A stretch of 64,000 nucleotides of DNA, from NCBI GenBank assembly GCA_963823335.1, contig CAWGLD010000001.1, positions 1,792,001 through 1,856,000 of the forward strand, written 5' to 3'. The position numbers were made by a program, and so were the translations under genes. Of the stretch, positions 1 through 64,000 are shown in pieces. The stretch comes from an uncultured delta proteobacterium (GTDB lineage: Bacteria > Desulfobacterota > Desulfobacteria > Desulfobacterales > B30-G6). Numbering within the stretch: position 1 is the stretch's first letter; the number at the start of each line of letters is the position of its first letter. The notes beneath the pieces are model-generated. The model saw nothing but the letters and a program-made list of their open reading frames with translations, made no database searches and was not told the origin of the DNA.

Positions 1-51
1 CCGTCTGCACCCGGGTGTTCTCACGGATGTCACTATATAGGAATCTTTCAT
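1..51 (-). CDS. Thiolase (acetyl-CoA C-acyltransferase), N-terminal fragment running off the window
   Basis: ATG at 51 with GGAGGA upstream; MKDSYIVTSVRTPGCRR fits the thiolase N-terminal 'VRTP' motif; lies directly downstream of fadN. Confidence 0.75.
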   Translation of the reverse strand, partial: MKDSYIVTSVRTPGCRR

Positions 52-132
52 TTTTTATCCTCCTTGAATAAAATCGCTTCTGCGATTTTATGTGCAGCGG
101 CGTATGCCGCTGATGTTATTCTTTTAAAGGTT

Positions 133-2541
133 TCAATTCCTGAGAGGTTTGCCTGTTTTGAGCATGTGATCGATCCTGGCCAGGGTCTTTTCTTCTTTCA
201 GCAGATCGATGAAGGCCTCTCTTTCCAGCGTCAGGATGACGTCTTCCTCGATGGTGCTGTTGGCACGCACGTTGCCGCCGGTCATGACATAGGCGATCCG
301 TTTGAGAACAAAAGCATCGTATTCACTGATGTAGCCGGCTCTCTGCATGTCTGCTATCTGTGTATTGGCCATTCCCTGGGCAGCTTCTCCCAGAACTTTT
401 ATCTTTCGTTTGACCGGGGGCGCGTACCCTGCGTCCACCATTCTCAGCACTTCCTTTTTCGATTCTCCCACCAGATAATCACGGTTGAAGATAATCCGGT
501 CCGTGGGATTCAGAAAGCCGTTGGCCCTTGCCTCGGCAGCGGACATGGAGACTTTGGCCATGCCAATGGCCATAAAAGCCGGTATAAAAAATCGTGTCAG
601 GTCGACCTCTCCTGCGGCTGCCTCAGGAATCGAATCCACAAAATTTCGCCACAAGGCCAGGCATCCCCCGCCGGCAGGCAGGAGGCCGACACCGAATTCA
701 ACCAGACCCATGAAAAGATCACTATGGGCCACGACCCGGTCTGAGGCCAGGCAGATCTCACACCCACCACCCAGGGCCAGACCATAGGGTGCCGCAACAA
801 CGGGAAAAGGCGCATAGCGGGCCTTCATGAGACCGTACTGGAGGTCCTTGATCATCTGTTCGATTTCCCCAAAGCGGTTTTCCGTCACCGCCTGTCTCAC
901 GGCAGTCAGATCGGCCCCGGCTGAAAACGCACCCGGCATACCGCCGGCCTGGTTGCCGATCACGAGTCCGACCCCGTTATTATCGACAAAATCGATGGCT
1001 GAGTGGAGCGCCTGGATAATATCCTGGTTCAGGGAATTCATCTTGGAGTGAAACTCGAGACAGAAAACACCATTGCCCAGATCCACGAGGGATGCATGCT
1101 CATTGGATTGAGCCACTTTGCCATCCGCCTTCAAGCCTGCCAGGGAAATGATATTGGCACTCACCTGAACGGGTTTGTATTCACCGGAGGCAAAATCGTA
1201 GAAAAGACGCTGGCCCTGCTCTGTTTTATAAAATGAGGTATGACCGGCTGTTAGCATTTTGCTGATATTTTCGGGGATGAGAAATCCATCCTTTTTCATT
1301 TTCTGCACTGATTTGACAAGATCGATGGCATCCCAGGTCTCGAATGGGCCCATTTCAAAGTTGAATCCCCATTTCATGGCATTATCGATTTCGACGATGG
1401 TGTTCGAAATTTCAGGGATCCTGTTGGCCGAGTATACCAGGTTGCTGGCAACAGCCTTCCAGGCAAAGCGTGCCCCGTTATCGGTACCATACATGACGGC
1501 ATTGATCTTGTCGGATAGGGTCTTGGCTTTGCGGGCTTCTGCCAGACAGGGGAAATCAGGGGTCTCGTAAGCAGCATATTCCAGGGTTGACGGGTCGATA
1601 ACCTTGCGAATCTTCTGCCATTCCGGTGTCAAGTCTGTTTTATAAAACCCTTTCTGGGTTTTCTTACCCAACAGGTTGTTCTTGAGCATGCGGGTCGCGA
1701 ATTCAGGAATCTGAAAACTGTCCCTGTCTTCGTCGTCCGTTACCAGCTCATAGGTGTTCCCAGCCACATGACTCAGAATGTCAAGTCCTACCAGATCGGC
1801 AGTTTTGAACATAGCGGTCTTGGGGCGTCCCATGACCGGGCCGAAGAGCGCATCGACTTCCGGAATGCTCAATCCTTCTTCCAGCATCAATTTCATGGCT
1901 TTGACCATGCCGTGAATACCGATCCGGTTACCAACGAAATTGGGGGTGTCTTTGGCCCACACAATGCCTTTGCCGAGAATCCGTTCGCCAAAGTCCGCCA
2001 TAAAATCGAGGACATCCCTGTGGGTTTCTTCACCCGGAATAATCTCGAGCAGTTTCATATAGCGGACGGGGTTGAAAAAATGGGTTCCAAGAAAATGCTG
2101 TTTGAATTCCTGGGAACGCCCTTGGGACATGGCTTTCAAGGGTATACCGGAGGTGTTGGAGGAAACGATGGTTCCTGGTTTCCGGATCCCCTCGAGACGC
2201 TCGAACAGCTGATGTTTGACGGCCAGATTTTCGACGACGACTTCGATAATCCAGTCGCATGTGGATATTTGGTCAAAATCGTCTTCGAGGTTGCCGATGG
2301 TGATAAGATCCAGATCTTTCGTCTGCATGAGAAGTGCCGGTCTGGCTGCGGCAATGTTATCGAGGCCTGCCTTTGCGATTCTGTTGCGGGCTTCAGGGTT
2401 CTTTTTCTCATCGTCGTTCAGGTTGGGCGGAACGATATCCAGCAACAGCGTTTTGATGCCGGCACCTGCCAGCAGCGCGGCGATGCCCCCTCCCATGACG
2501 CCTGAGCCGATAACAACGGCTTTTCTGACTTTTCTTTGCAT
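133..2541 (-). CDS. fadN: 3-hydroxyacyl-CoA dehydrogenase / enoyl-CoA hydratase family protein (FadN-like)
   Basis: GSGVMG Rossmann motif, SNTSG, HFFNPVRYM, C-terminal crotonase domain (ALGGGCE), ends TGKPLRN; start MQRKVRK follows GGAGGA. Confidence 0.9.
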   Translation of the reverse strand: MQRKVRKAVVIGSGVMGGGIAALLAGAGIKTLLLDIVPPNLNDDEKKNPEARNRIAKAGLDNIAAARPALLMQTKDLDLITIGNLEDDFDQISTCDWIIEVVVENLAVKHQLFERLEGIRKPGTIVSSNTSGIPLKAMSQGRSQEFKQHFLGTHFFNPVRYMKLLEIIPGEETHRDVLDFMADFGERILGKGIVWAKDTPNFVGNRIGIHGMVKAMKLMLEEGLSIPEVDALFGPVMGRPKTAMFKTADLVGLDILSHVAGNTYELVTDDEDRDSFQIPEFATRMLKNNLLGKKTQKGFYKTDLTPEWQKIRKVIDPSTLEYAAYETPDFPCLAEARKAKTLSDKINAVMYGTDNGARFAWKAVASNLVYSANRIPEISNTIVEIDNAMKWGFNFEMGPFETWDAIDLVKSVQKMKKDGFLIPENISKMLTAGHTSFYKTEQGQRLFYDFASGEYKPVQVSANIISLAGLKADGKVAQSNEHASLVDLGNGVFCLEFHSKMNSLNQDIIQALHSAIDFVDNNGVGLVIGNQAGGMPGAFSAGADLTAVRQAVTENRFGEIEQMIKDLQYGLMKARYAPFPVVAAPYGLALGGGCEICLASDRVVAHSDLFMGLVEFGVGLLPAGGGCLALWRNFVDSIPEAAAGEVDLTRFFIPAFMAIGMAKVSMSAAEARANGFLNPTDRIIFNRDYLVGESKKEVLRMVDAGYAPPVKRKIKVLGEAAQGMANTQIADMQRAGYISEYDAFVLKRIAYVMTGGNVRANSTIEEDVILTLEREAFIDLLKEEKTLARIDHMLKTGKPLRN

Positions 2542-2648
2542 GGTTTCCTCCTGGTTATGGTGGTCTGTACAGGTTTCCGATGGCGGGTCTCGGGTCCAAA
2601 TGCGTGCAAACAGATTGGTTCTGCCAAGGCGCCCCATCCATTGGAACT

Positions 2649-2699
2649 AAAATGAATGAACATTCATTTTACTTAACAGAGAGTCAGGGGCCGTGTCAA
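2649..2699 (-). promoter_or_regulatory. Sigma70-type promoter of fadN with an adjacent palindromic operator
   Basis: TTGACA on minus at 2699-2694, weak extended -10 TGTTAAGTA, then AAAATGAAT-GAAC-ATTCATTTT (2649-2670), resembling TetR/FadR(YsiA)-type boxes. Confidence 0.55.
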
Positions 2700-2780
2700 G
2701 GGGTATTCATAGTTATTGTGAATTAATAAAAAAATAATAATAACAAATAATTGAATTGATTTAGTCTAATTTTTCGAATA

Positions 2781-2839
2781 TTGACAACACGCATCCGACA
2801 GCTATGATGAGGTCATAAACAGAATGAATATAAATTCAT
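2781..2839 (+). promoter_or_regulatory. Divergent sigma70-type promoter with a second ATGAAT-N4-ATTCAT box
   Basis: TTGACA-N16-TATGAT at 2781-2808; ATGAAT-ATAA-ATTCAT at 2824-2839. Confidence 0.45.
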
Positions 2840-2955
2840 AAAAAGAACCGCAATAATCAGGGTCGAAAAGATAGGTTTGTCGAGGTGCGAGACTTTTCAG
2901 CTTATTTGAGGGTGCAGGGCAGGGAAACGGTTGCAGGCACGGCCGCCATTCCCAG

Positions 2956-3002
2956 AAAAAAAGGCAGCCGGTCTACTCGCGATAAAAGCAGATCCGGCTG
3001 CC
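2956..3002 (-). terminator. Rho-independent terminator of the HU gene
   Basis: GGCAGCCGG/CCGGCTGCC stem followed by T7 on the minus strand. Confidence 0.75.
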
Positions 3003-3039
3003 ATTGATGTCTGGTCTGTCAACTGTTTACAAAGGGCGT

Positions 3040-3312
3040 CTAAACAGCTTCACTCAGTTTTTTTCCGGCGGAGAATTTGACCACATTTTTACCCTTGATT
3101 TTGATGACCTCACCTGTCTGTGGATTGCGACCTTTACGGGTTTTGCGGTAGATTTTTTTAAATGTTCCAAAACCTACAAGTGTGACCTTGCCGTTTTTCT
3201 TTTTCAACGCCTTGGTGACGTTGTCCACAAATGAATTGAGTGCTACCCCGGCCGCAGCCTTGGATATGCCGGCATCCTTTGCAATGTTTTCGATGAGTTC
3301 TGCTTTTGTCAT
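3040..3312 (-). CDS. hup: DNA-binding protein HU
   Basis: MTKAELI..., VTLVGFGTF, RKGRNPQTGE motifs; 90 aa. Confidence 0.95.
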   Translation of the reverse strand: MTKAELIENIAKDAGISKAAAGVALNSFVDNVTKALKKKNGKVTLVGFGTFKKIYRKTRKGRNPQTGEVIKIKGKNVVKFSAGKKLSEAV

Positions 3313-3411
3313 ATTCCTCCCCCTTTTATTTACGTTAATGGATAAGCCCCTTGTTCATGGCGATTTATAGCATTCATAGGCGAAAGTCAAGGGTCAAGTG
3401 TGCGTAAGCCC

Positions 3412-6400
3412 TTAAACCAAGGGTTTTGTGTCTGCCAGACCGGCCAGAATTGCTTCACCACTTTTTTCGGCGGATTTTCCGAACAACTCGTCCATCTCCA
3501 GATGTTGCAGATAGCTGTCTTTCCAGGGGACACTGTTTTCCATGACAATGTTTTTAATATGCTCATACTTACCGCCGAGTGCCTTGATTATAATGGGCAA
3601 GGGTACATTCTCACGAAAAGAGATATTCAGAAGCAGGAGGTTTTCGATGATGTTGGGTCTGTCGGAAGATGTTGAAATAGCCGGAATTACAAGGATGCTG
3701 CGGTCGTCCTTACGCCCTTTTCCAATGTAGACGTTTCCTTTTTGAACAATGATACGCTTGGTACCCTTGAGAGCCGTATCGGTTTCAACACGGGAAGGGA
3801 TCTGTTTCAACACACCTTTTTTCTCCAGCACTTCGATGGTGGTTTCATCCGTGAGTTCGCTCAACAGGTTCAGCTTGTTGATTTGGTAAAGTATGGATCC
3901 ACCAATGTCCGCAACGATCTCCTGCAGATTTCTCAAAACGAGAACATTGTTGGGAGTGATCTGGGAGATGAGGATGTCGTGCTCGGTCAGAGAGTCGAAC
4001 AGGAGCCCCTTGATTTTTTCACTGATGCGGCTGGTTCCTACGGTCACCGTTTTTGCCTGGTGCTTGATGGCATCGATGGGCCGGGACATGGTATTGATGG
4101 AGTCACTGATGATCGTGAAAAACGTATTAATCATGTTCAATGCCGTACCCTTGACACCAAAATCGAGTTCAAAGTCGGGCAGGGGAAGCTTACCGGATAG
4201 GTATTTCAACAGGAGTGTCAGGTCAGAGGCCATGGCTATGGACACGGGAAAGCGATGCTTTTGTTTTTTATCTCGAAATTCCTGGTAAAATTTCGCGATT
4301 GTTTCCCGGAATGATTTTTCGAGGATCACCTCGTAGACATCCATTCCCTGGGCGGCCTTCTGGTCGATGGTTTCCTTGATCTGTTCACGAAAGGTGTGCA
4401 GAAACTTGGACCCTTCGTTGATGGCCAGAGCAGCATAATACCCCCAGAGATGACCCACGAGGGTGTTCAGGATAGGTGCCAGGTGCTCGCTGGTGACGGG
4501 GACGTGGAATATGTCTTCTGCATAGGGATCGAATCGTGATTCCCCTTCATCGGCGATGACGATGGGTGTCGCCTTGTGAGCCTTGAATATGGCGGTGTCT
4601 TTGATGATATCGCTGACGACCGTACTCTTGGCGCCGGCCGCACACACAATTATCAGGGGCTCTGATGAGAGGTCGATATGTTTTTTGTCCTCGACATAGT
4701 CCGAGGAGATGGTCTTGTAACAGAGTTCACTCAGCTTGATCCTGATTTCATCGGCGGAAGCCTTGTTGGGTCCGCTTCCCACGGCAGCCCAGTAGGTTTT
4801 TGTGGCTGCAAGCCTACGGGCGGAGTTTTCGATAGCCTCTGCCTGGCCGAGGATTTTTTTCATGTGGGTCGGCAGCTCGAGCAGCTTCTTGATTTCTTCA
4901 GTCACGAAAGCGATATCCCGGCGACCGGTTGCGGCAGCCATATGGAGCCCCAGCACTGCACCGGCCGCGATTTGTGAATAAAAAGCCTTTGTCGAGGCTA
5001 CCGACATCTCGATGTCGCGGCCGCTGCTGGTGTACATGACCCCCTCGACTTTAAAGGTAATATCGGAATCCCGGCGGTTGACGATGGCCAGCGTTCTGGC
5101 GCCGCGCCCTCGGACCATATCGACAGTGCGGTTGGTATCAGCGGTTGTTCCTGACTGGCTGATGGCGATTACCAGTGTATCCGACATACTGTCGGGGCGG
5201 TCGTGTTCACTCATCTTAAACCCGCTCAGTTCCGATGCTTTCAGGGCGTCAATAAAAATTCTCGAATCATTCAGGTAGTGATTCAGGATGTTGGCGCAGG
5301 CTTGCGCGGCAATCCCCGCTGTGCCCTGGCCGATAAAATAGATTCTTTGTATCTTGTTGCAGCGCAGGGCTTCGATAATTGACGCGTTCAACACGCTGCT
5401 GTCCAGTACAGTGGTGTATTGTTCGTTTCCGGTCAGTTTCCAGCGGTTGTGGAGTGTTTTTTCAATGGAGGCGGGGGATTCTGAAATTTCCTTCAAAAAA
5501 TAATGAGGGAAAGACTGCCGGTCGATATCCCTGGGCGTAATGGCGGTTCGCTTGACGTCGGATTCCCCGAGTTCTATGGCTGAGCCGTCATAGGCCATGG
5601 CTTCGATCCCGTCCAGGCCTCCGGATGAGTTCTGGTCCAGAATGAAAATCTGCCCCTGCACATCCCCATGCTTGCCCCGGATTATTTTTTCGCCGTCCAG
5701 TTTCAGGTAATGGGGTGTTTCTTCGACAAACCCGTAGACTTCCGATGACGGTATATAACGATCTTCTGAAAGACCTACAAAGATGGCCTGGCCGCTGCCC
5801 CGCTGGCCCAGAAACAGTTTGCCCGGGGCCAGGTTGGTGTGCATGGAAATGGCATGAGAGCCCTTGAAATCGTTCAAGGCCCGGCGAAACGCCTCAGCCA
5901 CCGGAGCGCCTTTCTGGAGATACTTCTGGATTTGCAGGGGGATGACCTTGGTGTCGGTCGAGATATCTTCCTGGATCACGGCACCCGATTTTAGAAGCGC
6001 TTCTTTGATTTCCAGATAATTGTCGATGTCGCCGTTGAGACAGGCATGGACAATACCCCTGGCAGCAAGATTGTTTCCCTCCGGTATATTGTCCATGGGA
6101 TGGCAGTTTGATTCAGTAATGGCGCCCACGGAAGCCCAGCGTGTGTGGGATGATATGGTGTAGTTCACAGGTTCACAGGTTACTGCCCGCTGGAAAATGG
6201 GGTCTGTTTTGATCTGGTGACGCAAATAGGAAACATTGTCTCCAAGACTACCGATTTCAGCGGCAATTTTGAAAGTGAAAGCCAGGGCGACGCAGTCACT
6301 TTGGGTCGGATCTGTCTGTATGCTTCCGTTGGACAGGATATTGCGTGAAGATCTGTCGGTAAAGGCTTCCAGCAGGCCGTCGTGATCGATAATTTTGTGC

Positions 6401-7167
6401 AGGTCTTGCCAGTCCTTTGCACCCAACAGGAGCATGACGGAGATGCCGGCCGAATCTCTTCCACGAACCTCCAAGCGGTCGATACTGTTGAAGACAGCGT
6501 TGATTTCCCGAAATATCTTGATACAAAATGGTGAGGCCATGCCCGCAGGGTAGGAGATGAGGCCCTCGATCTTATGAATATTTCCGACAATTTCGGTCTT
6601 GATGGACCAGTGAATGTCTTTCAAAATCTCGAGGGAATCCGTGATCGTCTCGACCTCACCCGGTGAAAGATGACCGATCTGTAGAGATAGTTCAACAGAT
6701 TCTCCATCAATGACGGTCTGGATCTTTTTGGCAAGTTCCAGAAGTTCCTCCAGGACATCCCTGTGAGTGAAGACATGCAGGAAAGTATCGGTCTGCTTGA
6801 GCTGTTGAACCTGGTCGTGGAGAGATGTCAGAAGCGCTTTTCCGCCCAAGTAGTGAATCTTTCCGGCAAGTTTTTCCCGGGCACACTGAACGATGGTTTT
6901 CTGTTCAAGTGACCGGATCTGATCTTTCAAACCGGGTATATCCACTCTTAGGCCCGATGTCTGCTTTGATTTAATAGAAACGATTCCTGTCAGTCCGCAG
7001 GACAGTCTGTTTGGAAAATAGGGAAAGAATACCAGGGAACCCGGGGGGACCCTGTTGGGATTTCGGCCAAAATAGACCTGTCGATGTAACATGGCACCGA
7101 GGGCGCTCTGCCGATTGTTGTGTCTGCTTTTCGTTTGGGAGCGAACGTCATGTTTCATGCTTGCCAT
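3412..7167 (-). CDS. glmS: Giant GlmS-like glutamine amidotransferase/SIS protein (start uncertain)
   Basis: CGLTG, LEVRGRDSAG, HTRWAS, NGDIDNY, SQSGTTADT, VASTKAF, AKTVTVG motifs; about twice the canonical length. Confidence 0.75.
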   Translation of the reverse strand: MASMKHDVRSQTKSRHNNRQSALGAMLHRQVYFGRNPNRVPPGSLVFFPYFPNRLSCGLTGIVSIKSKQTSGLRVDIPGLKDQIRSLEQKTIVQCAREKLAGKIHYLGGKALLTSLHDQVQQLKQTDTFLHVFTHRDVLEELLELAKKIQTVIDGESVELSLQIGHLSPGEVETITDSLEILKDIHWSIKTEIVGNIHKIEGLISYPAGMASPFCIKIFREINAVFNSIDRLEVRGRDSAGISVMLLLGAKDWQDLHKIIDHDGLLEAFTDRSSRNILSNGSIQTDPTQSDCVALAFTFKIAAEIGSLGDNVSYLRHQIKTDPIFQRAVTCEPVNYTISSHTRWASVGAITESNCHPMDNIPEGNNLAARGIVHACLNGDIDNYLEIKEALLKSGAVIQEDISTDTKVIPLQIQKYLQKGAPVAEAFRRALNDFKGSHAISMHTNLAPGKLFLGQRGSGQAIFVGLSEDRYIPSSEVYGFVEETPHYLKLDGEKIIRGKHGDVQGQIFILDQNSSGGLDGIEAMAYDGSAIELGESDVKRTAITPRDIDRQSFPHYFLKEISESPASIEKTLHNRWKLTGNEQYTTVLDSSVLNASIIEALRCNKIQRIYFIGQGTAGIAAQACANILNHYLNDSRIFIDALKASELSGFKMSEHDRPDSMSDTLVIAISQSGTTADTNRTVDMVRGRGARTLAIVNRRDSDITFKVEGVMYTSSGRDIEMSVASTKAFYSQIAAGAVLGLHMAAATGRRDIAFVTEEIKKLLELPTHMKKILGQAEAIENSARRLAATKTYWAAVGSGPNKASADEIRIKLSELCYKTISSDYVEDKKHIDLSSEPLIIVCAAGAKSTVVSDIIKDTAIFKAHKATPIVIADEGESRFDPYAEDIFHVPVTSEHLAPILNTLVGHLWGYYAALAINEGSKFLHTFREQIKETIDQKAAQGMDVYEVILEKSFRETIAKFYQEFRDKKQKHRFPVSIAMASDLTLLLKYLSGKLPLPDFELDFGVKGTALNMINTFFTIISDSINTMSRPIDAIKHQAKTVTVGTSRISEKIKGLLFDSLTEHDILISQITPNNVLVLRNLQEIVADIGGSILYQINKLNLLSELTDETTIEVLEKKGVLKQIPSRVETDTALKGTKRIIVQKGNVYIGKGRKDDRSILVIPAISTSSDRPNIIENLLLLNISFRENVPLPIIIKALGGKYEHIKNIVMENSVPWKDSYLQHLEMDELFGKSAEKSGEAILAGLADTKPLV

Positions 7168-7358
7168 CCTTTGAGCGTATTTCCAAAGTCTTCTTTTTTA
7201 CAACATCGGGTCGGCCGGATTTTTGACAGCTTCCCTGTCCGGGGGTTTTATTATACCTGTCACCAGGAAATCTGCAACCTCTTTCCAGGGATTGGACGGG
7301 TGGAGAATTCTCATACGCCGTCTGACGTCTCAAACGATACAGGTGCCATGATAACGGT

Positions 7359-8711
7359 TCAACCTGATTTTAAAAAATTTGCGTAGTATTTTTGAATAGC
7401 CATGCGGGCGTAAGCCGCTGCCCGGATGCCGATAAATTCTTCGTGGGCCACAACAACGGCAATGGCCATTTTCTTGTTGCCGTTTTTCAGATCGGCGAAA
7501 CCCACGAACCAGTCGTATCGCAAATCATGTTTCTGGTTATAGATAGAACCGGTTTTGCCGCCCAGGTTGCACTTTGATAGGACAGGATCTTTTTGGAAAC
7601 CCGTGAAGGCTTTTTTGGCCGTGCCATATCGGACGGTGGCTTCCATGAGGTCGTAGAGCACGCGCGACGCCCTGGGTGTAATGACCTGTTTCACTGGGCC
7701 CGGGCGGTTCTCGTAGAGAAGTTGACCGGACCCATCGGTGATTCGCTGGACGATTGTCGGCTTCACACCCTGGCCTTGATTGAGAATGACGGCAGGCAGC
7801 AATGCAGCATGAATAGCCGAAAGTGTGGTCTGCCGGTTGAAGCCACTGGCAATTTCAGCCCTGTGATAGGGCGTGTCGGTGATGTTGAAACGACTCGCCA
7901 AGAGGGGCAGTTCGAACTCGATTTCCGTGTTGAAACCGAAAGCCTCCGCACATGCCGACAGCTGATCCTTTTCAAGACTCAAAGCGCCGAGTTTGCCAAA
8001 AACAGGGTTGATGGATTTGGCAAAAGCTTCTTGGAATGTGGTGTGGTTGGTATAGCGGTTTTTTCGATCTTTGAGCTGGGTTTTGTAGAGCGTGTGTTGA
8101 CTGCCGTTGAACCTGAGTTTCGCGTTTGAATCAAGATTTTTTTGTTCGACGACGGCGGCGGCCGTGATAATTTTAAAGATACTTGCAGCAGGATAGGTGT
8201 TGTCAAGACAGGTATTGTTGTCAGGGTCGATTTTGTCGTAACCGGCCATCATGAGGATTTCACCACTGGCAGGATCCAGAGCGACTAACGCAATGTAACG
8301 TGAATTCTTGCGATCCAGTTTTCCCAGCATGTAGTCCTGCAGAGAGGGGTCGATGCTGGTGTCGAGATGAAGGGTCTTGTTCTGTCGTGTTACCTGGAAG
8401 GCGGCTTGCTTGAGATTGAGCAAAGATATGTCTTGCAAGAGCTGTTGGGCCACCTGTTTGTCGTTTTGCCGGGGAGCCTCTTCGGGCGAGGCAGTGGCCG
8501 CTTCTTTTGAAGTGTTTTTACCACTATCGTCCAACCAGCTGAAACACTGGACCAGACCGTAGAGTCCGATAAGGAGGACCAGCGTCATTATAACCAGCCG
8601 CAAAATTTTACGGAAAAGAGTTTTGCGGTTCCGGTTTCTCTGAAACAGACTCTGGTGGGTTTGCCATCCGGGCAAGGATGGGTTCCGGTTGTGGTTCCTG
8701 AGGATTTCCAT
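7359..8711 (-). CDS. Penicillin-binding transpeptidase domain protein
   Basis: N-terminal TM helix; SxxK (ASIFK), SxN (KSIN) and KTG motifs. Confidence 0.85.
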   Translation of the reverse strand: MEILRNHNRNPSLPGWQTHQSLFQRNRNRKTLFRKILRLVIMTLVLLIGLYGLVQCFSWLDDSGKNTSKEAATASPEEAPRQNDKQVAQQLLQDISLLNLKQAAFQVTRQNKTLHLDTSIDPSLQDYMLGKLDRKNSRYIALVALDPASGEILMMAGYDKIDPDNNTCLDNTYPAASIFKIITAAAVVEQKNLDSNAKLRFNGSQHTLYKTQLKDRKNRYTNHTTFQEAFAKSINPVFGKLGALSLEKDQLSACAEAFGFNTEIEFELPLLASRFNITDTPYHRAEIASGFNRQTTLSAIHAALLPAVILNQGQGVKPTIVQRITDGSGQLLYENRPGPVKQVITPRASRVLYDLMEATVRYGTAKKAFTGFQKDPVLSKCNLGGKTGSIYNQKHDLRYDWFVGFADLKNGNKKMAIAVVVAHEEFIGIRAAAYARMAIQKYYANFLKSG

Positions 8712-8712
8712 A

Positions 8713-10635
8713 TCAGCTAACAGAGGATCCGGGAACTGTGTTTCGGTCCAGGATAACCAAGCTGTCTCCTGGATCAGTATCGGCCGCCAGCAGCATACCC
8801 TGGGAGGTGATGCCCATGAGCTTGGCCGGTTTGAGATTGGCCACCACCACCACCTGCATACCGACCATGTCCTCAGGACGATAGCTTTCTGAGATGCCGG
8901 AAACAATCGTCCTGCGTTCTCCCATATCGATTTCGATCTTGAGCAGTTTTTTCGACTTGGGGACGGTTTCGGCATGGACGATGGTGGCAACCCGCAGATC
9001 CAGCTTGTTGAAATCGTCATATGTAATCAGAGGCTTGATGTCGGGTTGAGGCGGCGGGGCCTCAGATTTTACGTAAGGGACTGCGGGCTCTGGTGTTGCT
9101 TCTATGCGTGGAAACAGGGGTTCGAATGTCGGAAGATCCGATCCCGGTAGGGTTTCACCCCAGCGCCTGAGCCTTTCAATTACGTAAAACCTAGATTCTG
9201 GATCCAGTCCCAGCTGCCGCTGCATTTTCCGGGCGGTATCCGGCATGACGGGGTATATCAACCCGGAAACAATTCTGAGTCCCTCCAGGAGGTTGTAGAT
9301 AACGGTCTTTAATTCAGCCTGATGCTTGTTGCTCTTGGCCAGATTCCAGGGGGCGGCGGTATCGATGGTCTTGTTCATCAGGCTGATGAACTCCCATATG
9401 GCCAGAATGCCTTTATGAAAGGCAAAGGCCTGCATCTGTTCGTCAAATTCGGTTACGGCGGCCCGGGCGGCAGTTTTCAGTTCCATCCAGCCGGTGTCGA
9501 CCAGACCGGTGTCGGGTTCAGGGATAACACTTCTGAAATATTTTCGGGCCATGGAGAGGATACGGCTGACGAGATTTCCCAGATCGTTGGCAAGGTCTGA
9601 ATTGATGCGCTGTACAAGGGCTTCCTCGTTGAAGTTCGCGTCGAGTCCAAAGACCATGTCACGCATGAGGAAGAACCTAAAGGCATCCAGGCCGTAAACA
9701 TTTTTCAACTGCAAAGGCTCGACCACATTGCCGAGACTTTTGGACATCTTGCTCTGATCGATGTTCCAGTAGCCATGGACGTTCAGGTGTTTATAGATGG
9801 GTATTCCGGCCGCTTTTAGCATAATGGGCCAGTAGATTCCGTGGGGCTTGAGGATGTCCTTGGCGACAATATGCTGGGCGACGGGCCAGAAGGTCTCGTA
9901 CAACTTACCTTCCGGATACCCGAGACCGGATATATAATTGAGCAGGGCATCGAACCAGACATAGGTGACATAATCTTTATCAAAGGGCAGGGTGATACCC
10001 CAGGAGATCCTGGATTTTGGTCTGGATATACAAAGATCTTCCAAAGGTTCCTTGAGAAAGGCCAGAACCTCGTTGCGGTAGCGTTCCGGGCGGATAAAAT
10101 CGGTATGCTTTTGAATATGTTCGATCAGCCAGTCCTGGTAGCGACTCATCTTGAAAAAATAATTCGATTCCTTGATGATCGTGGGTTCGACCTCATGATC
10201 CGGGCACTTGCCGTCCACGAGTTCGCGTTCCGTGTAGAAGCGCTCGCAGCCGAAACAGTAGAGGCCTTTATATTCCGAAAAATAGATGTCCCCGGAAGCG
10301 TGTATCCTGCTGAGCACCTGTTGCACAACAGCCATATGGGAAGGGTCCGTTGTACGAATAAAGTGGTCATTGCTGATATTGAGTTCCGGCCAGAGATCCC
10401 TGAACATGGCGCTGATCTTGTCAACGTATTGTTTGGGGTTGAGACCTTCTTTTTCGGCGGCCTGAAAGATCTTGTCTCCGTGTTCATCGGTTCCCGTCAG
10501 GAAAAAGGTTTCGGCCTGTCGCATGGTATGGAAGCGTGTGGCGACATCGGCGATGATCGTGGTATACGCATGCCCCAGATGCGGCCTTGCGTTGACATAA
10601 TAGATAGGTGTTGTGATGTAGAAAGGGGTGGTCAT
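8713..10635 (-). CDS. metG: Methionyl-tRNA synthetase
   Basis: YITTPIYYVN, HLGH, KMSKS, C-terminal Trbp111-like domain. Confidence 0.97.
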   Translation of the reverse strand: MTTPFYITTPIYYVNARPHLGHAYTTIIADVATRFHTMRQAETFFLTGTDEHGDKIFQAAEKEGLNPKQYVDKISAMFRDLWPELNISNDHFIRTTDPSHMAVVQQVLSRIHASGDIYFSEYKGLYCFGCERFYTERELVDGKCPDHEVEPTIIKESNYFFKMSRYQDWLIEHIQKHTDFIRPERYRNEVLAFLKEPLEDLCISRPKSRISWGITLPFDKDYVTYVWFDALLNYISGLGYPEGKLYETFWPVAQHIVAKDILKPHGIYWPIMLKAAGIPIYKHLNVHGYWNIDQSKMSKSLGNVVEPLQLKNVYGLDAFRFFLMRDMVFGLDANFNEEALVQRINSDLANDLGNLVSRILSMARKYFRSVIPEPDTGLVDTGWMELKTAARAAVTEFDEQMQAFAFHKGILAIWEFISLMNKTIDTAAPWNLAKSNKHQAELKTVIYNLLEGLRIVSGLIYPVMPDTARKMQRQLGLDPESRFYVIERLRRWGETLPGSDLPTFEPLFPRIEATPEPAVPYVKSEAPPPQPDIKPLITYDDFNKLDLRVATIVHAETVPKSKKLLKIEIDMGERRTIVSGISESYRPEDMVGMQVVVVANLKPAKLMGITSQGMLLAADTDPGDSLVILDRNTVPGSSVS

Positions 10636-10653
10636 GGATACTCCTGCTTATCT

Positions 10654-10821
10654 ATTGAAGAACCTCGCAGCAAGCTACGAGGAATGTTCTGCCTTACGGC
10701 AGTGCTTCGCAGCGACCGTAAGGAATTCTGTCTAATTTAGATTCGCTCGCCAACCCCGCAGCATGCGTAGCACTGCCGAACGGCAGAACCTACGGGGAAT
10801 GCGCTCGCTTTTTCGGTTCAG
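10654..10821 (+). mobile_element. Dispersed non-coding two-hairpin element, family B (putative non-autonomous element)
   Basis: TTGAAGAA-CCTCGCAGCAAGCTACGAGG...CCCCGCAG..CTACGGGG...TTCGGTTCAG; near-identical inverted copy at 22469-22612. Confidence 0.7.
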
Positions 10822-10886
10822 TATTTAGAAGATTGTTTAGCTGTAAGCAATAAGCTCTAAGCTGTTAACCGCTTATGGCTTACCGC

Positions 10887-11681
10887 TTAATTCTCGATTT
10901 CGTCGACGCCAACTTCCATTTCAGATCCATCCTCCAGACGAATGCCGATGCGCCCGCCGATGATATTGTGTCGGATCACCTTGCCGGTTTTGTCGCTGGT
11001 CTGGATAATCTTGCCCACCTTTGGAAAACTGGATTTCAATTGTTGGTAGGTCTTGTTTTCATAGGTCAGACAGCACATCAGTCGACCGCATTGGCCGGAA
11101 ATCTTGGTTGGATTCAACGACAGACCTTGCTGCTTGGCCATTTTTATGGAAACAGGCTCAAATTTTTCGATGAATGCGGAGCAGCATATTTCACGACCGC
11201 AGCGACCGATACCCCCACACATCTTTGCCTGGTTGCGGATACCGACCTGGCGCATCTCAATTCTGGTCCGGAACTCTTTTACGAGGCGTTTCACCAGTTT
11301 GCGAAAATCTACACGGCCGTCTGCCGTAAAAAAAAACGTGAGACGGCTTGCGTCGAAAGTACTTTCAACGGAGAAAAGATTCATCTTGAGTTTGTCTTCT
11401 CTGATACAATCCACGCAGAAGGTATATGCATTCTGCTCAAGGCTCAGATTGGTGTTTTTCTGCAGATGATCTTTTTCATTGGCGATTCGATAGACCTTTT
11501 TCAACGGTCGGCCTGCCCCCGGTGACTCCTGCGGAACCGGGGATACGGCAACAAAACCGAAACCGAGTCCCTTTTCTGTTTCAACGATCACTTCATCACC
11601 TTCGTTCAAGACAAAGGCTCCACAGTCAAAATGATATATTTTTCCAGCCGATTTAAATCGGATGCCTACGACTTTTTTCAT
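10887..11681 (-). CDS. ricT: PSP1 / stage 0 sporulation family protein (RicT/YaaT)
   Basis: GRVDFR, RIEMRQVG, CGREICC, KISGQCGRLMCCL; typical holB-ricT-metG order. Confidence 0.92.
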   Translation of the reverse strand: MKKVVGIRFKSAGKIYHFDCGAFVLNEGDEVIVETEKGLGFGFVAVSPVPQESPGAGRPLKKVYRIANEKDHLQKNTNLSLEQNAYTFCVDCIREDKLKMNLFSVESTFDASRLTFFFTADGRVDFRKLVKRLVKEFRTRIEMRQVGIRNQAKMCGGIGRCGREICCSAFIEKFEPVSIKMAKQQGLSLNPTKISGQCGRLMCCLTYENKTYQQLKSSFPKVGKIIQTSDKTGKVIRHNIIGGRIGIRLEDGSEMEVGVDEIEN

Positions 11682-12729
11682 GGTCGAACTCCGTGAGTTT
11701 CATCATCATGACATCGAGTGTCAATCTTGGATTTGCATTGCCGTTAATTTTTTCCTGCGCTGATTGAACGGCGTCATAAGCCCAGAGAAGATTCTGCATG
11801 GCGGTCCCTTCCGAAAACCGTTTCAACAGGGGGGATAAATCCTTGTTGACCACCAAATCGGGTGACAGCTGATAGACCATCAGATCCCTGAACCATATTT
11901 TGAGAATTTCCAGTGCATCTACAACGCGCTCTTTGTCTTGAGCCAGTTTTTCGGAAAAGGCCAGCAGGATTGCCACGCGATCCAGCGGCGATTGACTGGA
12001 CGGCTCCTTTCCAACCATTCCCAGGATCCACGCTCTGCGCTCTATCCAACCGGAGTCTACAAGCGAGAACGCTCCCGTGAGGCTGCCATTTGCCAGTGTT
12101 GCCAACAAGTCCGCTTCCCGGGCAGACATTCCCTTTTTTGTCACAAGAGCTTCCTTGATGGTGTCATGTGAAATCGGGTTGAATCGAATGTGCTGGCACC
12201 GCGAAGCGATCGTGGGAAGAAGATCATGCAGATGATAGGCGGTAAGGACCAGGACCGTTCTGTCCGGTGGTTCTTCGAGTACTTTGAGCAGGGCATTGCC
12301 GGCTTCCGGATTCAAGGTGTGTGCATCGGATATGATCACGACCCGGTATCTGGCCTCATAGGGTTTCAAGGTCAGCATACGGCAGAGATCACGAATTTGC
12401 CCTATCCGGATATGGGCCTTGTCCGGCTGTATTGAGATAACATCAGGGTGGTTCCCGGAGATGATTTTTCTGCACGACTTACAGCCACCACATGGTGATG
12501 ATGATCTACCTTCCCTTTCGTGATCAATTTCCTTGTCTGAAACCTGCTGGCCCGGGACGATAGCTGCCAGGCAGTTACAGGCCATGGCAAATGTGTTTGC
12601 AGCTTCTCTTTTCCCGACGCCCTCGATACCTGTAAAAAGCAGTGCGTGGGGAATTTTCCCTTTCTGAACAATATACGATAAAAGGCGGCCAGGTTTTTCC
12701 TGCTCGACTATGGATTCGAATCCGGGCAC
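11653..12729 (-). CDS. holB: DNA polymerase III subunit delta'
   Basis: HALLFTG..GVGK, Zn Cys cluster, HPD, NALLKVLEEPP, TIASRC. Confidence 0.93.
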   Translation of the reverse strand: MPGFESIVEQEKPGRLLSYIVQKGKIPHALLFTGIEGVGKREAANTFAMACNCLAAIVPGQQVSDKEIDHEREGRSSSPCGGCKSCRKIISGNHPDVISIQPDKAHIRIGQIRDLCRMLTLKPYEARYRVVIISDAHTLNPEAGNALLKVLEEPPDRTVLVLTAYHLHDLLPTIASRCQHIRFNPISHDTIKEALVTKKGMSAREADLLATLANGSLTGAFSLVDSGWIERRAWILGMVGKEPSSQSPLDRVAILLAFSEKLAQDKERVVDALEILKIWFRDLMVYQLSPDLVVNKDLSPLLKRFSEGTAMQNLLWAYDAVQSAQEKINGNANPRLTLDVMMMKLTEFDHEKSRRHPI

Positions 12730-12733
12730 AAAT

Positions 12734-13009
12734 CTAATAATCTACCCGCTCTTTGAGCTCTTTACCGGATTTGAAAAAAGGGAGCTTCTTGGGGTTGATT
12801 AACACCTTTTCGCCGGTCTTGGGATTTCTGCCCATATAGCTTGTGTAGTTTTTTACGTAGAAACTGCACAAGCCTCGAATTTCCACCCGTTCTCCACGAG
12901 CCAAAGCCTCAGCCATATGATCAAAAAACAGCTGAACAACTTTTGCGGCTTCAGATTTGGATATATTCGCCTCTTTCTTCAAAGCGGAGATCAGTTCTAA
13001 TTTGTTCAT
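12734..13009 (-). CDS. ihfB: Integration host factor beta-like / HU-family protein
   Basis: ERVEIRGLCSF, GRNPKTGE, LPFFKSGKELKERV. Confidence 0.8.
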   Translation of the reverse strand: MNKLELISALKKEANISKSEAAKVVQLFFDHMAEALARGERVEIRGLCSFYVKNYTSYMGRNPKTGEKVLINPKKLPFFKSGKELKERVDY

Positions 13010-13089
13010 ACACCCTCCTTCCCACATTCCCATATCATTACGATATATTGTAGAGAGTTTTAATGATGAATTGATAAAAAGTCAAGTAC

Positions 13090-13617
13090 TTATGCCAATA
13101 TTTTAGACAGCGGCTCTATGTCGTCCTCGTTGACATCCACACTGGCGGCCTGTCCAAGGGCATCCACATTGATGGTGACCCGGCCTTTTCCTCGATAGTT
13201 AGAAAAGCTACCCATGACACCGGTGAAAGGACCTTTGACCACCATGACCCTGTTCCCCCTTGTGAGGCGTTTTCCGGTGATGATGTGGCTATCGCTCTCG
13301 ACCATGATTTTCAGTGAGGCAATGGTTTCGTCCGGAACCGATACCGGGCCGCTCTTGGTGCCCACAAGACGGACGGTTCCGATTGTTTTGACAATGCTCA
13401 GGTGCTCGTGGACACTCAAATCCGTTTTGACAAAAAGGTACCCTGGAAAAACAGGCACCCGGATCATCTGTTTTCTGTCCCGACGTTTACTGGGAATCAG
13501 GACCTTGGGCAGGAACACCTCGAACGATTTTTTTAGCAGCCCATCAGATACCACGTTTTCGAACCGGCTGCGAGTGTGGATAACGTACCATTCTAGTTTC
13601 AATATGTCTTGATTCAT
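13090..13617 (-). CDS. NusG paralog (UpxY/RfaH-type antiterminator)
   Basis: WYVIHTRSRFE and PVFPGYLFV in the NGN domain; KOW motif V.VVKGPFTG. Confidence 0.88.
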   Translation of the reverse strand: MNQDILKLEWYVIHTRSRFENVVSDGLLKKSFEVFLPKVLIPSKRRDRKQMIRVPVFPGYLFVKTDLSVHEHLSIVKTIGTVRLVGTKSGPVSVPDETIASLKIMVESDSHIITGKRLTRGNRVMVVKGPFTGVMGSFSNYRGKGRVTINVDALGQAASVDVNEDDIEPLSKILA

Positions 13618-13665
13618 GTTTTTAACCTTTGATTGATAAAACAATAAGCTGTAAGCGGCTTACAG

Positions 13666-16050
13666 CTAATTAAAATCACTTTCAATTTCCCCCAGACCGC
13701 GAAAGCCGATCATGAAGTCATATCTGTCGTCTCCCTCTTCCCGGGTGTATGTCAGCTGAAAAGACCAGCACTGGGCCTTGTAGAGGGCTCCGATACTTGT
13801 GAGGAGGTGATTGTCTTGGTTCAGATCTTTTTCATACTCGGCGGTGGCTGATAAGGAATCTGTCATAGCGATCGACAGCTTGGCATAGGCAGATTTCAGA
13901 CCTACCTGGCCGATATCGGGCATATCCTGCCGATATCGGTATTCAAGGGCCAGCCGATCACCTCGACGGTCCCACAAGGAAGTAGAAAAATTACGGGATA
14001 TCAAGTCGTTCTCGTATGTCGACCACTCGGCATCCGCCTCTAAGCTGATGTAGTTTCCCGGGGTCAGCTCCAGGCGGCCGTACACCGGTGAAAAAGACTT
14101 GCGGGTTTGTTTGTTGTCTTCCCCGCTCGAAAGGTCGTCTTCACCAACCGGGCTGAAATTGTAACTCTGCTCGAGATAGAGACGCAGGAATCGCTGATAA
14201 TGGAATTCCGGGTCAATGCTCTGCTCCTCTGTAGAGTTGTTTTTCCTGAGCCTGGACCGGAAGGTGAGCAGATTTGTCAAGGAATAGGTCAGGCGGTTCT
14301 GTTTCCCGATTCTATCCTTGGCATCAAAATCGGGATAGGCCGACTGGTCTTCTTCCGGAATATAGGTGTAGACGATCCTGGGATTGAAGGTGTGACGATA
14401 GCGATCGATTTTATCACTATCGGTGTGCAAGATATTATAGGCCTCCGTGGACAGATCGAGCTGGTAATCCATGAGTTCCCTGTGAAAGGTTTTGTCGTTG
14501 TCCGGGTCCTTTAGGGAGTCTTCATGATCCACCACCTGCCAATAGGTTCCCCGAAACCCCATGGAGGGTTCCAATGTAAAATAGGTTTTCCAACGCAAGG
14601 GCAGGTAGATCCTGGGGTAGACATCAAAGCGATGATCCCGGGTGACACCATTGGTGGTATCGGTGTCTTCCCGGTAAAAGTAAGTATATTCATTTGACAT
14701 GGATCCGTAGAACAGAGACGACCCTAACTGTTGTTTGGATGCGTTGAGCTGGATGAACGGCAGTCGCTGTACCGTGGTGTCCCGGTCGTCCTGCTGTCTG
14801 CTGATGACGTTGTCATACCATCTGAATTCAGCATCGAGACTGAAGCTGGACCAGTTACGGTTGATGTTCAAACGGTTGAGTCGAATGGGGTCGTTGTAAT
14901 CATCGATCTCCCTGTTAAATTTACGATTGTAGTAATCTTTTGTATCGTCGTAACCCGTGTAGCCGCTCTGGAATTCCTTGAGGTAATCCTGATCGCTGAC
15001 AATGTCCAGGTCGGCCATGGCCGAAAAACGCCAGGGCAGTGCTTGGTCATGCTTCATTCGAAACCAGTAACGATTCCGGTTGGTGCGCAAGACATCCTCA
15101 TCCGGCTTGTCGTCATAGCCCCAGTCATGATTACCGTCCGTGTTGTCATCCACCTTTTCGTCCTCAAGGTAATCCATCATCAGCGACCCCTTGGTGAGGG
15201 GGCTCATGACATAACGAAATTCAGCACCCAGTTTATTGCCGCGACGGTCCATGTAGTGATCGTAAACGGTGGCATCCATGCTGTCGTTGATGGCCCAGAA
15301 AAGAGGCTGATTGTATTCAAGTCCTTTTCGGGAAGAGCTTCCGAATTGTGGTGGCAGGAAACCGGTCTGTCGTTTCGATTTTACCGGAAACGCGATAAAG
15401 GGCGTGTAGAATACCGGGATATCCTTGATCCAGAATACAGCGTGATTGGCATATCCGTAGCCTTCGATGGTAACATTCAGGTTCCTGCCGGTTATTTTCC
15501 AGGCCGGTTTTTCCCCATCACACGTGGTTAGCCTGGCCTCGTCGACAAAATAGGAATCCTTGCCGGTTTTGACAATCTCGTTGCCATGTATGTGGAAGTT
15601 TTCCTGGCGCAGGAAAACAGAACCGTTATGCAGAATTCCTTTTTCTGATTCGAGATCGATTTGAAGGCTGTCTGCTGTGATCATGTCCCGGCCTACGGAC
15701 ATGATTACGTGCCCCGTGGCCAGCACCTCCATTTTTTTGTGGTCGAAATGGACCCTATCGGCGGAAATTTGTTTGTCCATCTTTGAGATGACGACATCCC
15801 CGGTGGCGATGTAAACCTGATCGGTTTCATCGAAGCTGAGCTCATCGGCGGTGATATGCCAGGGAAAAGGTTCTTCCCCCGGAACCTTGCCAAGGTCTTG
15901 ACCCCAGACGGTTCCACAAAGCAGCAACAGGAGGCAGAGAACATAACCACTACGGCTAAAAGCGCCACGGACACGAGACATGAGCGCATATGTGTTGCGC
16001 CATCTGTGTTGAGCCTTTCGACGATTGAGATGCTGCATGAGCTTTTGCAT
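13666..16050 (-). CDS. lptD: LPS-assembly protein LptD (start uncertain)
   Basis: OstA-like N-domain, TTCDGEKPAW, RQTGFLPP, C-terminal barrel with QCWS. Confidence 0.9.
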   Translation of the reverse strand: MQKLMQHLNRRKAQHRWRNTYALMSRVRGAFSRSGYVLCLLLLLCGTVWGQDLGKVPGEEPFPWHITADELSFDETDQVYIATGDVVISKMDKQISADRVHFDHKKMEVLATGHVIMSVGRDMITADSLQIDLESEKGILHNGSVFLRQENFHIHGNEIVKTGKDSYFVDEARLTTCDGEKPAWKITGRNLNVTIEGYGYANHAVFWIKDIPVFYTPFIAFPVKSKRQTGFLPPQFGSSSRKGLEYNQPLFWAINDSMDATVYDHYMDRRGNKLGAEFRYVMSPLTKGSLMMDYLEDEKVDDNTDGNHDWGYDDKPDEDVLRTNRNRYWFRMKHDQALPWRFSAMADLDIVSDQDYLKEFQSGYTGYDDTKDYYNRKFNREIDDYNDPIRLNRLNINRNWSSFSLDAEFRWYDNVISRQQDDRDTTVQRLPFIQLNASKQQLGSSLFYGSMSNEYTYFYREDTDTTNGVTRDHRFDVYPRIYLPLRWKTYFTLEPSMGFRGTYWQVVDHEDSLKDPDNDKTFHRELMDYQLDLSTEAYNILHTDSDKIDRYRHTFNPRIVYTYIPEEDQSAYPDFDAKDRIGKQNRLTYSLTNLLTFRSRLRKNNSTEEQSIDPEFHYQRFLRLYLEQSYNFSPVGEDDLSSGEDNKQTRKSFSPVYGRLELTPGNYISLEADAEWSTYENDLISRNFSTSLWDRRGDRLALEYRYRQDMPDIGQVGLKSAYAKLSIAMTDSLSATAEYEKDLNQDNHLLTSIGALYKAQCWSFQLTYTREEGDDRYDFMIGFRGLGEIESDFN

Positions 16051-16180
16051 GAGGGTTCTTTTCAGGGAAACAAACCTGTTGCATCTGTCAAAATTAATCA
16101 ATATAAAGCCAACGTATTGAAAAAATCAAGAATAAGATCGATGCGAAGTCCTTTTCAAATCCATGCAATTGATGTATGAA

Positions 16181-16256
16181 GGCAGAACATTCCCCGCAGT
16201 TTGCTGCGGGGAATGTTCTGCCGTGCGGCTGTGCTTCGCAGTGACCGTAAAGAACC
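16181..16256 (+). repeat. Partial family B element, palindromic
   Basis: GGCAGAACATTCCCCGCAG-TTTG-CTGCGGGGAATGTTCTGCC, then GTGCTTCGCAGTGACCGTAA as at 10686-10722. Confidence 0.65.
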
Positions 16257-16275
16257 CTGAGACAAATAGGGACAG

Positions 16276-17037
16276 ATGAGAATTTTATTGTCGAATGATG
16301 ACGGGATCTATGCCGAGGGACTCAGGGCGCTTCACCGGCGCTTTTCAGAAACCTGCTCTACAATCGTGGTGGCGCCCGACCGGGAGTGCAGCGCCATCAG
16401 TCACGCCATTACCCTCGAAATGCCCATCAGGAGCCGCAACATATCCCTGAAGAATGGTGACAGGGCCTATGCCGTGAGTGGAACACCGGCGGACTGCATC
16501 AAACTGGCCATGATCGAACTTCTGGAAGAGCGGCCGGATTTGATGATTTCGGGCATCAATCCAGGAGCAAACACCGGTATCCATATCAACTATTCAGGAA
16601 CGTTCGCGGCAGCCAGGGAGGCCGCCTTTTATGGTATACCGGCCTTGGCTGTTTCCATCATGGGCAAAACCCCGGGCTATTATGACCAGGCAGCTGAATT
16701 TGTCGAGAACCTGGTTAAAAAGGTAATGATGCATGGATTGCCAGAGGGCACGCTTCTGAATGTCAATATTCCCGATCTTCCCCTGGAACGTATCCGGGGC
16801 GTCCGGATCAGCAATCAAAATCTCGAGCCGTTTCGTGAAAAGATAGAAAAGCGATTAGACCCCAGAGAGCGGCCCTATTACTGGCATGGTGTCGCAGATC
16901 AGGGATCTGTTGGAGATTCGGGCTCCGATGTAGCGACCATCGTGAAAGACTATATATCCATTACCCCCATTAAATGTGATATGACTGATTATATATCAAT
17001 TCAGAATCTTAAGTCTTGGAGTGTTCACGTCCGATGA
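16276..17037 (+). CDS. surE: 5'/3'-nucleotidase SurE
   Basis: ILLSNDDG, GTPADC, SGINPGAN, YSGT. Confidence 0.96.
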   Translation: MRILLSNDDGIYAEGLRALHRRFSETCSTIVVAPDRECSAISHAITLEMPIRSRNISLKNGDRAYAVSGTPADCIKLAMIELLEERPDLMISGINPGANTGIHINYSGTFAAAREAAFYGIPALAVSIMGKTPGYYDQAAEFVENLVKKVMMHGLPEGTLLNVNIPDLPLERIRGVRISNQNLEPFREKIEKRLDPRERPYYWHGVADQGSVGDSGSDVATIVKDYISITPIKCDMTDYISIQNLKSWSVHVR

Positions 17038-17987
17038 AAAAGAGATTCATCAACCAGATCCATGCCGGTGATGTTCTGGCAGATTGTTTTGTCCTGGCCG
17101 AAAAAACCATGGCCCAGAAAAAGGATGGTAACAATTACCTCAACCTGGTTCTGTCCGATCGGACCGGAAATATCAAGGGGGTGGTCTGGGACAATGCCGA
17201 GAAACTTTCTTCCCAAGTGGAGACGGGAGCGGTCGTAGCGGTCAAGGGGCACGTGGGCGAATACCGGAACAATCTTCAGGTCGTGGTCAAAGAGATGACA
17301 GGGGTTTCCTTGGAAGAAACAGATCCCGCCGATTTTATGCTTTCAACAGCACGTGATGTGGATCAGATGTTTGAACGGATTGTGGCCTTGTCGGAATCCC
17401 TGGGCGCATGGTATTTAAAGGCGCTTTTTAGTGCTTTTTGGGAGGACGAATCATTCACGGCACAATTCAAAAGGGCGCCTGCAGCCAAGAAAATGCACCA
17501 TGCCTATATCGGGGGACTCCTGGAACACACGCTTTCCATGGCGGTTCTGGCCGACAAAATCGCTGAACACTACAATGGCCTGGACCGGGATCTTCTCGTT
17601 GCGGGTGCCCTTCTTCACGATATCGGTAAAATCCGTGAGTTCAGCTATGATATGGGTATCGATTATTCCGATGAAGGCAGGATGGTGAGCCATATTGTTA
17701 TCGGTCTCCAGCTGATCGAGGACAAAATACGAACCATCGAATCCTTTCCCGAGGAATCGGCCTTGTTGTTGAAGCACATGGTGGTCAGTCACCATGGCAG
17801 CAAGGAACTTGGGTCACCGGAGCCACCCAAAACCATCGAGGCGGTGATGCTGAACTGCATCGACGAAATGGACTCCCGGATCCAGGCGGTTCGGGAATTT
17901 ATGGGAAAAGAAGATTCCAATGAAACCTGGACATCGTTTCACCGACTCCTGGGAAGGCATTTTTACCGAGGGAAACCAACAGGATAA
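17034..17987 (+). CDS. yhaM: OB-fold + HD domain 3'-5' exoribonuclease (YhaM family)
   Basis: PAAKKMHHAYIGGLLEH, LLHDIGK, SHHG. Confidence 0.88.
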   Translation: MKKRFINQIHAGDVLADCFVLAEKTMAQKKDGNNYLNLVLSDRTGNIKGVVWDNAEKLSSQVETGAVVAVKGHVGEYRNNLQVVVKEMTGVSLEETDPADFMLSTARDVDQMFERIVALSESLGAWYLKALFSAFWEDESFTAQFKRAPAAKKMHHAYIGGLLEHTLSMAVLADKIAEHYNGLDRDLLVAGALLHDIGKIREFSYDMGIDYSDEGRMVSHIVIGLQLIEDKIRTIESFPEESALLLKHMVVSHHGSKELGSPEPPKTIEAVMLNCIDEMDSRIQAVREFMGKEDSNETWTSFHRLLGRHFYRGKPTG

Positions 17988-18634
17988 TGTTTATTTCATT
18001 TGAAGGCATCGAAGGTTCCGGCAAGACAACCCAGATTCAAGGTGTATATGACCATCTTTGTCAAAAAGGCCATGATGTCATCGTGACAAGAGAACCTGGC
18101 GGCTCGAATATCGGTCGACAGATACGTTCGATACTCCTGGATTCAAAAAACAAGAGATTGAATCCCTTGTCGGAACTTCTTCTCTATATGGCCGATCGGG
18201 CGCAGCACTTGGACGAAATTGTCAGACCGGGCCTGTCTTCAGGAAAAGTCATTCTCTGTGACCGCTATTATGATGCAACCATCGCCTATCAGGGGTATGC
18301 CAGAGGGTTGGACATTGACCTGATAACCCAACTTCATGGTCTTGCCTTTGCAGATTATAAACCCGATCTGACGTTTCTGCTGGATCTTGCCCCGGAAACA
18401 GGGCTTGGGCGTGCTTGGCGACAGATCGAAAACGGACAGAGAACCGGAACGGAAACCCGCTTCGAGGAGGAAGCCCTGAGCTTCCATGGACGGGTTCGTG
18501 AAGGCTATCTCGCACTGGCCCGGCTCGAACCTCAGCGCTTTAAAATCATCGATGCTTCCGAACCGCAGGAACGTGTGGAAAAGGAGATACTGGGCGTGCT
18601 GGACAGCGCTATCCGCAACCCAATAGAGACATGA
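17987..18634 (+). CDS. tmk: Thymidylate kinase
   Basis: FISFEGIEGSGKTT, TREPGG, CDRY, AYQG. Confidence 0.96.
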   Translation: MFISFEGIEGSGKTTQIQGVYDHLCQKGHDVIVTREPGGSNIGRQIRSILLDSKNKRLNPLSELLLYMADRAQHLDEIVRPGLSSGKVILCDRYYDATIAYQGYARGLDIDLITQLHGLAFADYKPDLTFLLDLAPETGLGRAWRQIENGQRTGTETRFEEEALSFHGRVREGYLALARLEPQRFKIIDASEPQERVEKEILGVLDSAIRNPIET

Positions 18635-20916
18635 TGAACAGATCGATTTTAGACAGCATCGGCAACACTCCCATGGTGGAAATCCGGGCCCTGAACCCCA
18701 ATCATAGGGTCAGAGTTTTGGCCAAGCTGGAATATTTCAATCCCGGCGGGTCCATCAAAGACAGGCCTGCCCTGCAGATGATCGAAAACGGGGAAGCGTC
18801 CGGAGAGCTCACCCGGGACAAGACCGTTATCGAAGCCACCAGCGGCAATACGGGTATCGGCCTGGCGCTTGTCTGTTCGGTCAAAGGCTACCGGCTCCTC
18901 CTGGCCATGTCGGAATCCGTCAGCGGGGAGCGGCGGAAGATCCTCAGGGCAAGGGGTGCGGAAATTTTGCTGACACCCGGTCATTTGGGGACTGATGGCG
19001 CCATCGAAGAAGCGTATCGCCTGGTGCGCGAAAATCCCCAGCGCTACTTTTTGACAGACCAGTTCAATAACGACGCCAACTGGCAGGCTCATTATGATGG
19101 CACCGCACCTGAAATATGGGAACAGACCGGCGGCCAGGTCAACAAAGTTATCATGACACTGGGAACCAGCGGTACGGCCATGGGTGTTTCCCGCAGGATG
19201 AAAGCGTATGATCCGCGCATCGAGATTATCGGTGTCGAACCGTATCTCGGTCATAAAATTCAAGGCCTGAAGAATATGAAAGAGGCCTATCGACCCGAGA
19301 TATTCGATAAAAACCGTCTGGACAGAAAGATCAATATCGAAGACGAAGTTGCTTTCGATATGGCCAGACGTCTTGTGTTGGAAGAAGGCCTTTTTGTGGG
19401 TATGAGCAGTGGCGCTGCCATGGCCATAGCACTGGAGGAAGCCGGCAACATGACAGAGGGGACGCTGGTTGTCATCTTGCCGGACGGTGGTGAACGTTAC
19501 CTGAGCACGCCGCTTTTCACCATCAGGGACAAAGTGGAATTGAAGTTGTTCAATACCATGAGCCGTAAAAAAGACCTGTTCGAACCCCTGGTGCCGGGCA
19601 AGGTTAGCATGTATTCCTGTGGATTGACGGCTCATGCCAAAATCCATCTTGCAGAGTGCCGCCGGTTTGTTTTTTCCGACCTGCTCAGTCGATATCTCGG
19701 CTATCGCGGTTATGATGTGACCCATATTATGAATATTACCGATCTTGACGACAAGACCATCGACGGGTCGGAAAAAGCCGGTATGGCGTTATCTGATTTT
19801 ACACGCCTGCATATCCATGAATTTAAAAACGACTTGAAGTTGCTGGGCATCAAACCGGCCGAAAAATATCCCAGGGCCAGCGAGCACACCGGTGATATGG
19901 TGTCGATTTCAGAGAAACTGGTCAGCAAGGGCGTTGCTTATGAAAAACTGCGTTCAATCTATTTCGATATTTCACGATTCAGGGAATATGGCCGTTTATC
20001 GGGGATCGATATCGACAAGATCCGGCTTGGGGCCACGGTGGATCTGGATGAATACGAGAAGGAGAACCCTCGGGACTTCACGCTCCTGAAACGATCCAAA
20101 TTGTCCGAGCTCAAAAGAGGGATTTACGTCAAAACCGATTGGGGAAACGTGAGGCCCTCCTGGCATCTCCAATGTGCAACCATGTCTATGAAGTACCTTG
20201 GCGACAGCTACGACATCCATACCGCCAGTCGTGAACTGACCTTCCCCCACCACGAAAATGAAATCGCCATCGCCGGAGCCCTGACCGGAAAACCACTGGC
20301 CCGTTTCTGGATTCATTGTGAACGGGTGCTCGTGGACGGAAAGAAAATGGATGAAAAGGGTGAGGGCTTGACGGTCCAGCACCTTATGGACATGGGATTC
20401 AGTGGCAGGGAAATTCGATACTGGCTGATTTCGAGTCATTACCGCAAGCCGGTCCAGTTTGCCCGGACCAAACTTGTCAACGCTAGAAATTCGCTCCAAC
20501 GAATGGATTCCTGTATCTCCAGACTTCATGAATTAGGCGATGGACCTTCCTATCCGGAACTGGATCAGCTATTGTATGATATACGGCATGGCTTTGTGGA
20601 TGCCATGGACGACGATCTCAATATCTCCGCAGCACTGGCAACCATTTTCAGTATGATCAAGAAGATCAATCGCCTGATAGCGGAACAGGCTCTCAACCTG
20701 TCGGATGCCACCAAGATCATTGATGTTTTCAAGAAGATCGATACGGTTCTTAACCTGTTTGAATTTGAAGCTCAGGACCTGGACGCGGACATCCGGGCTC
20801 TCCTGGAAAAACGTGACCAGGCCAGAAAACAGCGAAATTGGGAGCTGGCCGATCAAATAAGGGCAGAGCTCGTCTTGCGGGGTGTTGCGGTCAGGGATCG
20901 GGAAAAAATATCATGA
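18631..20916 (+). CDS. cysS: Cysteine synthase (PALP) - cysteinyl-tRNA synthetase fusion
   Basis: N-terminal NPGGSIKDR, EATSGNTG, GTSGT, DGGERYLS; C-terminal CysRS MYSCG, NITD.DDK, WH.QC, FPHHENE, ADQIR; one continuous 761-aa frame. Confidence 0.88.
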   Translation: MMNRSILDSIGNTPMVEIRALNPNHRVRVLAKLEYFNPGGSIKDRPALQMIENGEASGELTRDKTVIEATSGNTGIGLALVCSVKGYRLLLAMSESVSGERRKILRARGAEILLTPGHLGTDGAIEEAYRLVRENPQRYFLTDQFNNDANWQAHYDGTAPEIWEQTGGQVNKVIMTLGTSGTAMGVSRRMKAYDPRIEIIGVEPYLGHKIQGLKNMKEAYRPEIFDKNRLDRKINIEDEVAFDMARRLVLEEGLFVGMSSGAAMAIALEEAGNMTEGTLVVILPDGGERYLSTPLFTIRDKVELKLFNTMSRKKDLFEPLVPGKVSMYSCGLTAHAKIHLAECRRFVFSDLLSRYLGYRGYDVTHIMNITDLDDKTIDGSEKAGMALSDFTRLHIHEFKNDLKLLGIKPAEKYPRASEHTGDMVSISEKLVSKGVAYEKLRSIYFDISRFREYGRLSGIDIDKIRLGATVDLDEYEKENPRDFTLLKRSKLSELKRGIYVKTDWGNVRPSWHLQCATMSMKYLGDSYDIHTASRELTFPHHENEIAIAGALTGKPLARFWIHCERVLVDGKKMDEKGEGLTVQHLMDMGFSGREIRYWLISSHYRKPVQFARTKLVNARNSLQRMDSCISRLHELGDGPSYPELDQLLYDIRHGFVDAMDDDLNISAALATIFSMIKKINRLIAEQALNLSDATKIIDVFKKIDTVLNLFEFEAQDLDADIRALLEKRDQARKQRNWELADQIRAELVLRGVAVRDREKIS

Positions 20917-21947
20917 AACCCTTATTCTTTCCTTATACCTATGTGATGGAACCGACCATCAAGGACTACCGCTGCTTTTTCAGCGGCATCTCGGTTCTGC
21001 AGTCCTCCATGAAACACATGCCGGAACTTATGGGGCAATGGGCGGCCCAGGGCTTGCTGGAGGTACAGCTGCCTGACCCGGCGGTTTGCCGGGTTTTTGA
21101 TAAGGTTCTGGCTGAAACTGAAAATTGGGCCCGGAACCATCGTGGTGGTGTGGCCTCCTTTATAAAGGGGTACCAGGACGATGTTCCGTTTTTCGGTCCG
21201 TCATCGGTTTCGCAGATACGGCAGGACATCCGCACGGCAGGGCGGGCTGCTTCCCCTGATACACGGCAGCAGGAGTCCCTCCTCCGGGCGCGCATATTTC
21301 TTCAGATAGCGCAGGACTTTGACGCTCATAACCAGTGGCTCTCCCAACAGCTGCAGCAGCAGGAAGTCATGCAAAGAAACCTGTACCGGGAACTCAGGGG
21401 CGATGAGCATTCCACGGGCAGCCTGACCGAACCTGTTCCACCGCGAGAGAACCAGGACCTGTTTGAGTATATGATACTGGATCGTATGAAGGCGTGGTCT
21501 CGTGTGGTGCTATCCCATGGCCACGTGAAAGGACCCCTGGTGACAACGACTGCGTCCGTCCTGAACTTGATCCAGGAGCAGATATCGGATTCTGAAAAAC
21601 CGATCCTGGTGGCGACGATCCCGGCGATTCGCGAGGATGCGCTGACTGCGAACAATGAGCGGCAGGCCCTGATGGAATATTGCCAGAAACTGCTGCATTC
21701 ACCCATGCCCCTCATCAACGATTCCGGCTTGCTGGATGTCTATCCTGCTGAAACCACAGACACCCTTTCCATGAAACTATACCTGCTGCCTGATATTGCT
21801 CCGCAACGGTTTCTTGCCCGGTTTGTCGAAGGAGAATTACCTGGCGACAGGGATGCCGCTGACGAAGTGAATACGCTGATCGGGTTTATCCACAGCATTC
21901 GCACTGACGCCTTGAGGACCAGCGCAGATCAGGGCAATGAAGCGTAA
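20913..21947 (+). CDS. Hypothetical protein
   Basis: 344-aa ORF coupled to the cysS stop through ATGA overlap. Confidence 0.75.
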   Translation: MKPLFFPYTYVMEPTIKDYRCFFSGISVLQSSMKHMPELMGQWAAQGLLEVQLPDPAVCRVFDKVLAETENWARNHRGGVASFIKGYQDDVPFFGPSSVSQIRQDIRTAGRAASPDTRQQESLLRARIFLQIAQDFDAHNQWLSQQLQQQEVMQRNLYRELRGDEHSTGSLTEPVPPRENQDLFEYMILDRMKAWSRVVLSHGHVKGPLVTTTASVLNLIQEQISDSEKPILVATIPAIREDALTANNERQALMEYCQKLLHSPMPLINDSGLLDVYPAETTDTLSMKLYLLPDIAPQRFLARFVEGELPGDRDAADEVNTLIGFIHSIRTDALRTSADQGNEA

Positions 21948-22085
21948 CAGCGGCCGAATTCTCCGTGGCTTGCCGTGAGGAATCTTCAATTCTCCGCTTG
22001 ATAAGTTAACAGGTGCGAATATATTTCCAGAAATTATCAGAAGAAGACTTGACTCGAAAAATGAATTGGTATATTGGCATTTTCG

Positions 22086-22215
22086 TTGATTGTTCTACAA
22101 ATCGCGTGCTCGGCACGCGGTTCCGAACCTGAACTTACGGAGACGCGCTGTCTCCTTTGTCTTTCCCCCATTTTGGGGGAAATCCAAGCCACCCGTTTCA
22201 CGGGTGGTAGTTGAT
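22086..22215. mobile_element. Dispersed four-hairpin element, family A (IS200/IS605-end-like)
   Basis: About 130 bp; near-identical to 38828-38956 and 62970-63098. Confidence 0.75.
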
Positions 22216-22267
22216 TAAAAATGGTGTTTGACACCCTGACTGAACATTACCAAAGGAGGCGTGAAAA

Positions 22268-22456
22268 ATGGCTTTTGTACCTACAGTTGATGAAGGAAAA
22301 TGCGTGGGCTGTGAAGAATGTGTCGATGTTTGTCCTACCGAAGTTTTTGAAATGGTCGATGAAAAATCATCACCCGTGAATGCGGAAGAGTGTCTGGGCT
22401 GTGAGAGTTGTGTAGAAGTATGCGAAGAAGACGCCATTACCGTTGAAGAGACGTAA
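22268..22456 (+). CDS. 2[4Fe-4S] ferredoxin
   Basis: Two CxxCxxCxxxC motifs, acidic 62 aa, AAGGAGG RBS. Confidence 0.95.
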   Translation: MAFVPTVDEGKCVGCEECVDVCPTEVFEMVDEKSSPVNAEECLGCESCVEVCEEDAITVEET

Positions 22457-22468
22457 GCACTTCATATT

Positions 22469-22612
22469 CTGAACCGAAAAAGCGAGTGCTAACCCCGTAG
22501 GTTCTGCCGTTCGGCATTGCTTCGCATGCTGCAGGGTTAGCGAGCGAATCTAAAATAGACAGAATTCCTTACGGTGGAAGATTCCTCGTAGCTTGCTGCG
22601 AGGTTCTTCAAT
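22469..22612 (-). mobile_element. Family B element, inverted copy
   Basis: Reverse complement of 10654-10821, lacking one 26-bp insert. Confidence 0.7.
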
Positions 22613-22660
22613 TTCCCCTGGCCGGGTCGTATCAATGGCCAGGGGAAATCGGGTATCACT

Positions 22661-22927
22661 CATCCTTCTGATGTCCTTTGCGCCACGCGCGTCATTTGTC
22701 CGACCGGACGGCAGTTAGCCTTCGGCTGTCATCAGCATTTCATCCGATATTTTACCCTGCGGGCGTCATTACTTACGGCTGTCATTAATTCTTCGAATGT
22801 CATTATGCCTGCGGCTGATATCTGTGATAGGCGCGATATTCATTGTTACTAATGGCTGACAGCAACAATGAATGACACGAAGTAAATGACCATAAATGAC
22901 GCGGAGCAAATGACATTCGTTTGAAAT
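22661..22927. repeat. AATGAC / mini-hairpin array element (copy C)
   Basis: About nine ~18-nt units (hairpin + GTCATT-like linker), a central CATTGTT..GCTGACAGC..AACAATG core, then four oppositely oriented AATGAC units. Confidence 0.7.
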
Positions 22928-22969
22928 AGTAATATATTTCAAACAAATAAGCATAACACTTAAAACGAT

Positions 22970-24199
22970 TTATACCATAAAATTCTGTTTTTCCATCGGG
23001 GTGATACAGACGGTGGATGATTTCAAGGCGTTCAGCAGTGCCTGGGCCTGGTCATGCTTTTTGTCTATGGCGGCATCTGTCTGGCCGGGGTCATGGTGAA
23101 ACATGTAGAGGGTGCCTACCTTGGCACGATGTGCCAGATGGATCACTTCCGTGATGGATGAATGCCCCCAGCGCGCTTTTTGGGCGTACTCCTCCTCGTC
23201 ATAGGTGCAATCGGTGATCAATGCATCTGTGTTGCGTATGAAGGTCGTCAATTTCTTGATATAGGCGCCGTTGTAAAAACGGCTCGATTTGGGAAATAGC
23301 TCATTGTCGGTGATGTAGCAGATGGAGCGGTCCTTGTAGTCGATCCGGTACCCCAGGCAATGTCCCGGGTGATTGAGAAGAACCGTCTGAACCTTGATGC
23401 CGTCTATGGAAACAACACCTTCCTTCAGGTTCTGGAAGGATACGGTGGCACCGAATTCCTTGATTTCGATAGGGAAATAGACACCGTCCATCTGTCCGGA
23501 AATCAGTTCACGTATGGAAATATCCCCATGGGCTGGTCCCATGATCTCGAATTCATTGCCCTGCTTGTACAGGGGGGTGAAAAAAGGCAGGGCATTGATA
23601 TGGTCCCAGTGGGGATGGGAGATAAATATCTTGGCTTCGATCTGTGAACGGTTCTGGGTCTCGAGATGATCCGACAGGGATTTGATGCCTGTCCCGGCAT
23701 CGAAGATAAAGAGACCTCCTTTTGGAAACTCGAGACTTATGCAACTTGTATTGCCACCGTAGCGAATCGTTTCCTGTCCGGGCACAGGCAAGGTTCCTCT
23801 GACGCCCCAGAAAGTCATTTCGATGCGATCTTCCACGATACGCTGGATCTGTCCCGCGATTTTATCGGGAGCCACCGGTTTGACGATATAACCATCGGCG
23901 CCCATGTCAAACGCCCGTTTGCGGTCAATTTCATAAGCTTTGCCGGAGACCACCACAATTTTGGTTTTGTTCAGGTCGGGGTCGGCTCTCACCTGCATGC
24001 ATAACTCAAGACCGTCGATGTCCGGCATCATGATGTCGAGGATGAGACAATCGGGTTTGAGACGTTTGATTTCCTGGAGAGCACTGGAACTGGTGGTGCT
24101 CGATGCGATGGTCAATAAATCCGAAGCCAGGTACTTGGTCAGAAACTTGATAAAGACCCGATCATCGTCGACAATGAAATATGTTCGTTTTTCATGCAT
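22970..24199 (-). CDS. Response regulator fused to an MBL-fold metallo-hydrolase
   Basis: REC domain (VDDD, LDIMMP, KP) + FWGVRGT, YGGNTSC, SHPHWDHI, HHDP. Confidence 0.9.
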   Translation of the reverse strand: MHEKRTYFIVDDDRVFIKFLTKYLASDLLTIASSTTSSSALQEIKRLKPDCLILDIMMPDIDGLELCMQVRADPDLNKTKIVVVSGKAYEIDRKRAFDMGADGYIVKPVAPDKIAGQIQRIVEDRIEMTFWGVRGTLPVPGQETIRYGGNTSCISLEFPKGGLFIFDAGTGIKSLSDHLETQNRSQIEAKIFISHPHWDHINALPFFTPLYKQGNEFEIMGPAHGDISIRELISGQMDGVYFPIEIKEFGATVSFQNLKEGVVSIDGIKVQTVLLNHPGHCLGYRIDYKDRSICYITDNELFPKSSRFYNGAYIKKLTTFIRNTDALITDCTYDEEEYAQKARWGHSSITEVIHLAHRAKVGTLYMFHHDPGQTDAAIDKKHDQAQALLNALKSSTVCITPMEKQNFMV

Positions 24200-24212
24200 G
24201 GCAAAACCACTC

Positions 24213-24366
24213 AAATCCGAAACACGAAATTCGAAAACCTAAACAATACCCAATGACACAAATTCGAATGATCAAAACAAACCGTGTAAAGTATAATCCC
24301 ACGCTCTGTTTTGGTCATTTGGGTATTTGATATTGTTTCGGATTTAGATATTCGATATTCGGATTT
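24213..24366. repeat. Imperfect palindrome built of ~7-nt AAATCCG/TCGAAAT-type repeats
   Basis: AAATCCGAAACACGAAATTCG...CAAAACA / TGTTTTG...CGATATTCGGATTT; related to 44592-44677. Confidence 0.65.
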
Positions 24367-24406
24367 CCTCGCTCTTAATAGTTGGCGGTAATCCACCTGC
24401 TTTCTT

Positions 24407-25438
24407 TTATGGATTTTCGCTGGCGATTTTCCGGAAGACCGGCAGGGATTCCATAAAAAGGTTATAAAAAAAGGGGTCGAAGTGATTTCCCCTGGCTTCA
24501 TCCATTTTTCTGAGAACCTCTTTTTCAGGCTCGGCCTTACGGTAAACCCGATCCTGGCTGAGGGCATCGTAAACATCCACCAGGGAAACGATCCTGGCCG
24601 CCTCGGGTATTTCTTCGGCTGAACGATTTTCAGGGTAACCTTTTCCTTCCCATTTCTCATGGTGATAGAGCGCGATATCGTGGGCTAGTTGCAACATGGG
24701 AAATTCAGAATCCCCCAATATTTGACCACCGATGGTCGTGTGTGACTTGATCACCTCGAACTCTTCTGTGGTAAGCGGGCCCTCTTTTTGCAGGATGGCA
24801 TCCGGAACACCTATTTTGCCGATGTCATGCATGGGAGCGGCCAAACGGATATCATCCACCTGTTGCTTGGTCCACCCTGCAGCCTCGGCCAGGTGGGCGC
24901 TGTAGAGACCGATCCGCCTGACATGCCCGCCGGTTTCTTCATCCCGCGATTCGAGTGCCGTCAAGAGCCGGATGATGGTTTCTTCCTGGGTCTGGCGGAT
25001 CATGCGGGTCTGTTTCTGGACGATTTTTTCGAGTCCTTCTCCGTACTCCCTGAGGGTTCTTTCCAGCCTGACGGTTCTTTCCCCCACTGTGAGACGGGCG
25101 CGAAGTTCATCGGGCTCAAATGGCTTAATGACATAATCGTCCACACCGACTTCGGATAACCCTTTGACCACATCTTCCTTGTCCCCCCTGGATGTCAGGA
25201 GGATCGTGTAGACATAAGGTTTTTCTCTTCCCCGGCTACGGATATGGCCCACCAGTTCCAGGCCGTCCATTTCCGGCATCATCCAGTCTGTGATTACGAT
25301 GTCGATATCCTTGGATAGGAAATGCTCCAGGGCAGCCAGCCCGTTTTCCGAGGTGATGACTTGGTGGTCCCACTTTTCAAGGAAATGCTGCAGCCTGTGC
25401 CGGGTAACCCCATCGTCTTCAGCTATCAGTATCTTCAA
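24407..25438 (-). CDS. Response regulator with HD-GYP c-di-GMP phosphodiesterase domain (RpfG-like)
   Basis: REC domain + ETGGHVRR, HDIGK, HHEKWEGKGYP. Confidence 0.93.
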   Translation of the reverse strand: MKILIAEDDGVTRHRLQHFLEKWDHQVITSENGLAALEHFLSKDIDIVITDWMMPEMDGLELVGHIRSRGREKPYVYTILLTSRGDKEDVVKGLSEVGVDDYVIKPFEPDELRARLTVGERTVRLERTLREYGEGLEKIVQKQTRMIRQTQEETIIRLLTALESRDEETGGHVRRIGLYSAHLAEAAGWTKQQVDDIRLAAPMHDIGKIGVPDAILQKEGPLTTEEFEVIKSHTTIGGQILGDSEFPMLQLAHDIALYHHEKWEGKGYPENRSAEEIPEAARIVSLVDVYDALSQDRVYRKAEPEKEVLRKMDEARGNHFDPFFYNLFMESLPVFRKIASENP

Positions 25439-28086
25439 TTCATTGTCTCCCTGGACAAATCTAAAAACATTCTTTCGAGGCTGTCGAGTTCGCTGGAAAG
25501 TTGTGTGTAGGTGTCTGCGGCCCGTTCAAGATTTCCCTCGGCGCCCATCTTTTCGAGATTGTATGCTTTTTTAGTTGCTGTTTCAACCTGAAAATTACCC
25601 AGCATGCCCTTGAGGGCATGTGCTGTCCGCTGGAGTGCAGGTGCATCCCCGGTCTGGATGGCAGCATGAATATTTTTGAGCATTTCCGGATAATCCGCGA
25701 CAAACATGTCTAGGACCTCTTTTAGAAAATCCCAGTCATTGTCGAATGCTTTCAAAAGGGCCTCTCTATCGAATAGCGGTTGCGTGTTTTCTGCCACGGC
25801 TGATTTCTCCTTGTTGGGTCCGGAGCGTTCCGGTACGAGTGTTCTGATAGCATTCAAGAGGGCTTCGGAAGAAATGGGTTTTGGAACGTAGTCATCCATA
25901 CCCGCCGCGAGGCAACGTTCACGATCGCCTTTCATGGCATGCGCTGTCATGGCGATGACAGGGGTGTGCCCGCCTGTCTTTTCTTCGAATTCCCGTATTC
26001 GGGCGGTGGCCTCAAACCCGTCCATTTCCGGCATTTGAACATCCATGAGGATGAGGTCATAGCGATCCTCGGAAACGGCTGTAACTGCCTTGCGGCCATC
26101 CCCTACAATTACGGCCGTGTGACCCCATCTGCCGAGCAGGCGCGTAATGAACTTCTGATTGAAGGGTGTGTCTTCGGCAACGAGAATCTTGAGAGGTTGC
26201 ATCTGAGCGTTATGGGTCGGTTTTAGTGCGGGCGCTTCTTTTTCCTGATCGGATTCCGTCTGCACAACGGCATTGATGATGGCATCCAGCAGGTCCGATG
26301 GCCGTACCGGTTTAGTGATGGACGAAGATATGTTCAAATCCTGCATGTCCACCTGCCGCCGGTCCCGCAGCGAGGTGATCATCAGGATTATGTTACAATC
26401 CAGGTCTTTTTGGTCCCTGATCCATCTGGCAAGCGAAAAACCATCCGCTCCCGGCATATCGGAGTCGATCAGTACCAGCCCAAAGGGATTTCCGGATGCC
26501 TGGGCTTCGGAGAGAATCTCCTTGGCTTTTCCAGAACTGGTAATGCCGATAGGAGATAAATGCCAGCTCTCCATCATTTCCATGATGATTTCGAGATTGC
26601 TCAGGTTGTCGTCGACGACGAGTCCCTTTACACCGCTTATATCGATATCCGGTTTGTGCGTTGTGGATTCGCCGTCCGTCACTGGCTGCTCAAAATGGGC
26701 CGTGAAATGGAAAGCGCTTCCAGGCCCCACGGCATCACCCTGGGAGGGGGTCTGTCTGGACGATACGGGGCTTTCAATCCAGATGCGACCGTTCATCAAC
26801 GTCACCAGTTGTTTGGATACCGCCAGGCCCAGCCCTGTACCGCCGTACTTGCGGGTGGTGCTTCCATCTGCCTGGGCAAAAGCACCGAAAATCGATTCCT
26901 GTTTTTTCTTGGGTATCCCGATACCGGTGTCCCTCACCGAAAAAGTCAGATGATAGGGATCCTGTCCACTGGTTTCGGGGCCGACCACCAGGACGATTTC
27001 CCCTTTTTCTGTAAATTTGACGGCGTTACCGATGAGGTTGAGAACAATCTGGCGGACTCTTGACGGATCCCCCACGATCATTTCCGGCACATTGGGATCG
27101 ACCCGATAGGCCAGTTCCAGTTTTTTTTCATGGGCCTTGGATGCGACGATCCTGAGGGATTCTCCTAAAAATTCCTTGAGGTTGAAAGGGATGGCTTCGA
27201 GCTCCAGTTTGCCTGCTTCGATTTTTGAAAAATCGAGAATGTCGTTGATGAGTGAGAGGAGAGCGTAGGCAGCGGAGATGACAACGTTCAGATCTTCTCG
27301 TTGCTCGGGCTTCAGATCCGAGTCCAGAGAAAGTTCGGTAAGTCCGATAATCGAATTCAGAGGGGTGCGGATCTCGTGACTCATGTTGGCCAGGAACTCG
27401 CTCTTGGACCTGCTGGCAGCCTCGGCGGCCAGTTTTTCCTGGTACATGGCCTCGGTCAGTTTTCGTCGGGTAATGTCCCGCAGAAAGCCTCGGAATCCCG
27501 TTGTTTCGCCCTCGGCATCCTTGATCAGGGTTAGGGTGGTTTCAAAATATCCTTCAGAACCGTCCACTTTTTTAAAAGACCAGTCAAGATCATTCGACTG
27601 GACAGTCTCATCGTTTGAAATTGCCTCGAAGGTCTGCATCAGCATCCGGCCATTTTCTTGTGCCAGAATGGAATGGATATCCCTGCCTATGATGTCATGC
27701 TGAGATTGTTCGAGGATCTTCGCCAGGGAACTGTTACAGAATGTCAAGATGCCTTGTGTGTTGAATTCGTAGTAGCCGTCCTCGATACTTTCGATAATGG
27801 TTCTGTATTTTTCTTCGCTTTCGCGCATGGCGGCTTCGGCAATTTTTCGCTGGTTGATGGTGAACTGGGCGTGGGAACCAAAAATAGCGAAAAAGGACAG
27901 TACCAGGAATCGGGTGAGCAGGTCATTGACGTGGGGTCCGATGAGACGCTGGGAAAAGCTGATATCATTGGGAAGCATGGCATATACCAAGGCTTCGATG
28001 AACCAGTAGAAAATGGCTAAACCGAAACCGATGAGGGCCATATGATCCAGGAATCGTTTTCTGCTTATGTTTTTCATCGGCGCCAT
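25435..28086 (-). CDS. Hybrid sensor histidine kinase (TM-PAS-HisKA-HATPase-REC-REC-Hpt)
   Basis: [28 protein letters not shown], two REC domains, AHALKG Hpt. Confidence 0.95.
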
Positions 28087-28211
28087 TCTATGATAAAACG
28101 ATGAAAACTACAACAGTATTTTCCAGGGTCCGACCCCCACCGGTTGTTGTGGCGGTTCGTTTAAAACATATATATTGCGATCAAGACAAAACTGTGGTAG
28201 TTTCCCACATC

Positions 28212-28544
28212 ATGAAACAGTATGTCATCGATGAGATAAGAGTTGAAGATTATATACAAATCAAAGCTTTTCTCGAAAAGGAATATGGGACATCAGAACT
28301 GGGAGGAATCCACTGGATCCCGGTGGATGAGGCACTGCTGACATCGCTCCAGGCATCCCACCGGTCGTGTCAACCGTACTATGTTGCCCTGGACCTTGAA
28401 CCCGACAGGTTGTGCTGCGAACTGCTGATTCGAACCAAACAACGCGTTCGTTGCGATTGTGTGGGCTACGCCAACCAGGAACAGCGTAACTGGGTTATCA
28501 ACGGAATAGACAGGGTGTTTGAACAATTGGAGATCATTACATAA
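28212..28544 (+). CDS. Hypothetical protein
   Basis: 110-aa ORF MKQYVIDE..., first gene of the plsC-rnj unit. Confidence 0.7.
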   Translation: MKQYVIDEIRVEDYIQIKAFLEKEYGTSELGGIHWIPVDEALLTSLQASHRSCQPYYVALDLEPDRLCCELLIRTKQRVRCDCVGYANQEQRNWVINGIDRVFEQLEIIT

Positions 28545-28548
28545 TCAC

Positions 28549-29274
28549 ATGATACGTCAATTTCTGCAAACGGTCTTCATTCTTGTTTATATTGTTCTGG
28601 CAACGATTGTTATGGCCACCGTCGTCATCATCGTCGCTCTTTTCAGCAGGGATGGCAACGCGCCCCATTTGGTGGCCGGGGCGTGGGCGAGATCCATTTT
28701 GTTCGTCAGTGGTATTCGTGTCCATGTGAATGGTCTTGAAAACTTGAACGTCGGCGGCTCCTGTATCCTGATGCCCAACCATCAGAGCAATTTTGACATA
28801 CCGGTCCTGCTGGGGTGTCTGCCTGTCCAGTTCCGGTGGCTGGCAAAGGCCGAGTTGTTCAAAATACCGATATTCGGCCGTGGTATGCGTGGCTGCGGCT
28901 ATATCAGTATCGACAGATCCAACCGTAAGTCAGCGTTCCAGAGTCTGGCTGAGGCCGCAACCAAAATCCGGAACGGGGTATCGGTACTGATTTTCCCGGA
29001 AGGAACCCGGAGTTGGGACGGAAAGATCCTGCCGTTTAAAAAGGGCGGTTTCGTGTTGTCTGTGGATGCGGGCGTTCCCATCGTGCCGATCGTTATTTTC
29101 AATACGTGGTCCATCATGCCCAAAGGCAGGCTGCGAATCCGAACGCGATCGGTCCGAATGGATATCCTGGCACCCATACCCACGTCTACTTACACCCGTG
29201 AAACAAAGGATGACCTCATGGAGTTTGTGAGGAACACCATCTGTAACGCATATGAAGAGAACGGCCACGAATAA
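28549..29274 (+). CDS. plsC: 1-acyl-sn-glycerol-3-phosphate acyltransferase
   Basis: NHQSNFD and FPEGTRS motifs. Confidence 0.92.
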   Translation: MIRQFLQTVFILVYIVLATIVMATVVIIVALFSRDGNAPHLVAGAWARSILFVSGIRVHVNGLENLNVGGSCILMPNHQSNFDIPVLLGCLPVQFRWLAKAELFKIPIFGRGMRGCGYISIDRSNRKSAFQSLAEAATKIRNGVSVLIFPEGTRSWDGKILPFKKGGFVLSVDAGVPIVPIVIFNTWSIMPKGRLRIRTRSVRMDILAPIPTSTYTRETKDDLMEFVRNTICNAYEENGHE

Positions 29275-29277
29275 CAC

Positions 29278-30930
29278 ATGTCATTGAAAATCATACCCCT
29301 GGGAGGGTTGGGCGAAATCGGCCTGAACATGATGGTCTACGAATATGACGATGTCATTTTCATCGTCGATAGCGGATTGATGTTTCCGGAAGACTACATG
29401 CTGGGTGTCGATTATGTGATCCCGGACATGGAATATATCCGTACCAACAAGGCCAGGGTGCACGCCATCGTCCTGACCCATGCCCACGAAGATCACATCG
29501 GGGCACTTCCGTTTCTGCTCAGGGAGGTCCAGGTTCCTGTTTATGCGACTGCCTTCACACTCGGGATCGTCCGCAACAAACTGGAGGAGCATGACATCCT
29601 TGCGACAACGGATCTCTACGAGATTTCACCCCGGGACACGCTCAGAATCGGTCCTTTTGAACTTGAGTTCATCAGGGTTTGCCACAGCGTTGTGGATGGT
29701 GTCGGCCTGGCTGTCAAGACACCCGAGGGAACCATTATCCATACCGGTGATTTCAAGATCGACCATACCGCTCAGGACAGCCTGAAAACGGATGTGGGAC
29801 GCTTTGCCCAATGGGGTGAAACCGGTGTTCTGGCATTGTTGTCCGATTCCACAAACGTGGAAAAGGAAGGCTATACGATTTCGGCAAAACAGATCGGAGA
29901 CTCCCTTTCGCGCCTGGCGGACAACTGTTCCGGACGTATTATTGTGGCCCTGTTCGCATCGAATATTACGCGTATACAAAAGGTGGTGAATATCGCGGTA
30001 GGGCTGGACCGAAAAGTGGTTTTCAATGGCAGGAGCATCGAGTTGAGTGTCCGTATAGCCAAGGAACTGGGTTTTTTGAAAGTTCCCCTTGACATGGAGA
30101 TCGCGGTTGATGCCATCGATGACCTTCCGGACAACGAAATTGTAATGATCATGACCGGAAGCCAGGGTGAGCCCATGTCGGCCCTGGCCAGGATGGCTGC
30201 CGGTACGCATAAACAAATCGCCATCAAGCCGGAAGATACGATTTTACTGTCATCGAAATTCATTCCAGGCAACGAAAAGGCCATTACCAATATTATCAAT
30301 AATCTTTATCGTCGGGGCGCGGATGTTATTTACGAAAAAATATCCGCCATTCACGTATCGGGTCACGCATTTCAGGAAGAACTGAAACTCATGATCAATC
30401 TGGTCAAACCCAGGTTTTTTATCCCCATTCACGGCGAGTTCAGACACCTGATCTTGCACAGCCGCCTGGCGCAACAGGTCGGTATTCCCAAAAAGCGCGT
30501 ACTGGTGGCGCAGAATGGCAATGTTATCGAGTTTGCAAAGTACGGTATCTCCGTCAACGAGAACGTCCCTACGGGAAAGGTGCTTGTGGATGGCAAGGGG
30601 ATCGGGGATGTGGGCCGAAGTGTTCTCAAGGAGAGGCATTCCCTTTCAAAGGAAGGGCTGGTAGTTGTGAACATGGCTTTTGACGAGGATACGGGTATCA
30701 TCGTGTATGGGCCGGAAATCGTATCACGCGGGTTTGTTTTCGAAACAGAGACCGGGCATCTCCTGCGTGATGCCCAATGCGTGGTTCTGGAAATCGTGGA
30801 AGAGATCGGTCCGGAAGTGACCAACCGGATCGACAAGATCCGGCATGAGGTTCGAAGATCATTACGGCAATATTTTTTTTATACCATTGGGCGTCGCCCC
30901 GTCATATTGCCCTTTTTTACGGAAATTTAG
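29278..30930 (+). CDS. rnj: Ribonuclease J
   Basis: PLGGLGEIG, THAHEDHIG, GSQGEP, HVSGH. Confidence 0.96.
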   Translation: MSLKIIPLGGLGEIGLNMMVYEYDDVIFIVDSGLMFPEDYMLGVDYVIPDMEYIRTNKARVHAIVLTHAHEDHIGALPFLLREVQVPVYATAFTLGIVRNKLEEHDILATTDLYEISPRDTLRIGPFELEFIRVCHSVVDGVGLAVKTPEGTIIHTGDFKIDHTAQDSLKTDVGRFAQWGETGVLALLSDSTNVEKEGYTISAKQIGDSLSRLADNCSGRIIVALFASNITRIQKVVNIAVGLDRKVVFNGRSIELSVRIAKELGFLKVPLDMEIAVDAIDDLPDNEIVMIMTGSQGEPMSALARMAAGTHKQIAIKPEDTILLSSKFIPGNEKAITNIINNLYRRGADVIYEKISAIHVSGHAFQEELKLMINLVKPRFFIPIHGEFRHLILHSRLAQQVGIPKKRVLVAQNGNVIEFAKYGISVNENVPTGKVLVDGKGIGDVGRSVLKERHSLSKEGLVVVNMAFDEDTGIIVYGPEIVSRGFVFETETGHLLRDAQCVVLEIVEEIGPEVTNRIDKIRHEVRRSLRQYFFYTIGRRPVILPFFTEI

Positions 30931-31070
30931 CGAAAAGGGGCGTTTTGCAAAAGTCTCAATGGTTCTTCAGTGGTAAGTTTTTATTTTGGGCGGATGAACC
31001 TTTTATCCGTTGGAGCGACAAGGTCGCGTCCTATGAAATCGTGTAACGATTTTATTTTGGGTTGAGAATT

Positions 31071-33218
31071 ATGCGTAAAGAAATCATTGGTATTGTGTTG
31101 TTTTTTCTGGTTGTTTTTACCTTGATCAGCCTCTTGAGCTACAGCCCGAATGACCCCTCTATCAACACTGCCCGGGCCGGTGGTCATATCCACAATCTGT
31201 TCGGGGTATTTGGAGCCCACACGGCAGGGATTCTCATCGGTCTGTTTGGTATCGGCTCGTTCTGGTTTCCGGTGCTGCTGCTGCTCATGAGTATCCATTT
31301 TTTCGGCAAGCAGCCTAACAGAATCGTTGTCTATAAGACACTGGGTGGACTGCTTCTCATCATCACCACCGGTAGTCTGCTGGCACTCCACAATGATTCT
31401 GTGGCGATTTTCGGTGGTCGCTTTTCCAGCGGCGGGGTTGTCGGTATTCCCCTGAAATCGTTTCTGGTCAAATATACCAACCCCACCGGTGGCATCATCA
31501 TCCTATTCCTGGTGTGGCTGATCGGGTTTATTCTGACAACCGGTTTCTCGCTCATTCGTTTTGCCCAGTTTATTCACCGGAAGTGGGGGGGGCTTTTCGA
31601 GCGACTGAAAACCCTGCGGATCAAAATGAAGGAACGCAGGCAAAAAGCCAGGAAGCGCACCAAGCTTGTCAGGGAAAAGAAAATGCAACAAGCACCCGAG
31701 GTCACGATCAAGGCCCCTACGCCCAAGCCCATCAAGAAGGTGGCGGTTCCAAAGCAGGAAGTGTTTGAATTCATGCGATCAGACAAGGGATTTCAGCTGC
31801 CTTCGGTCAATTTCCTGGATGACCCGGATACAGTACCGCTTTCTGCGGACAATGAAAATCTGATAATGCAGTCCAAACTTCTCACCAAGAAACTGGAAGA
31901 TTTCGGTGTACACGGGAGCGTGGTAACAGTCACTCCGGGTCCGGTCATCACGACGTTTGAATATGCGCCCGCCCCAGGTGTTAAAATAAACAAAATTGTC
32001 AATCTGTCCGACGACCTGGCCTTGACACTGAGGGCGACAAGTATCCGGATTGTCGCTCCGATCCCCGGCAAAGCCGTCATCGGGATCGAGATTCCCAATG
32101 CCGAGCGGGAAACGGTTCGCTTCAAAGAGATCGTTGTCGCCAGTGTGTTCGAAAAATCCAAGTCGCCCCTGACGCTCTGTCTGGGAAAAGACATCGTGGG
32201 CAATCCCGTTGTAACCCAGATGAACAAGATGCCTCATCTGTTGATTGCCGGGGCCACCGGAGCGGGCAAGAGCGTTGCGCTGAACACCATGATCAGCGGT
32301 TTTCTCTACAAGTCGTCCCCGGACGACCTGAAACTGATCATGGTGGACCCCAAACGCATCGAGCTCTCCATGTACGACGGTATTCCGCACCTGATTACAC
32401 CGGTGGTGACCAGTGCCAAGAAAGCCACCAATGCCCTGTTCTGGGCGGTGAAGGAAATGGAGCGACGCTACGAGGTTCTGTCCGAGCACAAGACCAGGAA
32501 TGTGGACCAGTACAACCAGAAAATGGCCAAACAGGGACCGGACAAAGACGGTAACGTACCGGAAAAACTTCCCTACATCGTCATCATCATCGACGAGCTG
32601 GCGGATCTAATGATGGTGGCATCCCGGGACGTGGAGGTCGCTCTGACGCGTCTTGCTCAGATGGCCCGGGCTGCGGGCATTCACCTGATCATCGCCACAC
32701 AGCGGCCTTCCGTGGATGTCCTGACCGGTATCATCAAGGCCAATTTTCCCACGCGGCTCACGTTCCAGGTTTCCTCCAAAACGGATTCGCGGACCATCAT
32801 CGACATGAATGGCGCCGAGAGTCTTCTGGGAAACGGGGACATGCTGTTTCTGCCGCCGGGTGCCGCAAAGCTCCAAAGGATCCACGGAGCCTACATATCC
32901 GAGGTCGAAGTTGCCAGGATTACAGAGTTTCTGAGATCCCAACGGCCTCCCGAGTACCTGGAAGATGTGATCCAGGCCCCGGTGGAGGATGCTACCGAAA
33001 ATGGTGACCTGGAATATGACGAAAAATACGATGAAGCGGTTGCACTGGTCACCAGGACGCGTCAGGCTTCGATTTCCATGGTTCAACGGCATCTCAGAAT
33101 CGGCTACAACCGGGCAGCCAGGATCATCGAAACCATGGAGCAGGAGGGTCTGGTGGGTCCTTCGGACGGAGCCAAGGCACGCGAAGTGCTGGTGAGAGGA
33201 TACGAGGACGTTGATTGA
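31071..33218 (+). CDS. ftsK: DNA translocase FtsK
   Basis: 4TM N-terminus, PHLLIAGATGAGKS, IDELADLMM, gamma domain IGYNRAAR. Confidence 0.97.
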   Translation: MRKEIIGIVLFFLVVFTLISLLSYSPNDPSINTARAGGHIHNLFGVFGAHTAGILIGLFGIGSFWFPVLLLLMSIHFFGKQPNRIVVYKTLGGLLLIITTGSLLALHNDSVAIFGGRFSSGGVVGIPLKSFLVKYTNPTGGIIILFLVWLIGFILTTGFSLIRFAQFIHRKWGGLFERLKTLRIKMKERRQKARKRTKLVREKKMQQAPEVTIKAPTPKPIKKVAVPKQEVFEFMRSDKGFQLPSVNFLDDPDTVPLSADNENLIMQSKLLTKKLEDFGVHGSVVTVTPGPVITTFEYAPAPGVKINKIVNLSDDLALTLRATSIRIVAPIPGKAVIGIEIPNAERETVRFKEIVVASVFEKSKSPLTLCLGKDIVGNPVVTQMNKMPHLLIAGATGAGKSVALNTMISGFLYKSSPDDLKLIMVDPKRIELSMYDGIPHLITPVVTSAKKATNALFWAVKEMERRYEVLSEHKTRNVDQYNQKMAKQGPDKDGNVPEKLPYIVIIIDELADLMMVASRDVEVALTRLAQMARAAGIHLIIATQRPSVDVLTGIIKANFPTRLTFQVSSKTDSRTIIDMNGAESLLGNGDMLFLPPGAAKLQRIHGAYISEVEVARITEFLRSQRPPEYLEDVIQAPVEDATENGDLEYDEKYDEAVALVTRTRQASISMVQRHLRIGYNRAARIIETMEQEGLVGPSDGAKAREVLVRGYEDVD

Positions 33219-33843
33219 GGCACAGCGTGAATTGGTTAAGCAGGTCAAAGGTTTTCTGGATACAGCCGAAGGAGAGGCGTTGTATACCATTGCCAGGGAA
33301 GCCGGCAAGCTAGGCCCCTGTCTGGAAATCGGGAGCTACTGTGGCAAGTCAACCATCTGTATCGGCACTGCCTGCAGGGAAATCAACGGCACCCTGTTTG
33401 CCATCGATCACCATACGGGTTCGGAAGAACAGCAGCCCGGCGAAGAATATTTTGACCCTGGCCTGTTCAATTATCAAACGTTCCAGGTAGACACCCTCAC
33501 GACATTCAGAGAGACCCTGAGGCAGGCCGATCTTTTAGACACGGTAGTGCCCCTGGTCTGTCAATCCCACGTGGCAGCCCGACACTGGGAGACGCCCCTC
33601 GCCCTGGTTTTTATCGACGGCGGTCATGCCGTGGAAACCGTGCGTCTTGACTATGACTCATGGGCGAACCACGTCATGCCCGGGGGTTACCTTGTGTTTC
33701 ACGACGTCTTTGCCAACCCGGAAGAAGGCGGCCAGGCTCCTTTTGATATGTATCGGGTTGCGCTTTCCTCAGGCCGCTTCACTGCAGAACCCATGGTCAA
33801 GACCCTCGGAATTCTACGCAGAATAGATGAACTGCAGCCGTGA
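33211..33843 (+). CDS. Class I SAM-dependent methyltransferase (Methyltransf_24-like)
   Basis: LEIGSYCGKS, FIDGGH, GGYLVFHD. Confidence 0.85.
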   Translation: MIEAQRELVKQVKGFLDTAEGEALYTIAREAGKLGPCLEIGSYCGKSTICIGTACREINGTLFAIDHHTGSEEQQPGEEYFDPGLFNYQTFQVDTLTTFRETLRQADLLDTVVPLVCQSHVAARHWETPLALVFIDGGHAVETVRLDYDSWANHVMPGGYLVFHDVFANPEEGGQAPFDMYRVALSSGRFTAEPMVKTLGILRRIDELQP

Positions 33844-33866
33844 GCATATTCCCGGCGTGACTTGCA

Positions 33867-33902
33867 GAAGATTCCTCGTAACCTGCTGCAAGCTCTTTCA
33901 AT
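33867..33902 (-). repeat. Degenerate terminal fragment of family B
   Basis: GAAGATTCCTCGTAACCTGCTGCAAGCTCTTTCAAT vs GAAGATTCCTCGTAGCTTGCTGCGAGGTTCTTCAAT; similar fragments at 21956-21990 and 39097-39129. Confidence 0.55.
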
Positions 33903-34065
33903 CAAAAACCGGTTTTGTGAGGCGCCAAGCTGATTCCGAAATATCTGCTTATCTGATTTATCCGCTTCGATCACGATTGTCTATCCATGGAAAACCTTCG
34001 GCATCTTCTCGAACGGCATTGCCAATCAACAGCCGGGCACCTGTTAAAAATCAAGGAGATTCTCT

Positions 34066-35430
34066 ATGCGTGTTTTAACATCCCCCTGGGAGACGATCAG
34101 TGCTTTGATCGCTGCAGAAAACAGCGTTGAATTGACAACATTTATCGATGCCCTCAGCCCGCATGAGACGGCCCGGGCCATTTCTCGATTGACCGAGGAG
34201 GAACGGCTTAGCCTTTTCAGCCTTCTCAGCCCCGAGGATGCCGCCGATGTGATCGAGGACATCCCGGAAACCCAGGCCGCGGACCTGGTGGAGGATATGC
34301 CATCGGAGCGGGCGGCGGCAATTATGGAAGAATTGACCAGCGATCACCTGGTGGACGTTTTGGGCAAGTTGGATGAGGAAGCAAGCCAGGCAATTCTGGA
34401 AAAAATGGATCGCCAGGATGCCAGGGAGGCACGGATGATGCTGGCGTACGCACAGGACTGCGCCGGCGGGCTCATGATTTCCGAGTTCCTTGTCTATTCG
34501 ATGGACCACACGATCCAGAATGTGCTCGATGACCTGCAGGCCAATCGTAGCACGTACATGGATTATCATGTGCAGTATTTTTATGTCATGGACCGGGAAA
34601 AAAAACTGGTTGGTGTACTGCGCCTGCACGATTTGCTTTTTCCCGACCGGAAGACACGTCTTGCCCAGGTAATGATCTCTAAGCCTCTCAGTGTGTCGGA
34701 CAAGGCCTCTCTCAAGGAGCTCGAGGCCTTTTTCGAGGAGCATCATCTGTTCGGGGTGCCGGTTGTGGACGATGCACGGCGGCTGGTGGGCGTGGTGCTG
34801 CCGGCGGCCATCGAGGAGGCGGTCAATAAGCGCAAGACCAAGACATTTCTGCGTTTGAGCGGTATTGTCGGCGGCGAGGAATTCCGGACCATGCCGCTGA
34901 TATCTCGTTCCGGACGCCGTTTGTCCTGGCTGAGCATGAATATTGTTCTCAATATAATCGCCGCAAGTGTGATTGCCATGTATCAGGACACTCTTGCAGC
35001 AGTCATTACCCTGGCGGTTTTTCTGCCCATGGTCAGCGACATGAGCGGTTGCTCGGGTAACCAGGCTGTGGCTGTTTCCATGCGTGAGCTGTCTCTCGGG
35101 CTGGTCAGACCGGGCGAGCTTCTCTGGGTACTGGCAAAGGAGGCCAAGATCGGCATCATCAACGGCCTGGTACTGGGACTGCTGCTGGGTGGGGTAGCCT
35201 TTTTCTGGAAGGGTAATCCATGGCTCGGCCTCGTGGTGGGCGGTGCCCTGGCAACCAACACACTGGTTTCCGTCATGCTTGGCGGGATGCTGCCGCTCAT
35301 GCTCAAGCGGTTCAAACTGGACCCGGCCCTTGTGTCAGGGCCGTTGCTGACAACTGTCACGGACATGTGCGGCTTCTTTTTTGTTTTGAGTTTCGCCGCG
35401 GCGGTTCTGCCCAAACTCGGTGGTATGTAG
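34066..35430 (+). CDS. mgtE: Magnesium transporter MgtE
   Basis: Acidic N-domain, CBS pair (AGGLM), RLSWL, GNQ, DPA..SGP..TT.TD. Confidence 0.93.
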   Translation: MRVLTSPWETISALIAAENSVELTTFIDALSPHETARAISRLTEEERLSLFSLLSPEDAADVIEDIPETQAADLVEDMPSERAAAIMEELTSDHLVDVLGKLDEEASQAILEKMDRQDAREARMMLAYAQDCAGGLMISEFLVYSMDHTIQNVLDDLQANRSTYMDYHVQYFYVMDREKKLVGVLRLHDLLFPDRKTRLAQVMISKPLSVSDKASLKELEAFFEEHHLFGVPVVDDARRLVGVVLPAAIEEAVNKRKTKTFLRLSGIVGGEEFRTMPLISRSGRRLSWLSMNIVLNIIAASVIAMYQDTLAAVITLAVFLPMVSDMSGCSGNQAVAVSMRELSLGLVRPGELLWVLAKEAKIGIINGLVLGLLLGGVAFFWKGNPWLGLVVGGALATNTLVSVMLGGMLPLMLKRFKLDPALVSGPLLTTVTDMCGFFFVLSFAAAVLPKLGGM

Positions 35431-35437
35431 TGCAGGA

Positions 35438-35512
35438 GTCAAAGGAGACAGCACGTCTCCGTAAGTTCAGGTTCGGAACCGCGTGCCAAGCACGCGGCTT
35501 GTAGAACAATCA
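35438..35512. mobile_element. Family A element, inverted and internally deleted
   Basis: GTCAA joined directly to AGGAGAC...GTAGAACAATCA. Confidence 0.65.
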
Positions 35513-35531
35513 GTCCGGAGGATATCAGAGA

Positions 35532-36722
35532 TCAAGCACTGTCAACTTTTTCTAAGTCCGCCTCAATCTTTACGACAACTAACGTTATGTCATCTTCGGT
35601 CTTTGAGTTATTTTGGAATTGGTTCAAGGCAGCAAAAACCGTTTCTATTATTTCTTGTGCTTTTTTAGTGGCATTTCTACGGATGATCTCGAAAAGGCGG
35701 TTTTTGCCAAAGATCTCTCCATCGGGGTTGTGCGCTTCCCAGACGCCGTCAGTACTTAATACGATGATTTGTCCTTTTGTGAGACCGGTTCTTTCGTTCA
35801 TCTCATACTGGAAATCTTCAAATACACCCAAGGCCATACCAGGGCCTTTCAACTCCGCGAATTTATCTGTAGCCGGATCATAGAAGATGCCTGGATCATG
35901 ACCTGCACGTACCCACTGTAATTTTTGGTTTGCCGTGTCAATGGTCATGAAAAACATTGTCATAAATTGCCCGGAATCCTCAATATCATGAACCAATTGA
36001 AGATTGACATCCGTGATGATTCGTGCGGTGTTTCCAGGAAATGACAAACGCTGCCGTAAAGACGAACGGGCAGTAGCCATAAGTAGTGCAGAGGGAATAC
36101 CATGTCCAGACACATCCCCAATTGCCACGCCAATTTTTTTATTCTTAGAGGCATCTAAAATTATAAAATCGTAATAATCACCACCGGTTTCATCACAGTA
36201 AAGGCTTTTGCCCGCGATGTCCAATCCGTCTATTTTCAGATTGCCTTTTGGTAGAAGATTCTGTTGGACATCCCTGGCCAGATTAAGTGATTGGCGAATC
36301 CTGTCCGATATCTTTAGGATAGTGTCCAGCATTTGAGTGCGCGAGGTAACAATCTGTTTGATTTCTCTTGGAGCATCCTGGGGTAGAACAACCTGCCTTG
36401 CTGTGGGGTCATTATTTTGTAGACGTTGATTGGTCACGAAGATGGATTCAAGAGGTGCAATAATTTTTTTGGTGAGAAAGCTCTTAAGGGTAACCATCAT
36501 GAAAAGAATGATGATTGATATTAGGAATATGATCCTCATGGCATACCAGAAAAGATCGGCAACTCCCTCATAATCTGTCAGCCCCCTGTAGATTAGAGAA
36601 CATACAAGCAATATTACTTCAATGGCCAAAATACGCCAAAAGATGCCTTCTAAAAGAATTCTTTTGACACCATCTTTTCTATTCTTGTGAGACTTCGGCG
36701 GTATGGTTGTATCTTGATCCAT
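35532..36722 (-). CDS. Membrane-anchored PP2C/SpoIIE-family phosphatase
   Basis: Two TM segments, GGDYYD, GDVSGHG, RAGH, TDG, DDIT. Confidence 0.9.
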   Translation of the reverse strand: MDQDTTIPPKSHKNRKDGVKRILLEGIFWRILAIEVILLVCSLIYRGLTDYEGVADLFWYAMRIIFLISIIILFMMVTLKSFLTKKIIAPLESIFVTNQRLQNNDPTARQVVLPQDAPREIKQIVTSRTQMLDTILKISDRIRQSLNLARDVQQNLLPKGNLKIDGLDIAGKSLYCDETGGDYYDFIILDASKNKKIGVAIGDVSGHGIPSALLMATARSSLRQRLSFPGNTARIITDVNLQLVHDIEDSGQFMTMFFMTIDTANQKLQWVRAGHDPGIFYDPATDKFAELKGPGMALGVFEDFQYEMNERTGLTKGQIIVLSTDGVWEAHNPDGEIFGKNRLFEIIRRNATKKAQEIIETVFAALNQFQNNSKTEDDITLVVVKIEADLEKVDSA

Positions 36723-36841
36723 TGTTCCTTTTCTTGGAAGTTGAAAATAGATGTCATATATAAGGTGTTTCTTATAACATATCCTTACACAGGAAAGATA
36801 TGTTTCCGCAATCGTAAAGGTGATATCTTAAAACGTCCGGG

Positions 36842-37555
36842 TCAGGCATTTTTCCTGAAGTAGAGCACCAGACTTTTGCCCATGAGCGGATTGAGAAGCG
36901 GATCGAGAAGACGGGTTAGACGGGGTTTTTTCATGATGTCCCAGGTTAAAAACCGGTGGTATGCCCTGACCAGGGGGTGATGGTCCCGGGTAGGCCCGAC
37001 ACTGCATTTGAGCCACCAGTAGGGACTGTGGAGGCTGTGAGCATAATGGGATCCCCGGTGGGTGAAACCGGCTTTCTCCAGCAGGTTGATGAGCCCTTTC
37101 CGGCGATAAATGCGGATGTGTCCCTGGTTGGCTTTGTGGTATTCATGAGACAACATCCAGCAGATACGTTCCGGCACGTAGCGCGGAACGGAAAGGGCCA
37201 GGTGTCTTCCCGGTTTGAGGATTCTGGCCAGTTCCAGGAGAGCCTGTTTTTCGTCCGGTATGTGTTCCATCACCTCCGAGCAGATAACCAGATCGAAGGC
37301 ATGGCGTTTATAGGGCAGATGACGGATGTCGGCCATGTTCAACTGCCAGGCGCCTCCGCCATGCTCCCCCAGCCGATCGTGAAACTGCAACCGCTTTCTG
37401 GCTTCCATGACATCGTCAATGGCAAGATCCGCCCCGATGACAAAGGCGTCCCTGCAGCGGTAGGCTTCGCAGGTGTGCCGCCCGCTTCCGCAACCGATAT
37501 CGAGAATACGGGAGCCAGGGTCTAATGGGATTCGCTTAAAGTCTATGGTGATCAT
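36842..37555 (-). CDS. Class I SAM-dependent methyltransferase
   Basis: ILDIGCGSGRH, FDLVICSEVMEH, LKPG. Confidence 0.88.
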   Translation of the reverse strand: MITIDFKRIPLDPGSRILDIGCGSGRHTCEAYRCRDAFVIGADLAIDDVMEARKRLQFHDRLGEHGGGAWQLNMADIRHLPYKRHAFDLVICSEVMEHIPDEKQALLELARILKPGRHLALSVPRYVPERICWMLSHEYHKANQGHIRIYRRKGLINLLEKAGFTHRGSHYAHSLHSPYWWLKCSVGPTRDHHPLVRAYHRFLTWDIMKKPRLTRLLDPLLNPLMGKSLVLYFRKNA

Positions 37556-38783
37556 GGATGGCCTCCCGGTAGCATGCCACGGTTTTTTGGGCAGCCCTTT
37601 TCCAGGTAAACTGATTCTGAATGCGCTCGAACCCTTTTTTACCCAGTCGTAACGCATGCTCCGGGTTGTCGAACAGGTCCTGTATAGCCTTGCCCAGGGC
37701 CTGGGAATCAGCGGGAGGTACCAGGACGCCGGCATCTCCCACCACTTCCGGGAGGGCGCCGCCGGTGGTACTGACCACCGGGACACCGCATGCCATGGCT
37801 TCGCCGGCCGGGATTCCGAAACCTTCGTAGAGGGAAGGTATGACGGCGACGGATGCTTTGGCATACTGTCGGACAAATTCGGTATGTCCGATGCGGCCCG
37901 TGAACTTGATGAGATGGCCGATATTGAGCTCCCGAATCTTTTTTTCAATACCGCCGTTTTTCTTGGGGGACCCGATCACCACCAGCTTGAGATTGTATTT
38001 AGGTGAAAGATCGGCAACCGCCTGAAGGAGATAATAGAGCCCTTTCAAGGGGATATCGGCACTGTTGGTGACGATCAGGCGATTTTTTTCCCGTTGGATC
38101 TCGGGCAGCGGGTAAAACTGATCGGTGTTGATGCCATTGGGAATCACGCGAAAGCGCTTCAAAGGGATCTTGAAATCAAGTCCGATGTCGTTTCTGGCCG
38201 AGTTCGATACTGTAATGATGTGGGAAAACGTTCGCGAAACGATTCTCTGCATTCTCAGGAACGAGTGCCAGCGTAGGTATTTCAACTTTTTCCAGTATGC
38301 CCGGACACTACGGATGGCGAGGTCACGGTCCACCGAAATGGGATGATGGATGGTGGCAACGGCGGGGACCCGTCGGTTGATGGCCCAGATGCCGTAAGAG
38401 AGGCTTTGATTGTCATGGACGATGTCATAACGATGAAGCTGCTTTCTCAAATAGTGATATGCGCGGAGACCGAAGGTGAACATCTCCGGAAATCCCATGG
38501 TGGAAACGGAAACCCATTCCAGCAGATTGATGGGGTTGGACAGTTCTTTCAGGGTCGGGATCCGAAAGGGGTCCGAGGGGTTGTACAGATCGAGACACGG
38601 CAGTCTGACCAGGGGGATGTCCGGGTCGGTCAAGGGGTCAGGCGGCCCCGAAAGGATATCCACCCCATGCCCCAGGTCTTTGAGGGCCCTTGAAAGGTTC
38701 TTCAGATAGACACCCTGGCCTCCGCTGTGCGGGTTGCTCCTGTAGCTGATGAGGCAGATGTTTAACGGGTTTGTTGTATTCAT
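37536..38783 (-). CDS. Glycosyltransferase family 4
   Basis: SGGQG, PNGI, PSLYEGFGIPAGEAMACG. Confidence 0.92.
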   Translation of the reverse strand: MNTTNPLNICLISYRSNPHSGGQGVYLKNLSRALKDLGHGVDILSGPPDPLTDPDIPLVRLPCLDLYNPSDPFRIPTLKELSNPINLLEWVSVSTMGFPEMFTFGLRAYHYLRKQLHRYDIVHDNQSLSYGIWAINRRVPAVATIHHPISVDRDLAIRSVRAYWKKLKYLRWHSFLRMQRIVSRTFSHIITVSNSARNDIGLDFKIPLKRFRVIPNGINTDQFYPLPEIQREKNRLIVTNSADIPLKGLYYLLQAVADLSPKYNLKLVVIGSPKKNGGIEKKIRELNIGHLIKFTGRIGHTEFVRQYAKASVAVIPSLYEGFGIPAGEAMACGVPVVSTTGGALPEVVGDAGVLVPPADSQALGKAIQDLFDNPEHALRLGKKGFERIQNQFTWKRAAQKTVACYREAIHDHHRL

Positions 38784-38827
38784 TGTGTTTATTGTGCCTG
38801 TTGGGTTACCTGAGATAGGGGGTGGAT

Positions 38828-38956
38828 TTGATTGTTCTACAAACCGCGTGCTTGGCACGCGGTTCCGAACCTGAACTTACGGAGACGTGCCGTCTCCTTT
38901 GTTTTTCCCCATTTTGGGGGAAATCCAAGCCACCCGTTTCACGGGTGGTAGTTGAC
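38828..38956. mobile_element. Family A element
   Basis: 129 bp, TTGATTGTTCTAC...CCACCCGTTTCACGGGTGGTAGTTGAC. Confidence 0.75.
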
Positions 38957-39144
38957 TACCGTTACCGTATCCATTCCGTCAAGGGATTTTTTATTGTATC
39001 TGATATTTGTCTTGACCAGCTAATTGTCGTTCCATATGTTTATAAAATCGTTGCACGATTTTATCGGAAAGGACGGCGTCGCTATTTTAATCAAAAGAAG
39101 TCCTCGTTGCTTGCTGCGAGGTTCTTCAAACGGATATATAAAGC

Positions 39145-40083
39145 ATGGGTAATGTTGATCAAAATCAAGCGCAAAGACAGACGAATGACTCAGTACTGCC
39201 GGACAGGGTCAGGATCATGGAGGTGGGCCCCAGGGATGGGTTGCAGTTCGAGAAAAAGATTCTTCCCACTTCACTGAAAGTCGATCTCATCACGGATCTT
39301 GTGGCGGCGGGATTGAAGGAGATTCAGGTGGCTGCTTTTGTAAATCCAGGCATCGTTCCACAAATGGCGGATGCAGATATGCTGGTGGCGCAGCTGCCGA
39401 AACAGCCAGGGGTTGTTTACAACGGGCTGGCCCTGAATGTCAAAGGAGTGGAACGTGTGGCTGCCGCTGGCTTGAAATCTATTGAGGTTTCTATGTCGGC
39501 CAGTGAGGCGCACAGCCGCAGGAACGTCAACATGACAATCAAAGAATCTGCGGCCCAGGTCGACGAGATGATACGTCTTTCTAAAGAACTGGGCCTGGCC
39601 GTCCGTGCAGGAATCCAGTGTGCCTTCGGGTACCCGGGTGAAGAATCTGTGCCCTTTGAACGAATTCGGCGTATCGTGGAACACTATATGAAACATGACA
39701 TCGAGGTTCTGAACCTGGGCGATACCACAGGCATGGCGGATCCGGGTAAAATCCATGCCTTCATGGAAAAAATGCGCCCGCTGGTGGGTGATCTGGATCT
39801 GGCACTTCACCTTCACGACACAAGGGGGCTGGGGTTGGATAATGTCCAGACGGCGATGAAATACGGGATTCGGCGCTTTGATGCCTCCCTGGCCGGTATG
39901 GGGGGCTGTCCGTTCGTGCCTGGAGCCGCCGGAAATGTCGCCACGGAAGACCTGGTCAACTTTTTGCACACCAGTCATGTCGAAACTGGTGTAGATATAA
40001 GAAAACTGGCGCGATGTTCCCGGAGAATGGAAGCTTTTTTCGAGAAACGATTTTCTGGCAGAATGCATCGATTGATGCTATAA
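39145..40083 (+). CDS. Hydroxymethylglutaryl-CoA lyase
   Basis: EVGPRDGLQ, HLHDTRG, GGCPFVPGAAGNVATED. Confidence 0.92.
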   Translation: MGNVDQNQAQRQTNDSVLPDRVRIMEVGPRDGLQFEKKILPTSLKVDLITDLVAAGLKEIQVAAFVNPGIVPQMADADMLVAQLPKQPGVVYNGLALNVKGVERVAAAGLKSIEVSMSASEAHSRRNVNMTIKESAAQVDEMIRLSKELGLAVRAGIQCAFGYPGEESVPFERIRRIVEHYMKHDIEVLNLGDTTGMADPGKIHAFMEKMRPLVGDLDLALHLHDTRGLGLDNVQTAMKYGIRRFDASLAGMGGCPFVPGAAGNVATEDLVNFLHTSHVETGVDIRKLARCSRRMEAFFEKRFSGRMHRLML

Positions 40084-40087
40084 ATGA

Positions 40088-40616
40088 AGGGTTCGAGGGT
40101 CTGAGGGTGATATGAGGGTTGGAGGGTTGGAGGGTGATACAAGGGTTGGAGGGTGGCTGACAGGTACAAGCGGACAGCGGCATTCCAGCTTCAGAGCATC
40201 CTGGCGTCCCAGCGTAATAAAGGTTCGAGGGTCTGAGGGTGATACGAGGGTTGGAGGGTTGGAGGGTGATACAAGGGTTGGAGGGTGGCTGACAGGTACA
40301 AGCGGACAGCGGCATTCCAGCTTCAGAGCATCCTGGCGTCCCAGCGTAATAAAGGTTCGAGGGTCCGAGGGTGATACAAGGGTTGGAGGGTGGCTGACAG
40401 GTACAAGCGGACAGCGGCATTCCAGCTTCAGAGCATCCTGGCGTCCCAGCGTAATAAAGGTTCGAGGGTCTGAGGGTGATACAAGGGTTGGAGGGTGGCT
40501 GACAGGTACAAGCGGACAGCGGCATTCCAGCTTCAGAGCATCCTGGCGTCCCAGCGTAATAAAGGTTCGAGGGTCTGAGGGTGATATGAGGGTTGGGTTC
40601 GAGGGTGATAAAAGGG
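40088..40616 (+). repeat. G-rich tandem repeat: four identical ~67-bp cores separated by GAGGGT-based 9-mer tracts
   Basis: Core GGCTGACAGG...CCAGCGTAATAAA starts at 40155, 40287, 40392 and 40497 (periods 132, 105, 105). Confidence 0.95.
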
Positions 40617-40629
40617 ATAAGAAGAGTAA

Positions 40630-40751
40630 GTCATTTACTTCGTGTAATTCATTGTAGCTGTTAGCTATAGGCAACAAGAAATGACGCGCGTAGCGCTAAT
40701 GTCGTCCGATAGGACAAATGACGCACGAAGTGCAGATGACATCCGAAGGAT
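40630..40751. repeat. AATGAC / mini-hairpin array element (copy A)
   Basis: AATGAC GCGC-GTA-GCGC, AATGTC GTCC-GATA-GGAC, AATGAC GCAC-GAA-GTGC, GATGAC ATCC-GAA-GGAT. Confidence 0.75.
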
Positions 40752-40757
40752 TGAGGT

Positions 40758-41309
40758 ATGCAGGAAATACGATTTCACGGGCGTGGGGGACAGGGGACAG
40801 TGGTGGCGGCGATTCTGCTGGCAAAGGCTTTTTTTCAAGCCGGGTTTCATGTCCAGTCTTTCCCTTCGTTTGGTGTGGAGCGGCGCGGTGCCCCGGTGGA
40901 AGCATACCTTAGAATCGGCTCAGAAAAAATTCTGGCGCGAACCACCATCACAACACCCCATCATATCCTGGTTCAGGATAGTCGTCTGATGAAAAGTGTA
41001 GCAGTCACCCAAGGCATGCAGCCGGGTGGCTGGGTGCTGCTGAATACACCGGCAGGCGCTGATTTCAGCCACCTGTTTTCAGACTTTCGCCTGGCATCCA
41101 TCGATGCAACCCGGATTGCCATGGAAAACGATCTGGGTACGCGGACCCATCCCATGGTCAACACGGCCATGATCGGTGCTTTTGCACGGATTCTGGAAGT
41201 GCCGCCCATCGATAGTGTCATGGATGTTATAAAGGCGGATATTTCCGTAGAGCCGGAAAAGAATGCCCAGGCCGCCTTAAAGGCCTTCGATACCGTAATT
41301 TTTTTTTAA
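40758..41309 (+). CDS. 2-oxoacid:acceptor oxidoreductase gamma subunit
   Basis: EIRFHGRGGQG, FGVERRGAP, NTAMIGA. Confidence 0.93.
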   Translation: MQEIRFHGRGGQGTVVAAILLAKAFFQAGFHVQSFPSFGVERRGAPVEAYLRIGSEKILARTTITTPHHILVQDSRLMKSVAVTQGMQPGGWVLLNTPAGADFSHLFSDFRLASIDATRIAMENDLGTRTHPMVNTAMIGAFARILEVPPIDSVMDVIKADISVEPEKNAQAALKAFDTVIFF

Positions 41310-41390
41310 ATCCCATATTCTTAAAATTTGAAACGCTCATCTTAGGTTCAGGATACACTAGGAGCCGGCAGACAGAAAAGGGGCTGATCA

Positions 41391-43139
41391 TTGGCGGGGA
41401 AGACAGAGAAGGAGCGCAATAGTCGACTGCATATTTCCCGGTCGAGAATATCATCGCGGATCAACAAAACAGGCTCGTGGCGATATATGAAACCGGTTTA
41501 TACCGGCAGGACCGCCCCCTGCAGTGCTGCATGCCCGGCTGGAGAAGATATTCCCCACTTGGAGCACCTGGCATCCCGGGGTCGATTCAGGGAGGCACTG
41601 GAAAGCATCCTGAAAGAAAATCCATTTCCCTCTGTTTGTGGCCATGTATGTTTTCACCCTTGTGAGTCAGCCTGTAACCGGTCTCATCTGGATGCAGCGT
41701 TGGCCATCCATGCGCTTGAGCGGTTTGTCGGCTGTTGGGGCACCAAGGAAAAGATACTGCCATCGATTCAAACAGCCCCAACCAATGGCAGACATGTGGC
41801 CGTGATCGGCTCCGGACCGTCCGGGCTCAGCGCGGCCTATTTTTTCCGCCGTCTGGGGTATCGCTGCGATGTTTACGAGTCTGAAAAAGAACCGGGTGGG
41901 CTGCTGCGCTGGGGGGTTCCCTCCTATCGATTACCCACCGCGATTCTAAAACACGAAATAGAACGGATTGAAAACCTGGGTGCCCGGATTTACTGCGGCC
42001 GCAAAGTTTCGGCCTCGTTTCTGCAGACAGCTGAAGAACGCTACCACGCGGTCTTTGTCGGATGCGGTCTTGCACGTCCGATCCGGATGCAAATTCAAGG
42101 TGATGCCCAGGCCCTGGACGGCCTTACATTCCTGAAGGATGTGCGCAAGGGTAGCAAGGATGTCTTCAGCGGTGTATCCGCCGTCATCGGGGGAGGCAAC
42201 ACCGCCATCGATGTTGCCCGCTCACTGGTTCGCTTGGGTTCGCACCCGATCATTTTTTACCGCAGACGAATTGAAGATATGCCGGCATTGGGAGAGGAAA
42301 TCGTTCTGGCACAGCAGGAGGGGGTGGAAATCCGGGAGCTGACCATCCCGGCCCGGATGGATAAAGACGCCCGGGGCATTACCCTGCAATTACAGAAAAT
42401 GGTGACCGATGGATTTGACCCGGGCAGCAACAGAGTGCGGGTAATCCCCATACAGGGTGGACAGGAAACCCTGCCCGTGCAGCGGGTGTTTACCGCCATC
42501 GGTGCTGAAGTGGAAAATTTGTGGCAGCAGACTGAGCACGAAAGTTGTTTACACCTGAGTCACTGCACCTTGACGAATGACGGCATTCCTGTCGCCCATG
42601 GTGGCGACCTGGTCAACCAGGTGCTGAGTGTCAGCGATGCCGTTGCATCGGGCAAACAGGCCGCCATGGCCATCGACAGCTGTTTCAAGGACGGATGGGC
42701 ATTTGTTGAAAAAAAACTGGCAGGTTGTCGGGTAGGCCAGGGTCCTGCGCTGTCCATGGAAAGCTATCTGATGAACGATGTCTTTCAGCAAAGACACCCG
42801 CAGATTGTCGGCTATCATGAGATCAATACAGCTTATTTTATCCCGGCGGACAGGACAGAGCCCATGGTCGAAGGGCCGGAAGAACGCAGGGCATCCTTTT
42901 CAGATTACCGATCTGATTTTACGACCCGGTCGGCATCCGACGAAGCCGACCGGTGCTTTAACTGCGGTATTTGCAACGATTGTGATAACTGCCGCCTGTT
43001 TTGCCCCGAAACAGCGGTTATTGTTGAAGATACCCGGAAGATCGATATGGATTACTGTAAAGGATGTGGCATCTGTGTTGTGGAATGTCCAAGAGGTGCC
43101 ATGACCCTGGAGGAAGCGGAGCATGAAACAGGTTCTTGA
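41391..43139 (+). CDS. GltD-like FAD/NAD(P) oxidoreductase fused to a 2-oxoacid oxidoreductase delta (2[4Fe-4S]) domain
   Basis: KTGSWR, CxxxCP, CGHVCFHPCE, GSGPSG, GGGNTAID, C-terminal CNDCDNC..CP and YCKGCGIC..ECP. Confidence 0.88.
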   Translation: MAGKTEKERNSRLHISRSRISSRINKTGSWRYMKPVYTGRTAPCSAACPAGEDIPHLEHLASRGRFREALESILKENPFPSVCGHVCFHPCESACNRSHLDAALAIHALERFVGCWGTKEKILPSIQTAPTNGRHVAVIGSGPSGLSAAYFFRRLGYRCDVYESEKEPGGLLRWGVPSYRLPTAILKHEIERIENLGARIYCGRKVSASFLQTAEERYHAVFVGCGLARPIRMQIQGDAQALDGLTFLKDVRKGSKDVFSGVSAVIGGGNTAIDVARSLVRLGSHPIIFYRRRIEDMPALGEEIVLAQQEGVEIRELTIPARMDKDARGITLQLQKMVTDGFDPGSNRVRVIPIQGGQETLPVQRVFTAIGAEVENLWQQTEHESCLHLSHCTLTNDGIPVAHGGDLVNQVLSVSDAVASGKQAAMAIDSCFKDGWAFVEKKLAGCRVGQGPALSMESYLMNDVFQQRHPQIVGYHEINTAYFIPADRTEPMVEGPEERRASFSDYRSDFTTRSASDEADRCFNCGICNDCDNCRLFCPETAVIVEDTRKIDMDYCKGCGICVVECPRGAMTLEEAEHETGS

Positions 43140-44283
43140 GGGGAGCCAGGCTGTTTCCGAAGCTGTTCGCCTGGCAAGGGTCCAGTTTGTTTCGGCCTAT
43201 CCGATTACGCCCCAGACACACATTGTGGAGGCCATTTCAGAGCACTGCGCCAGCGGGAGGCTGGCGGCACGGTTTATGTGTGTCGAGAGTGAGCACTCGG
43301 CCATGGCATCTGTTATCGGAGCCGCCAGCGGGGGTGTGCGGACCTTCACGGCCACGTCCGGCCAGGGGCTTGCCTACATGCATGAGCTGCTGCACTGGGC
43401 TTCGGGGGCACGGTTGCCCATCGTGATGGCCGAGGTCAATCGCGCGCTGGCACCCGGGTGGAACATCTGGGTGGATCAGACAGACAGTCTGTCCCAGCGG
43501 GATACGGGCTGGATTCAGTTCTATTGTGAGGATGGACAGGAGGTTCTGGACACGACCCTGTTGGCATACCGGCTTGCCGAGGAGATCAACCTGCCGGTCA
43601 TGGTCATATTGGACGCTTTTTTTCTTTCTCATACATATGAACCCGTGGATATTCCCGATCAGGAACTCGTGGATCGGTTTGTGCCTGCCATGGAGCCGAA
43701 AATCAGACTCGATACGGCTGATCCCCATGCCCTGGGACAGATGGTACCGCCTGGTGCCTACATGGAGATGCGTCATGATATTCAGCAGGCCATGCAGAGG
43801 GTCCCATTTCTGTATGAGCAAATGGAAAAGTTCTTTGAAGAATTGTTCGGCCGAACCTATGGTGATGTGGAAGCGGTTCAGTGTGACGATGCCGATATCG
43901 TTCTCGTCGTGAGTGGCACGGCAACGGGCACTTGTAGACAGGCCCTGTCTGATTTGCGTTCCCAAGGGGAAAAAGCCGGTATGCTGAAAATAAAAATGTT
44001 TCGCCCCTTTCCGGACGAATCCATATGCCGGGCACTGAAGAGTGCTTCCAAAATAGCGGTGGTGGATCGAAACTGCTCCTTTGGCGCCGGCGGAATTTTT
44101 GCACAGGAGATCCGATCAGCGCTTTGTAATCTTAAAAATGGACCGCCTGTCTTCAGCTATATTGCCGGTCTGGGTGGGCGTGATATCACCGGTGATACCC
44201 TGGAAGAGATCTATTTCCGGACGAAATCATCAGAGGTGCCTGAGATGCAGAGTGTGTGGATTGGACTCAGGCCGGAGACATAG
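43123..44283 (+). CDS. 2-oxoacid:acceptor oxidoreductase alpha subunit
   Basis: AYPITPQT, VESEHSA, FRPFP, GLGGRD. Confidence 0.94.
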   Translation: MKQVLEGSQAVSEAVRLARVQFVSAYPITPQTHIVEAISEHCASGRLAARFMCVESEHSAMASVIGAASGGVRTFTATSGQGLAYMHELLHWASGARLPIVMAEVNRALAPGWNIWVDQTDSLSQRDTGWIQFYCEDGQEVLDTTLLAYRLAEEINLPVMVILDAFFLSHTYEPVDIPDQELVDRFVPAMEPKIRLDTADPHALGQMVPPGAYMEMRHDIQQAMQRVPFLYEQMEKFFEELFGRTYGDVEAVQCDDADIVLVVSGTATGTCRQALSDLRSQGEKAGMLKIKMFRPFPDESICRALKSASKIAVVDRNCSFGAGGIFAQEIRSALCNLKNGPPVFSYIAGLGGRDITGDTLEEIYFRTKSSEVPEMQSVWIGLRPET

Positions 44284-44320
44284 GCGAGATATTAACCCGG
44301 CTACTAAATAGCCAAACTCC

Positions 44321-44427
44321 GTCATGCCGGACCCCCAATCGAGTTGAGGGCAGGCTTGATCCGGCATCCAGTGTTTTTCTGGATAGCGCTAAAGCTTCAC
44401 TTTGTGCCCCGCTTTCGCGGGAATGAC
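44321..44427. repeat. REP-like palindromic element with internal inserts
   Basis: GTCATGCCGGAC...TTGATCCGGCATCCAG...CTGGAT...CCCGCTTTCGCGGGAATGAC. Confidence 0.65.
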
Positions 44428-44487
44428 AACCGTAGGGTATTTATACCGCTTGTCATAATAATGTTCCGAAAATAGGATGACGGCATA

Positions 44488-44541
44488 AGGGGTTGTAGCA
44501 GAAAAAAGGTCCTCAATCGGAACGTTTTTCTGACAACCCCT
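44488..44541. repeat. Short inverted repeat, possible MITE/IS-end remnant
   Basis: AGGGGTTGT(AG)CAGAAAAA...TTTTTCTGACAACCCCT. Confidence 0.5.
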
Positions 44542-44591
44542 ATAACCGCCAGCGTAATAAAGAAGCTATACGTTTTTTTTCAAAACGAACC

Positions 44592-44677
44592 GCAGAATAT
44601 CGAACAAAAAAAATCGAATTTCGAAGTGTTTGTTTTACTTCAGCGGTTCGAAATTTCTTGTTCAATATTCGATATTT
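44592..44677. repeat. TCGAA-type imperfect palindrome
   Basis: AATATCGAACAA..AATTTCGAAGT / ACTT..TTCGAAATTTCTTGTTCAATATTCGATATT. Confidence 0.55.
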
Positions 44678-44702
44678 TCTTTTAAATTGGTGCAGCGACG
44701 TG

Positions 44703-45575
44703 ATGAATACTCAGAACCATCCCGACCTCATCCACCCCGGCCATGTGGCCTGCCCCGGCTGTGGTGCGGCCATCGCCATGAAATTTGCTCTCAGGGCCAT
44801 GGGACCCAAAACCATGCTTGTCATTCCTGCCTGCTGCTGGGGCGTCATTGCAGGTCCCTATCCCCAGTCGTCCCTGAAGGTCCCCGTGCTCCAGACCGCT
44901 TTTGCCACCGCGGGTGCCGCTGCCAGCGGTTTACGGGCGGCACTCGACATGAGGGGTGATTCAGAAACGGTTGTCATGGCCTGGGCTGGTGACGGCGGCA
45001 CTTTCGATATCGGACTGCAATCTCTGAGTGGTGCGGTAGAACGAAACGAAGATATCCTGTATGTCTGCTATGACAACGAAGCCTACATGAACACGGGTGT
45101 GCAGAGAAGTTCTTCAACCCCCTATGGGACGCGTACGACCACGACGCCCGGGCCGGGTTGGAAACGCTCGCGGAAAAAGAATATCGTCGAAATTCTGGCG
45201 GCTCACCGGATACCGTATGCGGCAACGGCCAGTATCGCTTTCCCGGAAGACATGATGCGCAAGTTCGAAAAAGCCCGGCAAATAAAATATGGCTCCCGAT
45301 TTCTGCACGTGTATGCGACCTGTCCCACCGGCTGGGGCATACCTTCCGAGAAATCCATCCATATTGCCCGACTTGCGGTTCAATGCAATATGTTTCCTCT
45401 CTATGAGGTAGAAAATGGCCTTGATTATGCGCTCAATTACCAGGGGAATGAACCCGTGGACGCGTACCTGGATGCCCAGAGACGGTTTCGGCATTTGAAC
45501 GAAGACGAGATTCAGTATATCCAGACAATGGTGGATGAGGACTGGGATCTCCTGATGCAAAAGGTTTCTCGATGA
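44703..45575 (+). CDS. 2-oxoacid:acceptor oxidoreductase beta subunit (TPP-binding)
   Basis: GHVACPGCG, GDGGTFDIG, DNEAYMNTG, CPTGW. Confidence 0.94.
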   Translation: MNTQNHPDLIHPGHVACPGCGAAIAMKFALRAMGPKTMLVIPACCWGVIAGPYPQSSLKVPVLQTAFATAGAAASGLRAALDMRGDSETVVMAWAGDGGTFDIGLQSLSGAVERNEDILYVCYDNEAYMNTGVQRSSSTPYGTRTTTTPGPGWKRSRKKNIVEILAAHRIPYAATASIAFPEDMMRKFEKARQIKYGSRFLHVYATCPTGWGIPSEKSIHIARLAVQCNMFPLYEVENGLDYALNYQGNEPVDAYLDAQRRFRHLNEDEIQYIQTMVDEDWDLLMQKVSR

Positions 45576-46153
45576 ACGTGTGGCCCATTACTCGTGCGAC
45601 AACGATCTGTGCCAGATGTTTCCTGGTATTTGTATGGAGTGTAACCCTGCAGCCGGCGGCGGCGGAACCCACGCCGTCGATTCAATTTCTTATGAGAGAA
45701 CCCGTGACCATGATGGACTGGGGCTTAAAAAACATCGAGGACCATCTCTACCGGCATCGACCCCTGTTTGTCCAGAGCGAAAAACCCCTGTTCGAACCGG
45801 AACCTAGCATCGCGGTTGTCTATAACTGGGAGCAAAACCAGATCCGGATATCCATAAGTCTTCGAACGTGCAAGCAGGTTCAAAAAACGTCACAGGGGCT
45901 TTCCGATATTCGTTCACATGTGGAATGGGTCATCAAATACCTGCGCGGATCTCTGACCATGAAACCCTACGATGCCTTTTTCAGACACAGGGGATTTCGA
46001 AGCAAGGAGAGTCCCCGGAGTCTTGAATCCGAACTGGCGGGTATGACGGAGCTGATCGTGAGTGTCCGGGACAGAGACGCCAATATTCTGAGTCGCTGTG
46101 AAGCATGGTTGACCGGAAGTGATATCGTGTGGTTAACTATAGGGGAACCTTGA
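45572..46153 (+). CDS. Hypothetical exported protein
   Basis: 193 aa, ATGA overlap, signal-peptide-like N-terminus ending AAA-EP. Confidence 0.65.
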   Translation: MNVWPITRATTICARCFLVFVWSVTLQPAAAEPTPSIQFLMREPVTMMDWGLKNIEDHLYRHRPLFVQSEKPLFEPEPSIAVVYNWEQNQIRISISLRTCKQVQKTSQGLSDIRSHVEWVIKYLRGSLTMKPYDAFFRHRGFRSKESPRSLESELAGMTELIVSVRDRDANILSRCEAWLTGSDIVWLTIGEP

Positions 46154-46242
46154 TACCACTAATCGAACAGTGTGGTTTTTCGATTTCGTATTTTCGTGTT
46201 AAATTAATACGGAACTATAAAGAAAAGTAAGGGGAATACCGC

Positions 46243-46440
46243 GACCGCTGGATAATCCCTGCTCGACTGTGAAAAACTCGTTCTAAAGTGACTGTAATAC
46301 CGAACAGCGCCAAAATATAAAGAAGCGTTTGTGCTAAACAGCCGTATTTGACTTCATATGATAAGCATCATACTGTCCGGCATAACAGTCATTAAAGAAC
46401 TCAGACAGTTTCACAGTCGCTCAGGGATCACCCATCGGTC
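46243..46440. other. 198-nt rod-like imperfect hairpin (candidate structured RNA or MITE)
   Basis: GACCGCTGGATAATCCCTGCTCGACTGTGAAA pairs with TTTCACAGTCGCTCAGGGATCACCCATCGGTC; a second ~28-bp stem lies inside. Confidence 0.65.
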
Positions 46441-46477
46441 CAAAACCTAAAACCTAAAACTTAACACCTTTATTATT

Positions 46478-47170
46478 ATGTTTTTAGAATGCAGCGATCT
46501 AACTTTTCGCTATCCCAACGGTTCCATGGACGTGTTCCATGGTCTGTCCTTCCAGATAAAGACTCCCGGATTCCATGCCCTGTTCGGTCCTTCCGGTGTC
46601 GGGAAAACCTCCCTGGCGCGAATCATTGTCGGCGACATCGCAGATTATTCGGGTGTTGTCAGGTCGGAAGGCATGCAGAATCTTCTCTATTCCTATAATC
46701 TGGAGAGGCTTCCTGACTGGTCGAGTGTCGGGAAACACCTCGAAAAGATAACGCCACCGTCCCTCAGGGACCGGAAAGATGAACTGATCGCTTCTTTTGA
46801 TATGACCCGAACCATGAGACTCAGATTTTCTCAACTTTCCCTTGGGCAGCAAAACCGGGTGAATCTGATACGCTATCTGCTGCAGGATTTTCACCTGCTC
46901 ATCATGGATGAAAGCCTGGCCAATGTGGACGAGCGAACACGGGAGAAGATCATATTGAGGATCAAGGACATGTTTCCGGACACCTACTTTTTGTACATCT
47001 CTCACAATGTGATCGAGGTTTCCAAATTCTGCCGGGAGATCCTGGTTTTTCGAAATCCCCAGAAATTGCCCCAGGTCATAACGGTTAACGGCCAGGATCA
47101 TAAACTGGGCCAGACCCTGGCCAAAGATCAACTGGAACAGACCATGCTGGAGATCATGCATGCTTCATAG
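46478..47170 (+). CDS. ABC transporter ATP-binding protein (NitT/TauT-like)
   Basis: GPSGVGKT, LSLGQ, IMDESL, SHN. Confidence 0.9.
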   Translation: MFLECSDLTFRYPNGSMDVFHGLSFQIKTPGFHALFGPSGVGKTSLARIIVGDIADYSGVVRSEGMQNLLYSYNLERLPDWSSVGKHLEKITPPSLRDRKDELIASFDMTRTMRLRFSQLSLGQQNRVNLIRYLLQDFHLLIMDESLANVDERTREKIILRIKDMFPDTYFLYISHNVIEVSKFCREILVFRNPQKLPQVITVNGQDHKLGQTLAKDQLEQTMLEIMHAS

Positions 47171-47909
47171 ACGCATCTATCAGTTTTTTATCATCTACCT
47201 GCTCGGACTGCTAATCCTGTTCAGCGTGAAATACCTCCTGGATCTTTCCGATTATGTCATTCCGGGAATCGAAGATCTGGTCCAGACGTTTCGAACCGTT
47301 TTTTTAAGGTACTTGTCGGACGTGGTGGATACTATATCCGTCGCTGTCATCGGGCAGGTCTTTTCCATTCTCATGGCTATCATCGTGGGTGTTCTGGGCC
47401 GGCAGACAACCTGGTTCGGATCTTTTATCAAGGTGGCGGCCTACAATGTCCAGGCCTATCCCATCGTGGCAATTGCACCGATTATTTTTATTCTGTTCGG
47501 TGACGGGTTTTTATCCAGGCTGCTGATTGCGGCCATGATCTGCTATTTCCCCATTCTGCTGTCCGTGCTCGGCATCATGTCGGAACCGGTCCATGATATC
47601 GAGCATTTTTACCGTGTTACCGGGAGAATGCGCTGGCAACTGGAGGTCAAGATACGGGCCTTTGAAAATCTGAATAAATTGACGACCGTCATATCCGGGA
47701 GTGCGACCCTTGCCATGGCAGGCACAATTGTTGCTGAATTTATTGCGGCAAATGCCGGAATAGGATATAGTATCCGTATTGCACTCTACCAAAGCGATCT
47801 GGCAAAAATTCTCACCGCTCTATTTTTGATCGGCATTACCCTGTCCGTATACCAGGGATTACTGGAGATTGTCGGGTATCTCGTAAAAAAAGGGTGGGCA
47901 AGTCACTGA
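47160..47909 (+). CDS. ABC transporter permease (NitT/TauT-like)
   Basis: Multiple TM helices, PIVAIAP, IVAEF...GIG. Confidence 0.88.
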   Translation: MLHRRIYQFFIIYLLGLLILFSVKYLLDLSDYVIPGIEDLVQTFRTVFLRYLSDVVDTISVAVIGQVFSILMAIIVGVLGRQTTWFGSFIKVAAYNVQAYPIVAIAPIIFILFGDGFLSRLLIAAMICYFPILLSVLGIMSEPVHDIEHFYRVTGRMRWQLEVKIRAFENLNKLTTVISGSATLAMAGTIVAEFIAANAGIGYSIRIALYQSDLAKILTALFLIGITLSVYQGLLEIVGYLVKKGWASH

Positions 47910-47934
47910 AGTTTATTCTATTTTTAATAGGAGA

Positions 47935-48939
47935 ATGGAAATGAACAGACATATCAAAACGTTAGCGGTATCTCTCTTCCTGTTTTCCATCTGTTTTTCA
48001 CTGCTGTTGTTGCCGCCTGCTGTAAATGCCGCCGAGGCAGTTACCTACCGCTTGAAATGGCTTTTCAACGCCAGTGTGATTGGTGACATCTATGCCGATG
48101 TTCAGGGGCATTTTAAAGCCCAGGGCCTGGATGTGACCGTCAAGGAGGGTGGTCCGGAAAGAGATGCCATCCGGGAACTGGAACTGGGGTATGCGTCATT
48201 TGGTGTGGCATCCGCCGACCAGGTAATTCGGGCCCTGGCCAAGGGCTCTCCCGTGGTCGTCATCGCTCAGCTGTTTCAGGTCAACCCGCTGCAATGGATA
48301 TACCGGACGGAGAATCTCGATATCACAGGTGCCCAAGACCTGAAGGGCAAGGTTGTCGGCATTACCTTTGGTGGTAACGATGAGACCATTATGCGTACAC
48401 TCATGGCAAAATCCGGGATTACAGAAAAAGATGTCAGTATCTTCAGTGTCAGGTATGATTATACGCCTTTTTATCAAAAGAGGGTGGATGTATGGCCAGT
48501 GTATCGAAATTCACAGGCACCGATTCTGGAGAAAAAACTTGGCGATCTCGGTGAGTCGGTGGGTTATTTCAACCCGGCCGCTCACGGCGTCAAGTTTGTT
48601 GCCAATTCTGTCGTGACCTCGAACCGGATGGTGGAAGCACATCCGGATGTCGTCGAGAAATTTACCCGGGCCCTGCTTCAGGGATGGGAGGAGGCCCTGG
48701 AACCGGACAATGAAGAACAGGTCCTGGAAACATTGAGACAATTCGACAAAGACACAGAATCCGATATCATGCGCCAGCAACTGGTGATTACCCGAAGCCT
48801 TATTAAACCTTTCAAGGAGACCCGCATAGGAACGATCGATCTGGAAGCCTGGCAGCAGACAGAGAAAATCATGCTGGAACAGAAGCAGATTCCGGGTCCG
48901 GTTGCGGTGGAAAAGGTTCTCAGAAAACCCTTTCCTTGA
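47935..48939 (+). CDS. ABC substrate-binding protein, NMT1/THI5-like
   Basis: Signal peptide, LKW, QGLDVTVKEGG, DLKGKVVG. Confidence 0.87.
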   Translation: MEMNRHIKTLAVSLFLFSICFSLLLLPPAVNAAEAVTYRLKWLFNASVIGDIYADVQGHFKAQGLDVTVKEGGPERDAIRELELGYASFGVASADQVIRALAKGSPVVVIAQLFQVNPLQWIYRTENLDITGAQDLKGKVVGITFGGNDETIMRTLMAKSGITEKDVSIFSVRYDYTPFYQKRVDVWPVYRNSQAPILEKKLGDLGESVGYFNPAAHGVKFVANSVVTSNRMVEAHPDVVEKFTRALLQGWEEALEPDNEEQVLETLRQFDKDTESDIMRQQLVITRSLIKPFKETRIGTIDLEAWQQTEKIMLEQKQIPGPVAVEKVLRKPFP

Positions 48940-48945
48940 TGGTGT

Positions 48946-49383
48946 ATGCCACATAATCAGCCCCCCTTCTGGAAGACAAAAACCCTGTCGGAATTGACCC
49001 GTCAAGAGTGGGAAGCCCTGTGTGATGGTTGCGGTCTCTGCTGCCTCCAGAAATTGGAAGACCGGAAAACCGGCCGGATCGATTACACGAACGTCTCCTG
49101 TTACCTGCTGGACACCATGCGTTGCCGCTGCCGCTCCTATGAGAACCGGATGCTTCTTGTCAGGGACTGCCTGGAACTGACGCCGGCCAAAGTGGCGAAG
49201 TTTCGCTGGCTTCCCAAAACCTGTGCCTACCGGCTGCTGGCAGCCGGCGAAGAGCTTTACTGGTGGCATCCCCTGGTTTCCGGGGATGTGGAAACCGTGC
49301 ATCAGGCAGGCATTTCCGCCAGGGACCGGGTTATTTCGGAGGAATATGTTCACCCGGATGATATCGCGGATTATATTATCTAA
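48946..49383 (+). CDS. YcgN family cysteine-cluster protein
   Basis: EWEALCDGCGLCC, WLPKTCAYR, WHPLVSG. Confidence 0.92.
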   Translation: MPHNQPPFWKTKTLSELTRQEWEALCDGCGLCCLQKLEDRKTGRIDYTNVSCYLLDTMRCRCRSYENRMLLVRDCLELTPAKVAKFRWLPKTCAYRLLAAGEELYWWHPLVSGDVETVHQAGISARDRVISEEYVHPDDIADYII

Positions 49384-49654
49384 CAACGAATCCTATAAAC
49401 TCAAAGAAGCCAACGAGCTCAATGAACTCAATGAGCACAGCAACTTTTGAAAAAGGGACATTTCAGGCCGGACGCGTTTTTGTACTGTCGGCGTGTCATT
49501 TTAATCACGATGCCTACTCAAGTTTTCTGGCACCCCTGCCGGGATTCCTTTTATTCTGATGCTGCCCAAATTAAATCGACCAGCGATTTAATTTTATTGA
49601 TCAGAAAGACCCGGCTTTGATATGCTGCCGCCAAAACGTGAAGGGAGGTTCGGC

Positions 49655-50077
49655 ATGGATGATTGTATTTTTTGCAAAATCGTTAAAGGCGATATTCCGA
49701 GTATCAAAATATATGAAGACGATCACGTAGTTGCATTCATGGACATCAATCCGGTTTCAGAAGGGCATGCCCTGGTAATTCCCAAAATGCATGCAGGGAA
49801 TTTATGGGAGATACCCGAGACAGCACTGACCGCAGTGCACAGGGTTTCAAAAAAGATTGTACGCGCCATGACAAAGGCAATGGGACCGGTATCGGTGGCG
49901 GTTATCCAGTTGAATGGCAGGGCGGTTAACCAGGTTGTCATGCATTACCATCTGCACCTGATTCCACGTGCCAGTGATGGTGAGGCACTCAAGTTGACCG
50001 CCTGGGAAATGATTCCCGGGGACATGGATGCCATCAGTCGAACCGGAGCGGCCATTGCCGCAGCAATTGAAAAATGA
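49655..50077 (+). CDS. HIT family hydrolase
   Basis: DCIFCKI, DINP, QVVMHYHLHLIPR. Confidence 0.93.
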   Translation: MDDCIFCKIVKGDIPSIKIYEDDHVVAFMDINPVSEGHALVIPKMHAGNLWEIPETALTAVHRVSKKIVRAMTKAMGPVSVAVIQLNGRAVNQVVMHYHLHLIPRASDGEALKLTAWEMIPGDMDAISRTGAAIAAAIEK

Positions 50078-50098
50078 CAAAGATCAAAAGGAGAACAA

Positions 50099-51223
50099 AT
50101 GAAAGAGATTAAGACAGTCGGGATTATCGGATTTGGTGTTATGGGAGCGGCCATCGGTATGAATGCGGCCATGTCGGGATACCGGGTGGTGTTCAAGGAA
50201 CTCAATGATGAACTGGTGCAGAGCATGTTTGACAAGTGGGTCGTCAAATCACTTGAAAAGCGGGTGGCACAGGGAAAAACAGCCCAGGCGGACATGGATG
50301 CCATAACGGGAATGATCATCGGAACCAGTCGTTATGAAGACCTTTCAGACTGTGATCTCATCATAGAAGCAGCCATAGAAAAGATGGACCTGAAAATACA
50401 GATATTTGAGGACCTGTCTTCAATTTGTCGGGAGGATGCAATCCTGGTCAGCAACACCTCGACGTTTCTGATTGAGACCCTCATGGCCAAGGCGACCCAT
50501 CAAGAGCGAACCGCAGGCTTGCATTATTTCTTTCCAGCCAATATCAATCGGCTGGTGGAAGTGATTCGCCAGAAAAATACCAGCGATGACACCTATCAGG
50601 CTCTGATGACATTTGCTGAAAAATGCCGCAAGACAGCCATTACGGTAAAAGATTTTCCCGGTTTTGCCATTAACCCGCTATTTATTTCCAGCTATATGGT
50701 GCTGGACTCATTTCTGGGCCAACCCTATAATGTCGCCACCCTGGAAAGTATATCCCAGGAAGCACTCAATGTTCGCTATGGTATCATGTGGGTTCAAAAC
50801 GGATCAGGACTGGGGACCTGCTACCACGCAGGCGTGTCCATGTTCGACTACCTGAACGGATCGGATCTCGGTTATCCAAAAGTGCCGGATCAGCTCAAGA
50901 CACAATTTGAAAGCGGCACCCCATGGAACCTGACGGATGGTGAGGTCATGGCGGATCAGCAAGCCAGGGACCTGGTCAAAGACCGTCTCCTGGGAAATGT
51001 TTTCACCATAGCGACCCATCTGGTGGAAAATGATGTGGTTTCAGTGACAGATCTGGAACTGGGTGTCTGTACGGCCTTGGCATGGCCAAGAGGACCCTTT
51101 GGTATGATGAACGATCTGGGCATGGAAGAGACGACCCGCTTGGTTCAGCAGTCCGTGGCCGTGGGGGACTACAAGATGCCCAAAAGATTTCAGGCAGGCA
51201 TACCGGAGGCCTGGAAACTATAA
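50099..51223 (+). CDS. 3-hydroxyacyl-CoA dehydrogenase family protein
   Basis: GFGVMG, IEAAIE, SNTST, GLHYF, two C-terminal helical domains. Confidence 0.88.
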   Translation: MKEIKTVGIIGFGVMGAAIGMNAAMSGYRVVFKELNDELVQSMFDKWVVKSLEKRVAQGKTAQADMDAITGMIIGTSRYEDLSDCDLIIEAAIEKMDLKIQIFEDLSSICREDAILVSNTSTFLIETLMAKATHQERTAGLHYFFPANINRLVEVIRQKNTSDDTYQALMTFAEKCRKTAITVKDFPGFAINPLFISSYMVLDSFLGQPYNVATLESISQEALNVRYGIMWVQNGSGLGTCYHAGVSMFDYLNGSDLGYPKVPDQLKTQFESGTPWNLTDGEVMADQQARDLVKDRLLGNVFTIATHLVENDVVSVTDLELGVCTALAWPRGPFGMMNDLGMEETTRLVQQSVAVGDYKMPKRFQAGIPEAWKL

Positions 51224-51228
51224 ATAAT

Positions 51229-51316
51229 AGACTGTAGGTGTTTAGACTATTAGGCTTATAGCAGCCTACAGCCTAACAGTCTAACAGTCTAACAGTCTAA
51301 TAGCCTAAAAGCCTAA
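51229..51316. repeat. 8-mer tandem/inverted repeat (CAGTCTAA-type)
   Basis: TTAGACTATTAGGCT followed by AGCCTAAC AGTCTAAC AGTCTAAC AGTCTAAT AGCCTAAA AGCCTAA. Confidence 0.75.
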
Positions 51317-51317
51317 T

Positions 51318-52106
51318 ATGTCAGACTATTATCAGATCCTGGGGGTCTCGACCGATACGGAACCGGAGAAAATCAAGCAGGCATACCGGGACCTTGCGTT
51401 CAAATACCATCCAGACCGCAACAAGGAACAGCCCGAAACAGCTGAAAAGATGAAACAGATCAATGAGGCTTACGCGGTGCTTTCCAATGCCCAAAAACGT
51501 CGTGAGTATGACTCCCTGCGCCAAACGTTCGGCTCGTCGGCCCGTCATCGATTCCGCCAGAACTATACTGAACAGGATATTTTCAGCGGTTCGGATATCC
51601 ACAGGATTCTGGAGGAAATGGCCAAATCCTTTGGTTTTCGAGGGTACCATGACATTTTCAGGGAATTTTACGGCAAAGGATATCAAACCTTTGAAATTAA
51701 ACGACCCGGTTTTTTCATGGGGGGCTTTATTTTTTCGGGGCCCATGGGCAGGCGTCATGCTCCCGCAGGACGTCTGCCTTTTGCCGGGCGTTCCTTTCTG
51801 CGCCTGGCTCGGCATGCTTTTGAAAGGCTATCCGGTTTGAGCCCCCAGACAAAAGGAAGGGATCTTTACGAGGTGATCCATATCGACACCGCTCTTGCGC
51901 AAACGGGCGGACCCTATGCGTTCTATCATCGGAAACAGTCTAAAAAGCTCGTGATCACAATTCCCGGCGGCGTGCGGGACGGCCAGAAAATTCGACTGGC
52001 GGGTATGGGAGAAAACGGAAAGAGCGGCGCCGTGCCGGGCGACCTGCTTCTTAAAGTACGCCTTAAGAAACCGTTGCTGGAACGTATCAGACAGCTCATC
52101 TCATAA
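51318..52106 (+). CDS. J-domain protein (CbpA/DnaJ class B-like)
   Basis: DYYQILGV, HPD, C-terminal IPGGVRDGQKIRL..GDL; no Zn finger. Confidence 0.9.
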   Translation: MSDYYQILGVSTDTEPEKIKQAYRDLAFKYHPDRNKEQPETAEKMKQINEAYAVLSNAQKRREYDSLRQTFGSSARHRFRQNYTEQDIFSGSDIHRILEEMAKSFGFRGYHDIFREFYGKGYQTFEIKRPGFFMGGFIFSGPMGRRHAPAGRLPFAGRSFLRLARHAFERLSGLSPQTKGRDLYEVIHIDTALAQTGGPYAFYHRKQSKKLVITIPGGVRDGQKIRLAGMGENGKSGAVPGDLLLKVRLKKPLLERIRQLIS

Positions 52107-52117
52107 TAAAACGCGGT

Positions 52118-53059
<942 letters not shown>

Positions 53060-53223
53060 TCATATTCTATTTTTCCTCGCTTATAAGCTATTTTTTGCAT
53101 CTGTGCAAGCCGTGCGAAATATGCCATTGTCGAAAGACCGTATTTGGTATATGACCACCGTAGTCAAAACGATGTTTGAGATAGCTTCTAAGTATCATAG
53201 AGAAAATATCGGAATACGATGCA

Positions 53224-54984
53224 ATGAGAGAAAAGAAGAAAAGTCTGGTCGATGTGATCATGGTAAACATGCTGTTAATGATCAGCCTTCCTCTGATTCT
53301 TATGGGTGTTATCGCTGTTTTCGGCGAGTATCATTTTTTCCGTCAGGAACGCGATGACATTAAAAAGGCCTATATCCTGGAGCAGGAAGCGATTTTCAAG
53401 CACGAAGTTGAGAAAGCCATCGACTATATTCGGTGGACACGCAAACAGCATGGGTCTTCTGGTGATGAACAGGAATCCGAGATGCTGAGCTGGATATCCA
53501 GGATACGGTTTCATAACAAGGGCCGGCTACCTGGATTCCTGTTCGTAAGAACCCTCGATGGTACTCAGCTCATGAGCATCAGCCGTCCCGAACTCATCGG
53601 CAAAGACATTTCGCTTCTGACAGATCCCGAGGGTATTAATTCGCACCAGCTCTTTTTGAAAGCCATCGATAATCCCGGGGGAGGGTTTGTCGATTATTCG
53701 TGGTTCAATCCCAGCACACGGAAAGTGGAGTTGAAACGATCTTTTGCCAAAAGCGTACCTGAGCTGGGGTGGTATGTTGGCGCAGGTTTCTGGTTTGGTG
53801 ATATCAAACGGGTCATTTTCGATAAGCAACTGGATTTCAGAAACAAGGTCATGAAGGAAGTTTCGACCATTTCTCTGCTCCTTTCGGCCATGTTCCTGGT
53901 CCAGTACCTGGTGTACCGCGTGATGATGCGCAAAATTCGGGGCAATTTTCATCAGTTTGTCGAGTTTTTCAATACATCGACCACGGCTGCTGCCATGATG
54001 GACACGACTAACCTCAATTATTCAGAGTTTGTCAACACGGCCAAATCCGCCAACCAGATGATACAGGATCGGGATTCAGCCGAACAGGCATTGCGTGACA
54101 GCGAGAACCGTTACCGGTCAATTATCGAAAACATCGATGAAGGGTATTTTGAAGTGGATCCGGACGGGAACATCACCTTTGTCAATGAGCGCATGGGCGA
54201 TATTATGGGGTATTCCAGGGAAGAACTGACCAAAATGAACAGTGCGGATATGCTGGAGGAGAAGGATGTAGAAAAAGTGTTCGAGCATTTTGCAGATGTC
54301 TACAATACTGACGCTCCGCAACCGGAATTCACCTGTCTGATCAAGCGTAGGGATGGAACGTGGAAATTTGTGGGTCTCACACCTACGGTCATTAAGGACA
54401 CTCAGGGGAGAAAAATAGGCTTGCGCAGTATTGTCAGAGATGTGGACAGACAAAAGAAATATGAAGAGAACCTGATCTATCTGGCATACCATGATGCACT
54501 GACGGGATTGAAGAACAGGAAGGCGTTCTATGAGCAGTTACAGGACGCTATTTACCACGCCAAACGGTATGGCACTGAACTTGCTTTGATCTATATCGAT
54601 ATCGACAAATTCAAGAAAGTCAACGACACCCTGGGGCATGAAATCGGTGATGTGCTATTGCTGGAGATCCGGGACCGGCTGCAGAACACGCTGCGTAAAA
54701 CCGATTTTGTATCACGAATCGGCGGCGATGAATTTGTCGTTCTGGTGGACAACCCGCATAATTTCCATCCCGCAGCCATCGCAGAAAAAATAGTCAAAAG
54801 TCTCTCAGAACCGTATGATCTCAAGGGCAATATTATCGATTACATTTCCTCCAGTGTCGGCATCAGTGTTTTCCCCACCGATGCTGTAGACATAGACAGC
54901 CTGGTCAAAAAGGCGGATCAGGCCATGTACATGGCCAAGGAAAAGCGCAATGGTTATGTCAGCTACGCGGAAGCTAACAAATGA
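53224..54984 (+). CDS. Cache-PAS-GGDEF diguanylate cyclase
   Basis: TM-Cache-TM, PAS, DALTGL.NR, RKTD I-site, GGDEF. Confidence 0.93.
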   Translation: MREKKKSLVDVIMVNMLLMISLPLILMGVIAVFGEYHFFRQERDDIKKAYILEQEAIFKHEVEKAIDYIRWTRKQHGSSGDEQESEMLSWISRIRFHNKGRLPGFLFVRTLDGTQLMSISRPELIGKDISLLTDPEGINSHQLFLKAIDNPGGGFVDYSWFNPSTRKVELKRSFAKSVPELGWYVGAGFWFGDIKRVIFDKQLDFRNKVMKEVSTISLLLSAMFLVQYLVYRVMMRKIRGNFHQFVEFFNTSTTAAAMMDTTNLNYSEFVNTAKSANQMIQDRDSAEQALRDSENRYRSIIENIDEGYFEVDPDGNITFVNERMGDIMGYSREELTKMNSADMLEEKDVEKVFEHFADVYNTDAPQPEFTCLIKRRDGTWKFVGLTPTVIKDTQGRKIGLRSIVRDVDRQKKYEENLIYLAYHDALTGLKNRKAFYEQLQDAIYHAKRYGTELALIYIDIDKFKKVNDTLGHEIGDVLLLEIRDRLQNTLRKTDFVSRIGGDEFVVLVDNPHNFHPAAIAEKIVKSLSEPYDLKGNIIDYISSSVGISVFPTDAVDIDSLVKKADQAMYMAKEKRNGYVSYAEANK

Positions 54985-55062
54985 TGCTCAGGGCGACACC
55001 TGCTATCATTATAATATACTTGACAATTATTAATAACTATACTAAATAATTAAAAAATTCCG

Positions 55063-55148
55063 CTGCACAAGGGCGTGTGGTCGGGGCTATAAAAGAGACA
55101 AAGGCGTCTGGTTCTGTGTATGCACAGGACGGCGCCTTTCTTTGTTTT
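55063..55148 (+). promoter_or_regulatory. ANTAR-type dual-hexaloop leader with overlapping intrinsic terminator
   Basis: CAC-AAGGGC-GTG and AGAC-AAAGGC-GTCT hairpins; the second overlaps the AAAGGCGTC/GGCGCCTTT stem followed by CTTTGTTTT. Confidence 0.75.
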
Positions 55149-55192
55149 ACGAACGCCTATAACCACAAGAACATCAGACCAAGGAGAGCAAC

Positions 55193-56845
55193 ATGAGATT
55201 TGTAAAATCAAACGATGTACTGGGAACCACCAACAGGGGAAACCCTACGGAATCAGGGTTGTGCACTTTGTGCCGGGCCGACTGCCAGGGCAAGTGTGAA
55301 GTCTGGCTGTCAAGCCTTGTGGGCCGGAAACTCCTCTATCCACGCAGCTACGGTATCGTGACGGCCGGAGCCAACAATACGACACATGTGGGCGTTTCCT
55401 ATAATTCTCTTCGCATTCAGGGATATGCGTATGGATCTCATGGTCTGAACAGTCGACTGACCAGCGATCCGGATGACTGCATCTTTCCCAACGTGAAGCT
55501 CGAAACGGAATTTGGCAACGAGATCAAGACCAAGGCGCGTATACCGCTCATGACCGGAGCCCTTGGGTCCACCTTTGTGGCGGCCAAGTACTGGGAATCT
55601 TTTGCGGTTGGTGCAGCACTGGCCGGAATTCCTGTTGTAATCGGGGAGAACGTTGTGGGTGTCGATCTGGAGTCGGAAATCGATCCTTCAACGGAAAAGA
55701 AAGGCAAAATTAAAAAGGCACCTGAGCTGGAGCGGCGCATTGACAGCTACTTCAGATATTTCGACGGGTATGGCGGGCTTTTCGTGCAGTTGAACGTGGA
55801 GGATACCCGTAATGGGGTGGCGGAATTTGTGGCCGACAAATACGGGGACAAGTGTATCATCGAGTTGAAATGGGGACAGGGGGCCAAGGATATCGGTGGT
55901 GAGATCCAGGTCACGAGTCTCGAATATGCCCAGTTCCTGCAGGACAGGGGCTATGTGGTGGACCCGGATCCCTCGCTTCCGGAGGTCCAGAAGGCCTTCG
56001 AAACACGCTCGGTCAAATCGTTTGCCCGGCACAGCCGGCTGGGGGGTACCAACCTTTCTACGGTGGAGAAGGTCCGTGAGGACTTCATGAGCTCGGTTGT
56101 CTATCTACGAAGTCTTGGTTTTAAGCGCGTATCTCTCAAAACCGGTTCCTACGGCATGGAAGAGCTGGCCATGGCCATCAAATTCGCAACCGATGCCAAG
56201 CTGGATCTTCTGACCATCGACGGATCCGGGGGTGGTACCGGCATGAGTCCCTGGAACATGATGCAGAGCTGGGGTGTCCCTTCCATCAACCTGCACGCCA
56301 AGGCCTATGAATATGCCAACATATTGGCGGCCAAAGGGCACCGGGTGGTGGATATGTCGTTTGCCGGCGGGTTTGCCCAGGAAGACAGTATTTTCAAAGG
56401 TCTTGCACTGGGGGCACCGTATACCAAGCTGATCTGTATGGGGCGGGCACTTATGATACCGGGATTTGTGGGGGCAAACATTGAAGGTGCCCTGTTCCCT
56501 GAAAAAAGAGGAGACCTGAACGGCCACTGGGCAGAGCTTCCCAAGAGTGTCCTGAGGGTGGGAAATGCCGCCACGGAAATTTTTTCGTGCTACCATGACG
56601 TTGAAAAGAAACTCGGAAAAGATGAAATGACCCATGTCCCCTATGGTGCCCTTGCCATGGTTACCATGGTAGATAAGCTTTATGGTGGTCTGCAGCAGCT
56701 ATTGGCCGGTGCTCGCAAATTCGATGTCAAGAACATTGCCCGGGGGGATATTTTTTCCGGCAACCGGGAGACAGCCAGAGAAACCGGTATTGCACACATG
56801 TGCGATGCCAATGACGAAAGTGCAAAGAAGATACTCAATTCCTAA
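55193..56845 (+). CDS. FMN-binding glutamate synthase family protein
   Basis: N-terminal CxxCxxxCxxxC, IELKWGQGAK..GG, IDGSGGGTG, KGLALGA. Confidence 0.88.
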   Translation: MRFVKSNDVLGTTNRGNPTESGLCTLCRADCQGKCEVWLSSLVGRKLLYPRSYGIVTAGANNTTHVGVSYNSLRIQGYAYGSHGLNSRLTSDPDDCIFPNVKLETEFGNEIKTKARIPLMTGALGSTFVAAKYWESFAVGAALAGIPVVIGENVVGVDLESEIDPSTEKKGKIKKAPELERRIDSYFRYFDGYGGLFVQLNVEDTRNGVAEFVADKYGDKCIIELKWGQGAKDIGGEIQVTSLEYAQFLQDRGYVVDPDPSLPEVQKAFETRSVKSFARHSRLGGTNLSTVEKVREDFMSSVVYLRSLGFKRVSLKTGSYGMEELAMAIKFATDAKLDLLTIDGSGGGTGMSPWNMMQSWGVPSINLHAKAYEYANILAAKGHRVVDMSFAGGFAQEDSIFKGLALGAPYTKLICMGRALMIPGFVGANIEGALFPEKRGDLNGHWAELPKSVLRVGNAATEIFSCYHDVEKKLGKDEMTHVPYGALAMVTMVDKLYGGLQQLLAGARKFDVKNIARGDIFSGNRETARETGIAHMCDANDESAKKILNS

Positions 56846-56883
56846 AAAGATGAGGGCCTGGATTTCCAGGCCCTCATCTTTTT
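56846..56883 (+). terminator. Rho-independent terminator
   Basis: AAAAGATGAGGGCCTGGA-TT-TCCAGGCCCTCATCTTTTT. Confidence 0.85.
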
Positions 56884-57011
56884 ATCTTGCTGCTATTTCA
56901 GTTCAATTGCCCTGCCCTTCTTGACAATTTATAATCATTCCTTAGCATTATAAAATACCACTAAGTGGCAGTTTCCTATAAGCCATAACTACTAAAATCA
57001 GAATGTAACTA

Positions 57012-57037
57012 CATGATATTTTAGATCTAATATCATG
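57012..57037. promoter_or_regulatory. Palindromic candidate operator
   Basis: CATGATATT-N8-AATATCATG upstream of the AGGAGG RBS. Confidence 0.35.
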
Positions 57038-57061
57038 ACAATCTTGTATTAGGAGGATCAT

Positions 57062-57358
57062 ATGATTATTCATCAGAGGGAAATCGGTTACGGAGAGAAT
57101 TACCCCATGTTTTTCGAGGCGCTTGTCAAGGCCAAGACATATCTGGAAAAAAAATATCCTGAAATATCGGTAGAACTCATGTACAACCTGGCAGGGCAGA
57201 GAGGCTATGCAACGATTCAGACGCGCTATGCTTCGCTGGCCGACTATGAGCGAATCGATGCTGAAGTAGACAACGATGAGGAATATTCGAAGCTGTTCGA
57301 GTCTATTATAGGCGCTGATGCGGACCTGCCCGTAGATCAGTTCTATCGCGTAATTTAA
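57062..57358 (+). CDS. Hypothetical protein (possible dimeric alpha-beta barrel)
   Basis: 98 aa, AGGAGG RBS, Y.SLADYE pattern. Confidence 0.7.
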   Translation: MIIHQREIGYGENYPMFFEALVKAKTYLEKKYPEISVELMYNLAGQRGYATIQTRYASLADYERIDAEVDNDEEYSKLFESIIGADADLPVDQFYRVI

Positions 57359-57487
57359 TCCCACAGCCAATTAAGACGATGGCGCATAACTGCATCGAGC
57401 TGGCGAACTGTCTCGTTTCTTCAGGTTCGATGCAATTGTGAAGTGAAAATGTCCTGCCATTCGTTCAACCAAGGAGAATATTGAATT

Positions 57488-58150
57488 ATGAGCTTACAAG
57501 AAAAACTGGATGCCCAGAGAAACCAATTTGAATCAAGCGTACCACCTGAAGCCTTGACGATTATGCATCGTTCTACCGGCGACCTGATACGTACGGGAAT
57601 TATGAAGCGTGTCTTGAAAGTGGGAGACAAAGCTCCAGAATTTTCACTTCCCGATCAAGACGGAATTCTGATCAACTCATCAGAGTTGCTGGGAGAAGGG
57701 CCTCTGGTCGTCAATTTTTACCGCGGCGTATGGTGACCGTATTGTAATCTGGAGCTGGAAGCTCTACAGAATGTTGCTTCCGATATCGATGCTCAGGGCG
57801 CTTCGATCATAGTGATTTCACCTCAGCTTGAGAAATTTTCAAAGCAGGTGATCAAGAAACACAACCTGACATTTCGTGTGATAGGTGATAAACAGAACAA
57901 GGTTGCAGAGCAATTCGGTCTTGTATTCCGTCTGCCTGATGATTTGCGTGAACTGTATCGTAATTTTGGGTTGGACCTCGAGAGATTCAACGGTGACGAC
58001 TCATGGACATTGCCGATGCCGGGTAGATTCATTCTGAGTCAAAAAGGAACAATCCTCAGTGCCCATGTAGATCCTGATTATACAAAAAGACCAGAACCAT
58101 CTGACATAATAAACATATTAAAATCAGCCGTGCTAAAACAGCAGCACTGA
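57488..58150 (+). CDS. AhpC/TSA-like peroxiredoxin-family selenoprotein (UxxC)
   Basis: ORFs 57488-57736 and 57812-58150 share a frame; FYRGVW-TGA-PYCNLEL puts TGA (57734-57736) at the first Cys of the WCPYC motif. Confidence 0.85.
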
Positions 58151-58236
58151 TTGGAATATGCGGTGTCGTACGCCTTGCAGGACCAGGAAAATTAGATTAA
58201 CGGACAAGAAATGGCGGTGTATTGAAAGGAGAAAAA

Positions 58237-58845
58237 TTGAAGCTTTTGATAATTGGTGGCAAAGGCACAATTGGAAAAAAAGTGAGCGCTCATTTCTCAA
58301 GCAAACATGAAATTATTATTGCCGGTAGGAGTTCCGGCGATGTCACTGTAGATATTGCGGATCCCGAATCTATTAAAGCCATGTTTGAATCCATCGGAAA
58401 AATGGATGCCATTCTATGTATTGCAGGAGAAGCAAAATGGGCGCCATTTGATTCATTGACCGAGGAAGATTTCTATATCGGGCTGAGGAGTAAGTTGATG
58501 GGGCAGGTAAATCTCGTAAGAATCGGACAGGATTACTTGAACAGCAGAGGATCTTTTACGCTTACGACCGGGATACTGGCAGATTATCCCGTGCTTATGA
58601 CCACAAGTGCCGCCATGGTAAATGGTGGAATTCACAGTTTCGTTAAGGCCGCGGCCTTGGAATTGAAGAATGAACTTAGAATCAATGTGGTTTCATCTGG
58701 ATTGGTTGAAGATGCGCTGGAAAAATATGAGACCTATTTCCCTGGTCATAATCCCATACCTATGAAAAAAGTGATAAATGGGTATGTAAAAAGTGTTGAG
58801 GGGCAAGGAACCGGAGAGATAATCAGAATGTATGATAATTGCTAA
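58237..58845 (+). CDS. Short-chain dehydrogenase family protein
   Basis: IIGGKGTIG, SKLMGQVNL, RINVVS. Confidence 0.87.
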   Translation: MKLLIIGGKGTIGKKVSAHFSSKHEIIIAGRSSGDVTVDIADPESIKAMFESIGKMDAILCIAGEAKWAPFDSLTEEDFYIGLRSKLMGQVNLVRIGQDYLNSRGSFTLTTGILADYPVLMTTSAAMVNGGIHSFVKAAALELKNELRINVVSSGLVEDALEKYETYFPGHNPIPMKKVINGYVKSVEGQGTGEIIRMYDNC

Positions 58846-58863
58846 ACAGGATAAAGAATTGAC

Positions 58864-60096
58864 TTAGATCTTTTCGATAGCCTGAATCCGTTTCAATACC
58901 GGCGGGTGGGAGTACTTGAGAAAGACATAAAAAGGATGCGGGAGGAGATTCGACAGATTGTGGACAGACAGCTTTTTGAGCGCTTGTATCATGGCTACGG
59001 GGTTTTGGGTGGCCGTCACTGCAAACCTGTCGGCCTGGTATTCGTTGGACCGGGAACGGATCTGCATCAGTATACCGATAAAAAACTCCAGGGGCGCGAA
59101 GAGCATCCCGAAAAAGACGAGTCCTGCATAGACAGAGATGTGATTCATAAAGAAGGCTTCAAACAGGCTCGGATAAGTGATCATAAAAGAGAGCAGGAAA
59201 AACATGAGACCGGTTTGAAGTATCCCCAACAGCATTCCCTGGAGGATGTGCTTTTTTTTATAATGCCCCATTTCGTGGGCCAGGACCGCCACCAGTTCCG
59301 GGACCGTGTGCTGCTGGATGAGTGTGTCAAAGAGGACGATACGTTTGTTTTTGCCAAACCCGGTAAAAAAGGCATTTGATTTGCGGGAACGTTTGGAGCC
59401 GTCCATGGTATAGACTTGTTTCAGCGGAAATTGAATGGACTCGGCACAGGACAGAATGGCCGATTTGAGTTCCCCTTCCTCCAGGAGTTTGAACTTGTTG
59501 AAAAGGGGCATAATCCAGGTAGGGGCAACATACTGAATCACGAGCATGTAGAGAACCACAACGGCCCAGCAGTACACCCATGCATGGCTGCCGGCATATT
59601 CGAAAAATGCCAGGATACCCGCCAGGAGAGGGGCGCCCAGCAGGATAGCCAGCACCAGCCCCTTTAGCAGATCGAGCAGGTAGATTTTCCAGGTGGTTCT
59701 GTTGAACCCGAATCGTTCCTCGATGACGAATGTGGCGTAAATCGAGAAGGGCTGTGATAACAGCGCGTAGAGAAACATCAAGGTTCCTGTGTACATCAGA
59801 CCGGTCAATACAGGGCCTTTTCCAAAGGAACGAACCCAACTGTCGATGGCGGGAAACCCACCCAGGAACCAGAAGAAAAGCATAGCCACAAGGTTGACCA
59901 CGCCGGTCACCCACCCGAATCGGGTGTTGACACGCAGGTAGTCCTGTGATTTTCGATACTGATCGGCATCGTACACCCCCTGGAAAGGCTCGGGCAGTTC
60001 TGCCTGCAGCCTTCTCAGGTTGAGTATGTCCGCAACGATGTTGACAACGACATCCAAGACGATGGCGGCGAGTATGATCAATGCGATGGTGTTCAA
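58864..60096 (-). CDS. M48 (STE24-like) metallopeptidase
   Basis: NAFFTG, HEMGH, EYQAD, SHPP..RI. Confidence 0.93.
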   Translation of the reverse strand: MNTIALIILAAIVLDVVVNIVADILNLRRLQAELPEPFQGVYDADQYRKSQDYLRVNTRFGWVTGVVNLVAMLFFWFLGGFPAIDSWVRSFGKGPVLTGLMYTGTLMFLYALLSQPFSIYATFVIEERFGFNRTTWKIYLLDLLKGLVLAILLGAPLLAGILAFFEYAGSHAWVYCWAVVVLYMLVIQYVAPTWIMPLFNKFKLLEEGELKSAILSCAESIQFPLKQVYTMDGSKRSRKSNAFFTGFGKNKRIVLFDTLIQQHTVPELVAVLAHEMGHYKKKHILQGMLLGILQTGLMFFLLSFMITYPSLFEAFFMNHISVYAGLVFFGMLFAPLEFFIGILMQIRSRSNEYQADRFAVTATQNPVAMIQALKKLSVHNLSNLLPHPFYVFLKYSHPPVLKRIQAIEKI

Positions 60097-60228
60097 TGGT
60101 TAGGACCCTTAGATTGGGGTATATACTTGGCTTAGGTAAAAATGTCCTGTGCTGATGCTCCAGGGGTCTCCTAACGCAAATGACACCCGCATGTCAAAGT
60201 TTTTTAACCTTTCAAGAGGTTTACTGAA

Positions 60229-60519
60229 ATGGAAAAAAACTATGTCGGTATTGAAAAGAGAGCGCACGCCCGGAAAAATTATCCCATGGATCACCGACCG
60301 ACCATCCGGATCGGTATTCAGGAGTTCGATGTCATCGATATTTCCGAAAGGGGCGTGCGATTCGTCAATGACAAGAAAATCATTCAGCAGGGATGGGTCA
60401 ACGGTACCATTATTTTCAGCGACAGGGTTCCCATCGATGTGGATGGTGTCATCGTCCGTGATGAAAATGGGGATATGGGTCTTCATCTGGTGGCCCCCAT
60501 TGACCCCAGTTTTGGCTGA
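60229..60519 (+). CDS. Stand-alone PilZ domain protein
   Basis: RAHAR (RxxxR) and DISERG (DxSxxG) motifs. Confidence 0.75.
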   Translation: MEKNYVGIEKRAHARKNYPMDHRPTIRIGIQEFDVIDISERGVRFVNDKKIIQQGWVNGTIIFSDRVPIDVDGVIVRDENGDMGLHLVAPIDPSFG

Positions 60520-60605
60520 GTCTCCACCCACGAGATGGTTGGTCTCAAGACGCCCCTTCGATGGGGGCTGAAATATCCAAATACATGCAGAAGAGAAAGG
60601 CATCC

Positions 60606-61295
60606 ATGCAAGCCAGCCGGGTACCAAGACGTGTGTTGTTGTTTGTCCGGGCACCGGAATTGGGCAGGGTCAAGACGCGCCTGGAAAAAAAGATGGATGC
60701 CGCCACGGTTTGTAGACTCTACCAATGCTTTGTTCAGGACATCATCGAAACCTTGACCTCCGGCGGGCATGATCTGATTGTCTTTTTTACACCCCCGCAC
60801 AGGGGACCGGCAGTCCAGGCCTGGCTGGGAGACACGGTCCTTTTCCAGGCACAGACAGGGAAAAGCCTGGGTGACAGGATGCGAAATGCATTTTCAGATG
60901 TCTTTGCCGGCGATGTGGATCAGGCCGTACTGATAGGGAGTGATTTGCCGGACCTCGACAACCGTATCATTGAAACGGCATTCGAATATCTGAAACAAAA
61001 GGATTCGGTTATCGGGCCGGCGGAAGATGGGGGTTATTACCTGATCGGGTTGCGCAAGAATGTGTTTGACAATGACCTGTTTTCAGGCATCGACTGGGGG
61101 ACGGGGTCTGTATTCAGACAAACCATGGGGAAAATTCATGATGCACGTTTAAGCTGCCATGTCCTTCCGTCCTGGCATGACATCGACACCCATGACGATC
61201 TGGTGGCCTTTTATCGGCGTGGCAAAGCCAATGGGCTCACCCACCTGAAAACCATGAAATTTTTAAAGCAGCTCGATCTGATAGGATTCCAATGA
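60606..61295 (+). CDS. DUF2064/TIGR04282-type glycosyltransferase-like protein
   Basis: GRVKTRL, LGDRM, IGSDLP, GPAEDGGYYLIG, DIDT. Confidence 0.88.
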   Translation: MQASRVPRRVLLFVRAPELGRVKTRLEKKMDAATVCRLYQCFVQDIIETLTSGGHDLIVFFTPPHRGPAVQAWLGDTVLFQAQTGKSLGDRMRNAFSDVFAGDVDQAVLIGSDLPDLDNRIIETAFEYLKQKDSVIGPAEDGGYYLIGLRKNVFDNDLFSGIDWGTGSVFRQTMGKIHDARLSCHVLPSWHDIDTHDDLVAFYRRGKANGLTHLKTMKFLKQLDLIGFQ

Positions 61296-62062
61296 AGCAA
61301 AACAGGTTGCAAACAACCCTTGCTTGCCTGGCGGTCTTGACCACGCTGTTGATAGATCCTCCGTGTCAAAGTATTGCCGAGACATTGCAAAAGGACATGG
61401 TTGTCGGTCTTTTTTCATCTCTGCAGCCCGGTACGGATCCCCCACCCGGCTGGGAACCCTTGGTGTTCAAGAAAATTGACCGGCACACGCAATATGAACT
61501 GGTGGCAGATGATGGTGTTGTGGTGGTGAGGGCTGTAAGCGCTGCCGCTGCATCGGGGTTGATTCGAAAGATTCAGATCGATCCCATGGAATACCCAATC
61601 GTGGAATGGCGATGGAAGGTGAGCAATACCCTGCAAAAGGGAGATGTCACTAAAAAGGAGGGGGACGACTATCCAGCTCGGATATACATCACTTTTGCCT
61701 ATGACCCGTCCAAGCTTTCCTTTGGCAACCGGGTCAAGTACAAGACCGCAAAACTGCTGTACGGCGAATACCCGCCCACGGCGGCCATCAACTACATCTG
61801 GGAAAACCGTTCAGCCATCGACATGATGGTTCCCAACCCCTATACCGACCGCGCCATGATGATTGCCGTTGAATCGGGAGATGAAAAGACCAACCGGTGG
61901 GTCAACCAGAAAAGGAATCTGCTGGAGGATTACCGCAATGCCTTTCATACAGACCCGCCTCCGATATCAGGCGTGGCCATCATGACGGACACCGACAATA
62001 CCGGAGAGGCGGCCACGGCATTTTATGGGGATATTGTTTTTAAACAACTTCATGAGAACTAA
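61292..62062 (+). CDS. DUF3047 family exported protein
   Basis: SAAAASG, WRWKV, GDDYPAR, YIW, IMTDTDNT. Confidence 0.85.
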   Translation: MKQNRLQTTLACLAVLTTLLIDPPCQSIAETLQKDMVVGLFSSLQPGTDPPPGWEPLVFKKIDRHTQYELVADDGVVVVRAVSAAAASGLIRKIQIDPMEYPIVEWRWKVSNTLQKGDVTKKEGDDYPARIYITFAYDPSKLSFGNRVKYKTAKLLYGEYPPTAAINYIWENRSAIDMMVPNPYTDRAMMIAVESGDEKTNRWVNQKRNLLEDYRNAFHTDPPPISGVAIMTDTDNTGEAATAFYGDIVFKQLHEN

Positions 62063-62090
62063 CGCGACAGAGACATATTCTTGAAACCCG

Positions 62091-62237
62091 ATGATATTCA
62101 GCCTTCGGCTGTCATATACACTTCGTGTGACATTCGTCCTTCGGACGTCATTAGCGCTTCGCGCGTAATTTATTGTTGCCGATAGCTGACAGCTACCCAC
62201 CAACCCTCGTATCACCCTTGTACCACCCTCCAACCCT
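62091..62237 (-). repeat. AATGAC / mini-hairpin array element (copy B) with attached GAGGGT tract
   Basis: Minus strand reads AAGGGTTGGAGGGTGG...GAGGGTTGGTGGG TAGCTGTCAGCTATCGGCAACAATA, then four 18-nt linker+hairpin units. Confidence 0.75.
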
Positions 62238-62939
62238 TTATTTATAGTACTTCACCAGCCGGTGAGGAGAGACCCCCATCAGATAAAGCACCATCAAGAC
62301 CCAGTTTCTGAGCGTAGCGTAGACCATCCCCTCTTTTTCCCAGCGGCGCGGGTCTGTTTGAACCCGCTTGCCGATAATTTGGATGACATCACCACGCTTT
62401 TTGATGCGTCGCATGATGTCCACGTCTTCCATGATGGGTATCATGCTGAATCCGCCGATCATGTGGAAATAGTCTTTGCGCAGAAAAATGGCCTGGTCCC
62501 CATAGGGCAGACGGGTGATCCGGGATCGGGCCGTGGCGATCTTTTCGATGATTCGATAACCCCATTTGGAGGAACGGATACCGAGATCGAAGGCGCCTCC
62601 GACGATATGGTCGTTTTGCAATGTTAACAATATCGCCTCGAGTGCTCTCTCCGGCAGCAGGGTGTCGGCATGTAGAAACAGCAGGATGGGTCCCGAGGCC
62701 AGTTTCGCGCCCCTGTTCATCTGGAGGCCGCGGCCCTTGCCGGCAATCTCGGTCTTGAGTTGCCAACGAGACGCGTTTTCAAAATGGATGGCTTCGAGGG
62801 TCGTGCCGTCTGGATCGGCATCCACAACCACGATTTCTATTGTTTTCCCGCTGGAATGATTATCAAGACAGCCAAGCGTGGTTTGGATAACCCCGGGTTC
62901 GTTCAAAACAGGTATGATAATCGAGATGTCGGGCTTCAT
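62238..62939 (-). CDS. TIGR04283-type GT2 glycosyltransferase
   Basis: ISIIIPVLNE, QMNRGA, FLHADT, YGDQAIF, MED, RRW. Confidence 0.9.
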   Translation of the reverse strand: MKPDISIIIPVLNEPGVIQTTLGCLDNHSSGKTIEIVVVDADPDGTTLEAIHFENASRWQLKTEIAGKGRGLQMNRGAKLASGPILLFLHADTLLPERALEAILLTLQNDHIVGGAFDLGIRSSKWGYRIIEKIATARSRITRLPYGDQAIFLRKDYFHMIGGFSMIPIMEDVDIMRRIKKRGDVIQIIGKRVQTDPRRWEKEGMVYATLRNWVLMVLYLMGVSPHRLVKYYK

Positions 62940-62969
62940 GGTTTTTTCCCAACAGGGTTCGAGAGACAT

Positions 62970-63098
62970 TTGATTGTTCTACAAACCGCGTGCTTGGCAC
63001 GCGGTTCCGAACCTGAACTTACGGAGACATGCCGTCTCCTTTGTTTTTCCCCATTTTGGGGGAAATCCAAGCCACCCGTTTCACGGGTGGTAGCTGAC
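62970..63098. mobile_element. Family A element
   Basis: 129 bp, near-identical to 38828-38956. Confidence 0.75.
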
Positions 63099-63431
63099 TG
63101 ATGGCAATGGAACAATGGATTCTCGCATGGAGACCGTTAGATTAAAATACATGCTTTTCAGGTGTGGGTCAATCTCTTGGACAGACATGACTGTTTGCTT
63201 TATCTGGGGGTAGCCACGCCTTTTTTATTTTAGGGAATCCGCACCACAATTCATAGGGAAGTCATTGCCTATATTAAAAGGGAAGAAAAAATTCGAGTTC
63301 GTAACTATTTGAAACAATTGAGTTTGAAAAAAAAATGGCTATGTCGCATGGATTTTGCATGACAAATTACACGAATGACCATAAATGATCTGCTGCGACA
63401 GGTATTGCATATAAGGGGGTTGAATATACCA

Positions 63432-63581
63432 ATGAAAGAAAGCTTTTTCGGTAACGGTGATCGGCGTTCCGGGGTAGACAGACGTGTTTTTTCCTATGCC
63501 GTCCATATCCCTGAAAGAAGAATGGCCGTGGATCGGAGGCTTGGTATGGATCGGCGGGAACACCCAAGAGAACACGAATAA
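63432..63581 (+). CDS. Small Arg-rich protein with repeated (D/E)RR motifs
   Basis: 49 aa, DRRSGVDRR...ERRMAVDRRLGMDRR; purine-rich RBS upstream. Confidence 0.65.
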   Translation: MKESFFGNGDRRSGVDRRVFSYAVHIPERRMAVDRRLGMDRREHPREHE

Positions 63582-63927
63582 TCAATTTCCCTTAAATGGG
63601 GTTCAAAAGAGGGCGGATAGAGAAAATCTATTGGCCCTCTTTTTTTGGAGGACGGGTCTGTTTTTATGGACAGGATATGGATATGTCCCGGGTATCGCAC
63701 TTCTGGCACGTCTATCTTTACTGTACCGTTAGCGGGACGGCGTCTTCCTTTGTGTTGCAGCAACCTCGACAATCGCTCAATTTATTATTTCCGGCTCTTT
63801 GAACCCTATATATCGATCAACGCTAGTGGATAGGATCCAGCGTAAAAAAGCCCAGTTTTACGAGAATTCCAAACACAAAAGAGAGTGACACCGTCGCGTT
63901 TGATAAAATCGTGTAACGATTTTATTT

Positions 63928-64000
63928 TTATATGGAGTTCAAGAGTTTTTCGATTTCTTTTTCGGTGAGATGACGCCAGGCGCCTTCAGGCAGATCCCCG
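63928..64000 (-). CDS. rRNA pseudouridine synthase (RsuA/RluB family), C-terminal fragment
   Basis: GDLPEGAWRHLTEKEIEKLLNSI* fits the family C-terminal motif. Confidence 0.7.
   Translation of the reverse strand, partial: GDLPEGAWRHLTEKEIEKLLNSI

Follow-up and report, generated by a model that had tools for sequence, protein, structure and literature searches.

The stretch at positions 40630–40751 of the window (the whole 64,000-nt stretch of DNA that was analysed) raises the question of what kind of element places a constant AATGAC word beside a series of differing small hairpins. An initial annotation had listed it as a candidate new system, in which AATGAC linkers and variable, covarying GNA-loop mini-hairpins are joined to G-rich tracts, and had described three copies, A, B, and C. 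Direct reading of the window confirmed all three copies as they had been described. Our best reading is that a non-coding mosaic repeat, dispersed through the genome, has one of its copies here; it would be a structured minisatellite that is REP/SRM-like but distinct.

At locus A, the stop codon of the upstream gene (39145–40083) precedes a gene-end module on the plus strand (40087–40620), which begins 4 nt past that stop and consists of GAGGGT-type G-rich words within 105/132-nt tandem repeats. Three further parts follow on the plus strand: a left inverted module, GTCATTTACTTCGTGTAATT (40630–40649), which is a shortened inverted copy of the GCAC-type unit; a core of AGCT-type heptamer words ending in GCAACAAGA (40650–40679; the family consensus reads ...CAACAATA); and array A (40680–40751), made of four 18/19-nt units, AATGAC GCGC-GTA-GCGC, AATGTC GTCC-GATA-GGAC, AATGAC GCAC-GAA-GTGC, and GATGAC ATCC-GAA-GGAT. 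A TGAGGT spacer then leads into the downstream gene on the same strand (40752–41309, with the ATG at 40758), whose product is a pyruvate/2-oxoacid:ferredoxin oxidoreductase gamma-type protein (Pfam PF01558, E 2.3e-32). Copy B lies on the minus strand in a convergent gene gap; its G-rich words begin directly past the upstream stop codon and are followed by a core at 62195–62171 (words and core together, 62171–62237) and by array B (62100–62170) with the four units GCGC-GAA, GTCC-GAA, ACAC-GAA-GTGT, and AGCC-GAA-GGCT. Copy C (22662–22914, minus strand) has two left inverted modules (22914–22871), a core (22870–22841), and an interrupted, partly decayed array (22840–22662).

Within the window, a loose one-unit pattern allowing 1 mismatch was not enriched (70 matches vs 63.3 ± 7.2 expected), and its matches clustered at A, B, and C. 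Rfam at gathering thresholds gave 0 matches in the whole window, and no sigma-70 promoter was found in a scan of 39900–40900. A terminator-like match in the same interval was unit 3 read on the minus strand. When copy A was folded, its left module paired with unit 3; the folding energies were only moderately better than those of shuffled sequences (z of −2.3 as DNA, −2.8 as RNA, and −2.8 for the minus strand as DNA) and did not discriminate between strands.

The genome of the window, from an uncultured sediment bacterium of the Desulfobacterales, comprises 11 contigs with a total of 4.37 Mb. Among its 5547 hairpins with a 4-bp stem and a G..A loop, the hexamers most frequently found before the stem were AATGAC (69), AATGTC (40), and AATTAC (23). 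Filtering left ca. 47 arrays of 2–8 units. Each 18-nt unit consists of one of these three tags, a G+C-rich 4-bp stem, and a GNA loop, and the units are joined head-to-tail. The tag was exactly AATGAC in 101 of the 202 units and a one-base variant of it in the others. Thirteen distinct perfectly paired stems were counted, giving at least 13 recurring unit types, and the stems tend to occur in the order GCGC, GTCC, GCAC, ATCC or AGCC, GCCT.

Stem positions were Watson-Crick paired in 757 of 808 cases, compared with 456 ± 11 when the 3′ arms were shuffled (2000 shuffles, maximum 496). For the covariation test, 29 array starts were picked by their tags alone, with no pairing rule, and aligned. In this alignment, 90.8% of the cells were paired vs 68.6 ± 1.4 in shuffles (0 of 500 shuffles as high), all 12 pairs showed changes on both sides, and slid controls were 18–40% paired. 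Since the aligned rows are paralogues, part of this covariation comes from one unit type replacing another rather than from changes in place. The claim of covarying mini-hairpins in a multi-copy family thus stands, with covariation present, no Rfam match, and many further copies outside the window. The initial annotation had also named two compensatory double changes between copies A and B. One of them, GCAC/GTGC to ACAC/GTGT, is a true compensatory double change between orthologous units at locus B, where ACAC/GTGT in this genome (G000) corresponds to GCAC/GTGC in relatives G007 and G006; the other, ATCC vs AGCC, turned out to be two recurrent unit types at non-orthologous loci.

GNA triloops were present in 156 of the 202 units (GAA 94, GCA 43, GTA 15, and GGA 4), and the closing pair was C-G in 185. 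The loops obey the rule of hyperstable DNA mini-hairpins, as had been proposed: for d(GCGAAGC) the melting temperature is 76.5 °C, for r(GCGAAAGC) it is 39 °C, and a fragment with two consecutive mini-hairpin sequences is bound poorly by SSB (PMC13037366). These melting temperatures and the poor SSB binding mean that the loops argue for DNA. On the AATGAC strand, wobble G.T pairs outnumbered A.C mismatches by 52 to 22 among 339 units of relatives (p 6e-4) and by 16 to 8 in this genome, which fits folding of that one strand. Strand-biased deamination could account for part of the G.T excess.

The modules that accompany the arrays usually follow the order of optional G-rich or GGTTTTA words, optional inverted short units, AGCT-type heptamers, and the array. 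GAGGGT-type words were found upstream of 22 of the 47 arrays and GGTTTTA words at 13; one or two inverted short units, GTCATTTGCTTCGCGTCATT and GTCATTTACTTCGTGTCATT, were found at 14 (up to 3 mismatches allowed), and the CAACAATA-like end of the AGCT-type heptamers was found at 39. Arrays of G-words are themselves numerous (160 genome-wide); they begin at a median of 14 nt past the upstream stop, and those in co-directional gaps are sense in 101 cases and antisense in 10. An AATGAC array follows in only 16 of the 160. These two fractions indicate that G-words and hairpin arrays are two modules sharing gene gaps, one at gene ends and the other at gene starts, and the idea that G-rich tracts form a fixed part of the element was not upheld. 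As for features of a MITE, the left module pairs with unit 3 but accompanies only 14 of the 47 arrays, and no target-site duplication was seen by eye in the array listing.

Comparison with related genomes showed that orthologous gaps in part of the genus have inherited their arrays. At locus A, five species have an array abutting the orthologous gene (relatives G005, G004, G006, and G007 with differing unit numbers); 3 to ca. 8 units are present, the last unit is conserved, and the upstream modules are swapped. GAAGGA or GGAGG of the gene-proximal unit lies 8–9 nt from the ATG in all five, and the array is absent in two more distant species. Locus B has kept its first and last units in four species with differing inner units (orthologous arrays in G005, G006, and G007), and other elements take the place of the array in two species. 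At locus C, the unit order is common to three species (orthologous arrays in G002 and G005). Relative L136 has a 1.1-kb array in which a three-unit block of 54 nt is repeated 20.4 times with 96% matches. These comparisons show arrays in which whole units are lost, gained, or duplicated in tandem, which is the behaviour of a minisatellite and not spacer acquisition.

We examined the orientation of the 47 arrays relative to 3822 genes called with our own simple dicodon caller. In co-directional gaps, the GNA strand was the sense strand in 33 cases and the antisense strand in 4 (p 1e-6); divergent gaps held 7 arrays and convergent gaps 3, including array B. With respect to GC skew, which is clear on contig C1, the GNA strand was the G-rich strand 20 times and the other strand was so 27 times. 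The sense bias together with this 20:27 split indicates that array polarity tracks transcription and not replication, and without a link to replication, folding on replicative single-stranded DNA is not favoured. The end of the array was within 30 nt of the next start codon in 24 of 40 arrays. In related MAGs, the sense bias fell to 30:13 (10 arrays lay at the edges of their loci), and a crude ORF test gave no clear sense bias in the loci from Calditrichia and Bacteroidota.

Contigs of four RNA-library runs cover the core and array A, and the X1, X2, and X3 contigs bridge into the gene; they carry no strand information, DNA carry-over is possible, and gaps in their depth have no meaning. They hint that array A is transcribed into the downstream gene. 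These contigs also contain a strain variant with an extra left module upstream of 40629. The 40 genes downstream serve diverse metabolic and housekeeping functions; four encode acyl-CoA dehydrogenases and two carboxyltransferases, and none encodes a mobile-element protein or is a cas gene. A regulon was rejected on account of this functional diversity. Likewise, GAAGG of the last unit lies at Shine-Dalgarno distance in only ca. 8 of 40 arrays, and Shine-Dalgarno capture was rejected as a general rule.

Among the other genomes of the genus, 8 of 9 carried a two-unit pattern, as did 2 of 4 of a sister genus; the count for other families of the order was 0 of 26, and the reversed-pattern control gave 0 everywhere. 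In a species-representative genome collection, the generic two-unit pattern matched at least 110 stretches; among the matches listed were Desulfobacterales and deltaproteobacterial MAGs, eight loci of one Calditrichia MAG, and many MAGs of Bacteroidales, Bacteroidia, Chitinophagales, and Saprospiraceae. Viral contigs held the pattern in only 9 stretches. In the loci from Calditrichia and Bacteroidota, the tag is again AATGAC and the stems are 4 bp long, the loops rank GAA > GCA > GTA as they do here, and GTCATT arrays lie inverted on the left side. Should the matches in Desulfobacterales, Calditrichia, and several Bacteroidota lineages reflect the true spread of the family, it would be a common intergenic feature ignored by annotation and a natural case of the rules of hyperstable DNA mini-hairpins shaping genomes.

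Taken as a whole, the evidence is in our view probably, if not strongly, best explained by a structured minisatellite with turnover by slippage or recombination, folding of the AATGAC strand, and a spacer position 5′ of the downstream cistron. Unit numbers would rise and fall through slippage or through unequal recombination, among units as well as among dispersed copies, a turnover that would need no dedicated enzyme. The hairpins would fold in the single-stranded AATGAC strand, either as non-template DNA during transcription or as an mRNA leader, and selection on the fold or hairpin-templated repair may maintain the pairing. Because GNA triloops are optimal for DNA and not RNA, the mRNA leader is the weaker half of this folding proposal; array position and orientation, in turn, point to a setting linked to transcription. 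In this genome, the arrays may act as, or be tolerated only as, a structured spacer 5′ of the downstream cistron, with the separate G-rich word module presumably sitting 3′ of the upstream cistron. Against this explanation, the recurrence of the tag and unit design across phyla is not easily accounted for unless a trans-acting factor is shared or the spread was horizontal, and the gap holding array B is convergent rather than one before a gene start. The transcription-linked polarity, with G-words after stops and arrays before starts, provides a handle on whether REP-like repeats are selfish, structural, or regulatory.

The arrays might instead be selected RNA leader elements of the downstream genes, serving as a 5′ stabiliser or processing barrier, a platform for RNA-binding proteins, or a buffer of RBS access, which we judge rather unlikely. 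Such a role would agree with the 33:4 sense bias and the arrays ending near start codons, the RNA-library contigs bridging array A and its gene, the G.T excess on the sense strand, and the last-unit GAAGG at Shine-Dalgarno distance in ca. 8 of 40 arrays. At locus A, it would also agree with the retention of the gene-proximal unit in five species with GAAGGA/GGAGG 8–9 nt from the ATG. TAACTGA repeats, which lie in forward orientation just before the starts of unrelated genes and have been proposed to work comparably, offer an analogue (PMC4679880). However, unit number and order vary freely between sister species, the downstream genes have no function in common, B and 2 other arrays lie in convergent gaps, and the sense bias weakens in relatives and is not clear in other phyla. 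The loops, moreover, are GNA triloops, which suit DNA best, rather than GNRA or UNCG tetraloops, and Rfam gave 0 matches in the window. The initial annotation had called the element repeat-spacer-like, but a repeat-spacer memory, of the CRISPR or another kind, with acquired variable hairpins has a next to negligible probability. Constant linkers do alternate with variable segments at a fixed period, but these segments are 11-nt self-complementary hairpins of at least 13 recurring types in a preferred order, compared with the unique spacers of at least 26 nt in CRISPR, and the same stems recurring at many loci already refute a memory. Furthermore, the ca. 47 arrays are dispersed beside unrelated genes and inherited at orthologous gaps, they grow by block duplication in the manner of a minisatellite, and no associated gene set is found among the 40 downstream genes.

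The identity of the tag across phyla is the main reason that enzyme-driven readings stay alive, and the initial annotation had proposed a search for a consistently linked protein, such as an HUH nuclease or a GIY-YIG protein. Y1_Tnp matches occurred in 16 of 16 genomes searched, array-free ones included. None of the 8 Y1_Tnp loci of this genome was flanked by units (two of them had no unit on their contig, and otherwise no unit lay closer than 7 kb); in five genomes of other phyla, true units were present at none of the 18 Y1_Tnp loci, one of which had a chance-like hit. Among small GIY-YIG loci, 0 of 18 in the genus had a unit within ca. 1.5 kb (18 of 28 matches, ten frames of UvrC size being left out), and 0 of 15 had units in four genomes of other phyla (15 of 22 matches scanned). 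The genome of the window encodes a small GIY-YIG protein of 122 aa. A consistent link was thus found for neither protein family. Cassettes of the four-helix-bundle (23S rRNA IVS) protein were rejected as carriers, with 1 of 20 genes within 2 kb of a unit vs ca. 5% by chance. It is therefore very improbable that the arrays are REP/REPIN-like elements moved by a Y1 HUH transposase (RAYT or IS200/IS605 TnpA) that recognises the hairpins on single-stranded DNA, even though this proposal would account for hairpin units that a constant tag flanks within a BIME-like mosaic, for a left inverted module that pairs with an array unit, and for the 8 Y1_Tnp matches here; the presence of Y1_Tnp in array-free genomes, its distance from the units, the head-to-tail arrangement in place of inverted pairs, and the lack of a lagging-strand bias all speak against it. 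The arrays may alternatively be trans targets of Ssn, a single-domain GIY-YIG (cd10448) ssDNA nuclease, or of its kin, which would read the GTCATT tag and hairpin and modulate recombination or ssDNA uptake; we regard this as clearly unlikely. In its favour, reading the tag and the first stem base as their reverse complement gives CGTCATT, the conserved 5′ part of the NTS, CGTCATTCCCGCG..., and the loop sequence is not essential for cleavage by SsnA (PMC11893778). The array hairpins also obey ssDNA stability rules, their design spans phyla as SRMs do, and true Ssn modules exist in the genus, with NTS-like motifs on both sides of small GIY-YIG genes in G002 and G004 and on one side in G008. However, the published SRM pattern, HGTCWYN(0-2)YYVSBRHN(0-5)WNVSBRGN(0-2)RNCYNB (PMC11893778), had 29 matches in the genome, none of them within or close to any of the 47 arrays. 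It was not enriched on C1 (13 matches vs 8–12 in 5 shuffles) and had 0 matches in six array-bearing loci of other genomes, including those of other phyla and the giant array. Across ten genomes, all kin and some incomplete, NTS-like copies follow the ssn-bearing genomes (G002 38, G008 18, and G004 13, compared with 7 in this genome), and arrays do not, with pattern counts of 1 in G008, 25 in G005, which has only a UvrC-type GIY-YIG match, and 0 in G001, which has two small GIY-YIG genes. In addition, no small GIY-YIG locus is flanked by units (0 of 18 in the genus and 0 of 15 in other phyla), the tag and the purine loop are on opposite strands when NTS and arrays are compared, and the stems have 4 bp in arrays vs 7–8 bp in NTS. 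Since the SRM pattern misses the arrays and the copy number of NTS-like motifs does not follow them, the array family is distinct from the genuine Ssn targets that coexist with it in the genus, and separating the two prevents a tempting mis-assignment. A broader conjecture, to which we likewise give only a small chance, is that the arrays are the DNA half of an undescribed multi-phylum system in which a putative enzyme, possibly a divergent trans-acting Ssn-like nuclease, would read the tag and hyperstable C-GNA-G hairpin on the non-template strand exposed by transcription and would seed or remodel arrays at gene starts. Such a system would be coupled to transcription as the REP/RAYT and IS200 systems are to replication.

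Apart from these readings, the structured minisatellite that we favour can be set beside repeats already known. Integron attC sites, which are imperfect inverted repeats with extrahelical bases beside cassettes and an integrase, are not resembled by the arrays in unit size or in the 18-nt tandem layout. No description of the AATGAC array family was found in the literature searched (subscription journals and supplements were outside its scope, and relatives might appear among the SRM-bearing genomes listed by Chenal et al.). NTS/SRM repeats come close in having a constant GTCAT(T) word beside a G+C-rich hairpin with a purine-rich loop, the word giving the hairpin its orientation, and in their many intergenic copies clustered around genes in several phyla with ssDNA-type folding implied (Chenal et al. 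2025, PMC11893778). They differ in that array units form head-to-tail 18-nt arrays and that no ssn gene is flanked by units. REP/BIME repeats with RAYTs are similar as short tagged palindromes in mosaic intergenic clusters that are plausibly transcribed (Di Nocera et al. 2013, PMC3733652). The tag and stem of the arrays, reverse-complemented, often read CGTC, although only when the stem begins with G, and GTAG and CGTC are REP tags (PMC3733652). In the sections of that paper drawn on here, however, REP units are 20–40 bp long and lie mostly downstream of genes, and those with CGTC form head-to-head dimers, head-to-tail ones being negligible (PMC3733652), whereas the array units are 17–18 nt long (hairpins of 11–12 nt), head-to-tail, and mostly just upstream of genes, and they flank no RAYT.

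The TAACTGA heptamer repeats of Beggiatoaceae, Cyanobacteria, and some Bacteroidetes are likewise intergenic and tandem, and they run forward to end a few nucleotides before the start codons of unrelated genes (MacGregor 2015, PMC4679880). They show whole-unit indels between strains and a patchy distribution across phyla, with no known mechanism in the portions of the report considered; there, they differ from the arrays in a 7-nt period, another word, no predicted hairpin, and no covarying stems (PMC4679880). The BrickBuilt MITE of Porphyromonas gingivalis has a variable-copy minisatellite between a conserved leader and tail and is always intergenic, with 1 to ca. 23 units per locus (Klein et al. 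2015, PMC4596501). It differs from the arrays in its 23-nt unit, which the consulted part of the paper does not describe as a hairpin, its restriction to one species, and its defined terminal inverted repeats; the main text contains 'GTCAT' once and 'ATGAC' never (PMC4596501). Finally, the portions consulted of the review on the mini-hairpin DNAs d(GCGNAGC) and d(GCGNNAGC) cover single motifs at phage origins, ssiA, and N4 promoters and not genomic arrays with a constant tag (PMC13037366). These mini-hairpins have a C-GNA-G tip identical to that of the array units, and the short units of the left module read GCGAAGC and ACGAAGT.

At array A (window 40680-40751, plus strand), which consists of head-to-tail 18-nt units, contigs of four RNA-library runs (X1, X2, X3, and X5) departed from the window sequence upstream of position 40629, next to the left module (40630-40649), the inverted short unit 5′ of the array core. 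X2 and X5, whose overhangs were long enough, carried AGAAAAAGTCATTTGCTACGCGTCATTAAT upstream of this position, and the short X1 and X3 carried its final letters. The divergence at 40629 is a strain variant, in which a full second left module replaces the end of the G-word repeat present in the window. In a relative within the genus, a giant AATGAC array was observed at locus L136 (positions 1947-3047), where a 54-nt block is repeated in 20.4 copies with 96% matches. This block is composed of three units (GCGC-GCA, GTCC-GCA, and GCAC-AAA).

The G-word repeat of the window is a tandem repeat of five copies of a 105/132-nt unit (40087-40620) located directly 3′ of a stop codon, and its unit consists of G-rich words and GGCTGACAGGTACAAGCGGACAGCGGCATTCCAGCTTCAGAGCATCCTGGCGTCCCAGCGTAATAAA. 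Parts of this unit were found again, with 72-93% identity, at many sites of the genome of the window (G000) and its relatives. The whole G000 genome contains 160 arrays of GAGGGT-type words, including that at window 62196-62237 on the minus strand. These arrays lie nearly always on the sense strand (101 sense vs. 10 antisense in co-directional gaps of G000), and the median distance from the stop codon to the array start in this genome was 14 nt. Runs such as GGG-N4-5-GGG match the usual G-quadruplex motif.

Immediately after array C (22840-22662, minus strand), a hairpin (GATTTCCCCTGGCC...GGCCAGGGGAAA) is located at approximately 22600-22655 on the same strand. It was kept in seven genomes of the genus, with the array either present or absent, and is a candidate small RNA, attenuator, or terminator.

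Ssn motifs resembling the canonical Neisseria NTS (GTCATTCCCGCGAAGGCGGGAATCC), a target of small GIY-YIG ssDNA nucleases, were found in 10 of the 10 genomes of the genus. They border small GIY-YIG genes on both sides in two other genomes, G002 (locus L189) and G004 (L190), and on one side in a third, G008 (L185). G000 has seven copies (C1:1728785, C4:370810, C6:202467, and four more), and no GIY-YIG gene bordered by such motifs was found in this genome. Its sole small GIY-YIG gene (122 aa) is located at L177 (C2:42049-45246), directly downstream of a truncated ORF for a four-helix-bundle (23S rRNA IVS) protein, ahead of which are GGATTCCA word repeats. G000 also showed eight matches to the HUH transposase domain Y1_Tnp (PF01797), mostly within open frames of ca. 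330-450 aa (C7:406024-406998, C1:782459-783493, C4:394753-395736, and C4:263291-264334, among others).

Two more families of dispersed repeats, ca. 130-145 nt in length, are present in the window (22084-22215, 38826-38957, and 62968-63099; also ca. 22470-22614), and dozens of their copies with 90-97% identity were found in G000 and its relatives.
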